This document shows, piece by piece, positions 1-64,000 of a stretch of 64,000 nucleotides of DNA. Below the pieces are notes generated by a model. It was not told where the DNA came from. It saw nothing but the letters and a program-made list of their open reading frames with translations, and searched no databases. The translations under genes and the position numbers were made by a program. Within the stretch, counting starts at the first letter, position 1, and each line of letters begins with the position of its first letter. Location: NCBI GenBank assembly GCA_033764445.1, contig JANRIZ010000160.1:3084-67083 (forward strand), in the 5' to 3' direction. The DNA is from Verrucomicrobiia bacterium. GTDB lineage: Bacteria > Verrucomicrobiota > Verrucomicrobiia > JAWXBN01.

Positions 1-1393
1 TCTTGCGCATGCGTTTTTCGTGCATCGCATTGCGTTTGATCGGGTTGGTGAACTCGTCGGAAATCAGCACGCCATCCTCATCGTGTTCGTCCGTCGACAC
101 CACGTGCAGATGACCGGGGGTGCCGGGGACTGCGCGGGGGCTGACGCCGTTTTCGGTGATTTTGTAGCGGTAATAACTCAGATCGTTGGCGCCGCCGTAG
201 GGGTTGTCCATGCCGTGACCGTTGGGGAAAATCGTCTGACCCCGGTCGATTTTCGGGGCAAGGCTGATGTTGGCGGGGTCCACCGTGCTGCGGCCCTCGG
301 AAATGACCAGGTCGCTGAGGATGATTCCGGGGCACTGGAACTGATCCGTCAGGTTGAACATCTCGGGAACGAGATGATAACAATCCTCGATGGAGGTGGG
401 GGCGGCGATCAGGCGGGGATAATCCCCCTGGCCGGCACCCAGGGCCTGCCAGAGATCCGCCTGTTCCTGCTTGGTGGGCAGACCCGTTCCGGGCCCCCCG
501 CGCTGGACATTGATGGCGACAACGGGAATTTCCATGATGGAGGCCGCGCCCAGGGCTTCGGTCATCAGGGCGAAACCGCCGCCGGAGGTGGCAAACATGG
601 TGCGGGCCCCGGTGTGGGCCGCCCCATAGGCCATGTTGGCCACGCCGATCTCGTCCTCGACCTGGCGGACCATGACGCCGAGCTGCTTGGCATGGTTGGA
701 GAACCACATCAACACCCCCGTGGAGGGGCTCATCGGGTAGGCGCAGTAATATTTGACACCCGCCGCCGCGCCGGCCATGGCCAGGGCGGAATTTCCCTCG
801 ACGAAGGCGAGACTGCGCCCCAGATTTTTGAGGGTCAGAAACTGTTTGAAGTTTGATTTTGAGAATGTGTAACCCGCCTGGGCGATCTCCGTGTTTTCCT
901 TGATGATGGCCTCGCCCTTTTTGCGGAATTTTTTGGCGATATCCTCCTCCAATATCGCGAAGTCGATGCCCAGGATCGCCAGAATCGCCCCCACACCCAT
1001 GGTATTGATGTTGAGCTTGTTGGTGGAAGCCCCCTGAAGCTGCTTGACAGGCAGACCGCACAGATGGACTCCCGAAGCCGCTTCCCCGGGCTTGACCTTG
1101 TCGCTGTCAAAAAAGACGTAACTGCCCGCGCCCATGAGCTTGAGATGGCGGTTCATCGTGTCCTGGTTCAGGCAGAGCATGATGTCGATCCTGTCTCCGT
1201 GGTTGGTCACCGGCTGGTCGCTGGCCCGGACCGTCAGGAAGATGTGTCCGCCACGCACAATCGACTGGTAGGCGTTGTAGGCGTTGAGGTGATAACCGTA
1301 ACGTGCGAGGGCGAAGGCCAGAATGTCACCGGAGGATGCGATCCCCTGTCCGGCCTCACCGCCAATGGAGAATGCGAAATCAATGTTTGCCAT
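1..1393 (-). CDS. korA: 2-oxoacid:acceptor (ferredoxin) oxidoreductase alpha subunit; 3' end runs off the window
   Basis: Not in the ORF track (no stop in window). Manual translation from ATG 1393: MANIDFAFSIGGEAGQGIASSG...YQSIVRGGH...YYCAYPMSPST...QVEDEIG...TSGGGFALMTE...VQRGGPGTGLPTKQEQAD, the OFOR alpha motifs. Exact 2-oxoacid substrate not determinable. Confidence 0.9.
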   Translation of the reverse strand, partial: MANIDFAFSIGGEAGQGIASSGDILAFALARYGYHLNAYNAYQSIVRGGHIFLTVRASDQPVTNHGDRIDIMLCLNQDTMNRHLKLMGAGSYVFFDSDKVKPGEAASGVHLCGLPVKQLQGASTNKLNINTMGVGAILAILGIDFAILEEDIAKKFRKKGEAIIKENTEIAQAGYTFSKSNFKQFLTLKNLGRSLAFVEGNSALAMAGAAAGVKYYCAYPMSPSTGVLMWFSNHAKQLGVMVRQVEDEIGVANMAYGAAHTGARTMFATSGGGFALMTEALGAASIMEIPVVAINVQRGGPGTGLPTKQEQADLWQALGAGQGDYPRLIAAPTSIEDCYHLVPEMFNLTDQFQCPGIILSDLVISEGRSTVDPANISLAPKIDRGQTIFPNGHGMDNPYGGANDLSYYRYKITENGVSPRAVPGTPGHLHVVSTDEHDEDGVLISDEFTNPIKRNAMHEKRMRK

Positions 1394-1449
1394 AAGCAGA
1401 CATAAGTAATGGGATTCTGAAATTTAATCAAGCATCACTGACGTTTTTT

Positions 1450-2391
1450 TTATGTGGTCACCCGCAGCCACCGCAAAGGCCCGTTTTGGATGCTTAAATG
1501 AATGCGTTTGAGACTGGCCGGCAGCAGCACCACATCCCCCACGGCAAAGGCCTCATCATTGATATGGGCCAGCCCTGACAGACAGATCCAGACCGCAAAA
1601 CGGCCGGACTTGTTCTGGAGGTCGCATGTTTTATCCGTCACAAAATGGTCGACCGTGAAATATTCGCAGGCGGCCAGGGGAAGCGGATCGGGCGAGGCCG
1701 GAGTCCCGGCGGGGACCCGGGCGGAGAGGGCGGGTTCAAAATCATCAAAGTCGATGGATCGGAGGGACTGCGGGATGTGCAGTTCCCGGGGGCGGCCCCA
1801 GTCGTACACGCGGTAGGTGGTGTCGGAATTCTGCTGGATTTCCACGATGACATTTCCGGCATCGATCGCGTGGAGCCGACCCGAAGGCAGGAACATCGCG
1901 TCCCCGGTGCTGACCGGAAAACGGTGGCAGAGGGACTCCAGGGTGTTTTTTTGGAGGGCCTGCTCGAACTCTTCCCGGGTGACCCCGTGCTTCAACCCCG
2001 CGATCAAATGCGCCCCTGGCTGGGCCTGGGCGATGAACCACATTTCCGTCTTGGGTTCCCCCCGCAGCTCCCGGGCGCAATGGTCGGGAGGATGCACCTG
2101 CAGGGACAGACGCTGCTGGGCATCCAAAAACTTGATCAGCAGGGGGAATCTCCCGTGGGACAGGGGGGCTTTGCCCATGATCGAGGCCGCCTCCCGGCAC
2201 AGCACCTCGTGAAAGGTCAGTCCCGCCCAGGGACCTCCCTCCACCACCGTCTGCGCCTCGGGTCGGTCACAGATCTCCCAGGACTCCCCAATGGGTTTGT
2301 CGGCGGGGATCGGACGGTTGAAGACCTTGCGGAGGTTTTGGCCACCCCAGACGCGTTCCTGATAAATGGGCCGGAATTTGATCAGGGACAT
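1450..2391 (-). CDS. manA: Type I phosphomannose isomerase (cupin, ManA/YvyI-like)
   Basis: RVWGG, IGESWEI, FPLLIKFLDA..RLSLQVHP, EPKTEMW, GRLHAI, EIQQNSDTTYRVYDW motifs. Start moved to MSLIKF (2391), which has a TAGATT -10 box 7 nt upstream. Confidence 0.88.
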   Translation of the reverse strand: MSLIKFRPIYQERVWGGQNLRKVFNRPIPADKPIGESWEICDRPEAQTVVEGGPWAGLTFHEVLCREAASIMGKAPLSHGRFPLLIKFLDAQQRLSLQVHPPDHCARELRGEPKTEMWFIAQAQPGAHLIAGLKHGVTREEFEQALQKNTLESLCHRFPVSTGDAMFLPSGRLHAIDAGNVIVEIQQNSDTTYRVYDWGRPRELHIPQSLRSIDFDDFEPALSARVPAGTPASPDPLPLAACEYFTVDHFVTDKTCDLQNKSGRFAVWICLSGLAHINDEAFAVGDVVLLPASLKRIHLSIQNGPLRWLRVTT

Positions 2392-2536
2392 ACGCGGGAA
2401 TCTATACAAACCCCGCAGGAGTGCAAAAACAAAAACCGGGGAAATTTGCCGGAAGGATGGCGTTCTTTTTTGGCTGTTCAAACATGGGGAGCCTGTTTAA
2501 ATCCGTCACATGAATGTCATATCGGAGTGTTCCCTG

Positions 2537-3148
2537 ATGTTCCGTGAGTTCAAGGGCAACTTTCAGAACACAGGATCCGTCCTCCCCAGCAGCCGTTTTT
2601 TGGCGCGTCGTATGCTCGATCCCTTTTCCAAAAGGCGGCAGGCAGCCCATATCCTGGAGGTGGGGGCCGGGACCGGACCGATCACGGAGCAGATTGTGGA
2701 GCGTTTAAGGCCCCGGGATACCCTGCATATCGTGGAGTTGAACGCGGAATTTATCCGTCACCTCCGGGAGCGGGTCAACCAGGACCCGGTCTGGAGGGAT
2801 CGGAAGGCGCAAATCCACATCTTTCATGCGGATATTCTGAAATTCGAGCATGCACACGAATATGATTACGTCGTTTGCAGCCTGCCGTTTTACAATTTCC
2901 CCCCCTCCCTGGTCCGTGGGATTTTTGCCAAAATGCGACATCTGTTGAAACCCGGCGGCGTGCTCAGTTATTTTGAGTATGCCGCGATGCGGAGTCTGGG
3001 TGGACCCTTCATGTCCCGGGACCGGCGCCACAATATGAGGCAGATTGAGGGGATGCTTCAGGAGCAGAGAGCCCAATGCCTGAGCCGGTCCGAACTGGTG
3101 CTGCCCAATGTGCCCCCGGCCTGGGTGCGGCATCTGACCCAGAAATAA
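2537..3148 (+). CDS. Class I SAM methyltransferase, phospholipid/ornithine-lipid N-methyltransferase (PmtA/OlsG)-like
   Basis: GSVLPSSRFLARRM N-terminal motif, ILEVGAGTGPIT SAM-binding motif, VVCSLPFYNF, YFEY, NVPPAWV. Confidence 0.75.
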   Translation: MFREFKGNFQNTGSVLPSSRFLARRMLDPFSKRRQAAHILEVGAGTGPITEQIVERLRPRDTLHIVELNAEFIRHLRERVNQDPVWRDRKAQIHIFHADILKFEHAHEYDYVVCSLPFYNFPPSLVRGIFAKMRHLLKPGGVLSYFEYAAMRSLGGPFMSRDRRHNMRQIEGMLQEQRAQCLSRSELVLPNVPPAWVRHLTQK

Positions 3149-3201
3149 CATTGATTCCCGGCTCAAAATGTTTTGAAACTTTTGAGGGAACAACCTGTTG
3201 C

Positions 3202-3753
3202 ATGAATATGAAGGACGAGGAAAAAGACCCCTTATGGGAATTGCTGGGCAAAGCCCGCCACCTGGACCCCCTTCCGCGTTTTACCGATGACGTGCTGGCC
3301 CGTGTGGAGCGGCTTGATCAGTCGCCTGAGACCCTCTCCTGGTTCCGGTTGCCCCGGCTTTTCTGGGGGACCACCCTGGCCGGGGCCGCGGCCTGTCTTG
3401 TTTTTGTGGGGATTTTAATGATGCCCGGTGGGCCCTCGGGTCAGCCCGCTTCCGTGGCCCATTCCGTGGCCCATTCCGCGGCCCATTCACGCCTGCAACC
3501 CCAACCCCCGCTGGCGACAGCCTCTGTCGTGACCGCCTCCGCCTCCGTCCCGGCGGTCACACCCAATGCCCAGCCGGTCAATTTCAGCTTTAACGAAGGT
3601 GAAAAGGGGAATCTGGTGGTGGCCCGGACCAATGCCCCGGTGATGGCGGATGTCTCCAATCCCTGGCTGGCCTTGACCAACGACTCAACGGCCTCCTCCG
3701 GAAAAGTGTACAACCTGAATGCCGCCCCCGTGGGTTTTGAAGTCGGGCCATGA
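3202..3753 (+). CDS. Hypothetical single-pass membrane protein, anti-sigma-factor-like N-terminus
   Basis: DPLWELLGKAR...PRFTDDVLARV helix, one TM segment, Ala/Ser/Pro-rich C-terminal tail; start chosen at ATG 3202. Confidence 0.55.
   Translation: MNMKDEEKDPLWELLGKARHLDPLPRFTDDVLARVERLDQSPETLSWFRLPRLFWGTTLAGAAACLVFVGILMMPGGPSGQPASVAHSVAHSAAHSRLQPQPPLATASVVTASASVPAVTPNAQPVNFSFNEGEKGNLVVARTNAPVMADVSNPWLALTNDSTASSGKVYNLNAAPVGFEVGP
3451..3489 (+). repeat. 12-bp in-frame tandem repeat (TCCGTGGCCCAT x2 plus TCCGCGGCCCAT) encoding SVAHSVAHSAAHS
   Basis: Read directly from sequence. Confidence 0.85.
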
Positions 3754-3856
3754 TCCCGCCGTGTGTCTGCCATGCCTTGTGATGGGGGCCACTGAGGGCT
3801 TCAAATCCGCCAAAATACACTCGCTCCCCCCGTCGCATTCATCTAGGGTCGGGCCC

Positions 3857-4336
3857 ATGCTGCGTTCCAGTGTGTTGATTGTTTTGCTGGGTTTTGGGGT
3901 GCTGCTGACCGGTTGCCTCAGACAGACCGCCCCGACCCCCGCCTTGCCGGAGGGGGAGCTGACCCTGGGCACCGGACGATTAAAGGTGGAAATTGCCGCT
4001 GACGATCCGAGCCGGACCCTGGGATTGATGCATCGCGAAAGCCTTCCGGAGGAGCGGGGCATGCTGTTTGTTTTTGAGACACCGCGGTCCATGGGGTTCT
4101 GGATGAAGGACACCCTTGTCCCTTTGTCGATTGCCTATCTGGATTCCGAGGGACGCGTGCTGGAAATCTACAACATGGAGCCCCGCTCGCTGCAGAATGT
4201 GCCCAGCCAGTCAGACCAAGTGGTTTTTGCCCTGGAGGTCAACCGCGGGTGGTTTGCCCGCAACGCCGTTTCCGTCGGCACCCAGGTGCGTGTGACAGGT
4301 GCGGACTGGGAATCGCTCCGGCGGAAGGCCCGATGA
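3857..4336 (+). CDS. DUF192 family lipoprotein
   Basis: Lipobox LLTGC; VEIA..R..GLMHRESLPEERGMLFVF, FWMKDTLVPLSIAYLD, ALEVNRGWF. Confidence 0.9.
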   Translation: MLRSSVLIVLLGFGVLLTGCLRQTAPTPALPEGELTLGTGRLKVEIAADDPSRTLGLMHRESLPEERGMLFVFETPRSMGFWMKDTLVPLSIAYLDSEGRVLEIYNMEPRSLQNVPSQSDQVVFALEVNRGWFARNAVSVGTQVRVTGADWESLRRKAR

Positions 4337-4346
4337 CGGACGGTGC

Positions 4347-4380
4347 AAAAAAAATGCCCCGCTGCGGCGGGGCATCAAAA
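4347..4380 (-). terminator. Intrinsic terminator between convergent DUF192 and skp genes
   Basis: ATGCCCCGC-TGCG-GCGGGGCAT stem with an A-tract on the left (U-tract on the - strand). Confidence 0.7.
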
Positions 4381-4427
4381 GGGAAAAGGGAAATGGGAAA
4401 AAAGGGGAAAGGGAGCCGTGCCCCCCG

Positions 4428-5003
4428 TTATTTTTTGGGGGTATTGAGTTTGACAATCACGTCATCGGTGATGTCCATGCCCGTTTCGTCCAGAATCACC
4501 CCGCGGCCCTTGGTTTTGTCGAGGATGAGGTTGTAGCCCTTGGCCTTGCCGACTTCCGAGGCGGTGGTCATGATTTCGGTGATGAGATTTTCCATCAGGC
4601 GCCCGCGCTGCTCGGTCAGCTGACGTTCGCGACTGACCATCATTTCCTGGCCCTGCTGCAGCTTCATGCTGAATTGCACGCGTTTTTCCTGAACCGCCTT
4701 CATTTTTTCCGACTTGGTTTTTTCGTCGAGGGCGGGATTTTGGAGGTCCTGTTCGAGCTTGGCGCCTTCCTCCCGCATCTTGGCGATTTCCGTCTCGAGG
4801 TCCTTGCGGTCCTTTTGGAATCCATCCACCGCGCTTTGGAGTGTTTTTTCGGCGTCCTTGCGTTTGCTGTAGTTTTCAAGGGCCTTGCCGATATCGACGG
4901 TTCCCAGCTTCAGGGGGGCGGCCGACTTGGCCTGGGCCATCAGCCCGGAGGCGAAGGGCGAAAGAGTGAGTGCGGCAAGGGTGACAAGAAGGGTCTTTTT
5001 CAT
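4428..5003 (-). CDS. skp: OmpH/Skp periplasmic outer-membrane-protein chaperone
   Basis: Signal peptide, KLGTVDIGKAL, long coiled coil, AKGYNLILD, DITDDVIVKLN. Confidence 0.85.
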   Translation of the reverse strand: MKKTLLVTLAALTLSPFASGLMAQAKSAAPLKLGTVDIGKALENYSKRKDAEKTLQSAVDGFQKDRKDLETEIAKMREEGAKLEQDLQNPALDEKTKSEKMKAVQEKRVQFSMKLQQGQEMMVSRERQLTEQRGRLMENLITEIMTTASEVGKAKGYNLILDKTKGRGVILDETGMDITDDVIVKLNTPKK

Positions 5004-5269
5004 AGGGTGGGGGGCATAGTTGCAGAGGTGGTTTGAGATGCAAGCGGAATTTGAACGGAATTTTCCCCGCGGATGACGGGGTGTTTGTTGCGGCTCATGG
5101 CTTCTGTAACAGGCGGAATTTTGAAAAGTTTCCCGTCCGATGAGGCCGGGGTCTTTTCACGGTCCGGGGTGGGGGGAGGGAGGGTTTCGGAAAGAATCCG
5201 AAAAGGAGCTTGCCTCCCCTGGGGTTGTTGTCTATACCTACCCGTTCATTTTTTCAAGGAGAACACATT

Positions 5270-5422
5270 ATGTCACAGCATCGCAGTCTCAAAGGCAGCA
5301 GCGCCATGGGCGCCAAACGCAGCGTTCTGAAACGGTTTGAACGTGTCGAGCTTCTCAAGAAGCGCGGCAAGTGGAAACAGGGCGACAAAATTTACAGTCT
5401 GCCCAAGACCAAACCCGAATAA
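5270..5422 (+). CDS. PVC-type small basic protein (50 aa)
   Basis: MSQHRSLK...KRSVLKRFERVELLKKRGKW...IYSLPKTK; AAGGAG Shine-Dalgarno upstream of ATG 5270. Confidence 0.85.
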   Translation: MSQHRSLKGSSAMGAKRSVLKRFERVELLKKRGKWKQGDKIYSLPKTKPE

Positions 5423-5493
5423 AATCATCACGGCAACCCGCGGATGTGTCGGCGGCTTTGGATGTCACCATCCCACAGCCGCCGTTTCCTTTT

Positions 5494-6204
5494 ATGAGAA
5501 TCAACCAGTTTCTGGCCGCCGCCGGTCTCGGTTCCCGCCGCGCCTGTGAGGAATTCATCCGCGCGGGAAAGGTCCGGGTCAATGGACGGATCATGACCGA
5601 CCTGGCCACGCGCATTGATCCCGTCGCCGATGAGGTCCAGGTCAGCAACCGTCCGATCCGTCCCCATCGCAAGGTCTATCTGGCCTTTCACAAGCCCAAG
5701 GGTGTGGTGTGCAGCCGGGATGATGAGGAGGGGCGGAAAACCCTCTACGACCTCCTGCCCAAGGGTTCCCCGCCGGTTTTCAGTGTCGGACGACTGGACC
5801 TCGATTCCGAGGGCCTGATTTTTCTGACCAATGACGGCGCATTTGCCAATCATCTGATGCATCCCCGCTACAAGGTGCCCAAGATTTACGAGGTGGTCAC
5901 CAAATCCTCCCCGACAGAAAAGGACTTGGCCCGTCTGCTCAAGGGGGTCATGATCCGCATCGAGGAGGGGGAGCCCATGGTCCGGGCCCGGGCGGAGAAG
6001 GTCGAGCGGTTCGGCCCCGGGGCCTTTCAGGTCACGCTCACCCAGGGCTACAAACGCCAGATCCGCCAGATGTTCTATGTCATCGGCCATCCGGTCCGTT
6101 CCCTCAAACGCATCCGGATCGGGTTGGTGGAACTCAGGGACCTTCCCAAGGGCGCCGTCCGCGATCTGAAGCCCGAGGAAATCCGCAGTCTGATGAAAGC
6201 CTGA
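5494..6204 (+). CDS. rluB: rRNA pseudouridine synthase, RsuA/RluB family with S4 domain
   Basis: MRINQFLAAAGLGSRR S4 domain, FHKPKGVVCS, VGRLDLDSEGL (catalytic Asp), GYKRQIRQM. RluB versus other RsuA-family members not certain. Confidence 0.85.
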   Translation: MRINQFLAAAGLGSRRACEEFIRAGKVRVNGRIMTDLATRIDPVADEVQVSNRPIRPHRKVYLAFHKPKGVVCSRDDEEGRKTLYDLLPKGSPPVFSVGRLDLDSEGLIFLTNDGAFANHLMHPRYKVPKIYEVVTKSSPTEKDLARLLKGVMIRIEEGEPMVRARAEKVERFGPGAFQVTLTQGYKRQIRQMFYVIGHPVRSLKRIRIGLVELRDLPKGAVRDLKPEEIRSLMKA

Positions 6205-6279
6205 GACCGCCGGCTTTTTTCCGGGCCGGTGAAAAATAATTCGTGAATCCGGGCCCGCGCCGGGGCATACTCCGGGGCG

Positions 6280-7176
6280 ATGTCCGCCACACTCATTGAT
6301 GGAAAAGCCATTGCCGAGGAGATCGTCTCCGAGGTGGCGGTCCGGGTGGCCGCGTTCAAACCCCTTGGAAAGGTCCCCGGCCTGGCGGTGGTGCTGGTGG
6401 GGGACCGTCCGGACTCGGCCCTGTATGTCCGCAAAAAAATCGAGATGTGCGAACGTCTCGGGATCCTTTCCAGAAAGGTGGAATTGCCCGTCCGCACGAC
6501 ACAGGAGGAACTGTTGCGGGTGGTGGGCGAATTGAATCTGGACCCGGCCATTCACGGGATTCTCGTCCAGTCCCCCCTTCCGCCGCCGATTGACGAACAG
6601 GCGGTCATCCGCGCGATCGATCCCCGAAAGGATGTGGATGGATTCCATCCGGTCAATGTGGGGAAATTCACCATCGGCGATCCCACCGGCCTGGTGCCGT
6701 GCACCCCGGCGGGGGTGATCGAACTCCTGCTGCGCAGCCGGGTGGAGCTCCCGGGGAGACGGGCCGTCGTTCTCGGGCGGAGCATGATCGTGGGAAAACC
6801 CGCCGCCCTGCTGTTGCTGGCGCAAAATGCGACGGTGACCATCTGCCATTCCAAAACGCGTGATCTTGCCGAGATCACCCGTCAGGCGGAAATCCTGGTC
6901 GTGGGCATCGGACGTCCTGAATTTGTGAGGGCCGGGATGGTCGGGGAGGGGGCGGTGGTCATTGATGTCGGCATCCATGTCCTTCCCGACGCCACCCGCA
7001 AAAGCGGCAAACGCACCGTCGGCGATGTCGCCTTCGACGAGGTTTCCGCAAAATGCGGGATGATCACCCCGGTCCCGGGCGGTGTGGGGCCGATGACCAT
7101 TGCGCTGTTGATGCGGAATACGGTCAAGGCATTCGCGGCGGCGGTGGGGGAAGGCCCCGGGACCGGCAATCCGTGA
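6280..7176 (+). CDS. folD: Bifunctional methylenetetrahydrofolate dehydrogenase/cyclohydrolase
   Basis: YVRKK, HGILVQSPLP, KDVDGFHP, PCTPAG, GRSMIVGKP, TPVPGGVGPMTIA. Confidence 0.97.
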   Translation: MSATLIDGKAIAEEIVSEVAVRVAAFKPLGKVPGLAVVLVGDRPDSALYVRKKIEMCERLGILSRKVELPVRTTQEELLRVVGELNLDPAIHGILVQSPLPPPIDEQAVIRAIDPRKDVDGFHPVNVGKFTIGDPTGLVPCTPAGVIELLLRSRVELPGRRAVVLGRSMIVGKPAALLLLAQNATVTICHSKTRDLAEITRQAEILVVGIGRPEFVRAGMVGEGAVVIDVGIHVLPDATRKSGKRTVGDVAFDEVSAKCGMITPVPGGVGPMTIALLMRNTVKAFAAAVGEGPGTGNP

Positions 7177-7203
7177 GCCCCGGCCAGCCAGGCCGGGAGC
7201 TGA

Positions 7204-7959
7204 CTACAACAGGAGACGGATTCCGGCGAAAAAAAGAAGGATGTAGACGGTGGTGACAAACCATTTTTTGGAGACGCGGTCATTGATCCAGACACCCAGG
7301 CCGGTCCCCAGAAGCATGAAGGGGGCCATCCACAGACTCCCGTACAGCGAGGGAAGAGAGACCATTCCCTGATGAATGTAGATCGGGAGTTTGATGAGGT
7401 TGCCCAGGGCGAAGTAGGTGATATTGGTGCCGATGAACACCTGGGGGTCGAGATGTTGCGGCAGAAGGTACATGGCCATGACCGGTCCGCCTGCGTGGGC
7501 CAGTGTGGAGGTGTAACCCGCCAAGGCCCCGAGAATGGTCGCCATTCCCGGACCGGGTTTGAGGGTTTCCTCCATCTTCAGAATGCCCTCCCTGAGCAGT
7601 TGGATCAGGACAAAAAGCAGGCACAGTGCGCCCAGAATCCGTCTGAGAGTGGTGTTGTCGGTCATCTGCAGGGTCGCCGCTCCGATGAGGATCCCCGCCA
7701 GGGTGCCGGGGATGAGCCGCCGGATTTGGCGCCAGTCGACGCGGTGACGGTAGTGCCAGACGACAAAAACATCGGAAAAAATCATGATCGGCAGCAGCAG
7801 ACCCGCCGCCTCCCGTGCGGGCAGAAAAAGGGCCATCATCGGAACCGCCAGAATCCCCCCCGCCCCGCCGAATCCCGACCGGGAAACCCCGACAAAAGCC
7901 ACCACGGAGGCCATGAGCCAAAAGGAGTCGCCGTCCGGGAAGGGGAATCCGTTCATCAC
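7204..7959 (-). CDS. TauE/SafE (sulfite exporter/TSUP) family permease
   Basis: About 8 hydrophobic segments, GFGGAGGILAVP and AHAGGPVM glycine motifs; ATG overlaps the folB stop. Confidence 0.85.
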   Translation of the reverse strand: MMNGFPFPDGDSFWLMASVVAFVGVSRSGFGGAGGILAVPMMALFLPAREAAGLLLPIMIFSDVFVVWHYRHRVDWRQIRRLIPGTLAGILIGAATLQMTDNTTLRRILGALCLLFVLIQLLREGILKMEETLKPGPGMATILGALAGYTSTLAHAGGPVMAMYLLPQHLDPQVFIGTNITYFALGNLIKLPIYIHQGMVSLPSLYGSLWMAPFMLLGTGLGVWINDRVSKKWFVTTVYILLFFAGIRLLL

Positions 7960-8306
7960 GCCTTGCGGGAGACCTGGACAATCACACAGGCCGTGTCCGG
8001 GAGGATGAATTTTTTGAGACGGACCTCCACCTTTTTGACCGCATGCTTGGCCAGGACATTGTCGCAGATTTCCTGGGCAAAATGCTCCAGCAACCGGCGG
8101 GGCCGGGCCTGGGCGAGCATGTGGACGAGCTGATAGACCTGGGCGTAATCGATCGTATCGACCACGTCATCACTTTTGCTCGCACGCCTGAGGGAGAGAG
8201 TCAGCTCCACGGTCACCAGAAGTTTTTGGGCGTGGGCACGTTCCTCCTCGGGCACGCCGATGTGGGTCATGACCGCCATGTCACAAATGGTGATTTTATC
8301 GCTCAT
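7956..8306 (-). CDS. folB: Dihydroneopterin aldolase
   Basis: HIGVPEEER..AQ, DTIDYAQV, LLEHFAQEI, VEVRLKK; start moved to MSDKITI (8306). Confidence 0.92.
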   Translation of the reverse strand: MSDKITICDMAVMTHIGVPEEERAHAQKLLVTVELTLSLRRASKSDDVVDTIDYAQVYQLVHMLAQARPRRLLEHFAQEICDNVLAKHAVKKVEVRLKKFILPDTACVIVQVSRKA

Positions 8307-9349
8307 GGTTTCCGGTTTTTTTCCACACAATCGATGAGAATGCGGGTGGGGATGTTCAGATCCAGTTTTTTGGCCTCCGCCAGGGACAACCACCGGTACT
8401 TCAGACCCTCGTCGTTGAGGGAGACCTCCGTGGAGGTGGCGCGGCAGGTGTAGTTAAGCAGAATAAAGTGGGCCCGTTTGTAAAATTCCGGTGAATGAAT
8501 GCAGTCCTGCACCAGGGTGAAACGGATGTCGGAAATCTCCAGGTTCGTTTCCTCCCGCACCTCCCGGATCAGGGCCTCCACACTCGGCTCATCGGTCTTG
8601 ATTTTGCCGCCGGGGATGCCCCATTTGTTGCCCCACTTGTGGGTGTAAATCATCAGAACCTCGTCGTTTTCATTGAAGATCAGGGCGCCCACGGTGGGAA
8701 TCGGAAAATAATCCGGGAGGGAGGGATGGCTCTGGAGGTAGTGGCGCAGACCCTGGAGATTTTGAAAGAGGAGGTCCGGGTTGACCGACTTGAGTTTCTC
8801 CACCGCATCGTATCCGGTGAGCACCGCGACCCCCGTGATCCCCCCGTGGTGGGCGGTTTCGATGTCATGCATCATGTCCCCGACGAACATCGTTTCCCGG
8901 GGGTTGAGATCGTTTTCGGCCATGATTTCGTGGATTTTGGCCGCCTTGTCGAGAATCTGGACGTAGGGACGTTCGAAGTAGTGGGCGATGTCGAGGCGTT
9001 TGGATTGAACCGCAAAATGTTCCCGATGGATGGTGCTCAGCAGGAAGACCCGCAATTTGTTTTCGCGGCAGAACTCCAGAAAGTCCCGGGCGTGGGGGAG
9101 CATCTGGATGTTTTCCTGCAGACAGTGAAAAGACCGGTGGTAATGGACCTCCAGCTCCACCATCGTGGCCTCGGGCAGATACTTTTCATAGAATTTCGGG
9201 AACGGCAGGAAGAATTTTTCCCGGAATTCATCCGCCGTCATGGTCGGACGGCTGTAATGCCTGAAAATCTCGTTGGTGGCGTCGAGGACCGGGCCGAAGT
9301 CGTCGACGAGAGTGCCGGACCAGTCGAGGATGATGTTGCGGTAGCGCAT
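8303..9349 (-). CDS. HAD-superfamily phosphatase fused to a C-terminal Nudix hydrolase
   Basis: HAD motif I ILDWSGTLVDD and motif IV FVGDMMHDI; Nudix box GGKIKTDEPSVEALIREVREETNL; TGA overlaps the folB ATG. Confidence 0.9.
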   Translation of the reverse strand: MRYRNIILDWSGTLVDDFGPVLDATNEIFRHYSRPTMTADEFREKFFLPFPKFYEKYLPEATMVELEVHYHRSFHCLQENIQMLPHARDFLEFCRENKLRVFLLSTIHREHFAVQSKRLDIAHYFERPYVQILDKAAKIHEIMAENDLNPRETMFVGDMMHDIETAHHGGITGVAVLTGYDAVEKLKSVNPDLLFQNLQGLRHYLQSHPSLPDYFPIPTVGALIFNENDEVLMIYTHKWGNKWGIPGGKIKTDEPSVEALIREVREETNLEISDIRFTLVQDCIHSPEFYKRAHFILLNYTCRATSTEVSLNDEGLKYRWLSLAEAKKLDLNIPTRILIDCVEKNRKP

Positions 9350-9360
9350 GGGTGGGGGAA

Positions 9361-9392
9361 ACTAACCACAGATTTCCTGGATGGCACGGATT
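9361..9392 (+). repeat. Degenerate member of the AACCACxGAT...CACGGAT intergenic repeat family
   Basis: actaaccacagatttcctggatggcacggatt resembles the elements at 54553 and 59072. Confidence 0.45.
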
Positions 9393-9470
9393 ATTTTGGG
9401 ACAACGCGCCCCGGCCTCCGTCCGGGGCATGGGGGGCCGGGCGGCACCTGTTTCGGGGCGTGTCCTGAAA

Positions 9471-10586
9471 TCAATTGTCGATCTGACCCTGGGCCATGCC
9501 CGAGGGCAGTGCGTTGGGGCGCGTGCAGGTGCTTTGCAGTTCGATATGCCTGCCCGTGGCCGAGGCGTCCAGGATCGACTGCATGACGTCGAGCGCATGG
9601 TACCCGAGATCCGCACTCATGCGCGGGGCGCGTTTGTTGTGGAGGGCCGAAACCATGTCCGCCACGCCGATGCCCCGGAACCCCGGCTCGGGGTGGAGGT
9701 GGGGCATTTCCAGCCAGTCCTTCTGGCCCGGACGGAAGACCTTGACGATGCCTCCCGTGCCGTTGGGGTCGGGAACACTCATGGAACCCTCGGAACCGAA
9801 AATCTCGATGTTCGGGAGCGTCCCGTGCCAGACATCGAAGGAGGTCAGCAGGGTGACCACCGCGCCGTTGTGGAAATCCAGGATGCTGGCGATGTGCGTG
9901 GGGGTCTCGACCTGGATCACCTTGCCGTGTTTGGGCTGGCTTGTGATCGTGCGCGTGGGGAAGGAGACCTGGGCCGAGGAGGTGACACGACGGACCGGCC
10001 CCAGCAGATTGATCAGGGCATTGAGATAGTAGGGTCCCATGTCGAAGAGCGGACCGCCCCCGACCTCGTAGTAAAATTCCGGGGCCGGGTGCCAGCTTTC
10101 GTGGCCGTGGCAGATCATGTGGGCCACCCCGCCGATGGGCCGACCGATAAAGCCCTCATCCAGAAGTTTGCGGGCCAGCTGTCCGCCCGGACCCAGATAC
10201 GTGTCCGGGGCGCATCCGACCAGCAGATTCTTTTGTCGGGCCAGCTCCAGCACCGCCCGGCCTTCCTCGCGGTTGACCGCAAAGGGTTTTTCACAATAGG
10301 CGTGTTTTCCCGCATTGAGAATCTGCAGGTTCACCGGGGCGTGGGCCTTGGGGATGGTGAGGTTGATGACAATTTTGATTTCCGGGTCCGCCAGAAGTTC
10401 ATCCACCGAACAGGCCTTGCCCGCGCCGAATTTTTCGATTTGGGCTTTGGCCCGCGAGATGTCCAGATCCGCACAGGCGGCGATTTCCAGACAGGGATAA
10501 AGTTTGCAGCCTTCAAAATAGGCCCAGCTGATGTTGCCGGCGCCGATGATACCGATTTTTGTTTTGGGGATGGGGGAGTGGGACAT
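9471..10586 (-). CDS. Gfo/Idh/MocA family NAD(P)-dependent oxidoreductase
   Basis: IGIIGAGNIS Rossmann motif, GKHAYCEKP, GGGPLFDMGPYY. Confidence 0.92.
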   Translation of the reverse strand: MSHSPIPKTKIGIIGAGNISWAYFEGCKLYPCLEIAACADLDISRAKAQIEKFGAGKACSVDELLADPEIKIVINLTIPKAHAPVNLQILNAGKHAYCEKPFAVNREEGRAVLELARQKNLLVGCAPDTYLGPGGQLARKLLDEGFIGRPIGGVAHMICHGHESWHPAPEFYYEVGGGPLFDMGPYYLNALINLLGPVRRVTSSAQVSFPTRTITSQPKHGKVIQVETPTHIASILDFHNGAVVTLLTSFDVWHGTLPNIEIFGSEGSMSVPDPNGTGGIVKVFRPGQKDWLEMPHLHPEPGFRGIGVADMVSALHNKRAPRMSADLGYHALDVMQSILDASATGRHIELQSTCTRPNALPSGMAQGQIDN

Positions 10587-10751
10587 GGTCCATGCTGATT
10601 AGGCGAAAACAGGCGGGAATCAACATTTTTGTCGCTCCGCCCTTGTCCCCGGGGAATTGTGTGGCAGGTTGGAACCGGGCCCCTTATAAGGAGGGTGAAC
10701 ATTCCATCGAAAGACCCGGGTCTTTCCTGGATCCGTACCGTGAACCCCGCC

Positions 10752-12203
10752 ATGCCATCACCGCTGATCCAAGCCATGTTTTTGATGCTGCTGGGAGTGA
10801 CCGGCATTTTTCTGACGGTCCCGCCCGTGCGCCGTTGGGCCATCAGACGCCGTCTGGTGGACCGGCCCGATTTTCGCCGCAAAAAGCACCGGCGCCCCGT
10901 GCCGAGGGTCGGGGGCGTGGCCATCTTTGCCGTGGTTTTTGTCCAGTTCATCCTGTGGCAATACCTGACCCCCTCCATCCACCTGATCTCCTCCTGGGGC
11001 CTGATCCTGACCAGCTCCATGATCTTTGCGATGGGATTCCGGGATGATCTGAAGGCCATGGGCGCCAAGCGCAAATTGCTCATCCAGGTGGCCGTGGCCG
11101 GACTGGCCTTTTTCATGGGGATCCGGGTGGATGCCCTTTTTGGGTACGATTTGCCCGTCTGGCTGGGCCTGCCCATGACCGTCCTGTGGCTGATCTCCAC
11201 GACCAACATCATCAATCTGATCGATGGCATTGACGGATTGGCGGTGGGCGTCTGTCTGTTTTTGATGCTGACCATTGCGCTGCTCAACAGCACCGTGGGT
11301 TATTACACGATCCTGTGTCTTGGCATCTTCGGGACACTTCTGGGGTTTCTGTATTTCAACTTTCCCCCGGCCAAAATCTTTCTCGGGGATGGCGGGGCGT
11401 ATTTTCTGGGGTACCTGATCGGGTGCATCACCATTCTGAATTCCAACAAGGGGGAGGTCGCCCTGGCCCTGCTGGCCCCGTTTCTGGCCCTCGGACTGCC
11501 CATTTTGGACACGACCTTTGCCATCATCCGTCGCGGACTGCGCGGGGTGCCGCTCTTTTACGGGGATCGCGAGCATATCCATCACAAGCTCGTGGACATG
11601 GGCATTTCCCACCGCAATATCCTGATTCTCCTTTACTCCATTTGCGCCGCCCTGAGCCTTTCCGCGGCGGCCGTATTTTTCACTCAGGGCCGGTTGCTGC
11701 CGCTGGTGGTGGCATTTCTGGCGGTCCTGATCCTCATCGGGGCCAAGGAACTCGGGTATGTCCGCAGTTATTTTGGGCTTCTCACACAGATCAGCAAAAG
11801 TGTCGCCCGCCGCCGTGAAGCCCAGAAGGTGCAGACACTGATGGAAATGTTCCGGACGGACATGGCCGGGATCCGGGATCCGGTCAATCATTGGAAATAC
11901 CTGGAGACCGTCGCCGACCGGCTGGGGTTTGAAAGTTTCCACTTCCGGTCCTCGGATGAAACCCGCCTGGATTCGCATCAGTGGAAGCGACTGGTTCCCC
12001 TGGTCGGGGAGGAGACCGCCGACAAAAAGCCCCTGGAACTCCACAGCTTCATCCTGGTCCTCAAGTTCCATAAAAAAATACTGGGGGATGTGGTGTTTTT
12101 GAAGAAAATCCCGCGCGAGGACATCCCCCATTTCCACCGTCTGTGTGATCTGATGTGCAAGGATCTTGCGGAAACCCTCGACGCATGTCTGACCCGCTCC
12201 TGA
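10752..12203 (+). CDS. Undecaprenyl-phosphate GlcNAc-1-phosphate transferase (WecA/TagO, MraY-like GT4) with a C-terminal soluble extension
   Basis: PRVGGVAIF, GFRDDLK, NIINLIDGIDGLA, NFPPAKIFLGDGG, DREHIHHKL. Confidence 0.9.
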   Translation: MPSPLIQAMFLMLLGVTGIFLTVPPVRRWAIRRRLVDRPDFRRKKHRRPVPRVGGVAIFAVVFVQFILWQYLTPSIHLISSWGLILTSSMIFAMGFRDDLKAMGAKRKLLIQVAVAGLAFFMGIRVDALFGYDLPVWLGLPMTVLWLISTTNIINLIDGIDGLAVGVCLFLMLTIALLNSTVGYYTILCLGIFGTLLGFLYFNFPPAKIFLGDGGAYFLGYLIGCITILNSNKGEVALALLAPFLALGLPILDTTFAIIRRGLRGVPLFYGDREHIHHKLVDMGISHRNILILLYSICAALSLSAAAVFFTQGRLLPLVVAFLAVLILIGAKELGYVRSYFGLLTQISKSVARRREAQKVQTLMEMFRTDMAGIRDPVNHWKYLETVADRLGFESFHFRSSDETRLDSHQWKRLVPLVGEETADKKPLELHSFILVLKFHKKILGDVVFLKKIPREDIPHFHRLCDLMCKDLAETLDACLTRS

Positions 12204-12236
12204 GCCGGATGACGGGGCCGTTCCGCGACCGCAGGC

Positions 12237-13514
12237 CTAACGGGAAAGCGACTGGAAGCCGATGTCGCGGCGGAGGCATTTGCCTTCAAAGGAAATTTTT
12301 TCGGCGGCGGCATAGGCCGTCTGCAGGGCTTGGGGAAGGGAGGGCCCGGTGGCCGAGACACTCAGGACACGTCCGCCGGAATTGACCAGAACCCCCTCCT
12401 TGAGTTTGGTCCCCGCGTGAAACACCTTCACCGCCGCATTTTTCTCCGCCTCGGCGATGCCGGTGATGGGAAGACCCTTTTTGTAGACGCCCGGATACCC
12501 TTCCGAGGCCAGGACAATGGTGGCGGCACACTCGTCCTTCCATTGGATGGACTGGGAGGAGAGGGAGCCCTGGGTGCAGGCCAGGATGATTTCCAGAAGG
12601 TCGGAATCCAGCCTCCGCATCAGCGACTGGGTTTCCGGGTCGCCAAAACGCGCGTTGAACTCAATGACGTACGGGCCTCGGTCCGTCAGCATGATTCCCG
12701 GGAAAAGAACCCCCTTGAAATCGATTTCCTCGGCCACGCACCCGGCCATAAAACGGTCGAAAATCCGTTCCGCAATCAGCTTTTCGGCGGAGGCATCCGC
12801 AAAGGGCACCGGGGAATAGGTTCCCATGCCGCCCGTGTTCGGCCCTGTGTTGTTTTCGCCGATCCGTTTGTGATCCTGGGCCAGCGGCATCATCCGGTAG
12901 TTTTTGCCATCCAGAAACGCATGGGCGGAAACCTCCAGCCCCTCCATGAATTCCTCGATGAGAATTTTTTCACCGGCCCCACCGAAAATCCGCTTGATCA
13001 TCATGTCATCAACGGCCGTCCGCACCTCCGCCGCGTTTTGGGCAATGATCACACCCTTTCCCAGGGCCAGACCGTCGGCCTTGATGACCTGGGGATACGG
13101 GAGCGAGGCTGAAAATCCGAGCGCCTCGTCGGCGTTTGTGAAAGTGGCACAACGGGCCGTGGGGATATCGTGGCGGAGGCAGAAGTCCTTTGCGAAACAT
13201 TTGCTCGCCTCAAACTGCGCCGCCTTCTGGTTCGGTCCGAAAATTTTCAATCCGACGTGCTGGAACATGTCCACGATGCCCTTGGCCAGGGGGTTGTCCG
13301 GTCCCACAATCGTCAGGTCCGGGCGCATGGATTTGGCAAAGGCGAGCAGACTCGGGAGATCCTCGGCGCCAATGTTGGCACATTCCGCAATGGGGGCGAT
13401 TCCGGGATTGCCCGGGGCGCAGATGATTTTGGGTTTGCGGGGGCTTTGGGAGAGTTTCCAGACGAGCGCGTGTTCGCGGGCGCCTCCGCCGATGACAAGG
13501 ACTGTTTCCGACAT
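12237..13514 (-). CDS. purD: Phosphoribosylamine-glycine ligase
   Basis: GGGAREHAL, APGNPG, VIKADGLALGKGV, QDHKR, GPNTGGMG, EFNARFGDPETQ, GGRVL. Confidence 0.98.
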   Translation of the reverse strand: MSETVLVIGGGAREHALVWKLSQSPRKPKIICAPGNPGIAPIAECANIGAEDLPSLLAFAKSMRPDLTIVGPDNPLAKGIVDMFQHVGLKIFGPNQKAAQFEASKCFAKDFCLRHDIPTARCATFTNADEALGFSASLPYPQVIKADGLALGKGVIIAQNAAEVRTAVDDMMIKRIFGGAGEKILIEEFMEGLEVSAHAFLDGKNYRMMPLAQDHKRIGENNTGPNTGGMGTYSPVPFADASAEKLIAERIFDRFMAGCVAEEIDFKGVLFPGIMLTDRGPYVIEFNARFGDPETQSLMRRLDSDLLEIILACTQGSLSSQSIQWKDECAATIVLASEGYPGVYKKGLPITGIAEAEKNAAVKVFHAGTKLKEGVLVNSGGRVLSVSATGPSLPQALQTAYAAAEKISFEGKCLRRDIGFQSLSR

Positions 13515-13692
13515 GGCCGCGTAGTAAACATTTTGAATTCTATCCTGAACAGAAAAAAACAGATTTTTTTTAATAAATCATGCTTTTTTCGGTGGATGGC
13601 GCGGGTCCGTCGATCAGTGGCGGACCCGTGAATTATAAATCATGATAATGGCGAATGAAGAGCAGGATTAATGATCGTGCGGCACCGTGGAA

Positions 13693-14673
13693 TCAGCCCC
13701 CAATGGCGATCATTTTGCGGCCGGGCTGGTAGTTGTCGCGGAAGGCATGCTGCGCCGGTTTGCGGGCGACCACGGCGAGGAATTCGTTTTTCAGAAGTGC
13801 GTCATCCGTCGAATTCCGCAGCAAGGCCCGCAGGTCGTATTCATCGTGGGCGCCGAGGCAGGGCCGCAATTTGCCCTCGCAGGTGAGCCGCATTTTGTTG
13901 CACGAATCACAAAAGTGCAGGTTGGTCATCGCCCCGATGAAGCCCAGGGTCACGCTCTGGGCGGGGTCCGTATAATAGACCGCAGGACCGTTTCCGGTGT
14001 AATCCCCTTTGGGAACAAGCGCAAAATGCCGGGAAATCCGCTGCATGACCTCCCCCACGGAAATGAAGTTTTCCTCGGTGAGCACCTCGCGGGAACTGAC
14101 CGGCATCATTTCGATGAAGCGGAGCGCCAGGCCGCGGGCCCGGGCAAATTCCACCATGGGCATGATTTCATCGTCGTTTTTGCCACGGATCAGAACCATG
14201 TTGAGTTTGATTTTCCGGAAGCCCGCCTCCCGGGCCGCTTCAATTCCCTGCAGAACCTCCGCAAGCAGGGGGCGCCCGGAGATGGCGGCGTACCCCTCCG
14301 GACGAAGCGAATCGAGGCTGATATTGATGTTCTCCAGCCCCGCGTCCCGGAGGTCCCGGGCCATGTTTTTGAGAAGGGTGCCGTTGGTGGTCATTCCCAC
14401 ATCGGCCACACCGGGGGTGGCACACAGGCGGGAGATGAAACGGAGAATGTCCCGGCGCACGAGCGGCTCCCCGCCGGTGACCCGGTACTTGGTGATGCCC
14501 AGGCCCACCCCCACGCGGACCACCCGCAGGATCTCCTCATAGGAAAGAATGTCGGAACGCGGCAGCCATTGCTGCTGCTCGTCGGGCATGCAATACAGGC
14601 AGCGTTCGTTGCACCGGTCGGTGACCGAAATGCGCAGGTAGGTGACCGTATGGTGGTGGGCGTCGGTGAGCAT
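13693..14673 (-). CDS. moaA: GTP 3',8-cyclase (molybdenum cofactor biosynthesis, radical SAM)
   Basis: YLRISVTDRCNERCLYC, TGGEP, FCDSCNKMRLT..LRPCL, C-terminal MIAIGG. Confidence 0.97.
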   Translation of the reverse strand: MLTDAHHHTVTYLRISVTDRCNERCLYCMPDEQQQWLPRSDILSYEEILRVVRVGVGLGITKYRVTGGEPLVRRDILRFISRLCATPGVADVGMTTNGTLLKNMARDLRDAGLENINISLDSLRPEGYAAISGRPLLAEVLQGIEAAREAGFRKIKLNMVLIRGKNDDEIMPMVEFARARGLALRFIEMMPVSSREVLTEENFISVGEVMQRISRHFALVPKGDYTGNGPAVYYTDPAQSVTLGFIGAMTNLHFCDSCNKMRLTCEGKLRPCLGAHDEYDLRALLRNSTDDALLKNEFLAVVARKPAQHAFRDNYQPGRKMIAIGG

Positions 14674-14811
14674 CGGTTGCCGACAACTAACATCAAAATG
14701 CCGCCGGGTCCAATCTCCAAATGGACGGCGGACGACTTTTTGCTGGATTCACCGAGTTGACCCCCTAATGTGTGGGCCTGTGATCCGCGCCCAACGGAAC
14801 CGAGGAAATCC

Positions 14812-15225
14812 ATGCCTGAAGAGACCCCCCAAGACCTGACCCCCGCCCCCGGGACCCGACCCGACCCGAGGGGTGGCAGCGGCCCAACCCCCCTTCACCC
14901 GGAACCCGGGACCGTGGACTGGAAAGCGGTGGCGCAGATGCCCGAGTTCCAGGCACTGGTCCGAGCCAAATTCCGGTTTATCGTCCCGGCGACCCTGTTT
15001 TTCATCCTCTACTATTTTGCCCTGCCCGTGCTGGTGGGCTATTTCCCGGAGCTGATGAGCCGCCCGGTTCTCGGACCTGTCAACGGGGCGTACCTCTTTG
15101 CGTTGTCCCAGTTTTTCATGGCCTGGATTCTGGCCGCCCTGTACGTGAAGGTTTCCGGAAAGTTTGACCGCCAGGCACGCGAAATCCGTCAGAAAGTCCT
15201 CGGCGCAAAAGGAGAACACCGATGA
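14812..15225 (+). CDS. DUF485 small membrane protein (ActP partner)
   Basis: PEFQALVRAKFRF, two TM helices, FD..A; overlaps the actP start. Confidence 0.88.
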   Translation: MPEETPQDLTPAPGTRPDPRGGSGPTPLHPEPGTVDWKAVAQMPEFQALVRAKFRFIVPATLFFILYYFALPVLVGYFPELMSRPVLGPVNGAYLFALSQFFMAWILAALYVKVSGKFDRQAREIRQKVLGAKGEHR

Positions 15226-16775
15226 CCATTTCACTGATCATGTTTCTGGTTTTTGTGGCGGTGACCCTGGGCATCACCTACTGGTCGGCGGGCCGTTCGC
15301 AGGGGTCGGCGGCGTTTTTCACGGCCAACCGGTCGATCACCGGCTGGCAGAACGGCCTGGCGGTGGCCGGGGACTACATGAGTGCCGCCTCCTTCCTGGG
15401 AATCGCCGGGATGATCGCCTTTTACGGGTACGACGGGTTCATGTATTCCGTCGGATTTCTCGTGGCATACCTGACCGTTCTCCTGCTGGTGGCCGAGCCC
15501 CTGCGCAACGCGGGGAAATACACCATGGCCGATGTGCTGGCGTACCGGCTGGAGCCCCGTCCCGTGAGGGCCATGGCCGCGCTGAGCACCCTGACCGTGA
15601 GCACCTTTTACATGATCGCCCAGATGGTGGGGGCCGGGGCCCTGGTGTCACTTCTTTTGCCCGGGGTTCCGTTTTATGTGGCGGTCATCGGGGTGGGGGC
15701 GATCATGATTGTGTACGTGGTTTTTGGCGGGATGCTCGCCACCACGTGGGTGCAGATCATCAAGGCCGTGCTGCTGATGAGCGGCACCTTTTTGCTGAGT
15801 GTGTTTGTCCTGGCCCATTTCGGTTTTGATCTCGGCCGGTTTTTCCGGGCGGTCACCCACGTCTCCTCCCACAACCACGGGGTGGAGGTGGTCCGGAACT
15901 TTTTGCAGCCGGGCCTGAAGTACGGGCCGCCCTACGGGGCGCTGGATTTGATCTCCCTGGGGGTGGCGCTGCTTTTGGGGACGGCGGGGTTGCCGCATAT
16001 CCTGGTGCGGTTTTACACCGTGCCCGATGCGCGGACCGCCCGGGTCAGTGTGGTGTGGGCGATGGTCATCATCGGTCTGTTTTACATCATGACCACCTTT
16101 CTGGGCTACGGGGCGGCGACCATTGTCGGTCAGGACTACATCAAGGTCCACGGCGGGACAAACATGAGTGCCCCGCTGCTGGCCCAGGTCCTGGGGGGTG
16201 AAATCTTTTTTGCGTTCATCTCGGCTGTGGCCTTTGCGACCATTCTGGCCGTGGTGGCGGGGTTGACGATCAGCGCCTCGACCTCGTTTGCGCATGATTT
16301 TTACACCAATGTGATCCATCACGGACGCGAGACGAATCCCGGGGAGGAAGTGCGCGTGGCCCGGATCACCGCCTTTGTGGTGGGGGCGGTGTCCATGGGC
16401 ATTGCCATTTACCTGGGGCAGGGGGTCAACGTGGCGTTTCTGGTGGGGCTGGCCTTTGCCGTGGCCGCCTCGGCGAACCTGCCGGCGATTCTCTTTTCAA
16501 TCTACTGGCGGCGCTTCAACACGAGCGGCGCCCTGTGGGGAATGGGGGCGGGACTGGTCAGTTCAATTGTCCTGGTCTGCCTCAGCCCGAGTGTGATGGG
16601 GGCCAAAGCCCTTTTCCCGCTTGAGAATCCCGCGCTGGTGAGTGTGCCGATCGGGTTTCTGGCCTCGTGGATCGGGACCCTGCTGGGCAAACCACACGGG
16701 CGGAAGGATCAGTTTGATGAGATGCATGTGCGGGCCCACACCGGGCTGGGGGCCGAGAAGGCCGGAGGCCATTAG
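15222..16775 (+). CDS. actP: Cation/acetate symporter (SSS family)
   Basis: QNGLAVAGDYMSAASFLG, AEPLRNAGKYT, GTAGLPHILVRFYTVPDA, AFATILAVVAGL, AASAN. Confidence 0.93.
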   Translation: MTISLIMFLVFVAVTLGITYWSAGRSQGSAAFFTANRSITGWQNGLAVAGDYMSAASFLGIAGMIAFYGYDGFMYSVGFLVAYLTVLLLVAEPLRNAGKYTMADVLAYRLEPRPVRAMAALSTLTVSTFYMIAQMVGAGALVSLLLPGVPFYVAVIGVGAIMIVYVVFGGMLATTWVQIIKAVLLMSGTFLLSVFVLAHFGFDLGRFFRAVTHVSSHNHGVEVVRNFLQPGLKYGPPYGALDLISLGVALLLGTAGLPHILVRFYTVPDARTARVSVVWAMVIIGLFYIMTTFLGYGAATIVGQDYIKVHGGTNMSAPLLAQVLGGEIFFAFISAVAFATILAVVAGLTISASTSFAHDFYTNVIHHGRETNPGEEVRVARITAFVVGAVSMGIAIYLGQGVNVAFLVGLAFAVAASANLPAILFSIYWRRFNTSGALWGMGAGLVSSIVLVCLSPSVMGAKALFPLENPALVSVPIGFLASWIGTLLGKPHGRKDQFDEMHVRAHTGLGAEKAGGH

Positions 16776-16802
16776 GGCACGTGGCGAAACAGAAGATTCT
16801 TC

Positions 16803-16832
16803 TTGTCAGAATCCCAGAATCCCATATACCAT
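16803..16832 (+). promoter_or_regulatory. Putative sigma70 promoter of tRNA-Gly
   Basis: TTGTCA (16803) - 18 nt - TACCAT (16827), 12 nt before the tRNA. Confidence 0.5.
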
Positions 16833-16844
16833 CCTCCCTTACAC

Positions 16845-16920
<76 letters not shown>

Positions 16921-16930
16921 TTTTTTTATG

Positions 16931-16963
16931 GAGCCCTTTCCCCCGGAAGGGCTCTTTTTTTTT
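16931..16963 (+). terminator. Intrinsic terminator after tRNA-Gly
   Basis: GAGCCCTT...AAGGGCTC stem followed by a long T run. Confidence 0.85.
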
Positions 16964-17115
16964 GATCATTTTTCGATCATAATTCTCCGTGACAATGCAG
17001 GAAATGTGCGTCAGATTGATGTCAGTAAATCTTCTATGACGGTTGAGAGTGCATATTCGGTCGGTCGGGTTTCCGGGGGTGACGTTTTTTTCAAAAATCA
17101 ACAAAAGGATACGCC

Positions 17116-17697
17116 ATGCAGAAGGACCATGCGTTTGTCATCAATGTGACCGGACGGCACGTCAGTGTCACCCCGGCGCTCAAGGAATACGCGCGCAAAA
17201 AAATCGAGCATCTTTCGCCCGACTATCCCCGCATCATCAGTGCCCATGTGGTTCTCTCCGTTGAAAAGCACCGTCAGCGTGCGGAAATCACCCTGTACTG
17301 CAACAACCACATTGTCATCGAGGCCCACAACACCAGTGACGACCTGTACGCGTCCATTGATATCGCCATCGACAAGGTTTTGCAGCAGATGCGCAAACAC
17401 AAGACCAAGCTCAAAAAACATCATCGTCCGCGCAAGTTTCTCCCCACCGAAATCGAGGTGCCCGTGTATGCCGCCGATCATCTGGAGGATGAGGCCAGCG
17501 AGGAAATCAAGGCCCGGCAGGTGCATGCGGAAAAGATGGTCATCCGTCCGATGTTCCTTGATGAGGCCATCCTGGAGCTGTCGATCAACCAGGAGCGGAG
17601 TTTCCTTGTCTTTTTCAACACGGAAACCGAGATCATCAACATCATGTACCGCCGTGCCGATGGGGACTATTCGGTCATTGTCCCGACCAAGGCCTGA
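17116..17697 (+). CDS. hpf: Ribosome hibernation promoting factor (long HPF/RaiA)
   Basis: INVTGRHVSVTPALKEY, AEITL, DLYASIDIAIDKV..QMRKHKTK, C-terminal PM..DEAILEL...FLVF.N...IN.MYRR.DG.Y. Confidence 0.92.
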   Translation: MQKDHAFVINVTGRHVSVTPALKEYARKKIEHLSPDYPRIISAHVVLSVEKHRQRAEITLYCNNHIVIEAHNTSDDLYASIDIAIDKVLQQMRKHKTKLKKHHRPRKFLPTEIEVPVYAADHLEDEASEEIKARQVHAEKMVIRPMFLDEAILELSINQERSFLVFFNTETEIINIMYRRADGDYSVIVPTKA

Positions 17698-17702
17698 ACC
17701 GC

Positions 17703-18644
17703 ATGCCCAAAGCCCCTGAACACATCAGCGTGGAGGAGTTCCACCGGAAACACGCCCAGACCCTGCAGTTGCAGCTGGTCGGGGGGGCGTCGGGTCTGGC
17801 CCGGAAAATCCGCGAGGGCACCGTCAACCGTCCGGGTCTGGCCCTGGCGGGTTTTTTCCGGTACTTTGCCGACAAACGGATCCAGGTCATCGGCAGCGCC
17901 GAGTCCACCTATCTGAAGTCGCTTTCCGCCCGGGAGCTGGCCATGCGCATCAAACAGCTTTTTGACCGCAAAATCCCCTGCCTGATCTTTGCGCGGAACA
18001 TCCGTCCCTCCCGCGAGATTCTGAGGGTGGCCGACAAGGAGAAGGTCCCCGTGTTTGTCTCGCCGCTGGTGACGATGAACCTGATCAACAAGGCCACCAT
18101 TCTGCTCGAGCAGGATTTTGCACCGCAATCCAGCGAGTTTGCCAGCATGGTCGATATCGGAGGGATCGGGGTCCTGATCCGCGGCAAAAGCGGGGTGGGC
18201 AAAAGCGAGTGCGTGCTGGCCCTCATCGAGCGCGGATACGCCCTGGTGTCCGATGATGTGACCTATATCCGGGCCGACGAGGGGCGGGAACTTTTTGGAC
18301 GCTGTCCGGAAATGACCCGCAACCATATCGAGGTGCGCGGCCTGGGAATCATCAATGTCGCCGCTGTTTTCGGGGTCCGGAGCATCCAGGACGAGAAAAA
18401 AATCGATCTGGTGGTGACCCTCATCGACTGGAACGGGGTCGAAGATGTGGACAGAATCGGTCTTGACGCCGAGTACTACACCATTTTAGGTATTAATGTG
18501 CGGCACGTGACCATTCCCGTCCGCCCCGGTCGGGACATTGCCCGGCTTGTCGAGGTGGCCGCGCTCGATTCAAAACTCAAGACCATGGGTTTTGATGCCG
18601 CCCAGGAGTTCAACCGCAGACTCATCGAAAAAATGAAAAAATGA
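17703..18644 (+). CDS. hprK: HPr kinase/phosphorylase
   Basis: VNRPGLALAG, Walker A GKSGVGKSE, LVSDD, HIEVRGLGII, IPVRPGR. Confidence 0.96.
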   Translation: MPKAPEHISVEEFHRKHAQTLQLQLVGGASGLARKIREGTVNRPGLALAGFFRYFADKRIQVIGSAESTYLKSLSARELAMRIKQLFDRKIPCLIFARNIRPSREILRVADKEKVPVFVSPLVTMNLINKATILLEQDFAPQSSEFASMVDIGGIGVLIRGKSGVGKSECVLALIERGYALVSDDVTYIRADEGRELFGRCPEMTRNHIEVRGLGIINVAAVFGVRSIQDEKKIDLVVTLIDWNGVEDVDRIGLDAEYYTILGINVRHVTIPVRPGRDIARLVEVAALDSKLKTMGFDAAQEFNRRLIEKMKK

Positions 18645-18648
18645 TTTT

Positions 18649-18954
18649 ATGGGACAAGCCGCCAAAAAGGATGACAAGGAAATGAATGAACTGACCCGGG
18701 AAATGACGATTTTGAATCGCATGGGTCTTCATGCCCGTCCCGCGGCCATGTTTGTCAAGATTTCCAACGCCCACAAGGCGGAGGTCTGGGTGGAAAAGGA
18801 TGGGGAACAGGTCAATGGCAAAAGCATCATGGGTCTGATGATGCTCGCCGCCGGTGCCGGCTCGAAACTGCGTGTGACGGCACGCGGGACGGATGCCCCC
18901 GAGGTGTTGAAGGACCTGGAGGCGCTTCTGGCCCGCAAATTCGGTGAGGAATAG
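18649..18954 (+). CDS. ptsH: Phosphocarrier protein HPr
   Basis: GLHARPAA (His15), NGKSIMGLMML (Ser46). Confidence 0.95.
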   Translation: MGQAAKKDDKEMNELTREMTILNRMGLHARPAAMFVKISNAHKAEVWVEKDGEQVNGKSIMGLMMLAAGAGSKLRVTARGTDAPEVLKDLEALLARKFGEE

Positions 18955-18963
18955 CGTCGATGG

Positions 18964-18986
18964 GCCCTGTCTCCGGGGCTTTTTTT
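18964..18986 (+). terminator. Possible intrinsic terminator between HPr and ptsI
   Basis: GCCCTG-TCTC-CGGGGC (one G-U pair) followed by T7. Confidence 0.5.
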
Positions 18987-19097
18987 GACCGGCACACCGT
19001 GCTTTTGACTCTCCCGCGTGAAAAATCGCCATTTTTTTCATATCACGTACATTTTTTGTTTCTTCTTCCATAAAATTGAGTTAGAAGTCCTTGCTGG

Positions 19098-20870
19098 ATG
19101 AAAGAAGAGAACCAGCCCCCCATCACCGAGTTGCGATTTGAGGGGATTGGTGTGTCTCCGGGGATTGTTCATGGAAAGGTTCTGCTCATGGGGACCACCC
19201 CCGAGAAGGTCCGGAAACGCAGCATTCGCGAGGAACATGTCCAGGATCAGATTCAGAAACTCGAACAGGCGCTGATCCTGACCCGTCAGCAGATTCAGGA
19301 CATTCAAAAGCGCATCGCCGATGAGATCGGGGAGAAGGATGCGAGCATTTTTGACGCCCATCTCCTTGTTGTCGAGGACAGTGCCCTGATCGACCAGGCG
19401 GTCAAGGAGGTCCAGACAAGCCTGGTTTCCATCGAGTACGCCTACAGCCGCGTGGCCAAAAAGTACATCACCTCCCTCAGCCGCATCGAGGATGAATACC
19501 TGCGCGAACGTGCCGCCGATGTCGAGGATGTGACCCGCCGCGTGATCCGCAATCTTCTGGGCATCGAACATCGGACGCTCGACACGCTGGAGGAGCCCCG
19601 CATCATTGTTTCCTACGATCTTTCCCCGTCGGACACGGCGACGACCGACCGCAAAAAGGTGATCGGGTTTGCGACGGATATCGGCAGCAAAACCTCGCAC
19701 ACCGCCATCATGGCCCGTTCGTTGAATATCCCGGCCATTGTCGGTCTGCGGGACATTTCCACCCGGCTGGAAACCGATCAGGAGGTTCTGCTGGATGGTT
19801 ACAAGGGGATGATCATCGTCAATCCCACCCAGCAGACCCTGGAGGAGTACGGCCAGATCGAGGTCAAAAAACAGGTCATCGAGGAAAAACTCGATGAGAT
19901 CCGTTTCCAGGAGGCCCGGACCCCCGACGGACACAAGGTGATCCTGAGCGGAAACATCGAGCTTATCGATGACGTGCCCCTGGTCATTGAGAACGGGGCG
20001 GAGGGCATCGGCCTGTACCGCACGGAGTTTCTGTTCATCAACCGCGACGACCTGCCCAACGAGGAGGAGCAATACGAGGCGTATCGCAAGGTGGCCGCCG
20101 CCATCAAACCCCACTCCGTGATCATCCGCACTCTGGACATCGGCGGGGACAAGTTCCTTTCCCACCTGCAGATTCCCCAGGAGATGAATCCCTTTCTCGG
20201 TTGGCGTGCCATCCGTTTCTGTCTGGCCCGTCCGGAAATTTTCAAGGCCCAGTTGCGGGCCATTTTGCGGGCCTCGGTGGAGGGCAATGTCAAGATCATG
20301 TACCCGATGATTTCCGGGGTGCAGGAGGTTCAGCAGGCCAACCACATGCTCGAGGAGGCCAGGCAGGAATTGCGCAACGAGGGCAAACCCTTTGATCAGC
20401 ACATGTCCGTGGGGGTCATGATCGAGGTGCCCTCCGCGGCGATGACCTCCGAGCGCATTGCCGACGAGGTGGATTTTTTCAGCCTGGGCACCAATGACCT
20501 CATCCAGTACTCGATTGCCGTGGACCGGGTCAATGAAAAGATCGCCTACCTGTACGAGCCCACCCACCCGGCGATTCTGCGGCTGATCAAGATGGTCGTC
20601 GAAAACGGCCACAAAAAGGGGAAATGGGTCGGTCTGTGCGGGGAGATGGCCGGGGATGTGATGCTCACGCCGTTGCTCATCGGTCTGGGTTTGGACGAGT
20701 TGAGCACCGGGTCGGTGGTGGTCCCCCGGATCAAGCAGGCCATCTGCTCGGTGCATTTTTCGGAAATGCAGCATTTTGCCCATGAGGCCCTGCACTGCGA
20801 TTCCGCCGCCGAAATCATGCGCCGCTGCGAGGAGATGGCCCGCCGCCTGTACCCCGATCTGGTGTCCTAA
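19098..20870 (+). CDS. ptsI: PEP-protein phosphotransferase, PTS enzyme I
   Basis: SKTSHTAIMARS (phospho-His), GIGLYRTEF, IRTLDIGGDK, NPFLGWRAIR, GTNDLIQY, GLCGEMAGD. Confidence 0.97.
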   Translation: MKEENQPPITELRFEGIGVSPGIVHGKVLLMGTTPEKVRKRSIREEHVQDQIQKLEQALILTRQQIQDIQKRIADEIGEKDASIFDAHLLVVEDSALIDQAVKEVQTSLVSIEYAYSRVAKKYITSLSRIEDEYLRERAADVEDVTRRVIRNLLGIEHRTLDTLEEPRIIVSYDLSPSDTATTDRKKVIGFATDIGSKTSHTAIMARSLNIPAIVGLRDISTRLETDQEVLLDGYKGMIIVNPTQQTLEEYGQIEVKKQVIEEKLDEIRFQEARTPDGHKVILSGNIELIDDVPLVIENGAEGIGLYRTEFLFINRDDLPNEEEQYEAYRKVAAAIKPHSVIIRTLDIGGDKFLSHLQIPQEMNPFLGWRAIRFCLARPEIFKAQLRAILRASVEGNVKIMYPMISGVQEVQQANHMLEEARQELRNEGKPFDQHMSVGVMIEVPSAAMTSERIADEVDFFSLGTNDLIQYSIAVDRVNEKIAYLYEPTHPAILRLIKMVVENGHKKGKWVGLCGEMAGDVMLTPLLIGLGLDELSTGSVVVPRIKQAICSVHFSEMQHFAHEALHCDSAAEIMRRCEEMARRLYPDLVS

Positions 20871-20884
20871 CCCTTCCCACCCGC

Positions 20885-22180
20885 ATGGCAAAACCGCTCT
20901 CCGAAGGTTTGGAAGTCCCGCAAAACGGGCCGAAAAAAAAGTCCTGGGCCTATGTTCCCACCCTCTACTTCTGTGAGGGCCTGCCCTACGAGATCGTCAA
21001 CAATCTCTCCACGATCATTTACAAGAACCAGGGTGTCTCCAATGCCCTGATCGGCCAGTATACCAGTCTGCTGTCCCTCCCGTGGACGATCAAACCCCTC
21101 TGGAGCCCCCTGGTGGACCTGTTTCTGACCAAACGGAAATGGATCCTCATCACGGAAATCCTCCTGGCGGTGCTCATCGGCGGGGTGGCGCTGACCCTGC
21201 AGATGCCGCAGTTTTTCGCCCTCTCCCTGCTGCTGTTTTTTATGACCGCCTTTGTTTCCGCCACCCATGACATCGCCGTGGATGGCTATTACATGCTGAC
21301 CCTTTCCTCCCGGGGACAGGCCTTCTACACCGGGATACGCTCCACCTTCTACAAGGTGGCCAAGATCGCCGCCTCCGGGGGGATGGTGGTGTGGGCGGGA
21401 CATCTGATCAAAACCGGGACCGGCATCACCCAGAGCTGGATGATCGTGTTGGGAGCCGCCGCCGCCGCCTATTTTCTCCTGGGCCTTTTTCATCTGTTTT
21501 ACCTGCCGCACCCCGAGGGCAACACCCGCGGGGAGCGGAGGGCCGAGCCCCTGAAATGGACCGATTTCCTGGAGCCTTTCCGCACCTATTTTGCCCATGA
21601 AAAAATCATCCCCATTCTCGCCTTCATCCTCCTGTACCGGCTCGGCGAGGGGATGCTGACCCGGATGATCAATCCCTTTTTGCTCGATCCCGTCGCTCAG
21701 GGGGGGCTTGGACTCGATACGGAGATGGTGGGCATGGTCTATGGGACCATTGGCATCAGCGGACTTTTTGTCGGGGGCATTCTCGGGGGGATGGTCATTT
21801 CCCGTTTCGGATTGCGCCGGTGTCTCTGGCCGATGGCCTTTGCGATTCATCTGCCCAATCTCGCCTTTGTGTACATGAGCACCCATGTGCCCAACGTGAC
21901 CCTGGTCAGTCTGCTCGTCGCCACCGAACAGCTGGGGTACGGGTTTGGTTACACGGCCTTCACGGTTTTTCTGATGTCCATCACGGGTGAGAGGTTCAAA
22001 ACGGCGCATTTTGCGATTTCAACCGGTCTGATGGCCCTGGGGATGATGGTGCCGGGCATTCTCAGCGGCTATCTGCAGCAGGCCCTGGGTTACCACATGT
22101 TTTTCATCGTGGTGTGTCTGGCGACTGTGCCGAGTTTTTTCACCCTGTTTTTCATCCCGCTGCCTGATGAGAAAAATTGA
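20885..22180 (+). CDS. MFS transporter, AmpG-like
   Basis: LYFCEGLPY, LSLPWTIKPLWSPLVD, SATHDIAVDGYY, ILLYRLGEG; about 12 TM segments. Confidence 0.8.
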   Translation: MAKPLSEGLEVPQNGPKKKSWAYVPTLYFCEGLPYEIVNNLSTIIYKNQGVSNALIGQYTSLLSLPWTIKPLWSPLVDLFLTKRKWILITEILLAVLIGGVALTLQMPQFFALSLLLFFMTAFVSATHDIAVDGYYMLTLSSRGQAFYTGIRSTFYKVAKIAASGGMVVWAGHLIKTGTGITQSWMIVLGAAAAAYFLLGLFHLFYLPHPEGNTRGERRAEPLKWTDFLEPFRTYFAHEKIIPILAFILLYRLGEGMLTRMINPFLLDPVAQGGLGLDTEMVGMVYGTIGISGLFVGGILGGMVISRFGLRRCLWPMAFAIHLPNLAFVYMSTHVPNVTLVSLLVATEQLGYGFGYTAFTVFLMSITGERFKTAHFAISTGLMALGMMVPGILSGYLQQALGYHMFFIVVCLATVPSFFTLFFIPLPDEKN

Positions 22181-22191
22181 GGATACGGCCC

Positions 22192-22575
22192 TCATTCCCC
22201 GATGAGAATCGCATGGGCGGCGGCATAGTCCCGGGAATGGGTCAGGCTGATCAGGCATTCCTGGACGCCCCGCTGACGCACCAATTCAAGTGCCTTTCCG
22301 GAAAAGACCACCGTGGGCTGACCGTTTTCCTGGCGCCGGATGCTCATGTCCCGCCACCCCAGCTGGGCGCCGATGCCCGTGCCAAAGGCCTTGGCGACAG
22401 CCTCCTTGGCCGCAAAACGCGCCGCAAGATGGGGCGTGGCCGAGGCATGGCCGAGGCAGTAGTCCAGTTCCTCCGGAGTGAAGATGCGGCGGAGAAAGGC
22501 GTCACCGGATTTTTCGACCGAATCCGCGATCCGGACCGTTTCCACGATGTCGATGCCGGTGCCGAGGATTTTCAT
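22192..22575 (-). CDS. acpS: Holo-[acyl-carrier-protein] synthase
   Basis: GTGIDIVE, RIFTPEE, LAARFAAKEAVAKAFGTG, ISLTHS; start moved to MKILG (22575). Confidence 0.95.
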   Translation of the reverse strand: MKILGTGIDIVETVRIADSVEKSGDAFLRRIFTPEELDYCLGHASATPHLAARFAAKEAVAKAFGTGIGAQLGWRDMSIRRQENGQPTVVFSGKALELVRQRGVQECLISLTHSRDYAAAHAILIGE

Positions 22576-22579
22576 GGGA

Positions 22580-23713
22580 TCAGGACACCGGTGGGACCGC
22601 GGCGGCGGCGCATTCCGCCACAATCTTTTCCATCGGTCCCTGGACACGTTCCATCGACCGGCAGAGCGCAAACTGGGCCCGGGCCCGGTCCAGATTGTGG
22701 CTGGGACGGTGGGTTTTGAAATACACATCCCCCTGCAGGTAATCCGTCAGAAACCGGAGCCCGATCTGGAATGTGATCAGCCGTCCGGAAAAGGCGAGCA
22801 GTTCCCGTTCGCCCGCGGTCAGGAACGTGTGTGCCTCACAAAGGTATCCCTCGACAAGTCCGCGGAACATCTCCAGATCAATGACCACCTTTCCGAGGTC
22901 GGTTTCGTCCTCCGGGGCGTGGGTGGTGGTGGTGCGGATCTGGTCGCCGAAATCGTAGAGGACCGTGCCGGGCATGACCGTATCCAGGTCCGTGACACAG
23001 ATGGCCTCATCGGTTTCCTCACAGAAAAGCACGTTGTTGAACTTTGTGTCGTTGTGGGTTACCCGGACCGGCAGCTCCCCGGATTCCAGTTTGCCGATGA
23101 CCAGACGGGTCATGGATTCCTGGCTGAGGGCCCATTCGATTTCAGGGGCGCAGGAGGCCCTGCGCTGATGCGTATCGTCGCGGACGACCTCCTGAAATGT
23201 TTCAAACCGCTTGGGGGTGTGGTGGAAATAGGGGATTGTCTCGTGGAGGGACTGACCCGGAAAATCCGCCAGAAATTTCTGAAACCGGGCAAAGGCGACA
23301 CCCGCCTGACGGGCGTCCTCCGGGGAGGTGGCGCGGTCCAGACTGTAGGATTTTTCAATGTAGTGGAGGCAGCGCCAGTGATTTCCCTCGGGGTCAACAT
23401 GCAGGAAGGAGCCATCCCTGGCGGGAATGAGCCTCAATCCCTGGCGCTGGGCATCCGCCCCACTGGCCTTGAGGAGTTTTTCCTGGAGATGGTGGGTCAC
23501 CCGCGCAAAATTATCCATCAATTCCACGGGTTTTTTAAACACCACATGGTTGATGCGCTGGAGGACCACCCGCCGCATTTTGCGCTGCTGGCGGAATTCC
23601 GCAAAGTAGGTGTCATTGATATGGCCGCTGCCACAGAGCTCGGCGCGGACGTATTCGCCCGGGATGTCAAAACGCGTGCTGATTTCGTCGATATCGTGTG
23701 GAAGAGTGGCCAT
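22580..23713 (-). CDS. APH-superfamily phosphotransferase, N-acetylhexosamine-1-kinase (NahK)/MdsC-like
   Basis: GSGHINDTY, LQRINH.VF, HETIPYFH, RVTHNDTKFNNVL, DLDTVMPG, YDFGD, RFLTDYL.GD.YFK. Confidence 0.82.
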   Translation of the reverse strand: MATLPHDIDEISTRFDIPGEYVRAELCGSGHINDTYFAEFRQQRKMRRVVLQRINHVVFKKPVELMDNFARVTHHLQEKLLKASGADAQRQGLRLIPARDGSFLHVDPEGNHWRCLHYIEKSYSLDRATSPEDARQAGVAFARFQKFLADFPGQSLHETIPYFHHTPKRFETFQEVVRDDTHQRRASCAPEIEWALSQESMTRLVIGKLESGELPVRVTHNDTKFNNVLFCEETDEAICVTDLDTVMPGTVLYDFGDQIRTTTTHAPEDETDLGKVVIDLEMFRGLVEGYLCEAHTFLTAGERELLAFSGRLITFQIGLRFLTDYLQGDVYFKTHRPSHNLDRARAQFALCRSMERVQGPMEKIVAECAAAAVPPVS

Positions 23714-23968
23714 TGTGTGACAAAATTGAGTCGTGAAGCGTATGGGGAGGACCCGGGGCTGTCAAAGTTTATTTCCGACAGGCCGATACCAAATGAGATC
23801 GGAACCGCGCGTTTGTCCCTTCCTTTTCCCCCGACACGCCGGGGCCGGCTTTTCATCCGAAAGGTTCGGCATATGACCGATGGCGGCTGATTTTTTGAAA
23901 GCCCACAACCCTCAGCCGGACACCTTTTCTGAGTGGTCATGGTCGGAAAAACGGATAGAGTCGCACCC

Positions 23969-25636
23969 ATGTTCACAATTCAGCAGCTGGGGGTCTCGGT
24001 CCGGGACTCCTACGGCTCCTGCAGAAAACACCTGCTTCGGGAAATTTCCTTCCGTCTGCCCGCCGGGCATTTTGCGGCGATCGTGGGTCCGAGCGGCTGC
24101 GGCAAAAGCACCCTGGTCAAGGCCCTGCTCGGCCTCCACCGTCCGGATGAAGGCCGTGTTTTTGTGGAGGGCCTTGATTTGCAGGCCCACCTCCCGTATC
24201 TGCTGCCCGAGATCGGTTATGTGCCGCAGTTTTCCATCGCCCATGAGGAGCTGACCGTTGTCGAGGCGCTCGATTTTGCCGCCCGTCTGAGACTGCCGGG
24301 GAATTGGTCCGCCCGGCACCGGTCCGAGCGTCTGGTGGAGGTGCTGGAGGAGGTGGAGATGCGGCAGACCCTGCACACACGGGTCGGATTTCTTTCCGGT
24401 GGCCAGAAACGTCGACTGTCCCTGGCGATGGAACTGCTCAGGAATCCGCCCATCCTGATCATGGACGAGGTGACCTCCGGTCTGGATGCCCATTCCGAAA
24501 AAAAATTCATGGAACTCTTTGCGCGTCTGGCACACCAATACGGGAAAACCGTCATTTGTGTGACCCATAATGTGGAGCATCTGTCCCTCTGCGACTCCAT
24601 CCTGGTGCTCCGGGAGGGACGCCTGGCATTTCATGGTGATTTGCCCGCATTGCGGGAGCGGTTTGGGGTTGAGAGCGCCTTTGGCCTGTATGCGCGTCTG
24701 GAGGAGATGAACGAGGCCGAGCTGGAAACCCCCGGGATTCCGGAGGTGACAGAGGGTCGTTCCATGGAATTTGCGCCGCTGCCATCACCCGTCTCCCAGT
24801 GGTGGACCCTTTTGAGCCGCCAGATGCTGCTGTTTTTCCGCAATCCCACCCAGGTGATTCTGCAGGCGGTCCTGATCCTGGGGTTCCCGTTTCTGGTGGT
24901 GGTTTTTGCGTATGACGGATTGCCACAGGTCACCAGCATGAGCCTGACCCTGAGCCGGGACATATTCCAGGACATGCAGGAGCAGATCCAGTATGCACGC
25001 AGTTCCATCCGCATCGCCACCCTGGCCTCCGGACTGGTGATGTTCCAGGTGATTTTGCTGACCCTGATGGGTTCCAACAACGGGGCGCGGGAGATTGTCA
25101 AGGAGCGGCCGATCTATGAAAAGGAGCGGCTGGCGGGGGTTTCGCCACTGGCCTATCTGTGCAGCAAGACCGTGTTCGTCTGTCTTTTGAGCCTGATCCA
25201 GGCCGGGGTGATGCTGGCCCTGGTCAGGTACTACTGCCGGTTCCCCGGGGACTGGATGGTGCAGTACTGTCTTCTGGCCCTTGCCACTGCGGCCATGAGC
25301 ATGACGTGCCTGATGTTTTCGGCCTTTTTCCGTTCGACCGAACAATCCTCCCTGGTCTCGATCTATCTGGTCGGTCTGCAACTGCCGCTTTCGGGAGCCG
25401 TGCTGGCGCTGCCTGCGTGGCTGCTGATTTTCACACAGCCGCTCATTGACGCCTACTGGGCCTGGAGCGGATTTATCCGGACCTTCACACAGGACCGGGT
25501 GTATGATGTGATCGCCGCCAATACCAAGACCAGTCTGGCCTCACCCGAAACGGCCCTGCTGGTGCTGGGCCTGCACTTTGTTTTTTGCTTTATCGCAGCC
25601 TATGTGTGCGTTAAAAAGGTCCAATCCCCGTCATGA
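23969..25636 (+). CDS. ABC exporter, NBD-TMD fusion (ABCG/White-like, ABC-2 type membrane domain)
   Basis: Walker A GPSGCGKST, LSGGQKRR signature, Walker B IMDEV.SGLD, VTHN; C-terminal 6 TM with AREIVKER.IYEKER. Confidence 0.9.
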   Translation: MFTIQQLGVSVRDSYGSCRKHLLREISFRLPAGHFAAIVGPSGCGKSTLVKALLGLHRPDEGRVFVEGLDLQAHLPYLLPEIGYVPQFSIAHEELTVVEALDFAARLRLPGNWSARHRSERLVEVLEEVEMRQTLHTRVGFLSGGQKRRLSLAMELLRNPPILIMDEVTSGLDAHSEKKFMELFARLAHQYGKTVICVTHNVEHLSLCDSILVLREGRLAFHGDLPALRERFGVESAFGLYARLEEMNEAELETPGIPEVTEGRSMEFAPLPSPVSQWWTLLSRQMLLFFRNPTQVILQAVLILGFPFLVVVFAYDGLPQVTSMSLTLSRDIFQDMQEQIQYARSSIRIATLASGLVMFQVILLTLMGSNNGAREIVKERPIYEKERLAGVSPLAYLCSKTVFVCLLSLIQAGVMLALVRYYCRFPGDWMVQYCLLALATAAMSMTCLMFSAFFRSTEQSSLVSIYLVGLQLPLSGAVLALPAWLLIFTQPLIDAYWAWSGFIRTFTQDRVYDVIAANTKTSLASPETALLVLGLHFVFCFIAAYVCVKKVQSPS

Positions 25637-26268
25637 AGTACAAAGTCAAATTTTCCGAGGTCCAAAAAACAGGTGAAACCGCTGGGGACAAGGCAGCCAC
25701 TTCGGAAACCCAGAAAATCGATCCGCACGATCCGGCGGACCTGCCAAAGGACGGGACCATGACACCTTCGGACCTCCCCAAAAAACATCGGATGGAGCCG
25801 GACGTCTCCCCCGCCGCTGCCCCCCCGCCGTCGCCCGGTGTCAGGGACCGGCTGAGCCTCGAGGACATCCGTTCCTCGCGCTCCCGCGGTCAGGGGGTAC
25901 TGATAGCATTGCTTCTGATTGTTGTCGTGGGGTTGGGCGGACTGGTGCTCTATCTGTTCCAGGACCGCGGTCAGGCGGGTGTCGCCAAGCGGGCGGAAAA
26001 TTTTCCCATCGATGCCTACTTTCAGAATCCCTCCAGTCTGACCGGGAACCATTATTCGGCCACACTCAGGGTGGAGGCCCAGCTCGGATACAACAAGGCG
26101 ATCGGGCGTCTGATGGGCTTCAAGGATGATGATACCCGGAAGGTCATCCCGGTGCTGGTGCCACAGACTCTCGGCAATTTCACCTTTGAAAAAGGTCAGA
26201 GGTACCGGATCAATTTCAGAATCAATGAAAGTGGGGTGCTGTATGCGGAAGCCATGTCGAAGGAATGA
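25633..26268 (+). CDS. Hypothetical single-pass membrane protein with a small beta-rich extracytoplasmic domain
   Basis: Charged/Pro-rich N-terminal 80 aa, TM VLIALLLIVVVGLGGLVLYLF, ATG overlapping the upstream TGA. Confidence 0.7.
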   Translation: MKYKVKFSEVQKTGETAGDKAATSETQKIDPHDPADLPKDGTMTPSDLPKKHRMEPDVSPAAAPPPSPGVRDRLSLEDIRSSRSRGQGVLIALLLIVVVGLGGLVLYLFQDRGQAGVAKRAENFPIDAYFQNPSSLTGNHYSATLRVEAQLGYNKAIGRLMGFKDDDTRKVIPVLVPQTLGNFTFEKGQRYRINFRINESGVLYAEAMSKE

Positions 26269-28210
26269 TCCCCGTTTGACGACACTCTGTGCCGGGCTTT
26301 TGCTGGCATGGCCCGTTCTGGCGCAGCAGCCCCCCGCCCCCCCCTCGGGTGTCAGCGGACTGACCGGGGCCCTGACCAATATCAACCAGAATCTGGACAC
26401 CAAAAACTTTGTCATTGGCAACCCCACCAATGTCGCCGCCCTCAACAGCCTCATCAGCAGCAATTTCAACTTTGCCTCGGGTCAGATTCGCGAGGCGCTC
26501 ATGCCCACCCTGGCCACCACCCCGACGGCCCGGAACCTGCCGCTGACCCTATTTGAGACCTATGCCAACACCCAGGAAAAGGAGGCGAGGCAGGTGCAGG
26601 AATACGTCCGAAAAATCGCCGATCTGAGGACCGCGCTGGCCGGTGGGGCGGTCCAGGGCGGGGCCCCGGTCAAATTGAGTGAGACCGCCCGGAGCATCCT
26701 GCGCAAAAAGGACACCCGCGAATTCTACATGAAGCTGCCGGAGCTTTCCAAATATGAGTTTGATGGCGGGCTCAGCCAGAATCTTTTCAACCGCGTCAAG
26801 GCCAGTCTCCAGGCCGAGGATGAGATGGTGCGGCTTGATGAGGATACGGACCGGCTGGCCATTGAACGCAAAAAAAATGAGACCCTCAACAGCGCCACCG
26901 GTGCCGGGGGCAAGGGGGCAAAAGGCGGGGGCGGGTCCGGAGGGGAGACCAGCGGCGCCAGCAATAACGTCACCAATTTCAACGGGCCGCAGATTGACGG
27001 CAGCCAGCTCAGTGAACTGGCCGGCAAACTGTATCAGGCGACGCGCCAGGAGGAGGCGCGACTGGCGGCGGCGGCCAAAATGGGCCTCAATGAGGTCAAA
27101 AAGGTCAGGCTCGATGTCGGCAACCGTCAGCAATTCCGCGAATACATCGCCAATCTCTTCGCCACCCAGCAGTACCTGCATGCGGTCCTGGCCATGGATT
27201 TCTACCGCGCCGTCTATGCCGACGGCGATTATCCCACGGAACTCTCCACCATGTACAATCTCTCCCTGGAAAACCTCAAACAGGCCCGGGCCGAGGTGGA
27301 GGCCTTCAAGTACAAGTACGAAAACCAGGAGTTGGCCGGGGCTTCCGAAAGGTTGTTGGCGGCCTTTATTGTCAGCCGGAATGCACCCGAAATGCTGACG
27401 GTTCCCCGGGAACAAAAACGCAAGGTTTCCCAGCATTTGCGCAAAATGAGCGAACTTGAGAGCCTGTTGACCGTGAAGGATTTTGATGCCGCCGAGGGGC
27501 TGATCCGCGAATTGAAGAGGACGGCCGGGGATTTTGATTTCAACAAGGCCATGGCCATGGTCAATCTGGGCCGTCAGCGCAGCCACTTTGCGCTGGGCAT
27601 GGCCAAGATGAACATGCAGCAGGGGAAACTCGAGGAGGCCCAGCAGTTCTTCTACAGCGCCGGGGAAATCTGGCCCAACAATCCGGAGCTGGCCAAGGCG
27701 AGCACCACGTTTTTCACCAGCACCGACGCCCGAGGGCAGGCGGTGACGGATTTCGACCGTTTCTGGACCGAGGAAAACTGGCGCGGACTCTATGAGGGCC
27801 GTCTGAGATTCGCCGTGGCCCTGGCTGACGACCCGGCCCGGGCGGCCAAGTTTGAAAAGGCCCTCAAAAAGGTGGAGGTCGTTGAAACGGCCATTGCCAA
27901 GTCCGGTGAACTGGGAAAACGGGGCGACAAATACGGGGCGTGGGAGGCTCTTGAATCGGCCTCCCGTTCATGGCCCAATGATTCCAAACTCAACCGGCTG
28001 CTGGCCGAGTCCAGCAGTGAGGCCGCCGACTTTGTCAAATCCCTCAAGACCGCCCAGCAATTCGAGGCCGAGCAGCGATGGGGTTCGGCCCTGGCCTGGT
28101 ACCTTTCCGCCCGGAATCTTTATCCGGCCAGTGACATGGCCGGGGAGGGCATCGAGGCGATGACCGCCAAAATCCTTCCGTCCGACTCCGGAAATGAAGA
28201 AGTCAAATGA
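26243..28210 (+). CDS. Large secreted alpha-helical (TPR-like/coiled-coil) hypothetical protein
   Basis: Signal peptide (LCAGLLLAWPVLA-QQ), Gly-rich linker, TPR-like segments (GKLEEAQQFFYSAGEIWPNN; WGSALAWYLSARNLYP). Start uncertain: ATG 26243 or TTG 26276. Confidence 0.7.
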   Translation: MRKPCRRNDPRLTTLCAGLLLAWPVLAQQPPAPPSGVSGLTGALTNINQNLDTKNFVIGNPTNVAALNSLISSNFNFASGQIREALMPTLATTPTARNLPLTLFETYANTQEKEARQVQEYVRKIADLRTALAGGAVQGGAPVKLSETARSILRKKDTREFYMKLPELSKYEFDGGLSQNLFNRVKASLQAEDEMVRLDEDTDRLAIERKKNETLNSATGAGGKGAKGGGGSGGETSGASNNVTNFNGPQIDGSQLSELAGKLYQATRQEEARLAAAAKMGLNEVKKVRLDVGNRQQFREYIANLFATQQYLHAVLAMDFYRAVYADGDYPTELSTMYNLSLENLKQARAEVEAFKYKYENQELAGASERLLAAFIVSRNAPEMLTVPREQKRKVSQHLRKMSELESLLTVKDFDAAEGLIRELKRTAGDFDFNKAMAMVNLGRQRSHFALGMAKMNMQQGKLEEAQQFFYSAGEIWPNNPELAKASTTFFTSTDARGQAVTDFDRFWTEENWRGLYEGRLRFAVALADDPARAAKFEKALKKVEVVETAIAKSGELGKRGDKYGAWEALESASRSWPNDSKLNRLLAESSSEAADFVKSLKTAQQFEAEQRWGSALAWYLSARNLYPASDMAGEGIEAMTAKILPSDSGNEEVK

Positions 28211-28232
28211 GTGATTCCCGGGGGGGAATCCA

Positions 28233-28448
28233 TGGCGGGTGCGGTACTTTACGGATGGGGCGGTCCTCGGCAGCCGGGAGTTTGCCGAAAAGGTGTATCA
28301 GAAACACAAACACGTCTTTGGGATCAAAAGAAAGGACGGCCCCCGGCCCATGCAGGGAGCCGTCCAGTGGGGCGGACTGATGACCCTCCGCAACCTCAGA
28401 CAGCAGGCCATCAGTCCGTCCCAGGGCGGAGTGACCGGAGGCGTTTGA
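28233..28448 (+). pseudogene. C-terminal remnant of a REP-associated (RAYT/Y1-type) transposase
   Basis: WRVRYFTDGAVLGSREFAEKVY...FGIKRKDGPRPMQG...GLMTLRNLR resembles the C-terminus of PVC Y1 transposases (from recall). In-frame stop at 28212 upstream, so the catalytic HUH region is absent. Confidence 0.6.
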
Positions 28449-28488
28449 ACCCGGCAGGAATGTTCAAAAAATACCCTGCGATTCCGAC

Positions 28489-28614
28489 GCCCTGACAGGG
28501 CTTTTCATAAAATCCCATTTTCCTGGGGCGTTACCCCAGGCTTCTCATCCGACGGCCCGCTGGGCCTCCCAGAGCGGAGGCGGGGACGCCTCCTGGTGCA
28601 CGCGGGACGCGTGC
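28489..28614. repeat. Cluster of REP-like palindromes
   Basis: GCCCTG-A-CAGGGC (28489), CCTGGGG-CGTTA-CCCCAGG (28522), GGAGGCG-GGGA-CGCCTCC (28576), GCACGCG-GGA-CGCGTGC (28598). Confidence 0.8.
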
Positions 28615-28731
28615 GCTCCCCGCTCGTACCGCTTACTTGTGAACCGTTGCACGACAGTGCCCCCGTTTGTTTCTTGACCGGACCGGAGGCTCATAGTAGA
28701 CCCGGAGGCGAACACTAACAGAGGAGACAAA

Positions 28732-29106
28732 ATGAAACGGATGCTCACAGGCGGTTTGATGTGTGCGGTGATGATGGTGATGGCATTGGGGGTGCCGGGA
28801 TTGTTCGCTGAAAACGAGGATTTGGATTTCACCCTCGTCAACAAAACGGGGAAGAACATTTCCTCGGTTTACATTGCGCCGCATGATTCGACGGATTGGG
28901 GCAGTGATGTGATGGAGTCGGACATTCTCCGGGACGGTGAGTCCGTCAAAATTGTCTTTCATCCCAAGGCCACCGCTGAGGTTTGGGACCTGTGGGTCGA
29001 GGACAAGGAGGGCAACTCGGTCGAATGGGAGAGCCTGGACCTGACAAAAATTGAAACGCTCACCCTCAAGATCGTCAAAGGCAAGCCGGTTGCCGAGTGG
29101 AAATAG
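28732..29106 (+). CDS. Small secreted beta-sandwich protein of unknown function
   Basis: GAGGAG SD, signal peptide, LDFTLVNKTG..ISSVYIAP..STDWG.DV...IL.DGESV motif. Confidence 0.8.
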   Translation: MKRMLTGGLMCAVMMVMALGVPGLFAENEDLDFTLVNKTGKNISSVYIAPHDSTDWGSDVMESDILRDGESVKIVFHPKATAEVWDLWVEDKEGNSVEWESLDLTKIETLTLKIVKGKPVAEWK

Positions 29107-29184
29107 TCTTGTGGAGCGGCTGCCATCAGGCATGAGTCATCAGAAATTGGACATTCTCCCTTCCCTGATGGCAGCGTGTGTGAC

Positions 29185-29237
29185 GCCCCTTCAGGGCTTG
29201 ATGAAATGGGAAAGCAGCCCCTGGATGTTGCCCAGGG
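29185..29237. repeat. Degenerate second copy of the REP-like doublet at 28489-28540
   Basis: GCCCCTTCAGGGC ... CCCTGGATGTTGCCCAGGG, same order and similar spacing as the first copy. Confidence 0.65.
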
Positions 29238-29299
29238 ATATTGTATGGTGCCGCGTGGCGTTGAAATCACCCCCCATCATAGCCGGTGACTCAAAATGA

Positions 29300-29355
29300 A
29301 TCCGTGTTTGATCCGTGGACATCCCGAACCATCCGGGACAAGTCCGTGGCTCTGC
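29300..29355 (+). repeat. 56-bp dispersed repeat, copy A
   Basis: 54/56 identical to the reverse complement of 59072-59127 (aligned by eye). Confidence 0.9.
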
Positions 29356-29426
29356 CTCCCGTTGTGAGTTGAGCGAGCGGAATCGGCCAACAGTCCGAGA
29401 CATTCTTGATGAGGCATTCGCCCGAA

Positions 29427-30569
29427 TCAGACCGTCCGGACGGATTCGGACTTGCTGAGGGCCTCCTTCAGGCTGGATTCGAGCTGGAGCATTTCGCGGG
29501 CCGCCTCGATGCGTTTGGATTTGGCGTCTTCCGTGATTTGCAGGGTTTCCTGAAGCCCGGCCAGCAGATCGTCATTGACCTTTTTGAGTGTTTCCATGTC
29601 GATGACACCCCGTTCGATTTCGCGGCGGCCCTCGGCATTGTTGGTGCGGAGCAGTTCGGAATTTTTGCGGAGCATTTCATTGGTCGCATCCGAAACCTTG
29701 CGCTGTGTTTCAATCGCCTTTTTCTGGTTGAAGAGCGTGATGGCCAGGGCCATCTGGTTTTTCCAGATCGGGATGGTGGTCAGAATGCTGGTTTGAATCT
29801 TGTTGATGAGGGATTTGTCCACATCCTGCACCATGCGGATCTGGGGCAGGGACTGGAGCGTGGCCGTATGGGTCAGGCGCAGGTCGCCGATTTTCCGGTC
29901 CAGATCATCGCGGCGGGCGATCGCGTCCCGGAGTTTCTGTGCGTCGAGAACGTCGCCACCGGCCTTTGCCTTCGTTTCCAGGGCCGGGATCAGGTTCCGG
30001 GTCCAATCCTCCTTCACCTGCTCGGCGGCGGCGATGTAGAGCTTGAGGTCCATGAACTGGTCAAAGGAAGCCTCATAGAGCTTGTCGAGCATGGTGATGT
30101 CGCGGAACATCGTCATCTTGTGTTTTTCGAGGCGTTTGACGATCGTATCGATCTGGCGGCTGGCCGTTTCGTAGCGCTGGATGAATTTCGCCAGGGGATT
30201 CATGAACCGGTAGAAAAGACGCTCAAAGATGTTGCCCCCGTCCATTTTTTCCGGGGACAGACCCCGGACATGGGTGACCAGCTCGTTGAGAGCCTCCCCC
30301 GCCGGTCCGCCATCCTTGTTTTTGACGTTCTCGATCATCTGCTCCGCCTGGGCCGTGACCTTGCGCTGGCTTTCCACCCCGAAGGAAATGATCGACTGGT
30401 TGTCATTCAAATCGAGTTTCTTTTTGAGTTCCTCAATCTGCCGGAGCTGGGGCTCGGTGAAGGCGGGTGATTTCAATTCGGATTCCCGGGCCACAAGGGA
30501 GGCCGGCAGTTCCTGGACGATTTCAAGCGGTTCTGTGGTGGATGTCTGGGTGGGGGATGTGTCGCTCAT
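29427..30569 (-). CDS. Toxic anion resistance protein (TelA/KlaA/YaaN family)
   Basis: SIISFGVESQ, RYETASRQIDTI...LE, LQSLPQIRMVQ, KIQTSILTTIPIWKNQMALA, VSDATNEML..NSELL. Confidence 0.9.
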   Translation of the reverse strand: MSDTSPTQTSTTEPLEIVQELPASLVARESELKSPAFTEPQLRQIEELKKKLDLNDNQSIISFGVESQRKVTAQAEQMIENVKNKDGGPAGEALNELVTHVRGLSPEKMDGGNIFERLFYRFMNPLAKFIQRYETASRQIDTIVKRLEKHKMTMFRDITMLDKLYEASFDQFMDLKLYIAAAEQVKEDWTRNLIPALETKAKAGGDVLDAQKLRDAIARRDDLDRKIGDLRLTHTATLQSLPQIRMVQDVDKSLINKIQTSILTTIPIWKNQMALAITLFNQKKAIETQRKVSDATNEMLRKNSELLRTNNAEGRREIERGVIDMETLKKVNDDLLAGLQETLQITEDAKSKRIEAAREMLQLESSLKEALSKSESVRTV

Positions 30570-31711
30570 GGGGTCGCTCCGGTGGGTTGTGAGGGGGCCT
30601 CGGATGAGGTTGATTTTCTGATCAGCTCGTCCATGACCGCGTAAGTGGGCATGGACACGATGGAATTGACGGTTTTGGGAATGCCATTGACGCCCAGCTT
30701 GGCCGGGTCGGTGATCAGGGCGGCATTGCCCGTACGGAAACCGTGTTCCTCCCAGGCAATGCGCTGGATTTCCGGGTCCTGGAGGGCCGCGATGAGCTTT
30801 TTGCCGTTGTCGGTCAGGGCAATCATCGGATGGCTCGACCAGACCGTGGGGGTGGGGTAAAGAATCTTGAGTTTGGACTGGATCGCGGCCGCCTGCGCCC
30901 TGTTGGCCAGGGAAAACTCGATGATCTGGTTTTCGTACCCCGCCACCATGGGAAAGGCCCCGACGCCCTGTTTGACATACTGGTTGAAAAGATCACCGCT
31001 GGAGCCCTGCATGAAGCCGAGACTTTTGAAAAGTGCGCGCATGGTCGGCGCCACCTTGGCCACATCCTCGGGTTCCAGGGTTTCCCTGTCCGCGAGCACG
31101 GTCGCCACCAAAGCCGCAAACTGGCTGCCGCTGTTGGATTTGGCCGGGTCGGTCGAATGCACCTTGACCGAGCCGAAAAGTTCCTCCAGTCCCACGTCCT
31201 TCCATTTTTTCTTGGCCCGGATCGCCTCCACCAGCCGGGGCATGTCCACGATGTAATGTGTTCCCTCGCGCTGCACGACAATTTTTTCCTTCATCAGGGC
31301 CTCCACCACAATGTCCCAGGAATAGAGGACAATGGGCGAGTTGAAGAGAATTTCTGTGCCCTTTGAATGCTGACCGCCCGCCTTGAATATCTCCAACTGG
31401 GTCTGGCTCCCCGGCCAGAGAAAATCGATCCCTTCCGGAGCGGGCGCAGAAACCATTTCCACCGATCCGCGTTTCTGGGCCTCCAGAGCCAGTCCGTACT
31501 TTTTGCGGAGAATTTCCAGGATTTTCGGGTTCTGACACAGCCCCATTTTCTCCCCGCCCGAGTAACCCTTGACCGATGCCACAGTGACAGTGGGAAAGAG
31601 GCCTCCGCCGGTGCCGCCCGCAGGAGAGGGCTTGACGACAAACCGGTAAACCGCCACACCCGCGAGGGTGAGGATGACGATCAGAATGCCGATGATCTGG
31701 GTTGTTTTCAT
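30566..31711 (-). CDS. Membrane-anchored solute-binding-fold protein (SBP_bac_11-like)
   Basis: N-terminal TM, GGEK..L, KRGSVEM, DFLWPGS, FNSPIVLYSW, TDPAKSNSG, GYENQ, LYPTPTVWSSHP. Confidence 0.75.
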   Translation of the reverse strand: MKTTQIIGILIVILTLAGVAVYRFVVKPSPAGGTGGGLFPTVTVASVKGYSGGEKMGLCQNPKILEILRKKYGLALEAQKRGSVEMVSAPAPEGIDFLWPGSQTQLEIFKAGGQHSKGTEILFNSPIVLYSWDIVVEALMKEKIVVQREGTHYIVDMPRLVEAIRAKKKWKDVGLEELFGSVKVHSTDPAKSNSGSQFAALVATVLADRETLEPEDVAKVAPTMRALFKSLGFMQGSSGDLFNQYVKQGVGAFPMVAGYENQIIEFSLANRAQAAAIQSKLKILYPTPTVWSSHPMIALTDNGKKLIAALQDPEIQRIAWEEHGFRTGNAALITDPAKLGVNGIPKTVNSIVSMPTYAVMDELIRKSTSSEAPSQPTGATP

Positions 31712-31719
31712 GTGAGGGA

Positions 31720-32316
31720 CTAACCTTCCAGTGAAATGGTCTTTTCCAGGACCGTCATTTCGGTTTTGAGCTTGAGCATGTCATCCTCCATGAGCGTATC
31801 CTTTTGATTGGCGAAGCTCGTGGCCACCCGCTCCAGTAAAGCGGCCAGGTCCGTCTCCGTCACGGAAATGTTTTTGGCGTTCTGCTGGCGCAATTTGCGG
31901 AAAGTCTCGATGATCGTGAGGGTGCTTTCAAGATAATAGGTCAGGTATCGGTAGGCACTGTCAATATTCCGGGGCTGTTCCCGGACCTGCTGGAGGATTT
32001 CGCGGCTGGTCTGGACGATCCTCTTGCTGGGCAGGGTGATCGGGTCGGGCAGACCCGCGGCCAACTGTCCGGTCAGTTTCCCCAGCCGTTTTTCCGTGTC
32101 CCGGACCAGCTCCTGCAATGTATGGTTGTCGGGACCGGAATCCAACTGCGCCTCTTCCGCCGTTTTTCCCGGCAGGGCCAGGGAAAGTCCGGCAAATACA
32201 CCCGCCGCCACAAGGCCCGCCGCCCAAAGGGAGAGCCCCATGCCCACAGTGGAACCAACCGCGGCAAGGGATGCCGCGCAACCGCAGATGATGGGTTTGA
32301 GACTTTTGAGGGACAT
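31720..32316 (-). CDS. XpaC-like (5-bromo-4-chloroindolyl phosphate hydrolysis family) membrane protein
   Basis: Two N-terminal TM helices, then RYLTYYLESTLTIIETF and F...KDTLMEDDMLKLKTEMTVLEK; start moved to MSLKS (32316). Confidence 0.75.
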   Translation of the reverse strand: MSLKSLKPIICGCAASLAAVGSTVGMGLSLWAAGLVAAGVFAGLSLALPGKTAEEAQLDSGPDNHTLQELVRDTEKRLGKLTGQLAAGLPDPITLPSKRIVQTSREILQQVREQPRNIDSAYRYLTYYLESTLTIIETFRKLRQQNAKNISVTETDLAALLERVATSFANQKDTLMEDDMLKLKTEMTVLEKTISLEG

Positions 32317-32317
32317 T

Positions 32318-33907
32318 TTAGTTGAAGGATTTGGCGTTCTTGAAGGCATCGACCATGTTTTTGCGTCCGTCAAAGACTTTGGAGCGGGTCAGATCGGCAA
32401 TTTGCTGGAGTTGGGAGGGGTCGGCATTGCCGAACATGATCGGGAAAATCGGGATGTTCGAGCCGGACTGCTGCCAGGCCGCCTTCAATTCCTCAAATGA
32501 ACCGTCGCTGACCCCGTCGGTCATGAGGACGACACTCGTCTGGTATTTGTCCCGGTCGGGAATCCGTGTGATCTGCCGCAGACCCTCCATGGCGCCGCCG
32601 TAGATATCCGTCCCGCCCCCGGCCCTGTTCTGATTGACAAAACCCACGACCTTGGCCAGTTCTGCGGGGTCCGCCCCATTGGCACGGAGGGAGGCTCTGG
32701 GGTTGTTGTCGAAGGGGACAATGACAGTGATATCCGAGGGGCCGGCTTGCAGAAAATGCCGTTTGGCCTCGTCGGTAAAAAGCATTTCAACGGCCTTTTT
32801 GGTCTGGGCCTCGCCCTGGCCGGCCATGGAGCCGCTGAAGTCGATGACAAACACGGTCAGCGAGGGCTTTTTGAGGGCGGTCAGATACACGTCGATCGCC
32901 TTGCGGATGGTCTCCGGATCGGGCAGGGGAATGGGCTGGAGAATTTTGTCGGGCAAAATGCCCCATTCCTTTTTGAAGGCCTCGCCGGAGGCTTCGGCCC
33001 CGACGAGCCCCGTGCGGCGTCCGGATTGGAGCAGCCGGGCCTGCACCTCGGGCGAGAGCAGATGCTGTTGCAGACTCAGGAAAGGCTGTTCCTTGGAGGC
33101 ATTGGAGGGTTTGGAGATGAAGGCCAGAGGACTGTCCGCAATGGGTTGCCCTTCGGAGGGGTAGAAGACCAGCAGCGGTTCACGGTTTTTGGCTGTCAGT
33201 TCCTGATTGGCCTCGATGACCAGCGCCTCGTAATTGACCATGGCGTCAAAGGAATCCGGGTCCTGGACATAAAGGTCCTTGATCCAGCCCGAGGAATTGC
33301 TGCTGCGGGTGATGGCACTCAGCAGCGTCTTGGCCTGTTCGCGGAGGGCCGGATTGTCGAGATCCTTGGAGGTCAGGGCGTCCTCCTTGCCATTGAGACT
33401 GTGCAGGAAACCAAAATAGCCCATCGCCCCGGAATTCGACTGCGTGGGGTTGCTCATGAGCAGGCGCAGTTTTTTGTCGCGGGCCAGACGGACCAGATCG
33501 GCGATCTTGAGCATCGGTCCCTTCAGTCCCAGTTCCTTCGCCTTGCTTTGTTTGATGGCGATGACCACCGGGGTGCGGGTGATGCTTGAGGCGTGGCGGA
33601 CGGCTTTGTTGCCGGAGAGATCGATCCACAGACTGTTGGCGGGCCAGGCCGCATCGTACTCGTTTTCTCCCTGGAGCGCCTGCATGATTTCGACCGACCC
33701 CCTGTAATCGACGGCCACCGGGACCCCTGATTTTTTCGACCATTCCTGGAGGATCGGCTCGAGGATTTTGTTTTCGGAACCGGAAATGATGCGGATCGCA
33801 TTCCCGGGGATGTTTTTGCCCGGGGTGTCCCCGGTGGATTTTTGTTCGCATCCGGGCAGGAATGCCAGGGCCAGGAGGGCCAGAAGGTAATGGGTCCTTG
33901 TTTTCAT
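32318..33907 (-). CDS. Lipoprotein: solute-binding-fold domain plus C-terminal vWA domain
   Basis: Lipobox FLPGC; SGSENK, YRGSVEI, AWPANSLW, SNPTQSNSGA; intact MIDAS (IDFSGSM, GGGTDIY, LMTDG). Confidence 0.88.
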   Translation of the reverse strand: MKTRTHYLLALLALAFLPGCEQKSTGDTPGKNIPGNAIRIISGSENKILEPILQEWSKKSGVPVAVDYRGSVEIMQALQGENEYDAAWPANSLWIDLSGNKAVRHASSITRTPVVIAIKQSKAKELGLKGPMLKIADLVRLARDKKLRLLMSNPTQSNSGAMGYFGFLHSLNGKEDALTSKDLDNPALREQAKTLLSAITRSSNSSGWIKDLYVQDPDSFDAMVNYEALVIEANQELTAKNREPLLVFYPSEGQPIADSPLAFISKPSNASKEQPFLSLQQHLLSPEVQARLLQSGRRTGLVGAEASGEAFKKEWGILPDKILQPIPLPDPETIRKAIDVYLTALKKPSLTVFVIDFSGSMAGQGEAQTKKAVEMLFTDEAKRHFLQAGPSDITVIVPFDNNPRASLRANGADPAELAKVVGFVNQNRAGGGTDIYGGAMEGLRQITRIPDRDKYQTSVVLMTDGVSDGSFEELKAAWQQSGSNIPIFPIMFGNADPSQLQQIADLTRSKVFDGRKNMVDAFKNAKSFN

Positions 33908-34039
33908 GATTGATCCTTATGAGAGGGTTTTTGAACCGTTGCGGGGCTTCATGCCCCCTGACCGCTGCCCCGAACTATGACGGGAGTTTTTCAGGAATCC
34001 ACAGCAAAAAGATGTCAATCTGCAGAGGAAACCTTTCCC

Positions 34040-34114
34040 GCAGAGTTGTCCCGACTTGTCCGCTTCGACATGTCGGGGCATGCTGTTTCCCGGAGTGGTT
34101 CGGGATCACACGGA
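34040..34114 (+). repeat. Interrupted copy C of the 56-bp repeat
   Basis: gcagag..gacttgtcc plus tcccggagtggttcgggatcacacgga match both halves of copy B, with an insertion between them. Confidence 0.6.
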
Positions 34115-34170
34115 AGAGCCCCGGTGGCATCGCCCGCACAAAAATCACAAAAACGAAAAGGACCGGGTGA

Positions 34171-35079
34171 TCATTTGCCCGGCGCCGGCGTGGGGGGCAC
34201 GGGTTTGGCGGCAGTGACCGTTTCCTTGGCGGGTTCTGTCCGGGTCCTGAAACCGTAGTCGAGCAAAATGCGGGCATCCGTCCATTTGTCCGGACTGTTC
34301 AGGAGGATCAGCTGCAGTTCCCGTCCGTCCCGTGTCGCGCTGGCCGCGTAGGTGTGACGGCTGCGGATTGTCCAGCCCGTTTTGGCCGGACCCATGCCGT
34401 TGAACCGGCCCAGCAGACGGTTGTGGTTTTTGATGGTTTGCCGGCCGGACTTGGTGGTCAGACGGTATTCCTCCGTCATCATGATCTTTCTGAGGACCGG
34501 GTAGGAGAGCGCCTTGCGGAAAATCAGCAGCAGATCGTGGGCCGTCGTGTACTGACTGCCGCCGGGCAGACCGTTGGGATTGCAGAACCGGGTATCCTGG
34601 CAGCCCAATTCCCGGGCCCGTTCATTCATCAGCTCGACAAAAAGGTCCTTGGATCCCGCCACATGCCGGGCCAGGGACATCGCACAGTCGTTATCGGACC
34701 CGATCAGGAGCGCGTGGGTGAGTTTCTCGACCGAGACCACCTCGCCGGGGACCAGTGGCACATGGCTGGGTTCGACCCGGGTATCCTCGCGCGTGACCTT
34801 GATCGAGCCCAGGAGTTTTGTTTTTTCATAAACGATGAGAGCCGTCATGATTTTGACCGTGCTGGCGGCCAGGAATTCCTGGTGGGCATTGCGCTCGAAG
34901 AGGGTTTTGTCGCTGGCCGCATCCACCAGCAGGACCCCCTTGGCCTTGATCATCTCCTGGAGCGACATTTCCTTCCGGGGTGCGGCCTTGGATTTTTTTT
35001 TGGAGGCCGCGTGGAGGGGCGGATGCCAGACGCCCAGGAGGATCAGAACAGTCAGGAGAGTCGGTAAAATAGGTTTCAT
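34171..35079 (-). CDS. dacA: D-alanyl-D-alanine carboxypeptidase (peptidase S11, PBP5-like)
   Basis: ASTVK (SxxK), SDN (SxN), FCNPNGL, AKTGWT (KTG). Confidence 0.9.
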   Translation of the reverse strand: MKPILPTLLTVLILLGVWHPPLHAASKKKSKAAPRKEMSLQEMIKAKGVLLVDAASDKTLFERNAHQEFLAASTVKIMTALIVYEKTKLLGSIKVTREDTRVEPSHVPLVPGEVVSVEKLTHALLIGSDNDCAMSLARHVAGSKDLFVELMNERARELGCQDTRFCNPNGLPGGSQYTTAHDLLLIFRKALSYPVLRKIMMTEEYRLTTKSGRQTIKNHNRLLGRFNGMGPAKTGWTIRSRHTYAASATRDGRELQLILLNSPDKWTDARILLDYGFRTRTEPAKETVTAAKPVPPTPAPGK

Positions 35080-35245
35080 GTCATCAGCGAACGCCCATTC
35101 TTGGAGAGGGCACGCCCCGGCGTCAAGTGCTTTAGAGCATTTAATTTTTTTCGGTCAGGGGCGGGGCGGGGATTGGGGGAGGCGGGAGCCCCATGACAGG
35201 ATGGCCGCCACGAAGGAGACGGGATCAATGCGTTTGGTTTGAAAT

Positions 35246-36532
35246 TCAAACGCCCGGCACAAGGGATTCCAGGCCCCCCATATAGGGTTTGAGGACCGGA
35301 GGCACCACCACCGATCCATCCGCCTGCTGATAGGTCTCCAGCAGGGCCACAAAAAGGCGGGCCAGGGCGACACCCGACCCATTGAGAATGTGGGGATGGG
35401 CATTCCCCTTGCCGTCGTTTCGTCTGTAGCGCAGGGCCATGCGGCGTGCCTGGTAATCCTCCGCATTGGAGACCGAGCTGACCTCAAGGTAGGCCCCCTG
35501 GCCCGGCGCCCACAGTTCGATGTCGTACGTCTTGGCCATGCCAAAACCCATGTCGCCCGTGCAGAGGACAATCACCCGGTAATGCAGCCCGAGCAGTTGC
35601 AGGACCTTTTCCGCATGTTGCAGCATCTCCTCGTGGGCGGCATCCCCGTCCTCGGGCCTGACGATGCGGATCAGCTCCACCTTGTCAAATTGGTGGATGC
35701 GGAGCAGCCCCCGGGTTCCCACGCCCGCCGCCCCGGCCTCACTGCGGAAACAGGGCGTGTAGGCCACGTAACGGATCGGCAACTGATCCTCCCGCAGGAT
35801 TTCGTTGCTGTGGAGATTGGCCACCGGCACCTCCGCCGTCGGCACCAGATACTGCTCGGTTCCCTCCAGGTGAAAAAGCTGGTCGGCGAATTTCGGGAGC
35901 TGGCCCGTGCCGGTGAGGGCCTGGGCATTGACGATGTAGGGCGGATTGATTTCCGTGTAACCGTGCCCGGTCGTGTGCAGGTCGAGCATGAAATTGATCA
36001 GGGCCCGTTCCAGCCGGGCGCCCGCCCCCCGGTAGAGTGCAAAACCCGCCCCGGTGATTTTGGTGGCGCGGTCAAAATCCAGAAGCCCCAGTTGTTCGCT
36101 GAGTTCGACATGGTTTCTGGCCGGGAAATCGAATGACGGTTTCCGACCCCACTGACGCACCTCCGGGTTGTCCGCCGCCGTGCGTCCGGTGGGGACGCTC
36201 GCATGCGGAATGTTGGGGATGCCCAGCAGCAGATGCCGTTGGTCCTCCTCGACCAGGGACACCTGTTTGTCCAGGTCTGTGATCTGGTCCGAAACCTCCT
36301 TCATCCTCACGAAAATATGGTCGACGGACTGCCCCTTGGACTTGAGAATGCCGACTTCCTTGGAGACACGGTTTTTTTCCGCCTTCAATGTTTCCACCTC
36401 CACCAGCAGCCTGCGGCGGCGTTCGTCCAGCAGCAGCACCTCCTCGATCCGCACCTCCGCCCCCTGGTGACGTGTGGCCAGGCGGGATTTGACCGCGTCG
36501 GGATTCTCCCGGATATGTTTGATGTCCAGCAT
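35246..36532 (-). CDS. serS: Seryl-tRNA synthetase
   Basis: MLDIKHIRENP, TGQLPKF, LVPTAEVP, CFRSEAGAAG, RIHQFDKVE, EVSSVSN, LNGSGVA; start moved to 36532. Confidence 0.98.
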   Translation of the reverse strand: MLDIKHIRENPDAVKSRLATRHQGAEVRIEEVLLLDERRRRLLVEVETLKAEKNRVSKEVGILKSKGQSVDHIFVRMKEVSDQITDLDKQVSLVEEDQRHLLLGIPNIPHASVPTGRTAADNPEVRQWGRKPSFDFPARNHVELSEQLGLLDFDRATKITGAGFALYRGAGARLERALINFMLDLHTTGHGYTEINPPYIVNAQALTGTGQLPKFADQLFHLEGTEQYLVPTAEVPVANLHSNEILREDQLPIRYVAYTPCFRSEAGAAGVGTRGLLRIHQFDKVELIRIVRPEDGDAAHEEMLQHAEKVLQLLGLHYRVIVLCTGDMGFGMAKTYDIELWAPGQGAYLEVSSVSNAEDYQARRMALRYRRNDGKGNAHPHILNGSGVALARLFVALLETYQQADGSVVVPPVLKPYMGGLESLVPGV

Positions 36533-36634
36533 AGGAAAGGCCAAAGAACATAACCGCTGGTACTGCCGGGGCAAGTCTGTTTTCACAGGACATATTCTCC
36601 ATGCAGGGCCCGGGCGGCCCCCGCTGAAAGCCGA

Positions 36635-36663
36635 TTGTCCCGTGGTCCCCCCTGTGCTACAAA
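36635..36663 (+). promoter_or_regulatory. Putative sigma70 promoter of the caspase-fold gene
   Basis: TTGTCC - 17 nt - TACAAA with TG extension, 8 nt before ATG 36672. Confidence 0.45.
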
Positions 36664-36671
36664 CCGTCGAC

Positions 36672-37421
36672 ATGCGGACCGTCCTGTTGATGATACTCCT
36701 CGGATTCCTGGCCCCCCCGTCTCCGGCAACGGCGCAAAATGCGCCGGGGCTGGTGACCGTGGTCAATGAACGGTATCCCGGACGGACCGGTCTGGTGCCC
36801 TGGGCGGCGACCGCCGGATTGCTGGAGGCTCAATTCCGGCAGACATTCCCCGGATCAAAAATCGTCTCCCTGCGAGACACCGAACCCGACACATTGGCCG
36901 TGCGACTCCGCGAGGCCGTTGATGCGTTCCCACAGGGGATGCCTGTGATCCTGTATCTGGCCTCGCATCAGAATTCCGACGGTTCCTGGGAGTTCGCCCG
37001 TGGCACCCTTTCCCGGGGCGGTGTCATCCGTGCGGTTTCCGCGGCGGTGGAGGGGAGGCAAACCTTGATCTTCAACGACAGCTGCCATGCGGCGGCCTGG
37101 GAAAAGGCACCGTGGCCGGAGGGGGTCCGATGTGTCTTTTTCGGGAGCGCCAGGGAATTGAACACCGAAGTCGATCTCGTGAATGATTCGCGGGCGGTGG
37201 CGGAACTTTTTGTCCCGGAACCCCGTCGTTTGCGACAGGAAAAACTCCCCGTGGTGTATTCCTTTTTCGGGGTGCTCCTGCTCAGGGGCGCCGGCATCCG
37301 GGAGCTGGAAAAACCCGGTCAGTGGAAGGAGTGGGTCGGAGCGCTTGACCTGGAGGCGGAAAAAATCCGTGACGCCGTGCCGATGCGGAAATTTCCGGCA
37401 CTGGTCACCTCAGGGTTTTGA
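36672..37421 (+). CDS. Secreted caspase/metacaspase-fold (clan CD) putative cysteine peptidase
   Basis: Signal peptide; LVTVVNERY, VILYLASHQ (His99), LIFNDSCHAA (Cys138), VFFGSARE, YSFFGVLLLRG fall in caspase-fold order. Confidence 0.65.
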   Translation: MRTVLLMILLGFLAPPSPATAQNAPGLVTVVNERYPGRTGLVPWAATAGLLEAQFRQTFPGSKIVSLRDTEPDTLAVRLREAVDAFPQGMPVILYLASHQNSDGSWEFARGTLSRGGVIRAVSAAVEGRQTLIFNDSCHAAAWEKAPWPEGVRCVFFGSARELNTEVDLVNDSRAVAELFVPEPRRLRQEKLPVVYSFFGVLLLRGAGIRELEKPGQWKEWVGALDLEAEKIRDAVPMRKFPALVTSGF

Positions 37422-40400
37422 TTTTTTTCGCCTCAAATTGTTCCGGACTGTGTGTGACATCACAAAGAGAATCAGGCCGACGGCGAAGAGCCAACCCGGG
37501 TAGGGTTCGGGAATCGGGACAAATTGATAGAGACCGCCCCCCATGTCGTAGGTATCCACCACCCCGACGCCGATGAGACTGATCCCCTCGTCGGCATAAA
37601 AGAACATGGTATAGCTGAAAAGACCCGCGTCGTAGGTGGCGTAAAAACGGTCCAGATTGTTCGTTTCACTGACCGTCCCCGTCCAATTGTAGATGTACAG
37701 GGAGTTGCCGTTGAGAGCCAGGTTGCTGATGGTCAGAGTGGAACCGAAGGCCGAGTTTCCAAAGTCGATGATGTTGTTGGTGCCCGAAAGAGCCAGACCA
37801 TTGAGGGTTTCGACATGACCATTGAGATCCAGCTTGGCCGTGTTTTGAAGCGTCAGGGAGGCGCCGTTGGCGATCTGTTCATCCGAGGCCAGACGCAGCG
37901 TGGCATTGCTGATGAGCGCGTCGCCGGGCAGGGCCGTGACGGTGTCGGATTTGTCGAGAAGCAGGGTTCCCCGCGTGATGGCCGTCAGCCCCGTGTAGAG
38001 ATTGGCGGAGGCCCCGCCGAAGGTGATCAGTCCGCCGCTGTTGACGGTGACGTTGGTGGCCCCGGCATTGGTGCCCGAGATGACCCCGTTAAAAATGATG
38101 TCATTGCTGCCATCGACGACCATTTGCTGGTTGTTGAGGGCGACATTGCCGTTGAGGGTGAGAAGACCCGTGCCATTGTTGGAGACGTAGAATCTGTTTC
38201 CCGAGGCCAGCGGGGTGTACACCGTGAGATCGGAATCGATGACATGGTTGGCGGACCCCGTGCGGACCCCCAGCGACGGGTCATTGGTCCCCGAGGATCG
38301 GAAATTCAGGGCGATATTATTGCTCAGGGTGTAGACATTGTTGCCCGCCAGGTTGATCTGGTTGACGGCGAAGTTGGTGGGACTGACCGCAAAAATGGTG
38401 GCCGCCGAGAGGATATTGGTCCCAAAAAGAACCCGGGCCCCGTCGGAATCGGGTACGTAACCCGAATCCCAATCCGCGGCATTGGTCCAGTAACCGGAGC
38501 CGGAGTTGATCCAGATGAAGTCCCCCGAGGTGTGCGGCACAATTTCCCCCGCAGCCCCCCGGACCGCTGCGAAGTTGCCGGAAAGGCCATTCGGATCGAT
38601 GAACCGGATTTTGCCGATCTGTTCATCGGTGATCGAGGCCGGGGTCACGCCGACAAACAACTGGTCAAAAGTCGCCGTGCGGCTGTATTCCTGCACATAG
38701 ATGACCGCGCTGGTGGACCAGAGGAGGGCGGAGCTGTCGGTGAAGCTGAGCACATTGGTTGTGGTGCTGGTGCCATATTTGATTTTGGAGATGACCGTGA
38801 AGCCCTGGCTATCGAGAGTGCCCATGGTTTCGTTGTAGTTGTTGAGGTCCAGAGTCCCTCCGCTGAGGGTGAGGTTGACCCCGTTGGCAATGAGGTTGCT
38901 TGCATTGAGCTGGACAGTGCCACCGCTGTAAACGGAGAGAAGGCCGGCCGCGATGGCATTGGTCCCGGTGGGTTTGTCGAGGAGGAGAACTCCGTTGCTG
39001 ACCACTGTGTTGCCCGTGTAGGTGTTGGCATTGGTGCCACCGTAGGTCAGGGTCCCGGAGCCATCCTTGGTGATGCTGCCCGCGCCGCTGAGGACACTGG
39101 CCCCGGAGAGTCCGATATTGCCGGAGCCGAAAAAGGTGAGGTTGCTGTTGAAATTCGTGAGGTTGCCCGCAATTTGCAGAAGCCCGGAGGAGGACTGGAT
39201 CGAGGCCGTGTTGGAAACGACGATCGAACCGGCGAGGGTGTTGGTATCGGCGATGTTGTTGATCGCGCCCTGGCCATTGAACCCCAGGGCTGTGTTGCCC
39301 GTAAGACCCAGAAGGAGGACCTCGCGGACATTGGTCAAGCCGCCCTGGATTTGGAGTGTTCCGGTGTTGTAGATGGCCGTGTCGTTGCTGACAACCGTGG
39401 TGCCGAACTGGCCGAGAGCGTTATCATTCTGGATGTTCAACCGACCGTCCGTGATGTAAGTCCGGGAGACGTAGGTGTTGTTGCCGGAAAGAATCTGGAG
39501 GCCCGAGCCGTACCGATGAAGACGACTGCCTGCCGAGGCAGTCGTACTGCCGATCACCCCGGCGGAAATCACACCTGAAAACGTATTGGTTCCGGCACCC
39601 TGAATGTCAAAGCCTTGACCGGCGGCGGCGTTGATGCTGACGTTTCCGTTTCCCGAGAGAGTGTTCAACCGGACCAAACGGTTGTTTCCCTGCACGAACT
39701 GTCCGTCGTTCGAGACAACCACCGAAAGTCCGACCCCCCCCGCCATCCCGCCATTGACCGTAAAAACGGCTGAATTGGCGGCACCCACACCATCGCCCAC
39801 CTGCAGGATCGTGCCCACATGGATGGCGTTTCCATTGCCGATACTGACCGCGCCACTATTGAGCACAAAGATTCCCCCGTTTGTCACCTGGCTGGCCGTG
39901 CCAAGGGTCAGAGTGCCGGCGGACACATCGAGCATGATATTGCTGGAACCCACCAAAAGTTGACGGCCCGCGTTGAGTGTGAAGCCTGCCGTCACATTGA
40001 GGGTGCCGCCGTTGAAAACCATGTCATTCGCTGTATTGCCGAGATTGTTATCCGCCCCAATCTGGATGATGCCATTGGCATTTGTGAGATTTCCGACAAA
40101 GGTGTTGGCTCCGGAAAGGGTCAGGCGATTGGTGCCGTTTTTCTGGATACCAGCCGAACCGGTCAGTATCCCGGAAAGGGTGATATTGGTCTGACCGTCA
40201 ATGGTGAGCAAATTCCCGCCGTTGGTGATGTTCCCCGTCAGTGCAAGCACACCATTGGAGGCATTGAAGATGACGGGAGAGCCCAGGGAAAAAGCCTGGT
40301 TGATCGTTTGTGCATTTGTGGAGAGATTCAGGAGGGAGTTGGTGAGTGTAAAAACATTACCCGTGATCACGAAGGCACCCGCGTTATTGGAGAAAGTGAT

Positions 40401-40682
40401 GCCGTTGAGCGTCAGACCGGCAATGTTGTTGGAATTTGACAGACGAGTCGTTCCGGAAAACAGAAGGGCGTCGCCGCTGACCGGGGCGGTGAAGGAGGTC
40501 CAGTTTGTGGGGGTGTTCCAGTTACCATCTGTGCCCCCTCCATTCCATGTAGTTTGGGGATGGATAAATAGTGGATTGCCCATGAAAAATAGTGCAAAAA
40601 TCAATAGCTTACCGCAGTAAAATGGTTTTGCGGCAGATCGGATTTTGAAATTTTTGAGGAGACAGTGCATGGGCGACCTCAA
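37410..40682 (-). CDS. PEP-CTERM surface protein with autotransporter-associated beta-strand repeats (adhesin-like, about 1090 aa)
   Basis: Four xxKxGxGTLTLSGxNTYxG repeats, Asn/Gly/Thr-rich, C-terminal VPIPEP plus TM plus RRKK; start uncertain (40682 or 40670). Confidence 0.9.
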   Translation of the reverse strand: MRSPMHCLLKNFKIRSAAKPFYCGKLLIFALFFMGNPLFIHPQTTWNGGGTDGNWNTPTNWTSFTAPVSGDALLFSGTTRLSNSNNIAGLTLNGITFSNNAGAFVITGNVFTLTNSLLNLSTNAQTINQAFSLGSPVIFNASNGVLALTGNITNGGNLLTIDGQTNITLSGILTGSAGIQKNGTNRLTLSGANTFVGNLTNANGIIQIGADNNLGNTANDMVFNGGTLNVTAGFTLNAGRQLLVGSSNIMLDVSAGTLTLGTASQVTNGGIFVLNSGAVSIGNGNAIHVGTILQVGDGVGAANSAVFTVNGGMAGGVGLSVVVSNDGQFVQGNNRLVRLNTLSGNGNVSINAAAGQGFDIQGAGTNTFSGVISAGVIGSTTASAGSRLHRYGSGLQILSGNNTYVSRTYITDGRLNIQNDNALGQFGTTVVSNDTAIYNTGTLQIQGGLTNVREVLLLGLTGNTALGFNGQGAINNIADTNTLAGSIVVSNTASIQSSSGLLQIAGNLTNFNSNLTFFGSGNIGLSGASVLSGAGSITKDGSGTLTYGGTNANTYTGNTVVSNGVLLLDKPTGTNAIAAGLLSVYSGGTVQLNASNLIANGVNLTLSGGTLDLNNYNETMGTLDSQGFTVISKIKYGTSTTTNVLSFTDSSALLWSTSAVIYVQEYSRTATFDQLFVGVTPASITDEQIGKIRFIDPNGLSGNFAAVRGAAGEIVPHTSGDFIWINSGSGYWTNAADWDSGYVPDSDGARVLFGTNILSAATIFAVSPTNFAVNQINLAGNNVYTLSNNIALNFRSSGTNDPSLGVRTGSANHVIDSDLTVYTPLASGNRFYVSNNGTGLLTLNGNVALNNQQMVVDGSNDIIFNGVISGTNAGATNVTVNSGGLITFGGASANLYTGLTAITRGTLLLDKSDTVTALPGDALISNATLRLASDEQIANGASLTLQNTAKLDLNGHVETLNGLALSGTNNIIDFGNSAFGSTLTISNLALNGNSLYIYNWTGTVSETNNLDRFYATYDAGLFSYTMFFYADEGISLIGVGVVDTYDMGGGLYQFVPIPEPYPGWLFAVGLILFVMSHTVRNNLRRKKSKP

Positions 40683-40922
40683 GTTTCAGGCCGCGCGAAT
40701 GTACTTTACATCTATTTTAAATCAATATCTAAAATTATTAGATTTAGCGTTTTAGGAAAAATTTAACCAATATTCAACTTAAAAAATTTATACCGTATCA
40801 AAAATACGATCAGTGGAATATTTCCGTGACGCAGGGAATCTGATCGTCAGGAGAGTGCAGTCTTCCATCAATGACTCAGACGTGAATTTCTGAAGCCGGA
40901 TATGATGCAAAATGACCAGGTG

Positions 40923-42011
40923 TTATTTGACCAGGTCCGGGAACAGTTCGGCGAGTTTTTGGTAACCCATGAAGGCTGCCGACCGGATTTCGGGGGGATT
41001 GGCGCGGTTCCTGATCAGTTCCTCAAACAGCGGGGCGGAGGCACGGTCACCCATGGCCCCCAGGGCGATGAGGGCGATGCAGCGGACCTCGATTTCGGGG
41101 TCCGTCTGGACCTTGGCACGGACCGCCTGAAGGGACGGCTCCGTTGGAAAATTGGAAAGCCCCTTGATGGCGTCCCGGCGGATGAACAGACTGTTGTTTT
41201 GAAGGGCCTGAAGCAGAACCGGTTCGGCTTTCGGGTCCTTCATCTTGGCCAGAGCCAGGGCGGAAGTGAACTGGGTCAGGAAATCGGGACTGGCCAGACC
41301 CTCCTGAAAGACCGCCTTGTTTTCGGGCGTGGCCAGCATGGTCAACGCCGAGGAGGCATTGTCTCGGACGTAGTTATCCGGGTCGGAGAGCAGGGCCACG
41401 AGCGGTTTGACCGCCTTGCCGTCACCGATTTTACCAAGGGCCTGGGCGGATTCACCGCGGACGAACCAGGAGGAATCCTTGAGCAGTTCGGTCAGCGGCC
41501 CGACGGCGCGTTTGTCGCGGATTTCGCCCAGGGCATTGGCCGCGGCCCGGCGCACCGAGGTTTCCTTGTCGCCGAGGGCTTTGATGAGCGGGTTGACACT
41601 GTCGGTTTCCCGGAGGGAGGAAAGAACCTTGGCAGCCCCCGAGCGGACCACCGCGTCGTCGTTTTTGAGTGCCTCCAGAAGGACGGGATCGGATTTGCGG
41701 AATTCCTGCGGTTTTGACTTGTCGGTCCATTTTTTGGCGAGCAGGGCCTTGTAGGCACTGTAGGCCAGGGTGGGATTATCCCCCTGGAGACAGACGATCA
41801 CGCGCAGGCGTTTGAGATTCAGGTTTTCGGGTTCCTTTTCAATCGCCTCCTGAATGACAAGAACAGCGCGGCCAAACTCCCTGGCTTTGACCAGTTCCTC
41901 CACCTGGGACTTCGCCTGTTTTTCGATCTTGGAGGAGCAACCGGCCAGCAACAGGGCCAGACCCGCGGCGATCAGGAGGCTGGGGACGGGATTGGAGGAG
42001 GGACGCAACAT
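40923..42011 (-). CDS. HEAT/PBS-lyase repeat lipoprotein
   Basis: Lipobox LLAGC; repeated VRRAAANALGEIRDKRAVGPLTELLKD units. Confidence 0.9.
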   Translation of the reverse strand: MLRPSSNPVPSLLIAAGLALLLAGCSSKIEKQAKSQVEELVKAREFGRAVLVIQEAIEKEPENLNLKRLRVIVCLQGDNPTLAYSAYKALLAKKWTDKSKPQEFRKSDPVLLEALKNDDAVVRSGAAKVLSSLRETDSVNPLIKALGDKETSVRRAAANALGEIRDKRAVGPLTELLKDSSWFVRGESAQALGKIGDGKAVKPLVALLSDPDNYVRDNASSALTMLATPENKAVFQEGLASPDFLTQFTSALALAKMKDPKAEPVLLQALQNNSLFIRRDAIKGLSNFPTEPSLQAVRAKVQTDPEIEVRCIALIALGAMGDRASAPLFEELIRNRANPPEIRSAAFMGYQKLAELFPDLVK

Positions 42012-42168
42012 AGGATTCGGAGACTAAAGGCCGGGGTTCCGGGCCACAAGCGGAAACTTGGGGGGGATGACGCGTCGGGACTGCGGGAGGCGGGGGGCCG
42101 ATCCCCAGGACTTGATTGCCGCAAATCCTCCGTGACGCCGACCGGGACACTGGCTAGATTGTGCCGAC

Positions 42169-43137
42169 ATGCAGACACTGCGGCACATGGAGGAGTTGAG
42201 GACACTGCAAAGGCCCGTGTGTTTTGCAATCGGCGTTTTTGACGGGGTCCATCTCGGGCACCAGGCCGTCATCCGGCGTGCTGTTGAGGAGGCGCGACAA
42301 CACGGGGGAACCAGTGTGGTGCTCACCTTTGATCCTCATCCCATGCGGGTGACCCGTCCGCAGGAGAGTCCGCTGCTGCTCACCTCCACGGAGCACAAAC
42401 TCAGACTGATCCGTGTTTTGGGCAGTGAACATCTCCTGCTCGTGCATTTTGATCAGGAGTTTTCGCGGACCTCCCCGGAGGACTTCATCCGGATGCTGCA
42501 CGCCCACTGCGTGAAACTGCAGGAGATCTGTGTCGGCTACCGATGGGCCTTTGGAAGGAACCGGGCTGGAAACATTGAACTGATCGCACGGATGGGTTCG
42601 CAGCTCGGGTTTGCCGTCAAGGGCATGGAACCCGTGGCCGTGGACGGGGAGATCGTCAGCAGCACACTGGTCCGGAAACTCGTGCGAGAGGGGGAGCTTT
42701 CCGCGGCGGCCCGGCTGCTGGGCCGCCCCTATTCGATCCTGGGTGAGGTGGTGCCCGGACGCCGGCTGGCGCGACAGCTGGGTTTTCCGACAGCCAATCT
42801 GTCCACCCATGCCGAGCTGTTTCCCCCCGACGGTGTTTATGTTGTTGAGGTGCTCCTTGGCGGGAAAATCCGTCGGGCGGTGGCCAATATCGGAGTCAGA
42901 CCCACTGTTGAAACAGAGCCCCGGGACCGTCTGCTGGAGGTGCATGTCCTGGATTTTGAAGGGGACCTCTACGGCCAGACGCTTGAGGTCGTTTTTTGCG
43001 CCGCCCTCCGGCCCGAGAAAAAATTTGACACCCTGGAGCGGTTGCAGGTGCAGGTGGGTCTCGATGTCGTCCGGGCCCGGGACTGGCGCGGGGACTGCGC
43101 CGAGGTTGGAGTTGCAAAGACCGGGAAAACACGGTAG
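42169..43137 (+). CDS. ribF: Bifunctional riboflavin kinase/FAD synthetase
   Basis: IGVFDGVHLGHQ, TFDPHP, VSSTLVR, LGFPTANL, LEVHVLDF..DLYG, LRPEKKF. Confidence 0.97.
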   Translation: MQTLRHMEELRTLQRPVCFAIGVFDGVHLGHQAVIRRAVEEARQHGGTSVVLTFDPHPMRVTRPQESPLLLTSTEHKLRLIRVLGSEHLLLVHFDQEFSRTSPEDFIRMLHAHCVKLQEICVGYRWAFGRNRAGNIELIARMGSQLGFAVKGMEPVAVDGEIVSSTLVRKLVREGELSAAARLLGRPYSILGEVVPGRRLARQLGFPTANLSTHAELFPPDGVYVVEVLLGGKIRRAVANIGVRPTVETEPRDRLLEVHVLDFEGDLYGQTLEVVFCAALRPEKKFDTLERLQVQVGLDVVRARDWRGDCAEVGVAKTGKTR

Positions 43138-43148
43138 CCGTCAGGCCC

Positions 43149-44522
43149 ATGATTCACGACACCCGTCAGCGCCTTTCCGTGGCCCAGGCCCTCTCCGCGG
43201 AGCTGCCCACGGGACGGTTCTTTGCCGGTGAGAAATTCCGCGTGGCGCCGGAGCCCTTCACCCTCTCCCGCGCCGTGGCCCTGACCCTCGAACCCATGGG
43301 GCGCCACCTGCTGCATTTTTACCGCGCCGCCAACCTCATATACCGGCGCAGCGTTCTGGGGGAGGCTCCGGCGTGGGTGGCGGACTATCTGGACCGTGGA
43401 AAACCCGCACGCCTGGTGGAACTGTCGCGCCGGAAAAAATTCAATGGCGACCTTCCCGTGGTGTTGCGTCCGGACCTGATCATGACCCCCGACGGACTCG
43501 CGCTGACCGAACTTGATTCCGTGCCCGGAGGCGTCGGATTGACCGGGTTCCTGAACACTTTGTATGCCGCGCAGGGGTACAGTGTTGTGGGCGGACCCGG
43601 TGGGATGACCGAGGGGTTTGGCCGCGCCGTCTCGGGTCGGTCCCGTCCCGGTCAGCCGTTTTTTGCAGTCATCTGTGTTTCCGAGGAGGCCGCGACCTAC
43701 CGGCCAGAAATGGAGTGGCTGGTGGAGCGCCTGAAAGCCGCGTGGCTGGAGTTTGAGCTGTGCACCCCCGCCGATCTGGAATTTCCCGGCGACGGGGTTT
43801 TTTTCAAGGGGCGCCGCATCACCGTCCTCTACCGGTTTTTCGAGCTGTTTGATCTGCCCCAAATCCCCCAGGCCGGGAGGATCATGGAAGCCATGGAGGC
43901 GCGGGAGATCGAGGTGACCCCTCCCTTCAAGCCGCAACTGGAGGAGAAAATGTGGTTTGCACTGTTCCGTCATCCCGCATTGCGTGCCCATTGGCATCGG
44001 GAACTGGGGGATCGGGGGATGGAGTTTCTGGAGACATTGATCCCGCCGACGGTGATCATGGACCCCGCGCCGCTTCCGCCCCAGGGCGTGTTTCCCGTGG
44101 CGGGTGTCCATGAATGGTCCGAACTGGCCTCCTTTTCGCAGAAGGAGAGGGATTTTATCATCAAGATTTCCGGCTTCTCGGAAAAAGCCTGGGGCAGCCG
44201 GGGCGTGTATTACGGACGCGATCTGCCCACGCCCGAGTGGAGCCAGGTGGTCCGGGAGGCCCTGGACGGATTTTCAACCCATCCGCATCTCATCCAGCGT
44301 TTCCGGCACAGTGCGGTCATTCCCACGGAGTATCTGGAGGAAAAAACCGGAACCCTGGCGCTGATGCCCGGTCGGGTGCGCCTGTGCCCCTATTTTTTTG
44401 TGACCGGCGACAATCCCGAACTGGGAGGCATTCTGGCGACGGTCTGTCCCGCCGACAAAAAAATCCTGCACGGGATGGATGATGCCATTCTCTCCCCCTG
44501 CCGGTTTGAGCCGTCCCCTTGA
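43149..44522 (+). CDS. Circularly permuted ATP-grasp (glutathionylspermidine-synthase-like) protein of unknown function
   Basis: LRPDLI...LTELDSVPGG, LYRFFELFD, PPFKPQLEEK, IIKISG...WGSRGV, LIQRF, VRLCPY. Confidence 0.65.
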   Translation: MIHDTRQRLSVAQALSAELPTGRFFAGEKFRVAPEPFTLSRAVALTLEPMGRHLLHFYRAANLIYRRSVLGEAPAWVADYLDRGKPARLVELSRRKKFNGDLPVVLRPDLIMTPDGLALTELDSVPGGVGLTGFLNTLYAAQGYSVVGGPGGMTEGFGRAVSGRSRPGQPFFAVICVSEEAATYRPEMEWLVERLKAAWLEFELCTPADLEFPGDGVFFKGRRITVLYRFFELFDLPQIPQAGRIMEAMEAREIEVTPPFKPQLEEKMWFALFRHPALRAHWHRELGDRGMEFLETLIPPTVIMDPAPLPPQGVFPVAGVHEWSELASFSQKERDFIIKISGFSEKAWGSRGVYYGRDLPTPEWSQVVREALDGFSTHPHLIQRFRHSAVIPTEYLEEKTGTLALMPGRVRLCPYFFVTGDNPELGGILATVCPADKKILHGMDDAILSPCRFEPSP

Positions 44523-44554
44523 AGCCGGACGCCGGGACAGGGGGTCGGATCGGT

Positions 44555-45484
44555 TCAGGAAAGGGCCGCCAGGTAACGCTCGGCGTCAATGGCCGCCGCG
44601 CATCCCATTCCGGCGGCAGTGATGGCCTGGCGGTACACGCGGTCCACACAGTCGCCCGCCACGAAGAGTCCGGGAAGGGCCGTGGCTGTGCCCTGGGCGG
44701 TTTTGAGATATCCGTCACCATCCATCTCGATCAGTCCAGCCAGGAACTGTGTGTTGGGAACGTGCCCGATCGCCACAAAAACCCCCGCGCACGGGATGTG
44801 GGTTGAGGCACCGGACTTGAGGTTTTTGATTCTGACCCCCGTGACCCTGTCCTGGCTGACATCGGTGATTTCCTCGACGGCGGAGTCCCACACAAACTCG
44901 ATCTTCGGGTTGGCAAAGGCGCGGTCCTGCATGATCTTGGAGGCCCGCAGCGTGTCGCGACGGTGGACCAGATGGACTTTTGAGCCGAAGCGGGTCAGAA
45001 ACGTGGCCTCCTCAATGGCCGAATCCCCCCCGCCGACAACCACCAGCGGCTGGTTGCGGAACATGGGGTTGGGACCGTCGCAGGTGGCGCAGTAGGTGAC
45101 CCCCTTGTTCTCGAGCTTGTGTTCGCTCTCGAGCCCCAGATGCCGGTGGCCGGCCCCGGTGGCAATGATGACCGCCCGGGTCTCGATTTTTTCATCCCCG
45201 AGAATGACCCGGAAGCCGGTGGCCGTTTTTTCGACCTTATCAACCATCTCCAGGTCGCGGATTTTGGTCCCGAACCGTTCCGCCTGTCTGCGCATGGTCA
45301 TCATCAGTTCAAATCCGTCGATCCCGTTTTCAAAACCCGGAAAATTTTCCACGATCGTGGTCGTCGTCAGGAGGCCGCCGGGCATTTTGCCCGTGAACAT
45401 GAGGGGCGCCAGTCCGGCGCGGGCGGTGTAGATGGCGGCGGTGAAACCGGCGCAGCCGGATCCGATGATGATGACGTTTTCCAT
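44555..45484 (-). CDS. trxB: Thioredoxin-disulfide reductase
   Basis: IIGSGCAG, VENFPGF, YCATCDG (CxxC), VGGGDSAIEEA, HRRD..RAS, GVFVAIGH, YRQAITAAG; start moved to 45484. Confidence 0.97.
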   Translation of the reverse strand: MENVIIIGSGCAGFTAAIYTARAGLAPLMFTGKMPGGLLTTTTIVENFPGFENGIDGFELMMTMRRQAERFGTKIRDLEMVDKVEKTATGFRVILGDEKIETRAVIIATGAGHRHLGLESEHKLENKGVTYCATCDGPNPMFRNQPLVVVGGGDSAIEEATFLTRFGSKVHLVHRRDTLRASKIMQDRAFANPKIEFVWDSAVEEITDVSQDRVTGVRIKNLKSGASTHIPCAGVFVAIGHVPNTQFLAGLIEMDGDGYLKTAQGTATALPGLFVAGDCVDRVYRQAITAAGMGCAAAIDAERYLAALS

Positions 45485-45580
45485 GGTCGGAGGGGTTCCT
45501 TGTTTAGAGTGGGTTATACCACTGCCGCAAATCGGCAAAATATCAAGCGGCAGTTGATGGGGGGGATTCCGGGGAGATGT

Positions 45581-46072
45581 TCACAGGGAGGAGGCCTTTT
45601 CCTCCTCCGCAACCCGCGAGATGTACTGGCAAAACGCGTTGTCCTCGCCCCAGAGCAGGTCCGGCAGCTCATCGCGGAACTCGGGCCGACGGCACCACTC
45701 GCGCATGTAGTCATCCCAGCTCATCCAGCGGCGGCGGGCCTCCCGGTCCATGTTTTCCTCGTAGGTGAGGATGTAGGCCCGTTCAAAGAGGGAGACAAGG
45801 ATGCCAAAGAGTGCGAAGCGGCGTTCGGATTGTTCCAGGTCAAGGGTCGGCTGGAGCTTTTGCCGGCGCAGCAGCTGGAGATCCGAGTTGTCCAGGGCCA
45901 GGATCAGGAAATGGTTGTAGGCCTCGGCAAGGTCCAGATAGATTTCCTCCTCGTCGTTGGCGCGTTCCTTGCGGCGCTCGGTGGCAAATGTGTAGATGGC
46001 CAGGGGCAGGCCGATGACAGTCACCAGGTAACTGAGCATTTCCATAAAAAGCAGAAGGGAGGTGAAATCCAT
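45581..46072 (-). CDS. Hypothetical protein with one N-terminal TM helix
   Basis: LSYLVTVIGLPLAIYTF TM followed by an acidic helical domain (SLFERAY, W.SW.DYMREW); typical codon usage. Confidence 0.7.
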   Translation of the reverse strand: MDFTSLLLFMEMLSYLVTVIGLPLAIYTFATERRKERANDEEEIYLDLAEAYNHFLILALDNSDLQLLRRQKLQPTLDLEQSERRFALFGILVSLFERAYILTYEENMDREARRRWMSWDDYMREWCRRPEFRDELPDLLWGEDNAFCQYISRVAEEEKASSL

Positions 46073-46144
46073 GGGGGTCAATCCGGTTGAAAGGACCCCA
46101 GCCTAGGGGGTCGGGGCGGGGGAGGCAAGTGTCACTTTCTGCCG

Positions 46145-46173
46145 TTGCAATCTGCGCCAGTGGGTCCTAGGGT
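46145..46173 (+). promoter_or_regulatory. sigma70 promoter (leaderless) of the dUTPase-like gene
   Basis: TTGCAA - 17 nt - TAGGGT - 7 nt - ATG. Confidence 0.65.
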
Positions 46174-46180
46174 TTGGCCC

Positions 46181-46561
46181 ATGAACCAGCCCGACCAGCT
46201 CCGTGAACTCTTCCGCATGCAGGAAGCCCTCAACAAACGTATTGGCGTTGACACGACAAACATGTCCGAGGAGGAAAAGACCAAGTGGCTCCTGAACTAC
46301 GTGCGGGCCATGAATCAGGAGATGGCCGAGCTGACCGACAGTGTCCCGTGGAAATGGTGGGCCAAGTACCAGAAGTTCGACGAGCAAAATGCGCGGGTCG
46401 AGGTCGTGGACCTTTTTCACTTCCTCATTTCCATGGCCCAGGTCCTGGGCATGAGCGCCGATGACGTTTTTGCCGCGTATGTCAAAAAGAACGAGGTCAA
46501 TTTCAAGCGGCAGGACACCGGCTACGCCGTCAAGGACGAAAACGACAGCAAACACATTTAG
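46181..46561 (+). CDS. All-alpha (dimeric-type) dUTPase-like NTP pyrophosphatase
   Basis: QEMAELTDSVPWKWW, EVVDLFHFLIS, YVKKNEVNFKRQ. Confidence 0.85.
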   Translation: MNQPDQLRELFRMQEALNKRIGVDTTNMSEEEKTKWLLNYVRAMNQEMAELTDSVPWKWWAKYQKFDEQNARVEVVDLFHFLISMAQVLGMSADDVFAAYVKKNEVNFKRQDTGYAVKDENDSKHI

Positions 46562-46790
46562 ATTGCCGATTTCGGATTTTTCATTGGGTTGAAATATGGC
46601 GGCCAGTCCGTTTGTATCGCCGATGGGCGATTGGTTTCAGGATGAAAAGATGTCCTTCGCATCCATCGGGACCTTTGCGGGAAATTTTCACAGCGTGTTC
46701 TTCGTGGTTTCTTCCCGTGGCGTAGGGCTCAATTTTTAATGGGTAGCCCATGGGAAAACTGCCGCTGTGCTTTGGGTAGTACAACGGTGT

Positions 46791-47624
46791 TTATAGCAGG
46801 CGCAGGAACTTCTGAACCAGCTCGTAGGCACGCCGTGCCTGCATGGTTTGCGTTTCAGCAACCGATGAGGCGTGAAACTCCACCAGATGCTGAGGGCCAA
46901 AAGCATCCACACTGGCAAACTTCTCCCGTAAAATCCCGATCGCTTTGGCAATGTTCTTTTCCGTTGCACGCTTCTTCCAATCCCCAGCGAGCTTCTCCAT
47001 CCCATCGCGAAAATGTTCCAAGCAATAGCAAAAGTCGTAGGAATCCTTTGGTTTGTCGCGACCGCCGATTGCGTGCGCTTTCATCACCAGAAAATCCGCC
47101 AGTGAGGCTACCCGAAGCCTGACCGTGTTTGTTGCCCCGCGCACATTCTGGCCGGGAATCATGAGTTCCTCGGGATTATGAAGTGCCTCACTGGCTGCCT
47201 CCACTTGAAGCACCCGGAAATCCGCGAGCTGCTTCGGCCTGTTCTTTTTGAGCTTCACATCTTTCGGGGCAAGAAACTCCACCTCGACCTGTACGGGTTG
47301 CTCACTGTCCTTGAGGTCTACCTCGACCACGAGTTGAAAATTCTTCTCGCCGGTCCGATAGCGTTTCGTATCCAATAACAGTTGTATGAGTTCAGCATAA
47401 CGTCCGTCGTTCAACTTGGCGGCATCCAGTACAATGTCCACATCGATGCTGCCCACATGCGGTTCGTCTGCATCGGGCAGCAACAAATCCGGCGTCCAGC
47501 CACCCACGATGACGAGGCAATCCACAAAGTCCGCCAGAACCTGGCCTATGTCGACCAAAACCCGGCGTGCCGCCGCTGTCTGACGTTTGCTGTAATCCCC
47601 CTCGCTCCGTGGTTCCGGGTTCAT
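46791..47624 (-). CDS. AbiEii/MenT-like nucleotidyltransferase (type IV TA toxin)
   Basis: VIVGGW, HVGSIDVD (GSxDxD), FLVMKAHA..GRDKPKDSYD; ATGA overlap with the upstream gene. Confidence 0.8.
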   Translation of the reverse strand: MNPEPRSEGDYSKRQTAAARRVLVDIGQVLADFVDCLVIVGGWTPDLLLPDADEPHVGSIDVDIVLDAAKLNDGRYAELIQLLLDTKRYRTGEKNFQLVVEVDLKDSEQPVQVEVEFLAPKDVKLKKNRPKQLADFRVLQVEAASEALHNPEELMIPGQNVRGATNTVRLRVASLADFLVMKAHAIGGRDKPKDSYDFCYCLEHFRDGMEKLAGDWKKRATEKNIAKAIGILREKFASVDAFGPQHLVEFHASSVAETQTMQARRAYELVQKFLRLL

Positions 47625-48745
47625 GCGTTCAGCCCCCGCAGTTTCCATTCTGGCTTCAAGCGCTGGTTCAATAACGCCTCTGCCGCTTCCTCACCACGCC
47701 CGCCGCAGTGAGACAAGTCCACATACGTCTGCACGACATTGGTGCAGTTCATCCGATTGTCGCCCGTCGTGCCGCCGTCGCATGAATAAAAAACGCCGTC
47801 ATCTCCCGGTATCAGCACGACGAGGTTTTCGCCCGAATCCACCTGTTTGGCGTCAATTTTTTCCTCAAACAGAGGGAGATACTTCTCCCGGACATAAAGC
47901 CACGTCTTGGGTTGTCGCACATGCGGGGCCTGAATATCCGCTGCAGAAAATGCCGCGTAGGCTGCGAAGCCACCGGTCTGCAAGCCGAGTCCCCCCAGCG
48001 CCTCGCGCAATTTCCTCCCCTGCAACAATGTGAAATAGCTTTTCCGCTCATGACGGTTGAACCGATAGGCATCGCGCCACGCAAAGAGGAGCTTGAGCGG
48101 GTCGCGCAAACGAAAGCCGCCGTCTCCGATGGCTTCGATGAATGCCTCGTCCCGCAAATGACGCACGACCTTGTTCACCAGGCCAAGACTCACCATCGGC
48201 TGGCAGTGGTTCTGAATCTCACGCTGCGTCCATCGCATCCCGGTGTTCTCAGGCAACAACAGTGTACGGATGACCCGTCCCGCCTCCGGTGTGCTCAGGT
48301 TTGCACTCGGACGTGGACGCTTATACACCGGCTTGTTGCCGGTATGTTGGAGTTGCAGTAGACCGGGGACATTCAGCCGGTGATTTCCTGCCAGATCAAA
48401 CCAGCTCCAGCCATGCTCAGCACACAGCTCCGCCACGCGTGGAGAAACCCATGGCAATGCCAGCACAGGCACGATCACCTTCGGGTTGCCTTCAGGTGAA
48501 AAGGCTCTGTCCGCCAACATTCTGAAAACGCTTGGTCGCAACTCGTTTTTGCACTCTACGCAGAGCGCTGCCTTAGCCCCGCCAGGCAAGGGTACGGTGG
48601 CCAGTATGTCAAACCCTGCTTCCGACTTCCCGCCCATAGGCTCAACCAGCCAGCCCTGTAGCCAGCCCACACCGCGCAGCAATTCCTCCAGTTTCGTCGC
48701 CAGAGCCTTCTCCAGCGCCGATTCTGATAGTCTGTGTGTGTTCAT
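47621..48745 (-). CDS. AbiEi-like type IV TA antitoxin/transcriptional regulator
   Basis: N-terminal D..VECK segment, central wHTH (RWTQREI..VSLGLVNKVVRHL..EAFI, LLFAWRDAY), C-terminal G.N.V...P.D.GVF and VQTYVDL...GGRGEEAAE; start 48745 or 48763. Confidence 0.8.
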   Translation of the reverse strand: MNTHRLSESALEKALATKLEELLRGVGWLQGWLVEPMGGKSEAGFDILATVPLPGGAKAALCVECKNELRPSVFRMLADRAFSPEGNPKVIVPVLALPWVSPRVAELCAEHGWSWFDLAGNHRLNVPGLLQLQHTGNKPVYKRPRPSANLSTPEAGRVIRTLLLPENTGMRWTQREIQNHCQPMVSLGLVNKVVRHLRDEAFIEAIGDGGFRLRDPLKLLFAWRDAYRFNRHERKSYFTLLQGRKLREALGGLGLQTGGFAAYAAFSAADIQAPHVRQPKTWLYVREKYLPLFEEKIDAKQVDSGENLVVLIPGDDGVFYSCDGGTTGDNRMNCTNVVQTYVDLSHCGGRGEEAAEALLNQRLKPEWKLRGLNA

Positions 48746-48793
48746 GAAATTTAATATGTTCACGATTACATGAATATATAATTTTTATGAACA
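48739..48793. promoter_or_regulatory. Nested inverted-repeat operator upstream of the AbiE-like operon
   Basis: Four TRTTCAYG-like half-sites: TGTTCATGAAAT (48739), TGTTCACG (48757), CATGAATA (48769), ATGAACA (48787). Confidence 0.7.
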
Positions 48794-48958
48794 TTTGCAA
48801 TCATATTTCGGCCCTATCAGCTGGCACAATCCGAATGGTTGATGCAAGAGGTCCTGAGAATGACATAAACGGGTGCGAGACTATGACTCTTTTATAATGC
48901 GAGGAAGCAGAAAGTGGGGGGGCTTCAGATTCTCTAAATGGGTTTGGATTTGATTTTA

Positions 48959-49984
48959 TTATAGGTGCAAGCCCTTGGCAAACCTGCGATGGGCGGCGGG
49001 CAGGGGAAGTTTGTCCAGATCGGTGAGAGGAATCCAAAAACAGTTTGTGTTGTCTGGACCGAACAGCGTCGCGGCGATGCTTCGTGTGACCCCGTAAAAA
49101 TGGAGTGTGATGCGGTGATGGGTGAAGGTGTAGGGAATCGAATCCAGGCGGGGGCATTTTGCGGAAGGTTTTTCGGGGGTGAGCGGGAAACGCCAGAATC
49201 CGGCAAACCTCTGCCCGTCCGCGATTTTTTCGAGCAGGACCCGTTTTTTGTGGATGAAGACCAGCGCGAACTCCTCCTCGCGGAGCATTTTGCGGCGCGG
49301 GACTTTCCGGGGAAAGACCGCGACCTGACCGTGCGAGTGCGCGGCGCAAAATGCGGCGACCGGACAGCGATCGCAGGCGGGCTTGTGCGGGGTGCAGACC
49401 GTGGCGCCCAGTTCCATCAGCGCCTCGTTGAAGTCGCCGCAGTGGGAGCGGGGCAGAATGTCGGCGGCCCGTTGCCAGAGCCGTTTCTGAAGGGCCGGGG
49501 ATTTGAGGTTGCCACGGATGCGGAAGAGACGGGCAAAGACCCGGGCCACATTCCCGTCGAGCAGTGGCACGCGCAGGCCCAGGGCCATGGAACCGATGGC
49601 CCCCGCCGAGTAACGGCCGATCCCCGGCAGGGCGAGGATCTCCTCAAATTGCCTGGGAAACTCTCCGTTGTGGTCTTTGACAATCAGTCCCGCCGCCTTG
49701 TGCACATTGCGGGCGCGGGAGTAGTAGCCCAGCCCCTCCCAGAGTGAGAGCACCGATTCGAGCGGGGCGCGGGCGAGGGAGGCCACGTCCGGAAACCGCG
49801 TCATCCAGCGTTGGTAGTAGGCAATGACCGTGGCCACCGTGGTTTGCTGGAGCATGATCTCGGAAATCCAGACCCGGTAGGCCGTGCGGTCATGGCGCCA
49901 GGGCAGATCGCGTTGATGGCGCGAGAACCATTTTCGCAGGCGTTTGTCAAAGGCCTGCGCGTCGAAGTGTGCGGGCAGCCTCAC
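48959..49984 (-). CDS. mutY: A/G-specific adenine DNA glycosylase
   Basis: WISEIMLQQT, WEGLGYYSRARN, HhH LPGIGRYSAGAI..DGNVARV, Fe-S motif CTPHKPACDRCPVAAFC. Confidence 0.96.
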   Translation of the reverse strand: MRLPAHFDAQAFDKRLRKWFSRHQRDLPWRHDRTAYRVWISEIMLQQTTVATVIAYYQRWMTRFPDVASLARAPLESVLSLWEGLGYYSRARNVHKAAGLIVKDHNGEFPRQFEEILALPGIGRYSAGAIGSMALGLRVPLLDGNVARVFARLFRIRGNLKSPALQKRLWQRAADILPRSHCGDFNEALMELGATVCTPHKPACDRCPVAAFCAAHSHGQVAVFPRKVPRRKMLREEEFALVFIHKKRVLLEKIADGQRFAGFWRFPLTPEKPSAKCPRLDSIPYTFTHHRITLHFYGVTRSIAATLFGPDNTNCFWIPLTDLDKLPLPAAHRRFAKGLHL

Positions 49985-49987
49985 GGG

Positions 49988-50398
49988 TCATGGGGCGTAT
50001 TTTTGGATCCAGGGACCCGGGTCCGGCCCCAGGTCCTCTCCCGTGAGCAGGCGCAGGCGGTTGATGAGGGCCGCCATGGCCAGGGACCGGGAGGCCTCGT
50101 GGAGACGCTGGGTGCGGGAGCCGCCGATTTGCGGGATGTCATCGGAGGGCGGGAAGGGGAGGGACTGGATGTTTTTGAGTTCGCCGGCAATGACCCGGGC
50201 CTCTTCCCGGTCGGCGGCACGGACCCGGGACAAAAACATTTCCGCGTTGGCGGCGGCGATTTCCAGACGGCGGATGAGATTGAGATAGCGCCAGGTCGCA
50301 TAGGAAAGGAAACCGGCCAGAACCAGGAACAGCAGGATATAGACCATGAAAATTCTGGCAAAACCGGACCGGGAAGAGGGAGGGTGGGGAGTATTCAT
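49988..50398 (-). CDS. Hypothetical single-pass membrane protein (136 aa)
   Basis: 3' part of the listed 281-aa ORF; TM IFMVYILLFLVLAGFLSYATW, C-terminal LRLLTGEDLGPDPGPW; ends 3 nt before the mutY start. Confidence 0.65.
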   Translation of the reverse strand: MNTPHPPSSRSGFARIFMVYILLFLVLAGFLSYATWRYLNLIRRLEIAAANAEMFLSRVRAADREEARVIAGELKNIQSLPFPPSDDIPQIGGSRTQRLHEASRSLAMAALINRLRLLTGEDLGPDPGPWIQKYAP

Positions 50399-50509
50399 GG
50401 AAGGAGGAGGAACGGGTGGGAGTGTGGATGAAAACGGGAATATTGACAATGGCGTGCATTTTAACCACATTACCCCGCTCTTTAAAACCCAAAATGACAA
50501 GGATTTATT

Positions 50510-51703
50510 ATGGCCAAACTTTCCATTCGCGACATTGATCTCAAGGGCAAGCGCGTCCTTGTGCGGGTCGACTATAATGTTCCCCTCGACGACAACGGGG
50601 CCATCACCGATGAAACCCGCATCCGCGAAACCCTGCCCACCCTCGACCATCTGTACAGTCAGGGGGCCAAGGTCATCCTCATGGCGCATCTGGGCCGGCC
50701 CAAGGGAAAACCCGATCCCAAGTTCACCCTGCGGAATGTGGCCAAACGTCTGGCCGATGTTGTCTGCCGTCCGGTCGCCTTTGTGGATGACTGCGTGGGG
50801 GAGAAGGTTGAAAAGACCGTTGGGGCGATGCAAAACGGGGACACCCTGGTGCTGGAGAATGTGCGTTATTACGGCGAGGAGGAGAAAAACGATCCGGAAT
50901 TTTCAAAAAAACTCGCCAAAATCGCCGATGTTTACGTCAATGACGCCTTCGGGGCCGCACACCGCGCGCACGCATCCACCGAGGGGGTGACCCGCCATGT
51001 CGGGAAATCCGCCATGGGATTGCTGATGGAGAAGGAGTTGAAATTTCTCGGCGAGGAACTGGCCAAACCCGCGAAACCCTTTGTGGTCATTCTCGGCGGT
51101 GCCAAGGTTTCCGACAAGATCACTGTCATTGATGCGCTGCTCGACAAGTGTGACGTGATGCTCATCGGCGGGGCCATGGCGTACACCTTCAAGTTCGCGC
51201 TGGACGAGGAGGTGGGCAAATCCCTGTGCGAGCGGGACAAGAAGGAACTCGCCCTCAGCGCCCTTGAAAAGGCCAAGGCCAGGGGCGTAAAACTTCTCCT
51301 GCCCGTGGACAATCTGATCACCCAGGAATTCAAGGCCGGGGCCAAGACCCAGTTTACGACACCCGGTCAGGGCATTCCCGCCGACTGGGAAGGGGTGGAT
51401 ATCGGGCCCGAGACCGTCAAATTGTACTCCGAGGAAATCGCCAAGGCTGGAACCATCCTCTGGAATGGACCCATGGGGGTGTTTGAAATCCCCGACTTTT
51501 CCAAGGGCACCTTTGAGGTGGCGCGGGCCATTGCCGCCAACGGGAAATGCACCTCGATCATCGGCGGGGGGGATTCCGTGAAAGCCGTCAAAAAGGCCAA
51601 GGTGGCCGACCGCATGACCTTTGTTTCCACCGGGGGCGGGGCCAGCCTGGAATTTCTTGAGGGCAGGGAACTGCCCGGGGTCGCGGCCCTTTCCGACAAA
51701 TGA
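50510..51703 (+). CDS. pgk: Phosphoglycerate kinase
   Basis: RVDYNVP, AHLGRP, LENVRY, NDAFGAAHRAHAS, GGAKVSDK, WNGPMGVFE, STGGGASLE. Confidence 0.98.
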   Translation: MAKLSIRDIDLKGKRVLVRVDYNVPLDDNGAITDETRIRETLPTLDHLYSQGAKVILMAHLGRPKGKPDPKFTLRNVAKRLADVVCRPVAFVDDCVGEKVEKTVGAMQNGDTLVLENVRYYGEEEKNDPEFSKKLAKIADVYVNDAFGAAHRAHASTEGVTRHVGKSAMGLLMEKELKFLGEELAKPAKPFVVILGGAKVSDKITVIDALLDKCDVMLIGGAMAYTFKFALDEEVGKSLCERDKKELALSALEKAKARGVKLLLPVDNLITQEFKAGAKTQFTTPGQGIPADWEGVDIGPETVKLYSEEIAKAGTILWNGPMGVFEIPDFSKGTFEVARAIAANGKCTSIIGGGDSVKAVKKAKVADRMTFVSTGGGASLEFLEGRELPGVAALSDK

Positions 51704-51750
51704 CAGAGGAATCAACAACAACCCATTGAACCCACCTGAGGAACACCGTT

Positions 51751-52515
51751 ATGCCCTTTCGCAAAAAAGTCATCGCCGCCAACTGGAAGATGAACAAGAC
51801 CACCGCCGAGGCGGCCCAATTTGTCAGCGATTTCAAAATCGAGCTTGGGGATGAAACCCATGCCGATGTCGTGCTCGTGCCCGCCTTTGTCGCCCTCAAG
51901 ACCGTCAGCGACCTGCTGACCGGAACCGGGATCAAACTCGGGGCGCAGAACATTTTCTGGGAGAAGTCCGGGGCCTTCACCGGGGAGATCTCCGCCGAGA
52001 TGCTCAGGGAGGTGTTTGTGCGCTACGTCGTCATCGGCCACTCCGAACGCCGCCAGTATTTCGGGGAGACCAATGCCACCGTCAACAAACGGGTCAAAGC
52101 CGCCCTGGCCGCGCATTTCCGTCCGATCCTCTGCATCGGTGAAACCCTGGCCGAACGTGAGGCCGGCAAGGTCGAGGAGATTGTCGTCTCCCAGTTCAGG
52201 GAAGGCCTGGCCGGGATCAGCGAGGCGGAGATTCCCGACGAAATCATCATTGCCTACGAGCCCGTCTGGGCCATTGGCACCGGCAAAACCGCCACGCCCG
52301 CCCAGGCCCAGGAGGTGCATGCCCTCATCCGCCGCACCGCCGCCGGGGTTTTTGGTGAAAAATTCGCCGAAAAACTCCGCATCCAGTACGGCGGCAGCGT
52401 CAAGGGCGCCAACAGCCGTGAGCTGATGGGACAGCCTGACATCGACGGTGCCCTCGTCGGCGGGGCCAGTCTGGACCCCCGGGAATTTGCTTTAATCGTC
52501 AAAAACTCCGTATAG
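51751..52515 (+). CDS. tpiA: Triosephosphate isomerase
   Basis: AANWKMN, GAFTGEIS, IGHSERR, AYEPVWAIGTG, YGGSV, LVGGASL. Confidence 0.98.
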   Translation: MPFRKKVIAANWKMNKTTAEAAQFVSDFKIELGDETHADVVLVPAFVALKTVSDLLTGTGIKLGAQNIFWEKSGAFTGEISAEMLREVFVRYVVIGHSERRQYFGETNATVNKRVKAALAAHFRPILCIGETLAEREAGKVEEIVVSQFREGLAGISEAEIPDEIIIAYEPVWAIGTGKTATPAQAQEVHALIRRTAAGVFGEKFAEKLRIQYGGSVKGANSRELMGQPDIDGALVGGASLDPREFALIVKNSV

Positions 52516-52532
52516 ACTCCCTGGCCAATCCT

Positions 52533-52886
52533 ATGAATATTCTCATCAATCTTCTCATGGTGCTTCTGGCACTGGTCTCCTTTGTCATGATCGTCGTCAT
52601 CCTCATGCAGCGTTCCAAAAACGAGGGCCTCGGAGCGGCGTTCGGAGGCGGGGCCATGGACACGACCTTCGGGGCGGATACCGCGAACGTGCTCAAGAAA
52701 TTCACCGTGTACATCGCGATCGTGTTTTTTGCGCTGACCCTGACCATCGGCTGGCTTTTTGCCCATCGCGACAACCGCACGGAAGTCGAGAAACTCCTCC
52801 AGCAGAAGGCCGCCCTCGAGGACAGGGCCGGGTCCCCGAAACCCGCTGCTCCGGCGGCGCCTGTACCAGTTCCCGCCAAAAAATAA
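52533..52886 (+). CDS. secG: Preprotein translocase subunit SecG
   Basis: ILMQRSKNEGLGAAFGGG...FG....NVLKKFT, two TMs, position after tpiA. Confidence 0.93.
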   Translation: MNILINLLMVLLALVSFVMIVVILMQRSKNEGLGAAFGGGAMDTTFGADTANVLKKFTVYIAIVFFALTLTIGWLFAHRDNRTEVEKLLQQKAALEDRAGSPKPAAPAAPVPVPAKK

Positions 52887-52925
52887 TCCGGGCACCCACA
52901 GCCTGTGCCCTGCCGGGGACCTCTC

Positions 52926-54503
52926 ATGAAAAGGCTCCTTTTTCTTCCCGGTCTGGTCCTCCTGCTGGTGCTGGCCGGATGTTCCCGCCCCGAACCCCGG
53001 GCGGAACTGACCTTCATCAACCGGGCGGAACCCGAGTCACTCGACCCCGCGGTCATCACCGGCCAGCCCGAACTGCGGATTGTCAGCTCCCTCTTTGAGG
53101 GACTCACCTCGCGGAATGCCGCCGGGGAAATCGTGCCCGGGGTGGCCGAAAAGTGGGAGGTCAGTCCCGACGGCCGCCATTATGTGTTTCATCTGCGCAA
53201 GGATGCCCGGTGGAGCAACGGGGACCCCGTCACCGCCCGGGATTTTTCATATTCCTGGAAGCGCGTCCTTGAGCCCGGTTCCACCGCCGAATATGTGTCG
53301 CAACTTTTTTTCCTGAAAAATGCCGAGGAATACAACCAGGGAAAGGTGAAGGATTTTTCACAGGTTGGTGTCAAGGCCCCCGACGACCATACCCTGACCG
53401 TGGAACTGGAAAATTCCACCCCGTTTTTCCTGGACCTCTGCGCCTTTGCGACACTGATGCCCGTCCACCGGGCCACGGTCGAAAAACATGGGGACGACTG
53501 GATCAAGCCCGGACGCATCGTTTCCAACGGTCCGTATGTCCTCGACCAGTGGCGGATCAATGACCGGATCCGGCTGCGGGCCAATCCGCTTTATTGGAAC
53601 CGGGACACCGTGAAACTGCGGACCGTGGACGCCCTGCCCATTGAAAAACCCAACACCTCGTTCAACATGTTTTATTCCGGGGCAGTCGATCTGGTTCTCG
53701 ACAAGGGGGCGATCCCCCCGTTGCTGCTGGGGGATATCCGCCAGGAAAAATATTTCCATTCCGGTCCCATCCTGGCGACCTATTTCTACCGGTTCAATGT
53801 CACCCGCAAACCCCTCGACAACCGTCTCGTGCGGCGGGCCCTGGCCCTGGCCATCGACCGGAGTCTGATCGTCACCAAGATCACCAAGTCCGGCGAACCC
53901 GTGGCCTTCAGCATGACCCCGCCCGGCACCGCCCGGTACACCCCTCCCGCAGGCCCCGGATTTGACCCCGTCCTGGCGCGGAAACTCCTTGCCGAGGCCG
54001 GGTATCCCGAGGGTAGGGGCTTCCCGCCGCTGACACTCCTTTACAACAAGACCGATCTGAACGAACAGATCGCCACCGAGGTCCAGCAGATGTGGAAGAA
54101 GGAACTGGGCATTCACATCCAGCTTTTGAAGCAGGAGTGGAAGGTGTATCTCAACAGCCTTTCACAACTCGACTATGACATCGGACAGAGTTCCTGGGTG
54201 GGGGATTACAATGATGTGCACACGTTTCTGAGCATTTTTATGGGCGGGGATGGGAACAACCGGACCGGCTGGAAAAACGCGGGGTTTGATTCCCTGGTCA
54301 ATGCCGGTCAGGCCGAACCGGACGCCGCCAAACGTGAAAAAACCTATCAGGAGGCCGAACGCCTGTTGATCACCGAGGAGGCGGTGATTGCGCCGCTGTA
54401 TCATCAGGTTTCGATCAAGCTGTACGATCCGGAGAAGATTGGCGGGGTGGTCAACAATCTCGTGGATGAAAATCCGCTCAAGGGGATTTACCGGAAAAAA
54501 TGA
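52926..54503 (+). CDS. Peptide ABC transporter substrate-binding lipoprotein (OppA-like, family 5)
   Basis: Lipobox LAGC, EPESLDP, LFEGL, F.LRKDARWSNGDPVTARDF, SNGPY, W.GDYND. Confidence 0.92.
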   Translation: MKRLLFLPGLVLLLVLAGCSRPEPRAELTFINRAEPESLDPAVITGQPELRIVSSLFEGLTSRNAAGEIVPGVAEKWEVSPDGRHYVFHLRKDARWSNGDPVTARDFSYSWKRVLEPGSTAEYVSQLFFLKNAEEYNQGKVKDFSQVGVKAPDDHTLTVELENSTPFFLDLCAFATLMPVHRATVEKHGDDWIKPGRIVSNGPYVLDQWRINDRIRLRANPLYWNRDTVKLRTVDALPIEKPNTSFNMFYSGAVDLVLDKGAIPPLLLGDIRQEKYFHSGPILATYFYRFNVTRKPLDNRLVRRALALAIDRSLIVTKITKSGEPVAFSMTPPGTARYTPPAGPGFDPVLARKLLAEAGYPEGRGFPPLTLLYNKTDLNEQIATEVQQMWKKELGIHIQLLKQEWKVYLNSLSQLDYDIGQSSWVGDYNDVHTFLSIFMGGDGNNRTGWKNAGFDSLVNAGQAEPDAAKREKTYQEAERLLITEEAVIAPLYHQVSIKLYDPEKIGGVVNNLVDENPLKGIYRKK

Positions 54504-54552
54504 GGGGGAGTTTACCCGCAGATATCGCAGATTGACGCCGATTTTTTTGGGG

Positions 54553-54586
54553 AGTTTTAACCGCGGATTTCGCGGATAACGCGGAT
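54553..54586 (+). repeat. Left arm of a 34-bp imperfect inverted repeat
   Basis: agttttaaccgcggatttcgcggataacgcggat; 29/34 match to the reverse complement of 54987-55020. Confidence 0.85.
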
Positions 54587-54596
54587 GGGGGATGGG

Positions 54597-54896
54597 TTAC
54601 GGATTAACACCAGTGATGGTGAACCAAAATTCAAAGTATGACTCTAAAGCTGCCGTAATGGATGGATTGTGTTCTGCTGCCCAAACGAGGGGAAAGTAGA
54701 ATCTCTCGAGGATGGGTCCTGTCGGTCTTTCCGTAATCATACGAAGCTGCGTTAACTTGATAAAACAGACTGCGACCGGCCCGATACTCAGGACGTAGAG
54801 GCAGAGGAGACTAAAGGTCCAGAGAGCGATCGTAGCGGCGGAGGTGCCGGAGGGACGATGGGGAGAAGCATTTTCCGGAGGAACCTCATCGGACAT
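54597..54896 (-). CDS. Small hypothetical membrane protein (LYVLSIGP...FY.PL.W type)
   Basis: One TM helix, own promoter TTGACC-17-TATCCT 6 nt upstream of ATG, more AT-rich than its neighbours. Confidence 0.7.
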   Translation of the reverse strand: MSDEVPPENASPHRPSGTSAATIALWTFSLLCLYVLSIGPVAVCFIKLTQLRMITERPTGPILERFYFPLVWAAEHNPSITAALESYFEFWFTITGVNP

Positions 54897-54986
54897 GGGG
54901 ATAGGATAGAATTGCTGTGGGGCGGGGTCAAGACAGGAGCCATAGCCCTCAGAGGATCAGCTTTCAAATTGAATTTTGTATTTCCT

Positions 54987-55020
54987 ATCCGTGATTTCCG
55001 CGTGATCCGCGGTTAAAACT
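54987..55020 (-). repeat. Right arm of the 34-bp imperfect inverted repeat
   Basis: atccgtgatttccgcgtgatccgcggttaaaact. Confidence 0.85.
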
Positions 55021-55129
55021 GATCTGTGTCATTCTGAATAAAAAATTGACACAACTTTCATATCCGCCGTTTTTCTGATTGCCCTCGCCTTTTTTTTTGG
55101 TACTTTGACCCTCTTTTCTCAATCACACT

Positions 55130-56086
55130 ATGGTCGCTGGATACGCAGAAATGAAGATATTTAGTGGCTCCTCCAATCCTGATCTCGCCCAGAACATTGC
55201 GGCATCTGTCGGGGTCAAACTGGGGGACGCCACGGTCACGTCCTTTCCCGACGGGGAAACCTTCGTCAAGATCAATGAAAATGTGCGGGGTCGGGATGTG
55301 TTCATCATCCAGAGCACGTGTCCCCCGACCAACCATCATCTGATGGAGCTGTTTATCATGATCGATGCCGCCCGGCGGGCCAGTGCACAGCGGATCACCG
55401 CCGTCATTCCCTTCTACGGGTACGCCCGTCAGGACCGCAAGGACCAGCCCCGGGTGCCCATCACCGCCAAACTTGTGGCCAATCTGCTCGTCGAGGCCGG
55501 GGCCAACCGTGTGATCACCATGGACCTGCATGCGCAGCAGATTCAGGGGTTTTTTGACATTCCCGTCGATCACCTGTACGCCTCGCCGGTCTTTTACCGG
55601 CATCTCCAGTCCAAAAAGATCAAGGACCTTGTGGTGGTTTCCCCGGATGTCGGCGGCATGAAGATGGCCTATGCGTACTCCAAGCTTCTGCATTCGGACC
55701 TCGCGATCATTTCCAAGAACCGCAAGAGTGCCACCGAAACCGAGGCATTGAACATTGTGGGAAATGTCAAGGGCCGGACCGTGATCATGGTTGACGACAT
55801 CACCGAGACGGCCGGGACCCTGTGCAACGGTGCAAAATTCCTAAAAAAAGCTGGCGCCAAGCGGATTCTTGCGGTAGTTTCGCACTCCGTCTTAAGCAAG
55901 TTGAGTGTTGACCGGCTCAAGGCTTCGCCGATTGAGGAGTTGATTACGACCGATTCCGTCCCCACGAAAGTGGATACCAAAGGTGTCAAGCTGACGATAT
56001 TAAGTGTCGCGGATCTGTTGGGTGAGGCCATCCAGCGCATCCACCGGAACGAGTCGGTCACCAGTCTCTTTGAGATCGAAAAATAG
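55130..56086 (+). CDS. prs: Ribose-phosphate pyrophosphokinase
   Basis: FPDGETFV, VRGRDVF, YARQDRK, DLHAQQIQGFF, VSPDVGG, VDDITETAGT; start could be 55151. Confidence 0.97.
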   Translation: MVAGYAEMKIFSGSSNPDLAQNIAASVGVKLGDATVTSFPDGETFVKINENVRGRDVFIIQSTCPPTNHHLMELFIMIDAARRASAQRITAVIPFYGYARQDRKDQPRVPITAKLVANLLVEAGANRVITMDLHAQQIQGFFDIPVDHLYASPVFYRHLQSKKIKDLVVVSPDVGGMKMAYAYSKLLHSDLAIISKNRKSATETEALNIVGNVKGRTVIMVDDITETAGTLCNGAKFLKKAGAKRILAVVSHSVLSKLSVDRLKASPIEELITTDSVPTKVDTKGVKLTILSVADLLGEAIQRIHRNESVTSLFEIEK

Positions 56087-56124
56087 ATGCCGTTGACAAT
56101 GGCGTCGCAACCTGAAGAAACATC

Positions 56125-56853
56125 ATGGCAAAAACCATCAGTCTGAAAGCACAGTCCCGCACCCACATGGGAACCACCGGGGCCAACCGTCTGCGCAAAC
56201 AGGGCATCGTGCCCGCGGTCATTTACGGCAAAAAAACCAATCCGGTCAGTGTCCAGCTCAATGACCGCGAGGTGCGCACCGCCCTCAAGCATGTCTCCGG
56301 CGAGAATGTCCTGGTTGATTTGCAGCTTGACCTCAATGGCCGGACCGAAAGCCATTTTGCGCTGCTTCAGGAAGTCCAGCACGACACCCTCAGCGGCCAG
56401 ATTCTGCATCTGGACCTCCACGAGATCGCCCAGGATGAGCTCATCCGCATCGACATTCCTGTCGAGGCCGTTGGTGAGGCGGCCGGGGTCCGGACCGCCG
56501 GCGGGCTGCTGGAACATACCATGCACACCCTGCATGTGGAATGTCTGCCCAAGGACATGCCCGAGGTCATCAGCGTGGATGTTTCCTCGCTGGAAATCGG
56601 CCAGTCCATCCACGTTTCGGATATCGTGGTTCCGGCGGGAGTGACCGTTTTGAGCCAGAAGACTCTGACCGCCTTTGCGTGTGTGGCACCCAAGGCCGTT
56701 GAGGAAACCGCCCCCGGAGCCGCCGCAGCGGCTGCCACCGGCGAGGTCGAGGTCATCAAGGAGAAAAAGGCCGAGGGCGATGCCGCCAAGGCCGGCGACA
56801 AAAAGGCTCCCGAGGCCAAGGGCGGGGAGAAGAAGGAAGCCGCCAAAAAGTAA
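56125..56853 (+). CDS. rplY: 50S ribosomal protein L25/general stress protein Ctc
   Basis: RLRKQGIVPAVIYG, EVQHD, HLDLHEI, GVRTAGG, CLPKDMPE, LEIGQSIHVSDI. Confidence 0.95.
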   Translation: MAKTISLKAQSRTHMGTTGANRLRKQGIVPAVIYGKKTNPVSVQLNDREVRTALKHVSGENVLVDLQLDLNGRTESHFALLQEVQHDTLSGQILHLDLHEIAQDELIRIDIPVEAVGEAAGVRTAGGLLEHTMHTLHVECLPKDMPEVISVDVSSLEIGQSIHVSDIVVPAGVTVLSQKTLTAFACVAPKAVEETAPGAAAAAATGEVEVIKEKKAEGDAAKAGDKKAPEAKGGEKKEAAKK

Positions 56854-56916
56854 TTTCAACCCGGGGTCTGCCGTGGGTCCAACCACGGACTCGGCCCCCC
56901 TGTTTTTTGACATCAC

Positions 56917-57546
56917 ATGGTCAGCCCCGAGGATCAGCCCCACACGGGACGGGTTCTCCTGGTGGGACTGGGCAATCCCGGTGTGCGGTATGAGCGCACC
57001 CGGCACAATGTCGGGTTTGACGTTCTCGACGCCCTGGCAGGAAGGATGGGCACGGAGTTTGTTCCGCGGCCCGACTGGAAGGCCCACGTGGCCGAAGGTC
57101 TGCTGGGGCAGCGCCACACCAGGGCCCTGTTGCTCAAGCCGCAGACATTCATGAACCTCAGCGGGGAGGCGGTGGCCGCCGCCGTCCGGTGGTTCAAGCT
57201 CGATCCGGCCAGTCAGGTGGTGGTCATTCTCGACGAGGTGGCCCTGCCCTTTGGGCGCATCCGCATCCGTCCCCACGGTTCCGCCGGGGGGCACAACGGA
57301 CTCCAATCCGTCATCGACCATCTCGGGACGCCGCAATTTGCGCGGGTCCGGATCGGGGTGGGGGAGCGGACGGTGCCGGGGATGGAGTTGGCTGATCATG
57401 TGCTGGGAAAATTTTCCCGGGAGGAATGGGGGGAGGTTCAACAGGACCTTCTTCCCCGGGTCCTGGAGGCCCTTGCGGTTATGAATGACCGGGGGATCGG
57501 CCAGGCGATGAACCAATTTAACCAAGCAAAAGAGCAAGACATATGA
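56917..57546 (+). CDS. pth: Peptidyl-tRNA hydrolase
   Basis: LVGLGNPG..YERTRHNVGF, LKPQTFMNLSG, GSAGGHNGL, RVRIGVG. Confidence 0.97.
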   Translation: MVSPEDQPHTGRVLLVGLGNPGVRYERTRHNVGFDVLDALAGRMGTEFVPRPDWKAHVAEGLLGQRHTRALLLKPQTFMNLSGEAVAAAVRWFKLDPASQVVVILDEVALPFGRIRIRPHGSAGGHNGLQSVIDHLGTPQFARVRIGVGERTVPGMELADHVLGKFSREEWGEVQQDLLPRVLEALAVMNDRGIGQAMNQFNQAKEQDI

Positions 57547-57857
57547 AACGATACGAAGCGTTGTTTATTCTCAACACCAACGGCAAGGAGGAATCCGTGC
57601 AGGAACTCGTCGACCGCATCAAGGGCGATTTGCAGAAGTCCGGCGCGCAGGTGTCCTCTGTCCAGAAGCTGGACCGCAAACAGTTCGCCTACAAGGCCGG
57701 CAGTGGCGAGACCAGCGGATTCTACGTCAATTACGTTCTGGAAGCCTCCGCCGAGGTGGTGGACAAGCTCAAGAACCGTTTTCGCATTGATGAGGATGTG
57801 ATGCGGGTCCAGATCACCCATTCCCCGCTGCACGTGCAGCCCGTGGCGACAAACTGA
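57543..57857 (+). CDS. rpsF: 30S ribosomal protein S6
   Basis: MKRYEALFIL, FAY, GFYV, FRIDEDVMRVQI; operon context. Confidence 0.92.
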   Translation: MKRYEALFILNTNGKEESVQELVDRIKGDLQKSGAQVSSVQKLDRKQFAYKAGSGETSGFYVNYVLEASAEVVDKLKNRFRIDEDVMRVQITHSPLHVQPVATN

Positions 57858-57888
57858 TTTTCGACATTCGGCAACCGGCACTCCCCCT

Positions 57889-58350
57889 ATGGCAAGTTTC
57901 AACAAAGTCCTCCTCTTGGGCAATCTGACCCGGGACCCCGAGCTGCGGTACACCCCCAAGGGGACCGCCGTGGCGGATATCGGCATGGCCATCAACAAGG
58001 TTTACCGCACGGCCGACGGTGCGGAAAAGGAGGAGGTCTGCTACGTGACCGTCGAGACCTGGGGCCGCCAGGCCGAGACGGCCGGTGAGTATCTGAGCAA
58101 GGGAGCCCCCATTTTTGTCGAGGGGGAACTCAAGCTGGAACAGTGGACCAACAAGGAGGGCAAAAAACAGAGCACCCTCAAGGTCCGGGCCGAACGCATC
58201 CAATTTCTGGGCCGTCCCAAAAACGCCGAATACCGCGAGGGCGGTTCCGGCGGTTCCCGACCCGCGCGGTCCGCTCCGGCGGAAAACCGTCCCGCCGCCC
58301 CTGTCGAGGACGAACCACCGGCCGCCGAAGAGGACGACATTCCGTTTTGA
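57889..58350 (+). CDS. ssb: Single-stranded DNA-binding protein
   Basis: NKVLLLGNLTRDPELRYTPKG, VEGEL, acidic tail EDDIPF. Confidence 0.97.
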   Translation: MASFNKVLLLGNLTRDPELRYTPKGTAVADIGMAINKVYRTADGAEKEEVCYVTVETWGRQAETAGEYLSKGAPIFVEGELKLEQWTNKEGKKQSTLKVRAERIQFLGRPKNAEYREGGSGGSRPARSAPAENRPAAPVEDEPPAAEEDDIPF

Positions 58351-58402
58351 ACCGGTGGCAAAAACGATTTATTAAACCAAAGCAAACAAGAAGAGACTGA
58401 TT

Positions 58403-58975
58403 ATGGCAACGACACATGTGATCCTGACCACCCCCATCCGCAACCTGGGCGCCGAAGGCGACAAGGTGAAAGTGAAGGCCGGTTTTGCCCGCAATTTCCT
58501 GATCCCCACCGGCAAGGCATTGCCCGTGACCAAGGGAGCCCTCAAGAAAGTCGAGGAACTCCAGAAAATCCGTGCCGAACGCGAGGTGCGTGAGATCAAC
58601 GAGGCCAATGAAATGGCCACAAAACTCAACAAACTCAAAATCAATTTCACCCTCAAGACCGGAGCCGAAGACAAGGCCTTCGGGTCCGTCACCAGCAATG
58701 ACATCATCGACCGCCTCAAGGCCGAGGGCTTTGAGCTGGAACGCCGCCAGGTCCGTCTGGAAAAACCCGTCAAAACCGTGGGCAGCCACGAGGTGACTCT
58801 CAATCTCCACGCCGACGTGGTTGTCAATCTCACCTTTGAAGTCGTCGCCGAGGTGGCCGCCCCCCGTGAGGAGCCCAAGGGCAAACGCCCCCGCACGGAA
58901 AAGGGGGACAAGACCGAGAAAGCCCCGGTCCGGAAAAAGTCCAAAAAGGATGAGGAAGCTCCCGCCGCCGAATAG
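58403..58975 (+). CDS. rplI: 50S ribosomal protein L9
   Basis: LGAEGDKVKVKAGFARNFLIP, KAFGSVT..DI, PVKTVG.H. Confidence 0.96.
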   Translation: MATTHVILTTPIRNLGAEGDKVKVKAGFARNFLIPTGKALPVTKGALKKVEELQKIRAEREVREINEANEMATKLNKLKINFTLKTGAEDKAFGSVTSNDIIDRLKAEGFELERRQVRLEKPVKTVGSHEVTLNLHADVVVNLTFEVVAEVAAPREEPKGKRPRTEKGDKTEKAPVRKKSKKDEEAPAAE

Positions 58976-59003
58976 GGACGCAAAAACCGTCCAGCCCGTT
59001 TTC

Positions 59004-59031
59004 AAAAGCCGGTTCGCACGAACCGGCTTTT
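59004..59031. terminator. Bidirectional-type intrinsic terminator after rplI
   Basis: AAAAGCCGGTTC-GCAC-GAACCGGCTTTT perfect hairpin. Confidence 0.85.
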
Positions 59032-59071
59032 ATATTTCACACCATTGATGAATGCATTCGGTCGATCGGTG

Positions 59072-59127
59072 GCAGAGCCACGGACTTGTCCCGGATGGTT
59101 CGGGATGTACACGGATCACACACGGAT
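59072..59127 (-). repeat. 56-bp dispersed repeat, copy B (inverted relative to A)
   Basis: gcagagccacggacttgtcccggatggttcgggatgtacacggatcacacacggat. Confidence 0.9.
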
Positions 59128-59271
59128 GTGAGAGTCTGAAGACGCAAAGAATTGTGCAACCAATCTGATGATGGGACGTCTCTTGTATTGAAGGCGAGGG
59201 CACCCATGGAAAACCGTGGAACAAAACAGCCTGCTGATCTTGAGGTTCGATTCGTGTCTGGCATTTTTCTG

Positions 59272-59348
59272 ATCCGTGTTTGATCGGTGTTTCATCCGTG
59301 GCCTCCGATTTCACCAGACTCTTTGAGAGCCACCGATGAAACACGGAT
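59272..59348. repeat. Further short CACGGAT-family arms
   Basis: atccgtgtttgatcggtgtttcatccgtggc (59272-59302) and agccaccgatgaaacacggat (59328-59348). Confidence 0.7.
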
Positions 59349-59505
59349 TTTTGGGGATGTGGATTTACATATCCAGACAGCAGGAATGTGTGCGGCTGAA
59401 GCGGGACACGCATGCCCGCCCATCCGCACCCCAATGCAGTTCCTTGATGCCGGCACTGATCCGTCACGGGTATCAGTCCCCTGAAAATGAACACGTTGGC
59501 TGTGG

Positions 59506-60204
59506 TCAGTCCGATTTCCGGCCCACGACGAAGTTGAGCAGGAGAACCCAGAAAATTCCCGCCAGGGCGCCGATGGGCATCTGCAGGGGCAGGGGCATCG
59601 CGTAAATGATCAGGACCGTCGGAAACCAGAAGAAAAAATTTGAGACAAAGGCCGGGGCGATCCGCTTGAGGACATAACTGTCCCGGATCACCGCCACAAA
59701 TCGCGCCCGGTCAAATCCCGAATCCCGCCAGGTGGTGGCCAGGCAGTTGATGTTGTTGGCAAAAAGCATGGTGAAGAGGAACTGATCCGCCAGGGCCTTC
59801 AGGAGCAGGATCCGCCAGTCCAGTGACGTGCCGAAGACGTGGTGTTGGACGTGGTAGAACAGGTCCACCCAGACGCTGCTCAGACCCCAGTAAAGGAAGT
59901 TGAATGCATAATATTTCCACGAATGGGTCTGCCAGCGGGACCTGTTTGTGGTCGCCCATTTTAAAAACTCCGAAAAGAGACCCACGCCCACGGCCCCGAT
60001 GACAAAGGACGAGACAAATCCATATCCGTTGCGGAGCGTGGACAGCCGGGCCAGGAAATCCGCCACGGCGGGGCTGGTGAAATAGGCGATGAGCAGCAGC
60101 AGGATCAGTCCCTGGATAATCAGACCCGGCAGCAGGTTCGCCTTGGCCCCCTCCCACCCGGGACGGATCAGGCGGTCAAAAAGGGTGGGGGAGCCGGGAT
60201 GCAT
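59506..60204 (-). CDS. Mpv17/PMP22-like membrane protein
   Basis: C-terminal KALADQFLF, NFFFWFP...IIY.MPL.LQ and W..LL pattern of the Mpv17/PMP22 family; about 6 TMs. Confidence 0.65.
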   Translation of the reverse strand: MHPGSPTLFDRLIRPGWEGAKANLLPGLIIQGLILLLLIAYFTSPAVADFLARLSTLRNGYGFVSSFVIGAVGVGLFSEFLKWATTNRSRWQTHSWKYYAFNFLYWGLSSVWVDLFYHVQHHVFGTSLDWRILLLKALADQFLFTMLFANNINCLATTWRDSGFDRARFVAVIRDSYVLKRIAPAFVSNFFFWFPTVLIIYAMPLPLQMPIGALAGIFWVLLLNFVVGRKSD

Positions 60205-60214
60205 CGGGGATGGA

Positions 60215-61117
60215 TCAAAACTGGCTGTAGAGCTTCAATTTTTCAAAACGTTCCGAGATTTGTTCCTGGGTGACCGTCTGAAGACGCCCGAGGCTGAAGG
60301 CCTCGACGTTGAACGAGGCGAGGGTGGAGCCATAGATGATCCCCTTGCGGATGGCCTCAAAGGTGATGTCCCCTCCGGTCCCGGCCAGGTGCCCCATCAG
60401 CGCCCCGGCAAAGGTGTCGCCCGCACCGGTGGGATCGTGCAGGTCTTCAAGGGGATAGGCCCCGGCGCTGAAAAATTTGTTGTCACCGAAGAGCAGACTC
60501 CCGTGTTCGCCCTTTTTGATGATCACGTATTGGGGCCCCATCCCGAGCATTTTGCGACCGGCGCGGATCAGACTCGTTTCCTTGGTGAATTCGCGGGCCT
60601 CGCTGTCGTTGAGGATGAGCATATCCACCTTGCGCAGCAGGGCGCGGAGATCCTCCTGGGCGATGTTGATCCACAGGTCCATGGTGTCCGCCACGACGAA
60701 CTTCGGATTTTTGACCTGGTTGAAGACATTCATCTGAAGGGCCGGGTGGATATTGGCCAGGAGCACGTAGGGGGAGGACTGGTAGGAGGCGGGCAGGACC
60801 GGGTTGAATTTTTCAAAGACATTCAGGTCCACCGAGAGCGTGCTGCGGGTGTTGTAGTCCCACTCGTATTTTCCATGCCAGCGGAAGGTTTTCCCCTCCT
60901 CGTACTTCAGGCCCTCCGTATCGATTTTGAAGCGGGAAAAAAGTTCGGTGAACGGTTTTGGAAAATCCGTGCCCACCACCCCGACGAGACGCACCGGGCA
61001 GAAAAAGCTCGCGGCGATGGCGGCATAGGAGGCCGACCCCCCCAGCATGTCCGTGTGTTTTTCGAGGGGGGTATCGATGGAATCGAGGGCGATGGAACCG
61101 ACAATGAGCAGTGACAT
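60215..61117 (-). CDS. PfkB/ribokinase family carbohydrate or nucleoside kinase
   Basis: GSIALD, GGSASYA, VGTDFP, LNDSEA, IKKGEHG, DPTGAGDTFAG. Confidence 0.92.
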   Translation of the reverse strand: MSLLIVGSIALDSIDTPLEKHTDMLGGSASYAAIAASFFCPVRLVGVVGTDFPKPFTELFSRFKIDTEGLKYEEGKTFRWHGKYEWDYNTRSTLSVDLNVFEKFNPVLPASYQSSPYVLLANIHPALQMNVFNQVKNPKFVVADTMDLWINIAQEDLRALLRKVDMLILNDSEAREFTKETSLIRAGRKMLGMGPQYVIIKKGEHGSLLFGDNKFFSAGAYPLEDLHDPTGAGDTFAGALMGHLAGTGGDITFEAIRKGIIYGSTLASFNVEAFSLGRLQTVTQEQISERFEKLKLYSQF

Positions 61118-61223
61118 AAGGCGTGCGAGATAATCAGAAAAACAACCGCGGGTGAAGGGAAAATTCAGCCATCACCGCTTTTTTGGCGTGCATCCCGGGG
61201 GTCAGCCGATAAAAAGGGTCCGG

Positions 61224-61934
61224 ATGAAATGGCTGAAACTGATCATTGGCATTGAGCTGCTGCCGCTGTGTTACGCTGTGACCTGGACTTTTTTTGAGAC
61301 CGTGGCCGGGGCGGGTCCGTGGAAGGAGTCGCTGACGGCCGCGCCGTTTCTGATGTTTCTGGGCGGGTTTGCCCTGTGGATGGGGATTTTTTTCTGCCTG
61401 CCCAAACCCATGCGGGTTTACGTGTTTGGGCATGAGCTGACCCATGCCGTCTGGGCCATTTGCATGGGAGGCCGGGTGTCCTCGTTCAAGGTGGGGGCCG
61501 ATGGCGGGTATGTTGTGACCGACAAGGTCAATTTCTGGATTTCGCTGGCCCCGTATTTTTTCCCCATCTACACCGTCATTCTCATGATCCTGTGGGGTAT
61601 TGCCCATCTGATCTGGGATTTGAATGCCTGGGTCATCTGGCTGTATTTTATGATTGGACTGACGTATTCGTTTCATGTGACCTTTACCGCCAAGATGATC
61701 CCGACCGTCCAACCGGATATCACCAGCAACGGATGGCTGTTTTCACTGGTGATCATCTATCTGATGAACCTTTTGAGCGTCTGGCTCTTTTTGGTGGCCG
61801 TCCATCCCGCTTTGACATGGAAGGGATCGATGCAAATGCTCGGATATCACAGCCTTGAAACGTACGAGGCCGTCCTGGTTTTTATGATGAAGAGCGTCCG
61901 GGATTTATGGACGCTCATTTTCCACAAGCCATGA
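61224..61934 (+). CDS. M50-like intramembrane zinc metallopeptidase
   Basis: FGHELTHA (HExxH) within TM region, ISLAPYFFP, SDI-like QPDI; multiple TMs. Confidence 0.7.
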   Translation: MKWLKLIIGIELLPLCYAVTWTFFETVAGAGPWKESLTAAPFLMFLGGFALWMGIFFCLPKPMRVYVFGHELTHAVWAICMGGRVSSFKVGADGGYVVTDKVNFWISLAPYFFPIYTVILMILWGIAHLIWDLNAWVIWLYFMIGLTYSFHVTFTAKMIPTVQPDITSNGWLFSLVIIYLMNLLSVWLFLVAVHPALTWKGSMQMLGYHSLETYEAVLVFMMKSVRDLWTLIFHKP

Positions 61935-62011
61935 TTGCAATTTAACGTACAACTTTGTCCAGATTTTTATGTTTAAAGAGTTGAGAGAAAACTTGTTCAC
62001 ACTCTCACAGT

Positions 62012-62488
62012 ATGTATGCTTCACCGATGCATTTGAGTGATCTGCTGCATGTGCAGACAATAGCCCCAGATTTGAAGGCCAACGACCGTTGGGCTGCCTT
62101 TACCGAGCTCCTGAATCTTTTGGTTGAGGGTGGCAAGATCAAGGACTACGAACAAAAAGGCATCTATGAGCTTCTTGTCCATCGTGAAAACATGATGACC
62201 ACGGGCATTGGTCATGGCATTGCCATTCCCCATGCCTCCTACGACCAGACCGAGGAGGTGATTGCCGCCTTTGGCCGTTCCCGGACCGGAATCCAGTTTG
62301 AGGCGCTCGACGGCCAGCCTGTTTATTATGTGGCGATGATCATTGTGCCCAAGGCGCAGTTCCAGACCCATCTTAAAACCCTTTCCATCCTGGCCAAATA
62401 CTTCAACAACCCCGCCAACCGTCAGGCCATTGACAATGCCCGGACCGTTGACGAACTGTCGCGCTGTTTTGAAGTCGCCGAAGTGTAG
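62012..62488 (+). CDS. PTS EIIA domain protein (PtsN/fructose-mannitol type), stand-alone
   Basis: RENMMTTGIGHGIAIPHA (phospho-His), FGRS..GI.FEALDGQPV, HLKTLS. Confidence 0.88.
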   Translation: MYASPMHLSDLLHVQTIAPDLKANDRWAAFTELLNLLVEGGKIKDYEQKGIYELLVHRENMMTTGIGHGIAIPHASYDQTEEVIAAFGRSRTGIQFEALDGQPVYYVAMIIVPKAQFQTHLKTLSILAKYFNNPANRQAIDNARTVDELSRCFEVAEV

Positions 62489-62520
62489 GAATCCCGTCAG
62501 ATCTTCTGTTTTGTCCCGAC

Positions 62521-64000
62521 ATGAAACTCATCCCCCTCCAGATTGCCCATGCCCTTTTGCCCTCCGTTGAAAAGCTCACGGGTCAGTCCCTCTCCCCGAT
62601 GGGCCTTGTCAAACCCTGTCAGGACCCCTCCCACGGGGATTACCAGTGCAATGCGGCGATGAGCCTGGCCCGTGGGCTCAAGCAGAATCCCCGGGACCTG
62701 GCGGCCCGGATCATCGAGTCTTCCGACCTGGGGGCCCTGTGCGAGACCCCGCAGATTGCGGGACCGGGATTCATCAATTTTCGTTTAAAGCCCGAATATC
62801 TGGCCTCCCAACTCACCCGGATGGACACGGAGCCCCGCCTGGGGGTCGAACCGGTGACCTCGCCCCGGACCATCGTGGTGGATTTCAGCGCCCCCAACGT
62901 GGCCAAGCAGATGCACGTGGGCCATATCCGCTCGACCATCCTCGGCGATTGCCTGGCCCGCATCCTGCGATTTCTCGGGCACCGGGTGGTGACCGATAAC
63001 CACATTGGCGACTGGGGCACACAGTTTGGAAAACTGATTGTCGGATACAAGAGACATCTGGATGCCGCCGCCCTGGAACGGGACCCGATTGCCGAACTGG
63101 AGCGGTTGTACAAAACCGTCAATTCCGCCTGTGAGGAGGAGGAAAAACAGGGGACCCAGACCCTGATGACCGCCTGCCGGGAGGAACTCCGCAAATTGCA
63201 GGAGGGGGATGCGGAGAATCTGGCCCTCTGGCGGCTGTTTATCGACCTGTCCAAAGGCCAGTTTGAATCCGTCTATGGCCGGCTGGGGGTGAAGTTCGAC
63301 CACACCCTGGGGGAGAGTTTTTACAATCCCATGCTCAAGGGAATCGTGCAGGAGCTGCTCGACCGGAAGGTGGCCGAGCCCAGTCAGGGCGCCGTGTGTG
63401 TCTTTTTTCCCGAAAACAAGGAATTGGCGGAGAAACCCTTTCTGATCCAGAAGAGCGACGGGGCCGCCCTGTACGCCACCACCGACCTGGCCACCCTGAG
63501 ATACCGTCAGGAGCATTTTGCGGCGGATGAAATCATCTATGTGACCGACGGACGCCAGCAGCTTCATTTCAAACAGCTCTTTGCCACCGCCCAAAAGTGG
63601 GGCATTCGGATGAAACTGGTGCACGTGTGGTTTGGGGCCATCCTCGGGGAGAATGGCAAACCCATCAAGACCCGGAGCGGGGATCCCATCAAATTGGTCG
63701 ACCTCCTCGACGAGGCCGAGTCGCGTTCCCGGGCGATTTTTCATGAGCTTGAGATGGAACGTCAGAAAAAGGGAATCCCTGTCGATTCCCTGTCGGATGA
63801 CGTGTTGGACCGGGTGGTCCGGGTGGTGGGCCTGGGGGCGGTCAAATATGCGGACCTGGTGCAGAACCGCACGAGCGACTACGTGTTTGACTGGGACAAA
63901 ATGCTTTCGATGCAGGGCAACACCGCCCCGTACCTGCAAAATGCGTATGCACGCATCCGGTCCATCCAGCGCAAATCCGGGAGTGTCCCCGCGGGGGGCG
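62521..64000 (+). CDS. argS: Arginyl-tRNA synthetase; 3' end runs off the window
   Basis: Not in the ORF track. Manual frame from ATG 62521: GDYQCNAAM, AGPGFINF, VDFSAPNVAKQMHVGHIRSTILGD, NHIGDWGTQFG, GESFY, KSDGAALYATTDLA, YVTDGRQQLHF, KTRSG, YLQNAYARI. Confidence 0.97.
   Translation, partial: MKLIPLQIAHALLPSVEKLTGQSLSPMGLVKPCQDPSHGDYQCNAAMSLARGLKQNPRDLAARIIESSDLGALCETPQIAGPGFINFRLKPEYLASQLTRMDTEPRLGVEPVTSPRTIVVDFSAPNVAKQMHVGHIRSTILGDCLARILRFLGHRVVTDNHIGDWGTQFGKLIVGYKRHLDAAALERDPIAELERLYKTVNSACEEEEKQGTQTLMTACREELRKLQEGDAENLALWRLFIDLSKGQFESVYGRLGVKFDHTLGESFYNPMLKGIVQELLDRKVAEPSQGAVCVFFPENKELAEKPFLIQKSDGAALYATTDLATLRYRQEHFAADEIIYVTDGRQQLHFKQLFATAQKWGIRMKLVHVWFGAILGENGKPIKTRSGDPIKLVDLLDEAESRSRAIFHELEMERQKKGIPVDSLSDDVLDRVVRVVGLGAVKYADLVQNRTSDYVFDWDKMLSMQGNTAPYLQNAYARIRSIQRKSGSVPAGG

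Follow-up and report, generated by a model that had tools for sequence, protein, structure and literature searches.

A HAD-Nudix fusion coupled to FolB as a candidate for both phosphate-removal steps in the pterin branch of bacterial folate synthesis

Among the genes encoded in a 64,000-nucleotide stretch of DNA from a Verrucomicrobiia bacterium (hereafter, the window), one specifies a 348-residue protein with an N-terminal HAD domain and a C-terminal Nudix domain. We propose that this protein carries out two successive dephosphorylations in the pterin branch of folate synthesis, where the Nudix domain would act first and the HAD domain second, both coupled to dihydroneopterin aldolase (FolB), and we put the probability of this reading at about 65%. 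The protein is a strong candidate for both phosphate-removal steps because its relatives adjoin FolB, or are fused with it, across a bacterial superphylum. It is comparative genomics that supports the sequence-only reading that we followed up, in which the Nudix domain was suggested to turn dihydroneopterin triphosphate (H2NTP) into the monophosphate (H2NMP), and the HAD domain H2NMP into dihydroneopterin (H2N).

The conversion of dihydroneopterin monophosphate into dihydroneopterin is the only step of the pterin branch to which no gene has ever been assigned. The preceding pyrophosphatase step is performed by FolQ, a Nudix enzyme, and a Nudix-FolB fusion in Parachlamydia, a PVC bacterium, was entered as FolQ in 2007 (PMC1971073), so that the Nudix-FolB linkage has been known since that year. 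The last step was drawn as a ‘non-specific phosphatase’ in reviews from 2007 to 2014 (PMC1971073, PMC4161248) and as an unnamed ‘phosphatase (Pase)’ in a 2022 review (PMC9544542). In our literature searches, we found no paper that assigned a HAD enzyme to it.

The fusion gene occupies positions 8303-9349 of the window on the minus strand (348 codons and a stop in the ORF list). Pfam finds both domains, whose identities are established, and the AlphaFold2 model (mean pLDDT 94.9) shows two well-folded domains. The TGA of the gene (8303-8305) and the ATG of folB (8304-8306) form an ATGA overlap (8303-8306), and the downstream frame (7956-8306, minus strand, 116 aa) passes the folB models. We propose that this overlap couples the translation of the two genes, in which case the HAD-Nudix protein and the enzyme that follows it in the pathway would be translated together. 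The folB stop is overlapped in turn (TGATG) by the start of a gene for a TauE/TSUP membrane protein (7204-7959, minus strand; Pfam TauE, E 2.7e-40), which is probably co-transcribed with folB; it is absent beside folB in all the related loci compared, and lies outside the conserved module. This gene lies between folB and a convergent folD (6280-7176, plus strand; Pfam THF_DHG_CYH domains and NCBIfam FolD models), which is 780 bp distant from the folB stop and which we regard as context only. A scan for promoters and terminators gave nothing exceeding the shuffled expectation. The sequence-only reading had already described the two domains, the overlap with folB and a folD some 0.8 kb away on the other strand, and in all of this it was correct.

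The HAD domain (residues 1-207; 8729-9349) is of subfamily IA with a helical C1 cap. Pfam HAD_2 matches residues 6-176 (E 8e-17), the core is Rossmannoid, and Foldseek returns TM-scores of 0.78-0.87 to HAD-IA structures, with 0.87 (at 22% identity) for 2ah5 and further matches to Gph-like HADs and to the pyrophosphatase BT2127. Of the elements that define the HAD superfamily, the motif I nucleophile, the motif II Ser/Thr, the motif III Lys and the acidic pair of motif IV are in place. Across 324 homologous HAD domains, the nucleophile Asp9, K135 and the residues G157, D158 and D162 of motif IV (GDMMHD, 8864-8881) are 100% conserved, G12 and T13 reach 99-100%, the motif II residue S/T105 is kept in 323 domains, and the motif IV H161 in 98%. 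The aromatic cap residues F46, F/Y53 and Y54 are also conserved.

The missing residue is the canonical general acid/base, the Asp two positions after the nucleophile (Asp+2). As had been pointed out from the sequence, motif I reads D9-W-S11-G-T (9311-9325), and in the 324 domains this position is occupied by Ser (320), Ala (3) or Cys (1), never by Asp. The serine is a hallmark that the subfamily strictly conserves, and no product of decay or degeneration. In HAD phosphomonoesterases, Asp+2 protonates the alcohol leaving group and activates the water. With Ser as the hallmark, the textbook monoesterase mechanism cannot apply unchanged, and the domain, if a monoesterase, must use a non-canonical acid/base chemistry. 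The part of Asp+2 may be taken by the motif IV His161, by a residue of the cap or by the substrate; the role of His161 is one that we infer. A sequence search and Foldseek gave no solved structure with Ser at Asp+2 among their matches, which comprised nothing but HAD and Nudix structures of a generic or uncharacterised kind.

The Nudix domain (residues 217-348; 8306-8701) is recognised by Pfam at residues 218-332 (NUDIX, E 1.9e-20, 73.7 bits). Its Nudix box, GKIKTDEPSVEALIREVREETNL (8540-8608), follows the pattern G248x5E254x7R262E263VxE266E267xNL and departs from the consensus GX5EX7REUXEEXGU only in the last Gly, replaced by Asn; all the catalytic Glu and Arg residues are there, and the box is intact, as first described. 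In a 50-sequence alignment, E254 is invariant, and conservation is 90% or more at R262, E263, E266 and E267. Among solved structures, the nearest folds are those of NudI (target-normalised TM, 0.75-0.86) and Ndx1 (0.88). By HMM, the domain is no nearer to NudB than to NudI, since it scores 32.6 bits with the NudB model NF006961 (cut-off 103) and a higher 39 bits with NudI.

The characterised enzymes FolQ (Lactococcus lactis YlgG), NudB (E. coli) and AtNUDT1 have in common with the protein of the window the Nudix fold, an intact Nudix box and the reaction that we propose for its Nudix domain, which is the release of pyrophosphate from dihydroneopterin triphosphate. None of them, however, carries an N-terminal HAD domain. 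The domain is no orthologue of NudB by HMM. What the comparison shows in common with the FolQ type is a genomic logic, in which a Nudix gene clusters with folate genes or is fused to them; in Parachlamydia sp. UWE25, the FolQ-FolB fusion has the same physical link to a folate gene as the family described here.

In ten of ten HAD-Nudix loci, at 31-100% identity, folB lies directly 3′ on the same strand, and no other neighbour is common to them. These loci are the one of the window (L012), L001, L002 and L013-L017 (41-69% identity, whole-protein matches), L046 (33%) and L047 (31%), the last two with overlaps of 4 and 7 nt with folB and wholly different flanks. Judging from these comparisons, the linkage to folB is evidently not due to chance. 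Adjacency to folB across PVC genomes, the check on which the sequence-only reading had made its proposal depend, is thus clearly positive. Whole-genome searches replaced an earlier scan of a genome collection with the single protein, which had given only 2 true relatives, along with 9 unrelated Nudix genes, because its peptide patterns were too specific.

The association extends to gene fusion. The 270 homologues tallied include 167 HAD-Nudix, 16 HAD-FolB, seven HAD-Nudix-FolB and three Nudix-FolB proteins, the fused architectures being confirmed by Pfam. A planctomycete triple fusion has been deposited merely as ‘dihydroneopterin aldolase’, the HAD-FolB fusions of Akkermansia are grouped in large clusters of as many as 1743 sequences, and a stand-alone Nudix gene, whose product is 57% identical to the Nudix domain of the window, likewise overlaps folB. 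Well-supported branches of the HAD-domain tree require at least three separate origins for each FolB-fused architecture. The HAD domain is the core partner of FolB. HAD-FolB occurs in many lineages that have no orthologue of this Nudix, which makes the Nudix domain an accessory in some clades.

In a sample of 301 genomes of the phylum, the HAD subfamily occurs in 33, all of which encode FolB; in 28 of them the HAD is either joined to FolB or encoded beside it, and it lies apart from folB in the other five, which belong to one family. FolB is near-universal (277/301), so co-occurrence alone is uninformative. Moreover, about 88% of the FolB-containing genomes of the phylum do not have the DWSGT subfamily, which indicates that most bacteria clearly carry out the step by other means. 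The FolB proteins of the HAD-linked lineages are a divergent subgroup, with Pfam E-values of 1e-15 to 1e-26 versus mostly 1e-28 to 1e-37 in the other listed genomes of the phylum. The protein cpYpsA was also considered as a general partner of FolB and rejected, as it is found in 43 of the 301 genomes and is fused to FolB in one genus only.

The folB product of the window exceeds the cut-offs of Pfam PF02152 (94.4 bits; cut-off 31.8) and TIGR00525 (84.3 bits; cut-off 72.15), and falls below that of the FolX equivalog (46.3 bits vs 152). From an alignment by eye, we take its motifs GVPEEER, DYAQ, LEHFAQE and LKKF to correspond to the catalytic Glu, Tyr, Glu and Lys of the E. coli and S. aureus FolB. 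The genome of the window has a single gene of the FolB family together with FolK and FolP, and this FolB must therefore supply the folate pathway. FolE2 is also encoded, and type I FolE is absent. No NudB orthologue was found in this genome, where no Nudix reaches the NudB cut-off; its other Nudix genes are RppH-like, IDI/YfcD-like and NudE-like, plus one unassigned.

This pathway context, which is established, allows us to outline a route. FolE2 (GTP cyclohydrolase IB), encoded elsewhere in the genome, would produce 7,8-dihydroneopterin triphosphate, from which the C-terminal Nudix domain would remove pyrophosphate in a FolQ/NudB-like reaction to leave the 3′-monophosphate. The N-terminal HAD domain would then take off the remaining phosphate, with Asp9 forming an aspartyl-phosphate intermediate, and FolB would cleave the resulting dihydroneopterin into 6-hydroxymethyl-dihydropterin for FolK and FolP. 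The substrates, the allocation of each step to a domain and a HAD that works without the canonical Asp+2 acid/base are what we infer here.

Membership in the known families was examined and rejected for NudB, Gph, PhnX, PpaX, MutT and NudI, as every NCBIfam score falls far under its cut-off. For phosphoglycolate phosphatase (Gph), the best model, NF009695, gives 44.9 bits against 225, and TIGR01449 gives 34 against 180. The Gph-like HAD-IA enzymes of COG0546 (Gph itself; SP0104, PDB 2ah5; BT2127) have the same fold, cap type and motifs II-IV as the HAD domain of the window. However, 2ah5 and 2go7 carry DLDGT in the alignment and BT2127 has Asp13 according to its entry titles, whereas this family never shows Asp+2.

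Phosphonoacetaldehyde hydrolase (PhnX, or phosphonatase) is a classical HAD with D-W-A-G-T in motif I, and therefore resembles the HAD of the window in that Trp follows the nucleophile and Asp+2 is replaced by a small residue that is not acidic. The likeness between both DW(S/A)GT motifs raised the idea of a phosphonatase-like Schiff-base chemistry on a glycolaldehyde-phosphate product, which we rejected because no Schiff-base Lys is conserved in the cap (positions 18-85 of the HAD alignments). The PhnX model TIGR01422 gives 25.9 bits (cut-off 220) over motif IV only, and the locus has no phosphonate context.

HAD phosphatases are known to supply ‘missing phosphatase’ steps of vitamin pathways, and a parallel in function would be those of the riboflavin pathway that act on 5-amino-6-ribitylamino-uracil phosphate, such as YigB and YbjI of E. 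coli or YcsE, YitU and YwtE of B. subtilis. They are likewise small, with a helical cap, and take a single phosphate off a GTP-derived intermediate, as proposed for the HAD of the window, at a point for which unspecific phosphatases had long been held responsible. Yet they have the canonical DxD, are promiscuous and are not known to cluster with the genes of their pathway, whereas the subfamily described here has DWSGT and GDMxHD motifs and is linked, by coupling or by fusion, with the enzyme that comes next in its pathway.

There is also a bolder version, which we consider tentative. The DWSGT/GDMxHD HADs might be the first dedicated dihydroneopterin-phosphate phosphatases, with a new HAD mechanism that dispenses with Asp+2, and might alone strip all three phosphates where the Nudix is absent, as in the HAD-FolB of Akkermansia and in family f8, whose HADs stand alone. 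If the HAD does take the triphosphate alone, it would be the main enzyme, with the Nudix domain as a supplement to it.

The same lineages bear on an alternative that we hold to be unlikely, in which the HAD is a phosphoanhydride hydrolase that strips dihydroneopterin triphosphate of its gamma and beta phosphates, or splits the pyrophosphate released by the Nudix, and the last phosphate is left to unspecific phosphatases. A HAD with Ser in place of the Asp+2 acid/base in nearly every domain would handle good leaving groups only, BT2127, an inorganic pyrophosphatase of the HAD type, is among the structural neighbours, there is a weak match to PpaX, and in HAD-FolB lineages with no partner Nudix the triphosphate itself may have to serve as the substrate of the HAD. 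But pure pyrophosphate scavenging leaves those Nudix-less fusions unexplained, and FolB takes a fully dephosphorylated substrate, which makes the fusion simplest if the HAD delivers it. In addition, BT2127 keeps its Asp+2, as can be read from the titles of the entries for its Asp13 mutants.

Generic house-cleaning, where the Nudix would convert damaged or surplus NTPs into monophosphates, the HAD would be a nucleotidase or of phosphoglycolate type, and the position of folB would lack any pathway meaning, seems improbable to us. It agrees with the best NCBIfam matches (models for phosphoglycolate phosphatase, NudI and MutT, each scoring far under its cut-off), with the nearest solved structures (uncharacterised COG0546 HADs, NudI and Ndx1) and with the finding of no second close HAD paralogue in the genome of the window. 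Against it, the linkage to folB holds from 100% down to 31% identity while all other neighbours change, each domain is separately fused to FolB in other lineages, this fusion arose repeatedly, and no family-specific HMM cut-off is attained.

Very improbable, finally, is a role in another pterin pathway (neopterin or monapterin, through an epimerase side-activity of FolB-family proteins) or a HAD domain that binds pterin or serves regulation without being catalytic, for although the FolB of HAD-linked lineages is divergent and the conserved aromatic residues of the cap would fit pterin binding, the single FolB-family gene stands beside FolK and FolP, its product passes the folB and fails the FolX equivalog cut-off, and the invariance of the HAD catalytic residues other than Asp+2 argues for catalysis.

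Should the two-step module proposed here prove true, the hole in the pathway would be closed for Verrucomicrobiota and Planctomycetota, among them the gut-dwelling Akkermansia, and thousands of annotations as ‘HAD hydrolase-like protein’ or ‘phosphoglycolate phosphatase’ would be corrected. Predictions of vitamin B9 synthesis in microbiomes would improve, and engineers of the folate pathway would gain a defined part. For HAD enzymology, the invariant loss of the acid/base residue would make this subfamily a useful case.

The HAD-Nudix gene (positions 8303-9349, minus strand) encodes a protein of 348 amino acids, in which Pfam recognizes a HAD_2 domain (residues 6-176, E 8e-17) followed by a NUDIX domain (residues 218-332, E 1.9e-20). 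The Nudix box, G248x5E254x7R262E263VxE266E267xNL, retains all its catalytic residues, and motif I of the HAD domain reads D9-W-S11-G-T, with a serine at the position of the second Asp. The stop codon overlaps the start of folB within an ATGA (8303-8306, minus strand), and folB itself (7956-8306, minus strand, 116 aa; Pfam FolB, 94.4 bits) scores above the NCBIfam folB equivalog cut-off (84.3 versus 72.15 bits) and below that of the FolX model (46.3 versus 152 bits). The folD gene (6280-7176, plus strand) is convergent and lies 780 bp away. The sequence-only reading had described the fusion, the serine, the intact box, the overlapping stop and start codons and a folD about 0.8 kb from folB on the other strand, and each of these is borne out, the identity of folB through both Pfam and NCBIfam. 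A confident AlphaFold2 model from an alignment of 50 homologues (mean pLDDT 94.9, pTM 0.78) predicts a Rossmannoid HAD core that bears a helical cap and is joined through a short linker to the Nudix domain. A TauE/TSUP membrane-protein gene identified by Pfam (7204-7959, minus strand), whose start overlaps the folB stop (TGATG), is probably co-transcribed at this locus; none was found beside folB among the related loci examined.

The complete HAD-Nudix architecture occurs in eight loci sharing 41-100% identity (L012, the window's own, in a Verrucomicrobiota assembly of 2.74 Mb and 178 contigs, together with L001, L002 and L013-L017). The adjacency to folB, whose conservation the sequence-only reading had left to be counted among relatives, is kept in 8/8 of them, always as the next gene on the same strand, and no other neighbour, TauE included, is common to the eight. 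It extends to two remote homologues on long metagenomic contigs (33% and 31% identity), where folB again overlaps the stop codon and the flanks are entirely unlike those of the window. A lone Nudix, 57% identical to the window's Nudix domain, likewise overlaps folB. Of 301 genomes sampled evenly across the phylum, 33 have the DWSGT-type HAD subfamily, and in 28 of these carriers it is fused or adjacent to FolB, the five exceptions all coming from one family. The linkage is therefore conserved, not a matter of chance.

HMMER, run exhaustively against 1.84 billion representative proteins, and a word-indexed search together yielded 270 homologues, whose architectures were assigned by matching the window's own three domains. 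HAD-Nudix accounts for 167, HAD-FolB for 16, HAD-Nudix-FolB for 7 and Nudix-FolB for 3, while the other 77 comprise one Nudix-Nudix protein and otherwise isolated domains or fragments; Pfam upheld examples of every fused architecture. Among the triple fusions is a protein from Planctomycetota whose deposited name is just 'dihydroneopterin aldolase', and the Akkermansia form is a HAD-FolB fusion annotated either as 'HAD hydrolase-like protein' or as 'HAD-IA family hydrolase', in clusters of up to 1743 sequences. FolB-fused forms are scattered over a tree of 106 HAD domains, on which well-supported branches alone require that HAD-FolB arose separately at least three times, and the triple fusion likewise at least three times; the raw tally of changes, 16, is an upper bound, because fragments of genes may be among the 'HAD-only' rows. 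Since HAD and Nudix are fused or adjacent to FolB in differing combinations, each domain is tied to FolB independently. Domains of the folB-linked type also occur with other partners, in a 378-aa protein that joins a tetrapyrrole methylase (TP_methylase) to Nudix (P0219) and in a 483-aa Smr-HAD-Nudix protein (P0127).

The window's genome contains FolE2 (GTP cyclohydrolase IB), FolK and FolP, so dihydroneopterin triphosphate is made and hydroxymethyl-dihydropterin is consumed. It has a single FolB-family gene and no second member of the DWSGT HAD subfamily; FolE type I is absent and no Nudix reaches the NudB cut-off, both provisionally, as the genome is 89.6% complete. The only pterin steps without an assigned enzyme are the two dephosphorylations. 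Three of the four other Nudix genes resemble RppH, IDI/YfcD and a NudE-type ADP-sugar hydrolase, and the fourth is unassigned. Besides the folB-linked domain itself, only a 175-aa Nudix of the genome (contig C62:29484-30017, minus strand) is detectably similar to it (E 4.9e-9); this protein exceeds no NCBIfam equivalog cut-off and carries no assigned role.

With its full catalytic box and standard fold, the Nudix domain has NudI and Ndx1 as closest solved structures, and it is not orthologous to E. coli NudB by HMM. Its assignment as FolQ-like is that of a candidate argued from context, by the same logic through which FolQ was identified in Lactococcus. It agrees with a FolQ-FolB fusion tabulated earlier in Parachlamydia, also a PVC bacterium (PMC1971073).

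Across 324 homologous HAD domains, the motif I nucleophile D9, K135 of motif III and G157-D158 and D162 of motif IV are invariant, S/T105 of motif II is kept in 323, W10, directly after the nucleophile, in 99%, H161 of motif IV in 98%, and N26, F46, P49 and Y54 of the cap in 95-100%, a pattern that indicates an active enzyme. Position 11 is Ser in 320 domains, Ala in 3, Cys in 1 and Asp in none, and is thus a family signature (DWSGT ... GDMxHD) and not decay. In canonical HAD phosphomonoesterases, an Asp at this site (Asp+2) has two tasks: it donates a proton to the departing alcohol, and it activates the water molecule by which the aspartyl phosphate is hydrolysed. Known exceptions are the P-type ATPases, with Thr, and phosphonatase, with Ala, both of which use other devices. 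Sequence and fold searches give no guidance here: the closest solved structures comprise COG0546 HADs that are uncharacterised (2ah5, TM 0.87), proteins of the Gph-like kind and the pyrophosphatase BT2127. The aligned neighbours 2ah5 and 2go7 carry DLDGT in motif I, and BT2127 has Asp13, according to the titles of its mutant entries. Schiff-base chemistry of the phosphonatase kind is unlikely, since the homologues share no conserved Lys in the cap. Either something must stand in for Asp+2, be it His161, a residue of the cap or the substrate itself, or the domain prefers anhydride-type leaving groups.

With a probability of roughly two in three, we favour a mechanism in which the Nudix domain would take pyrophosphate off dihydroneopterin triphosphate, the HAD domain would remove the remaining 3'-phosphate via Asp9, and FolB, produced from the same message through coupled translation, would receive the dephosphorylated product. 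That the HAD domain is instead an anhydride hydrolase or pyrophosphatase is consistent with the missing acid/base, but would account less simply for the fusion to FolB, and we regard it as unlikely. Generic nucleotide house-cleaning by HAD-Nudix is more doubtful still and is contradicted by a folB linkage kept down to 31% identity and by independent fusions to FolB. Least probable, by a little, is a non-folate pterin role or a HAD without catalysis, against which stand the single FolB alongside FolK and FolP and the invariant catalytic residues, respectively.

Several related forms were observed along the way. In a low-GC genus of the same class (genomes of 2.2-2.4 Mb; loci L053:1456-2367, minus strand, likewise L055-L057, and L024:1495-3199), FolB bears an N-terminal cpYpsA SLOG domain (PF12694, E 2.9e-53), and the DWSGT-type HAD is lone and adjoins a LOG-like (PF03641) gene. 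cpYpsA is found in 43 of the 301 genomes and is FolB-fused only in this genus, whose genomes lack an orthologue of the Nudix linked to folB; the SLOG domain might be its stand-in. Pfam FolB E-values range from 1e-15 to 1e-26 in the DWSGT-HAD lineages and from 1e-28 to 1e-37 for most FolB proteins listed in the 301-genome sample, and by eye the window's FolB and one Akkermansia-type copy share K(K/H)FILP at the catalytic Lys. The FolB proteins of these lineages appear to be a divergent subgroup co-evolved with its partner, or else the pattern is purely phylogenetic. At two loci (L048:4001-5370 and L049), a lone DWSGT HAD with 50% identity borders directly on a Peptidase_C26/GATase gene, which starts at the HAD stop, the pair lying opposite purF-purM-purH; gamma-glutamyl hydrolases are among the Peptidase_C26 members, and the pair may be a further link to folate or one-carbon metabolism.

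The closest analogy comes from the riboflavin pathway, where the 'missing phosphatase' proved to be HAD enzymes. These possess a canonical DxD motif and are not known to cluster with the genes of their pathway, whereas the subfamily described here carries DWSGT and is linked to FolB. For folate, the Nudix step belongs to an established type (FolQ/NudB), and a link between Nudix and FolB in PVC bacteria has been on record since 2007 (PMC1971073). The last phosphate removal was ascribed to a 'non-specific phosphatase' in 2007 (PMC1971073) and 2014 (PMC4161248) and to merely 'a phosphatase' in 2022 (PMC9544542), and a gut-microbiome reconstruction of 2019 has FolQ variants only. We found no paper tying a HAD enzyme to this step in the literature searched, an absence of evidence within incomplete coverage. 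Genomes with HAD-FolB fusions or lone HADs contain no orthologue of the folB-linked Nudix (best E-values 1e-4 to 1e-7); the core of the system is therefore HAD paired with FolB, the Nudix domain being lineage-specific, and in the Nudix-free lineages the HAD domain may start from the triphosphate.
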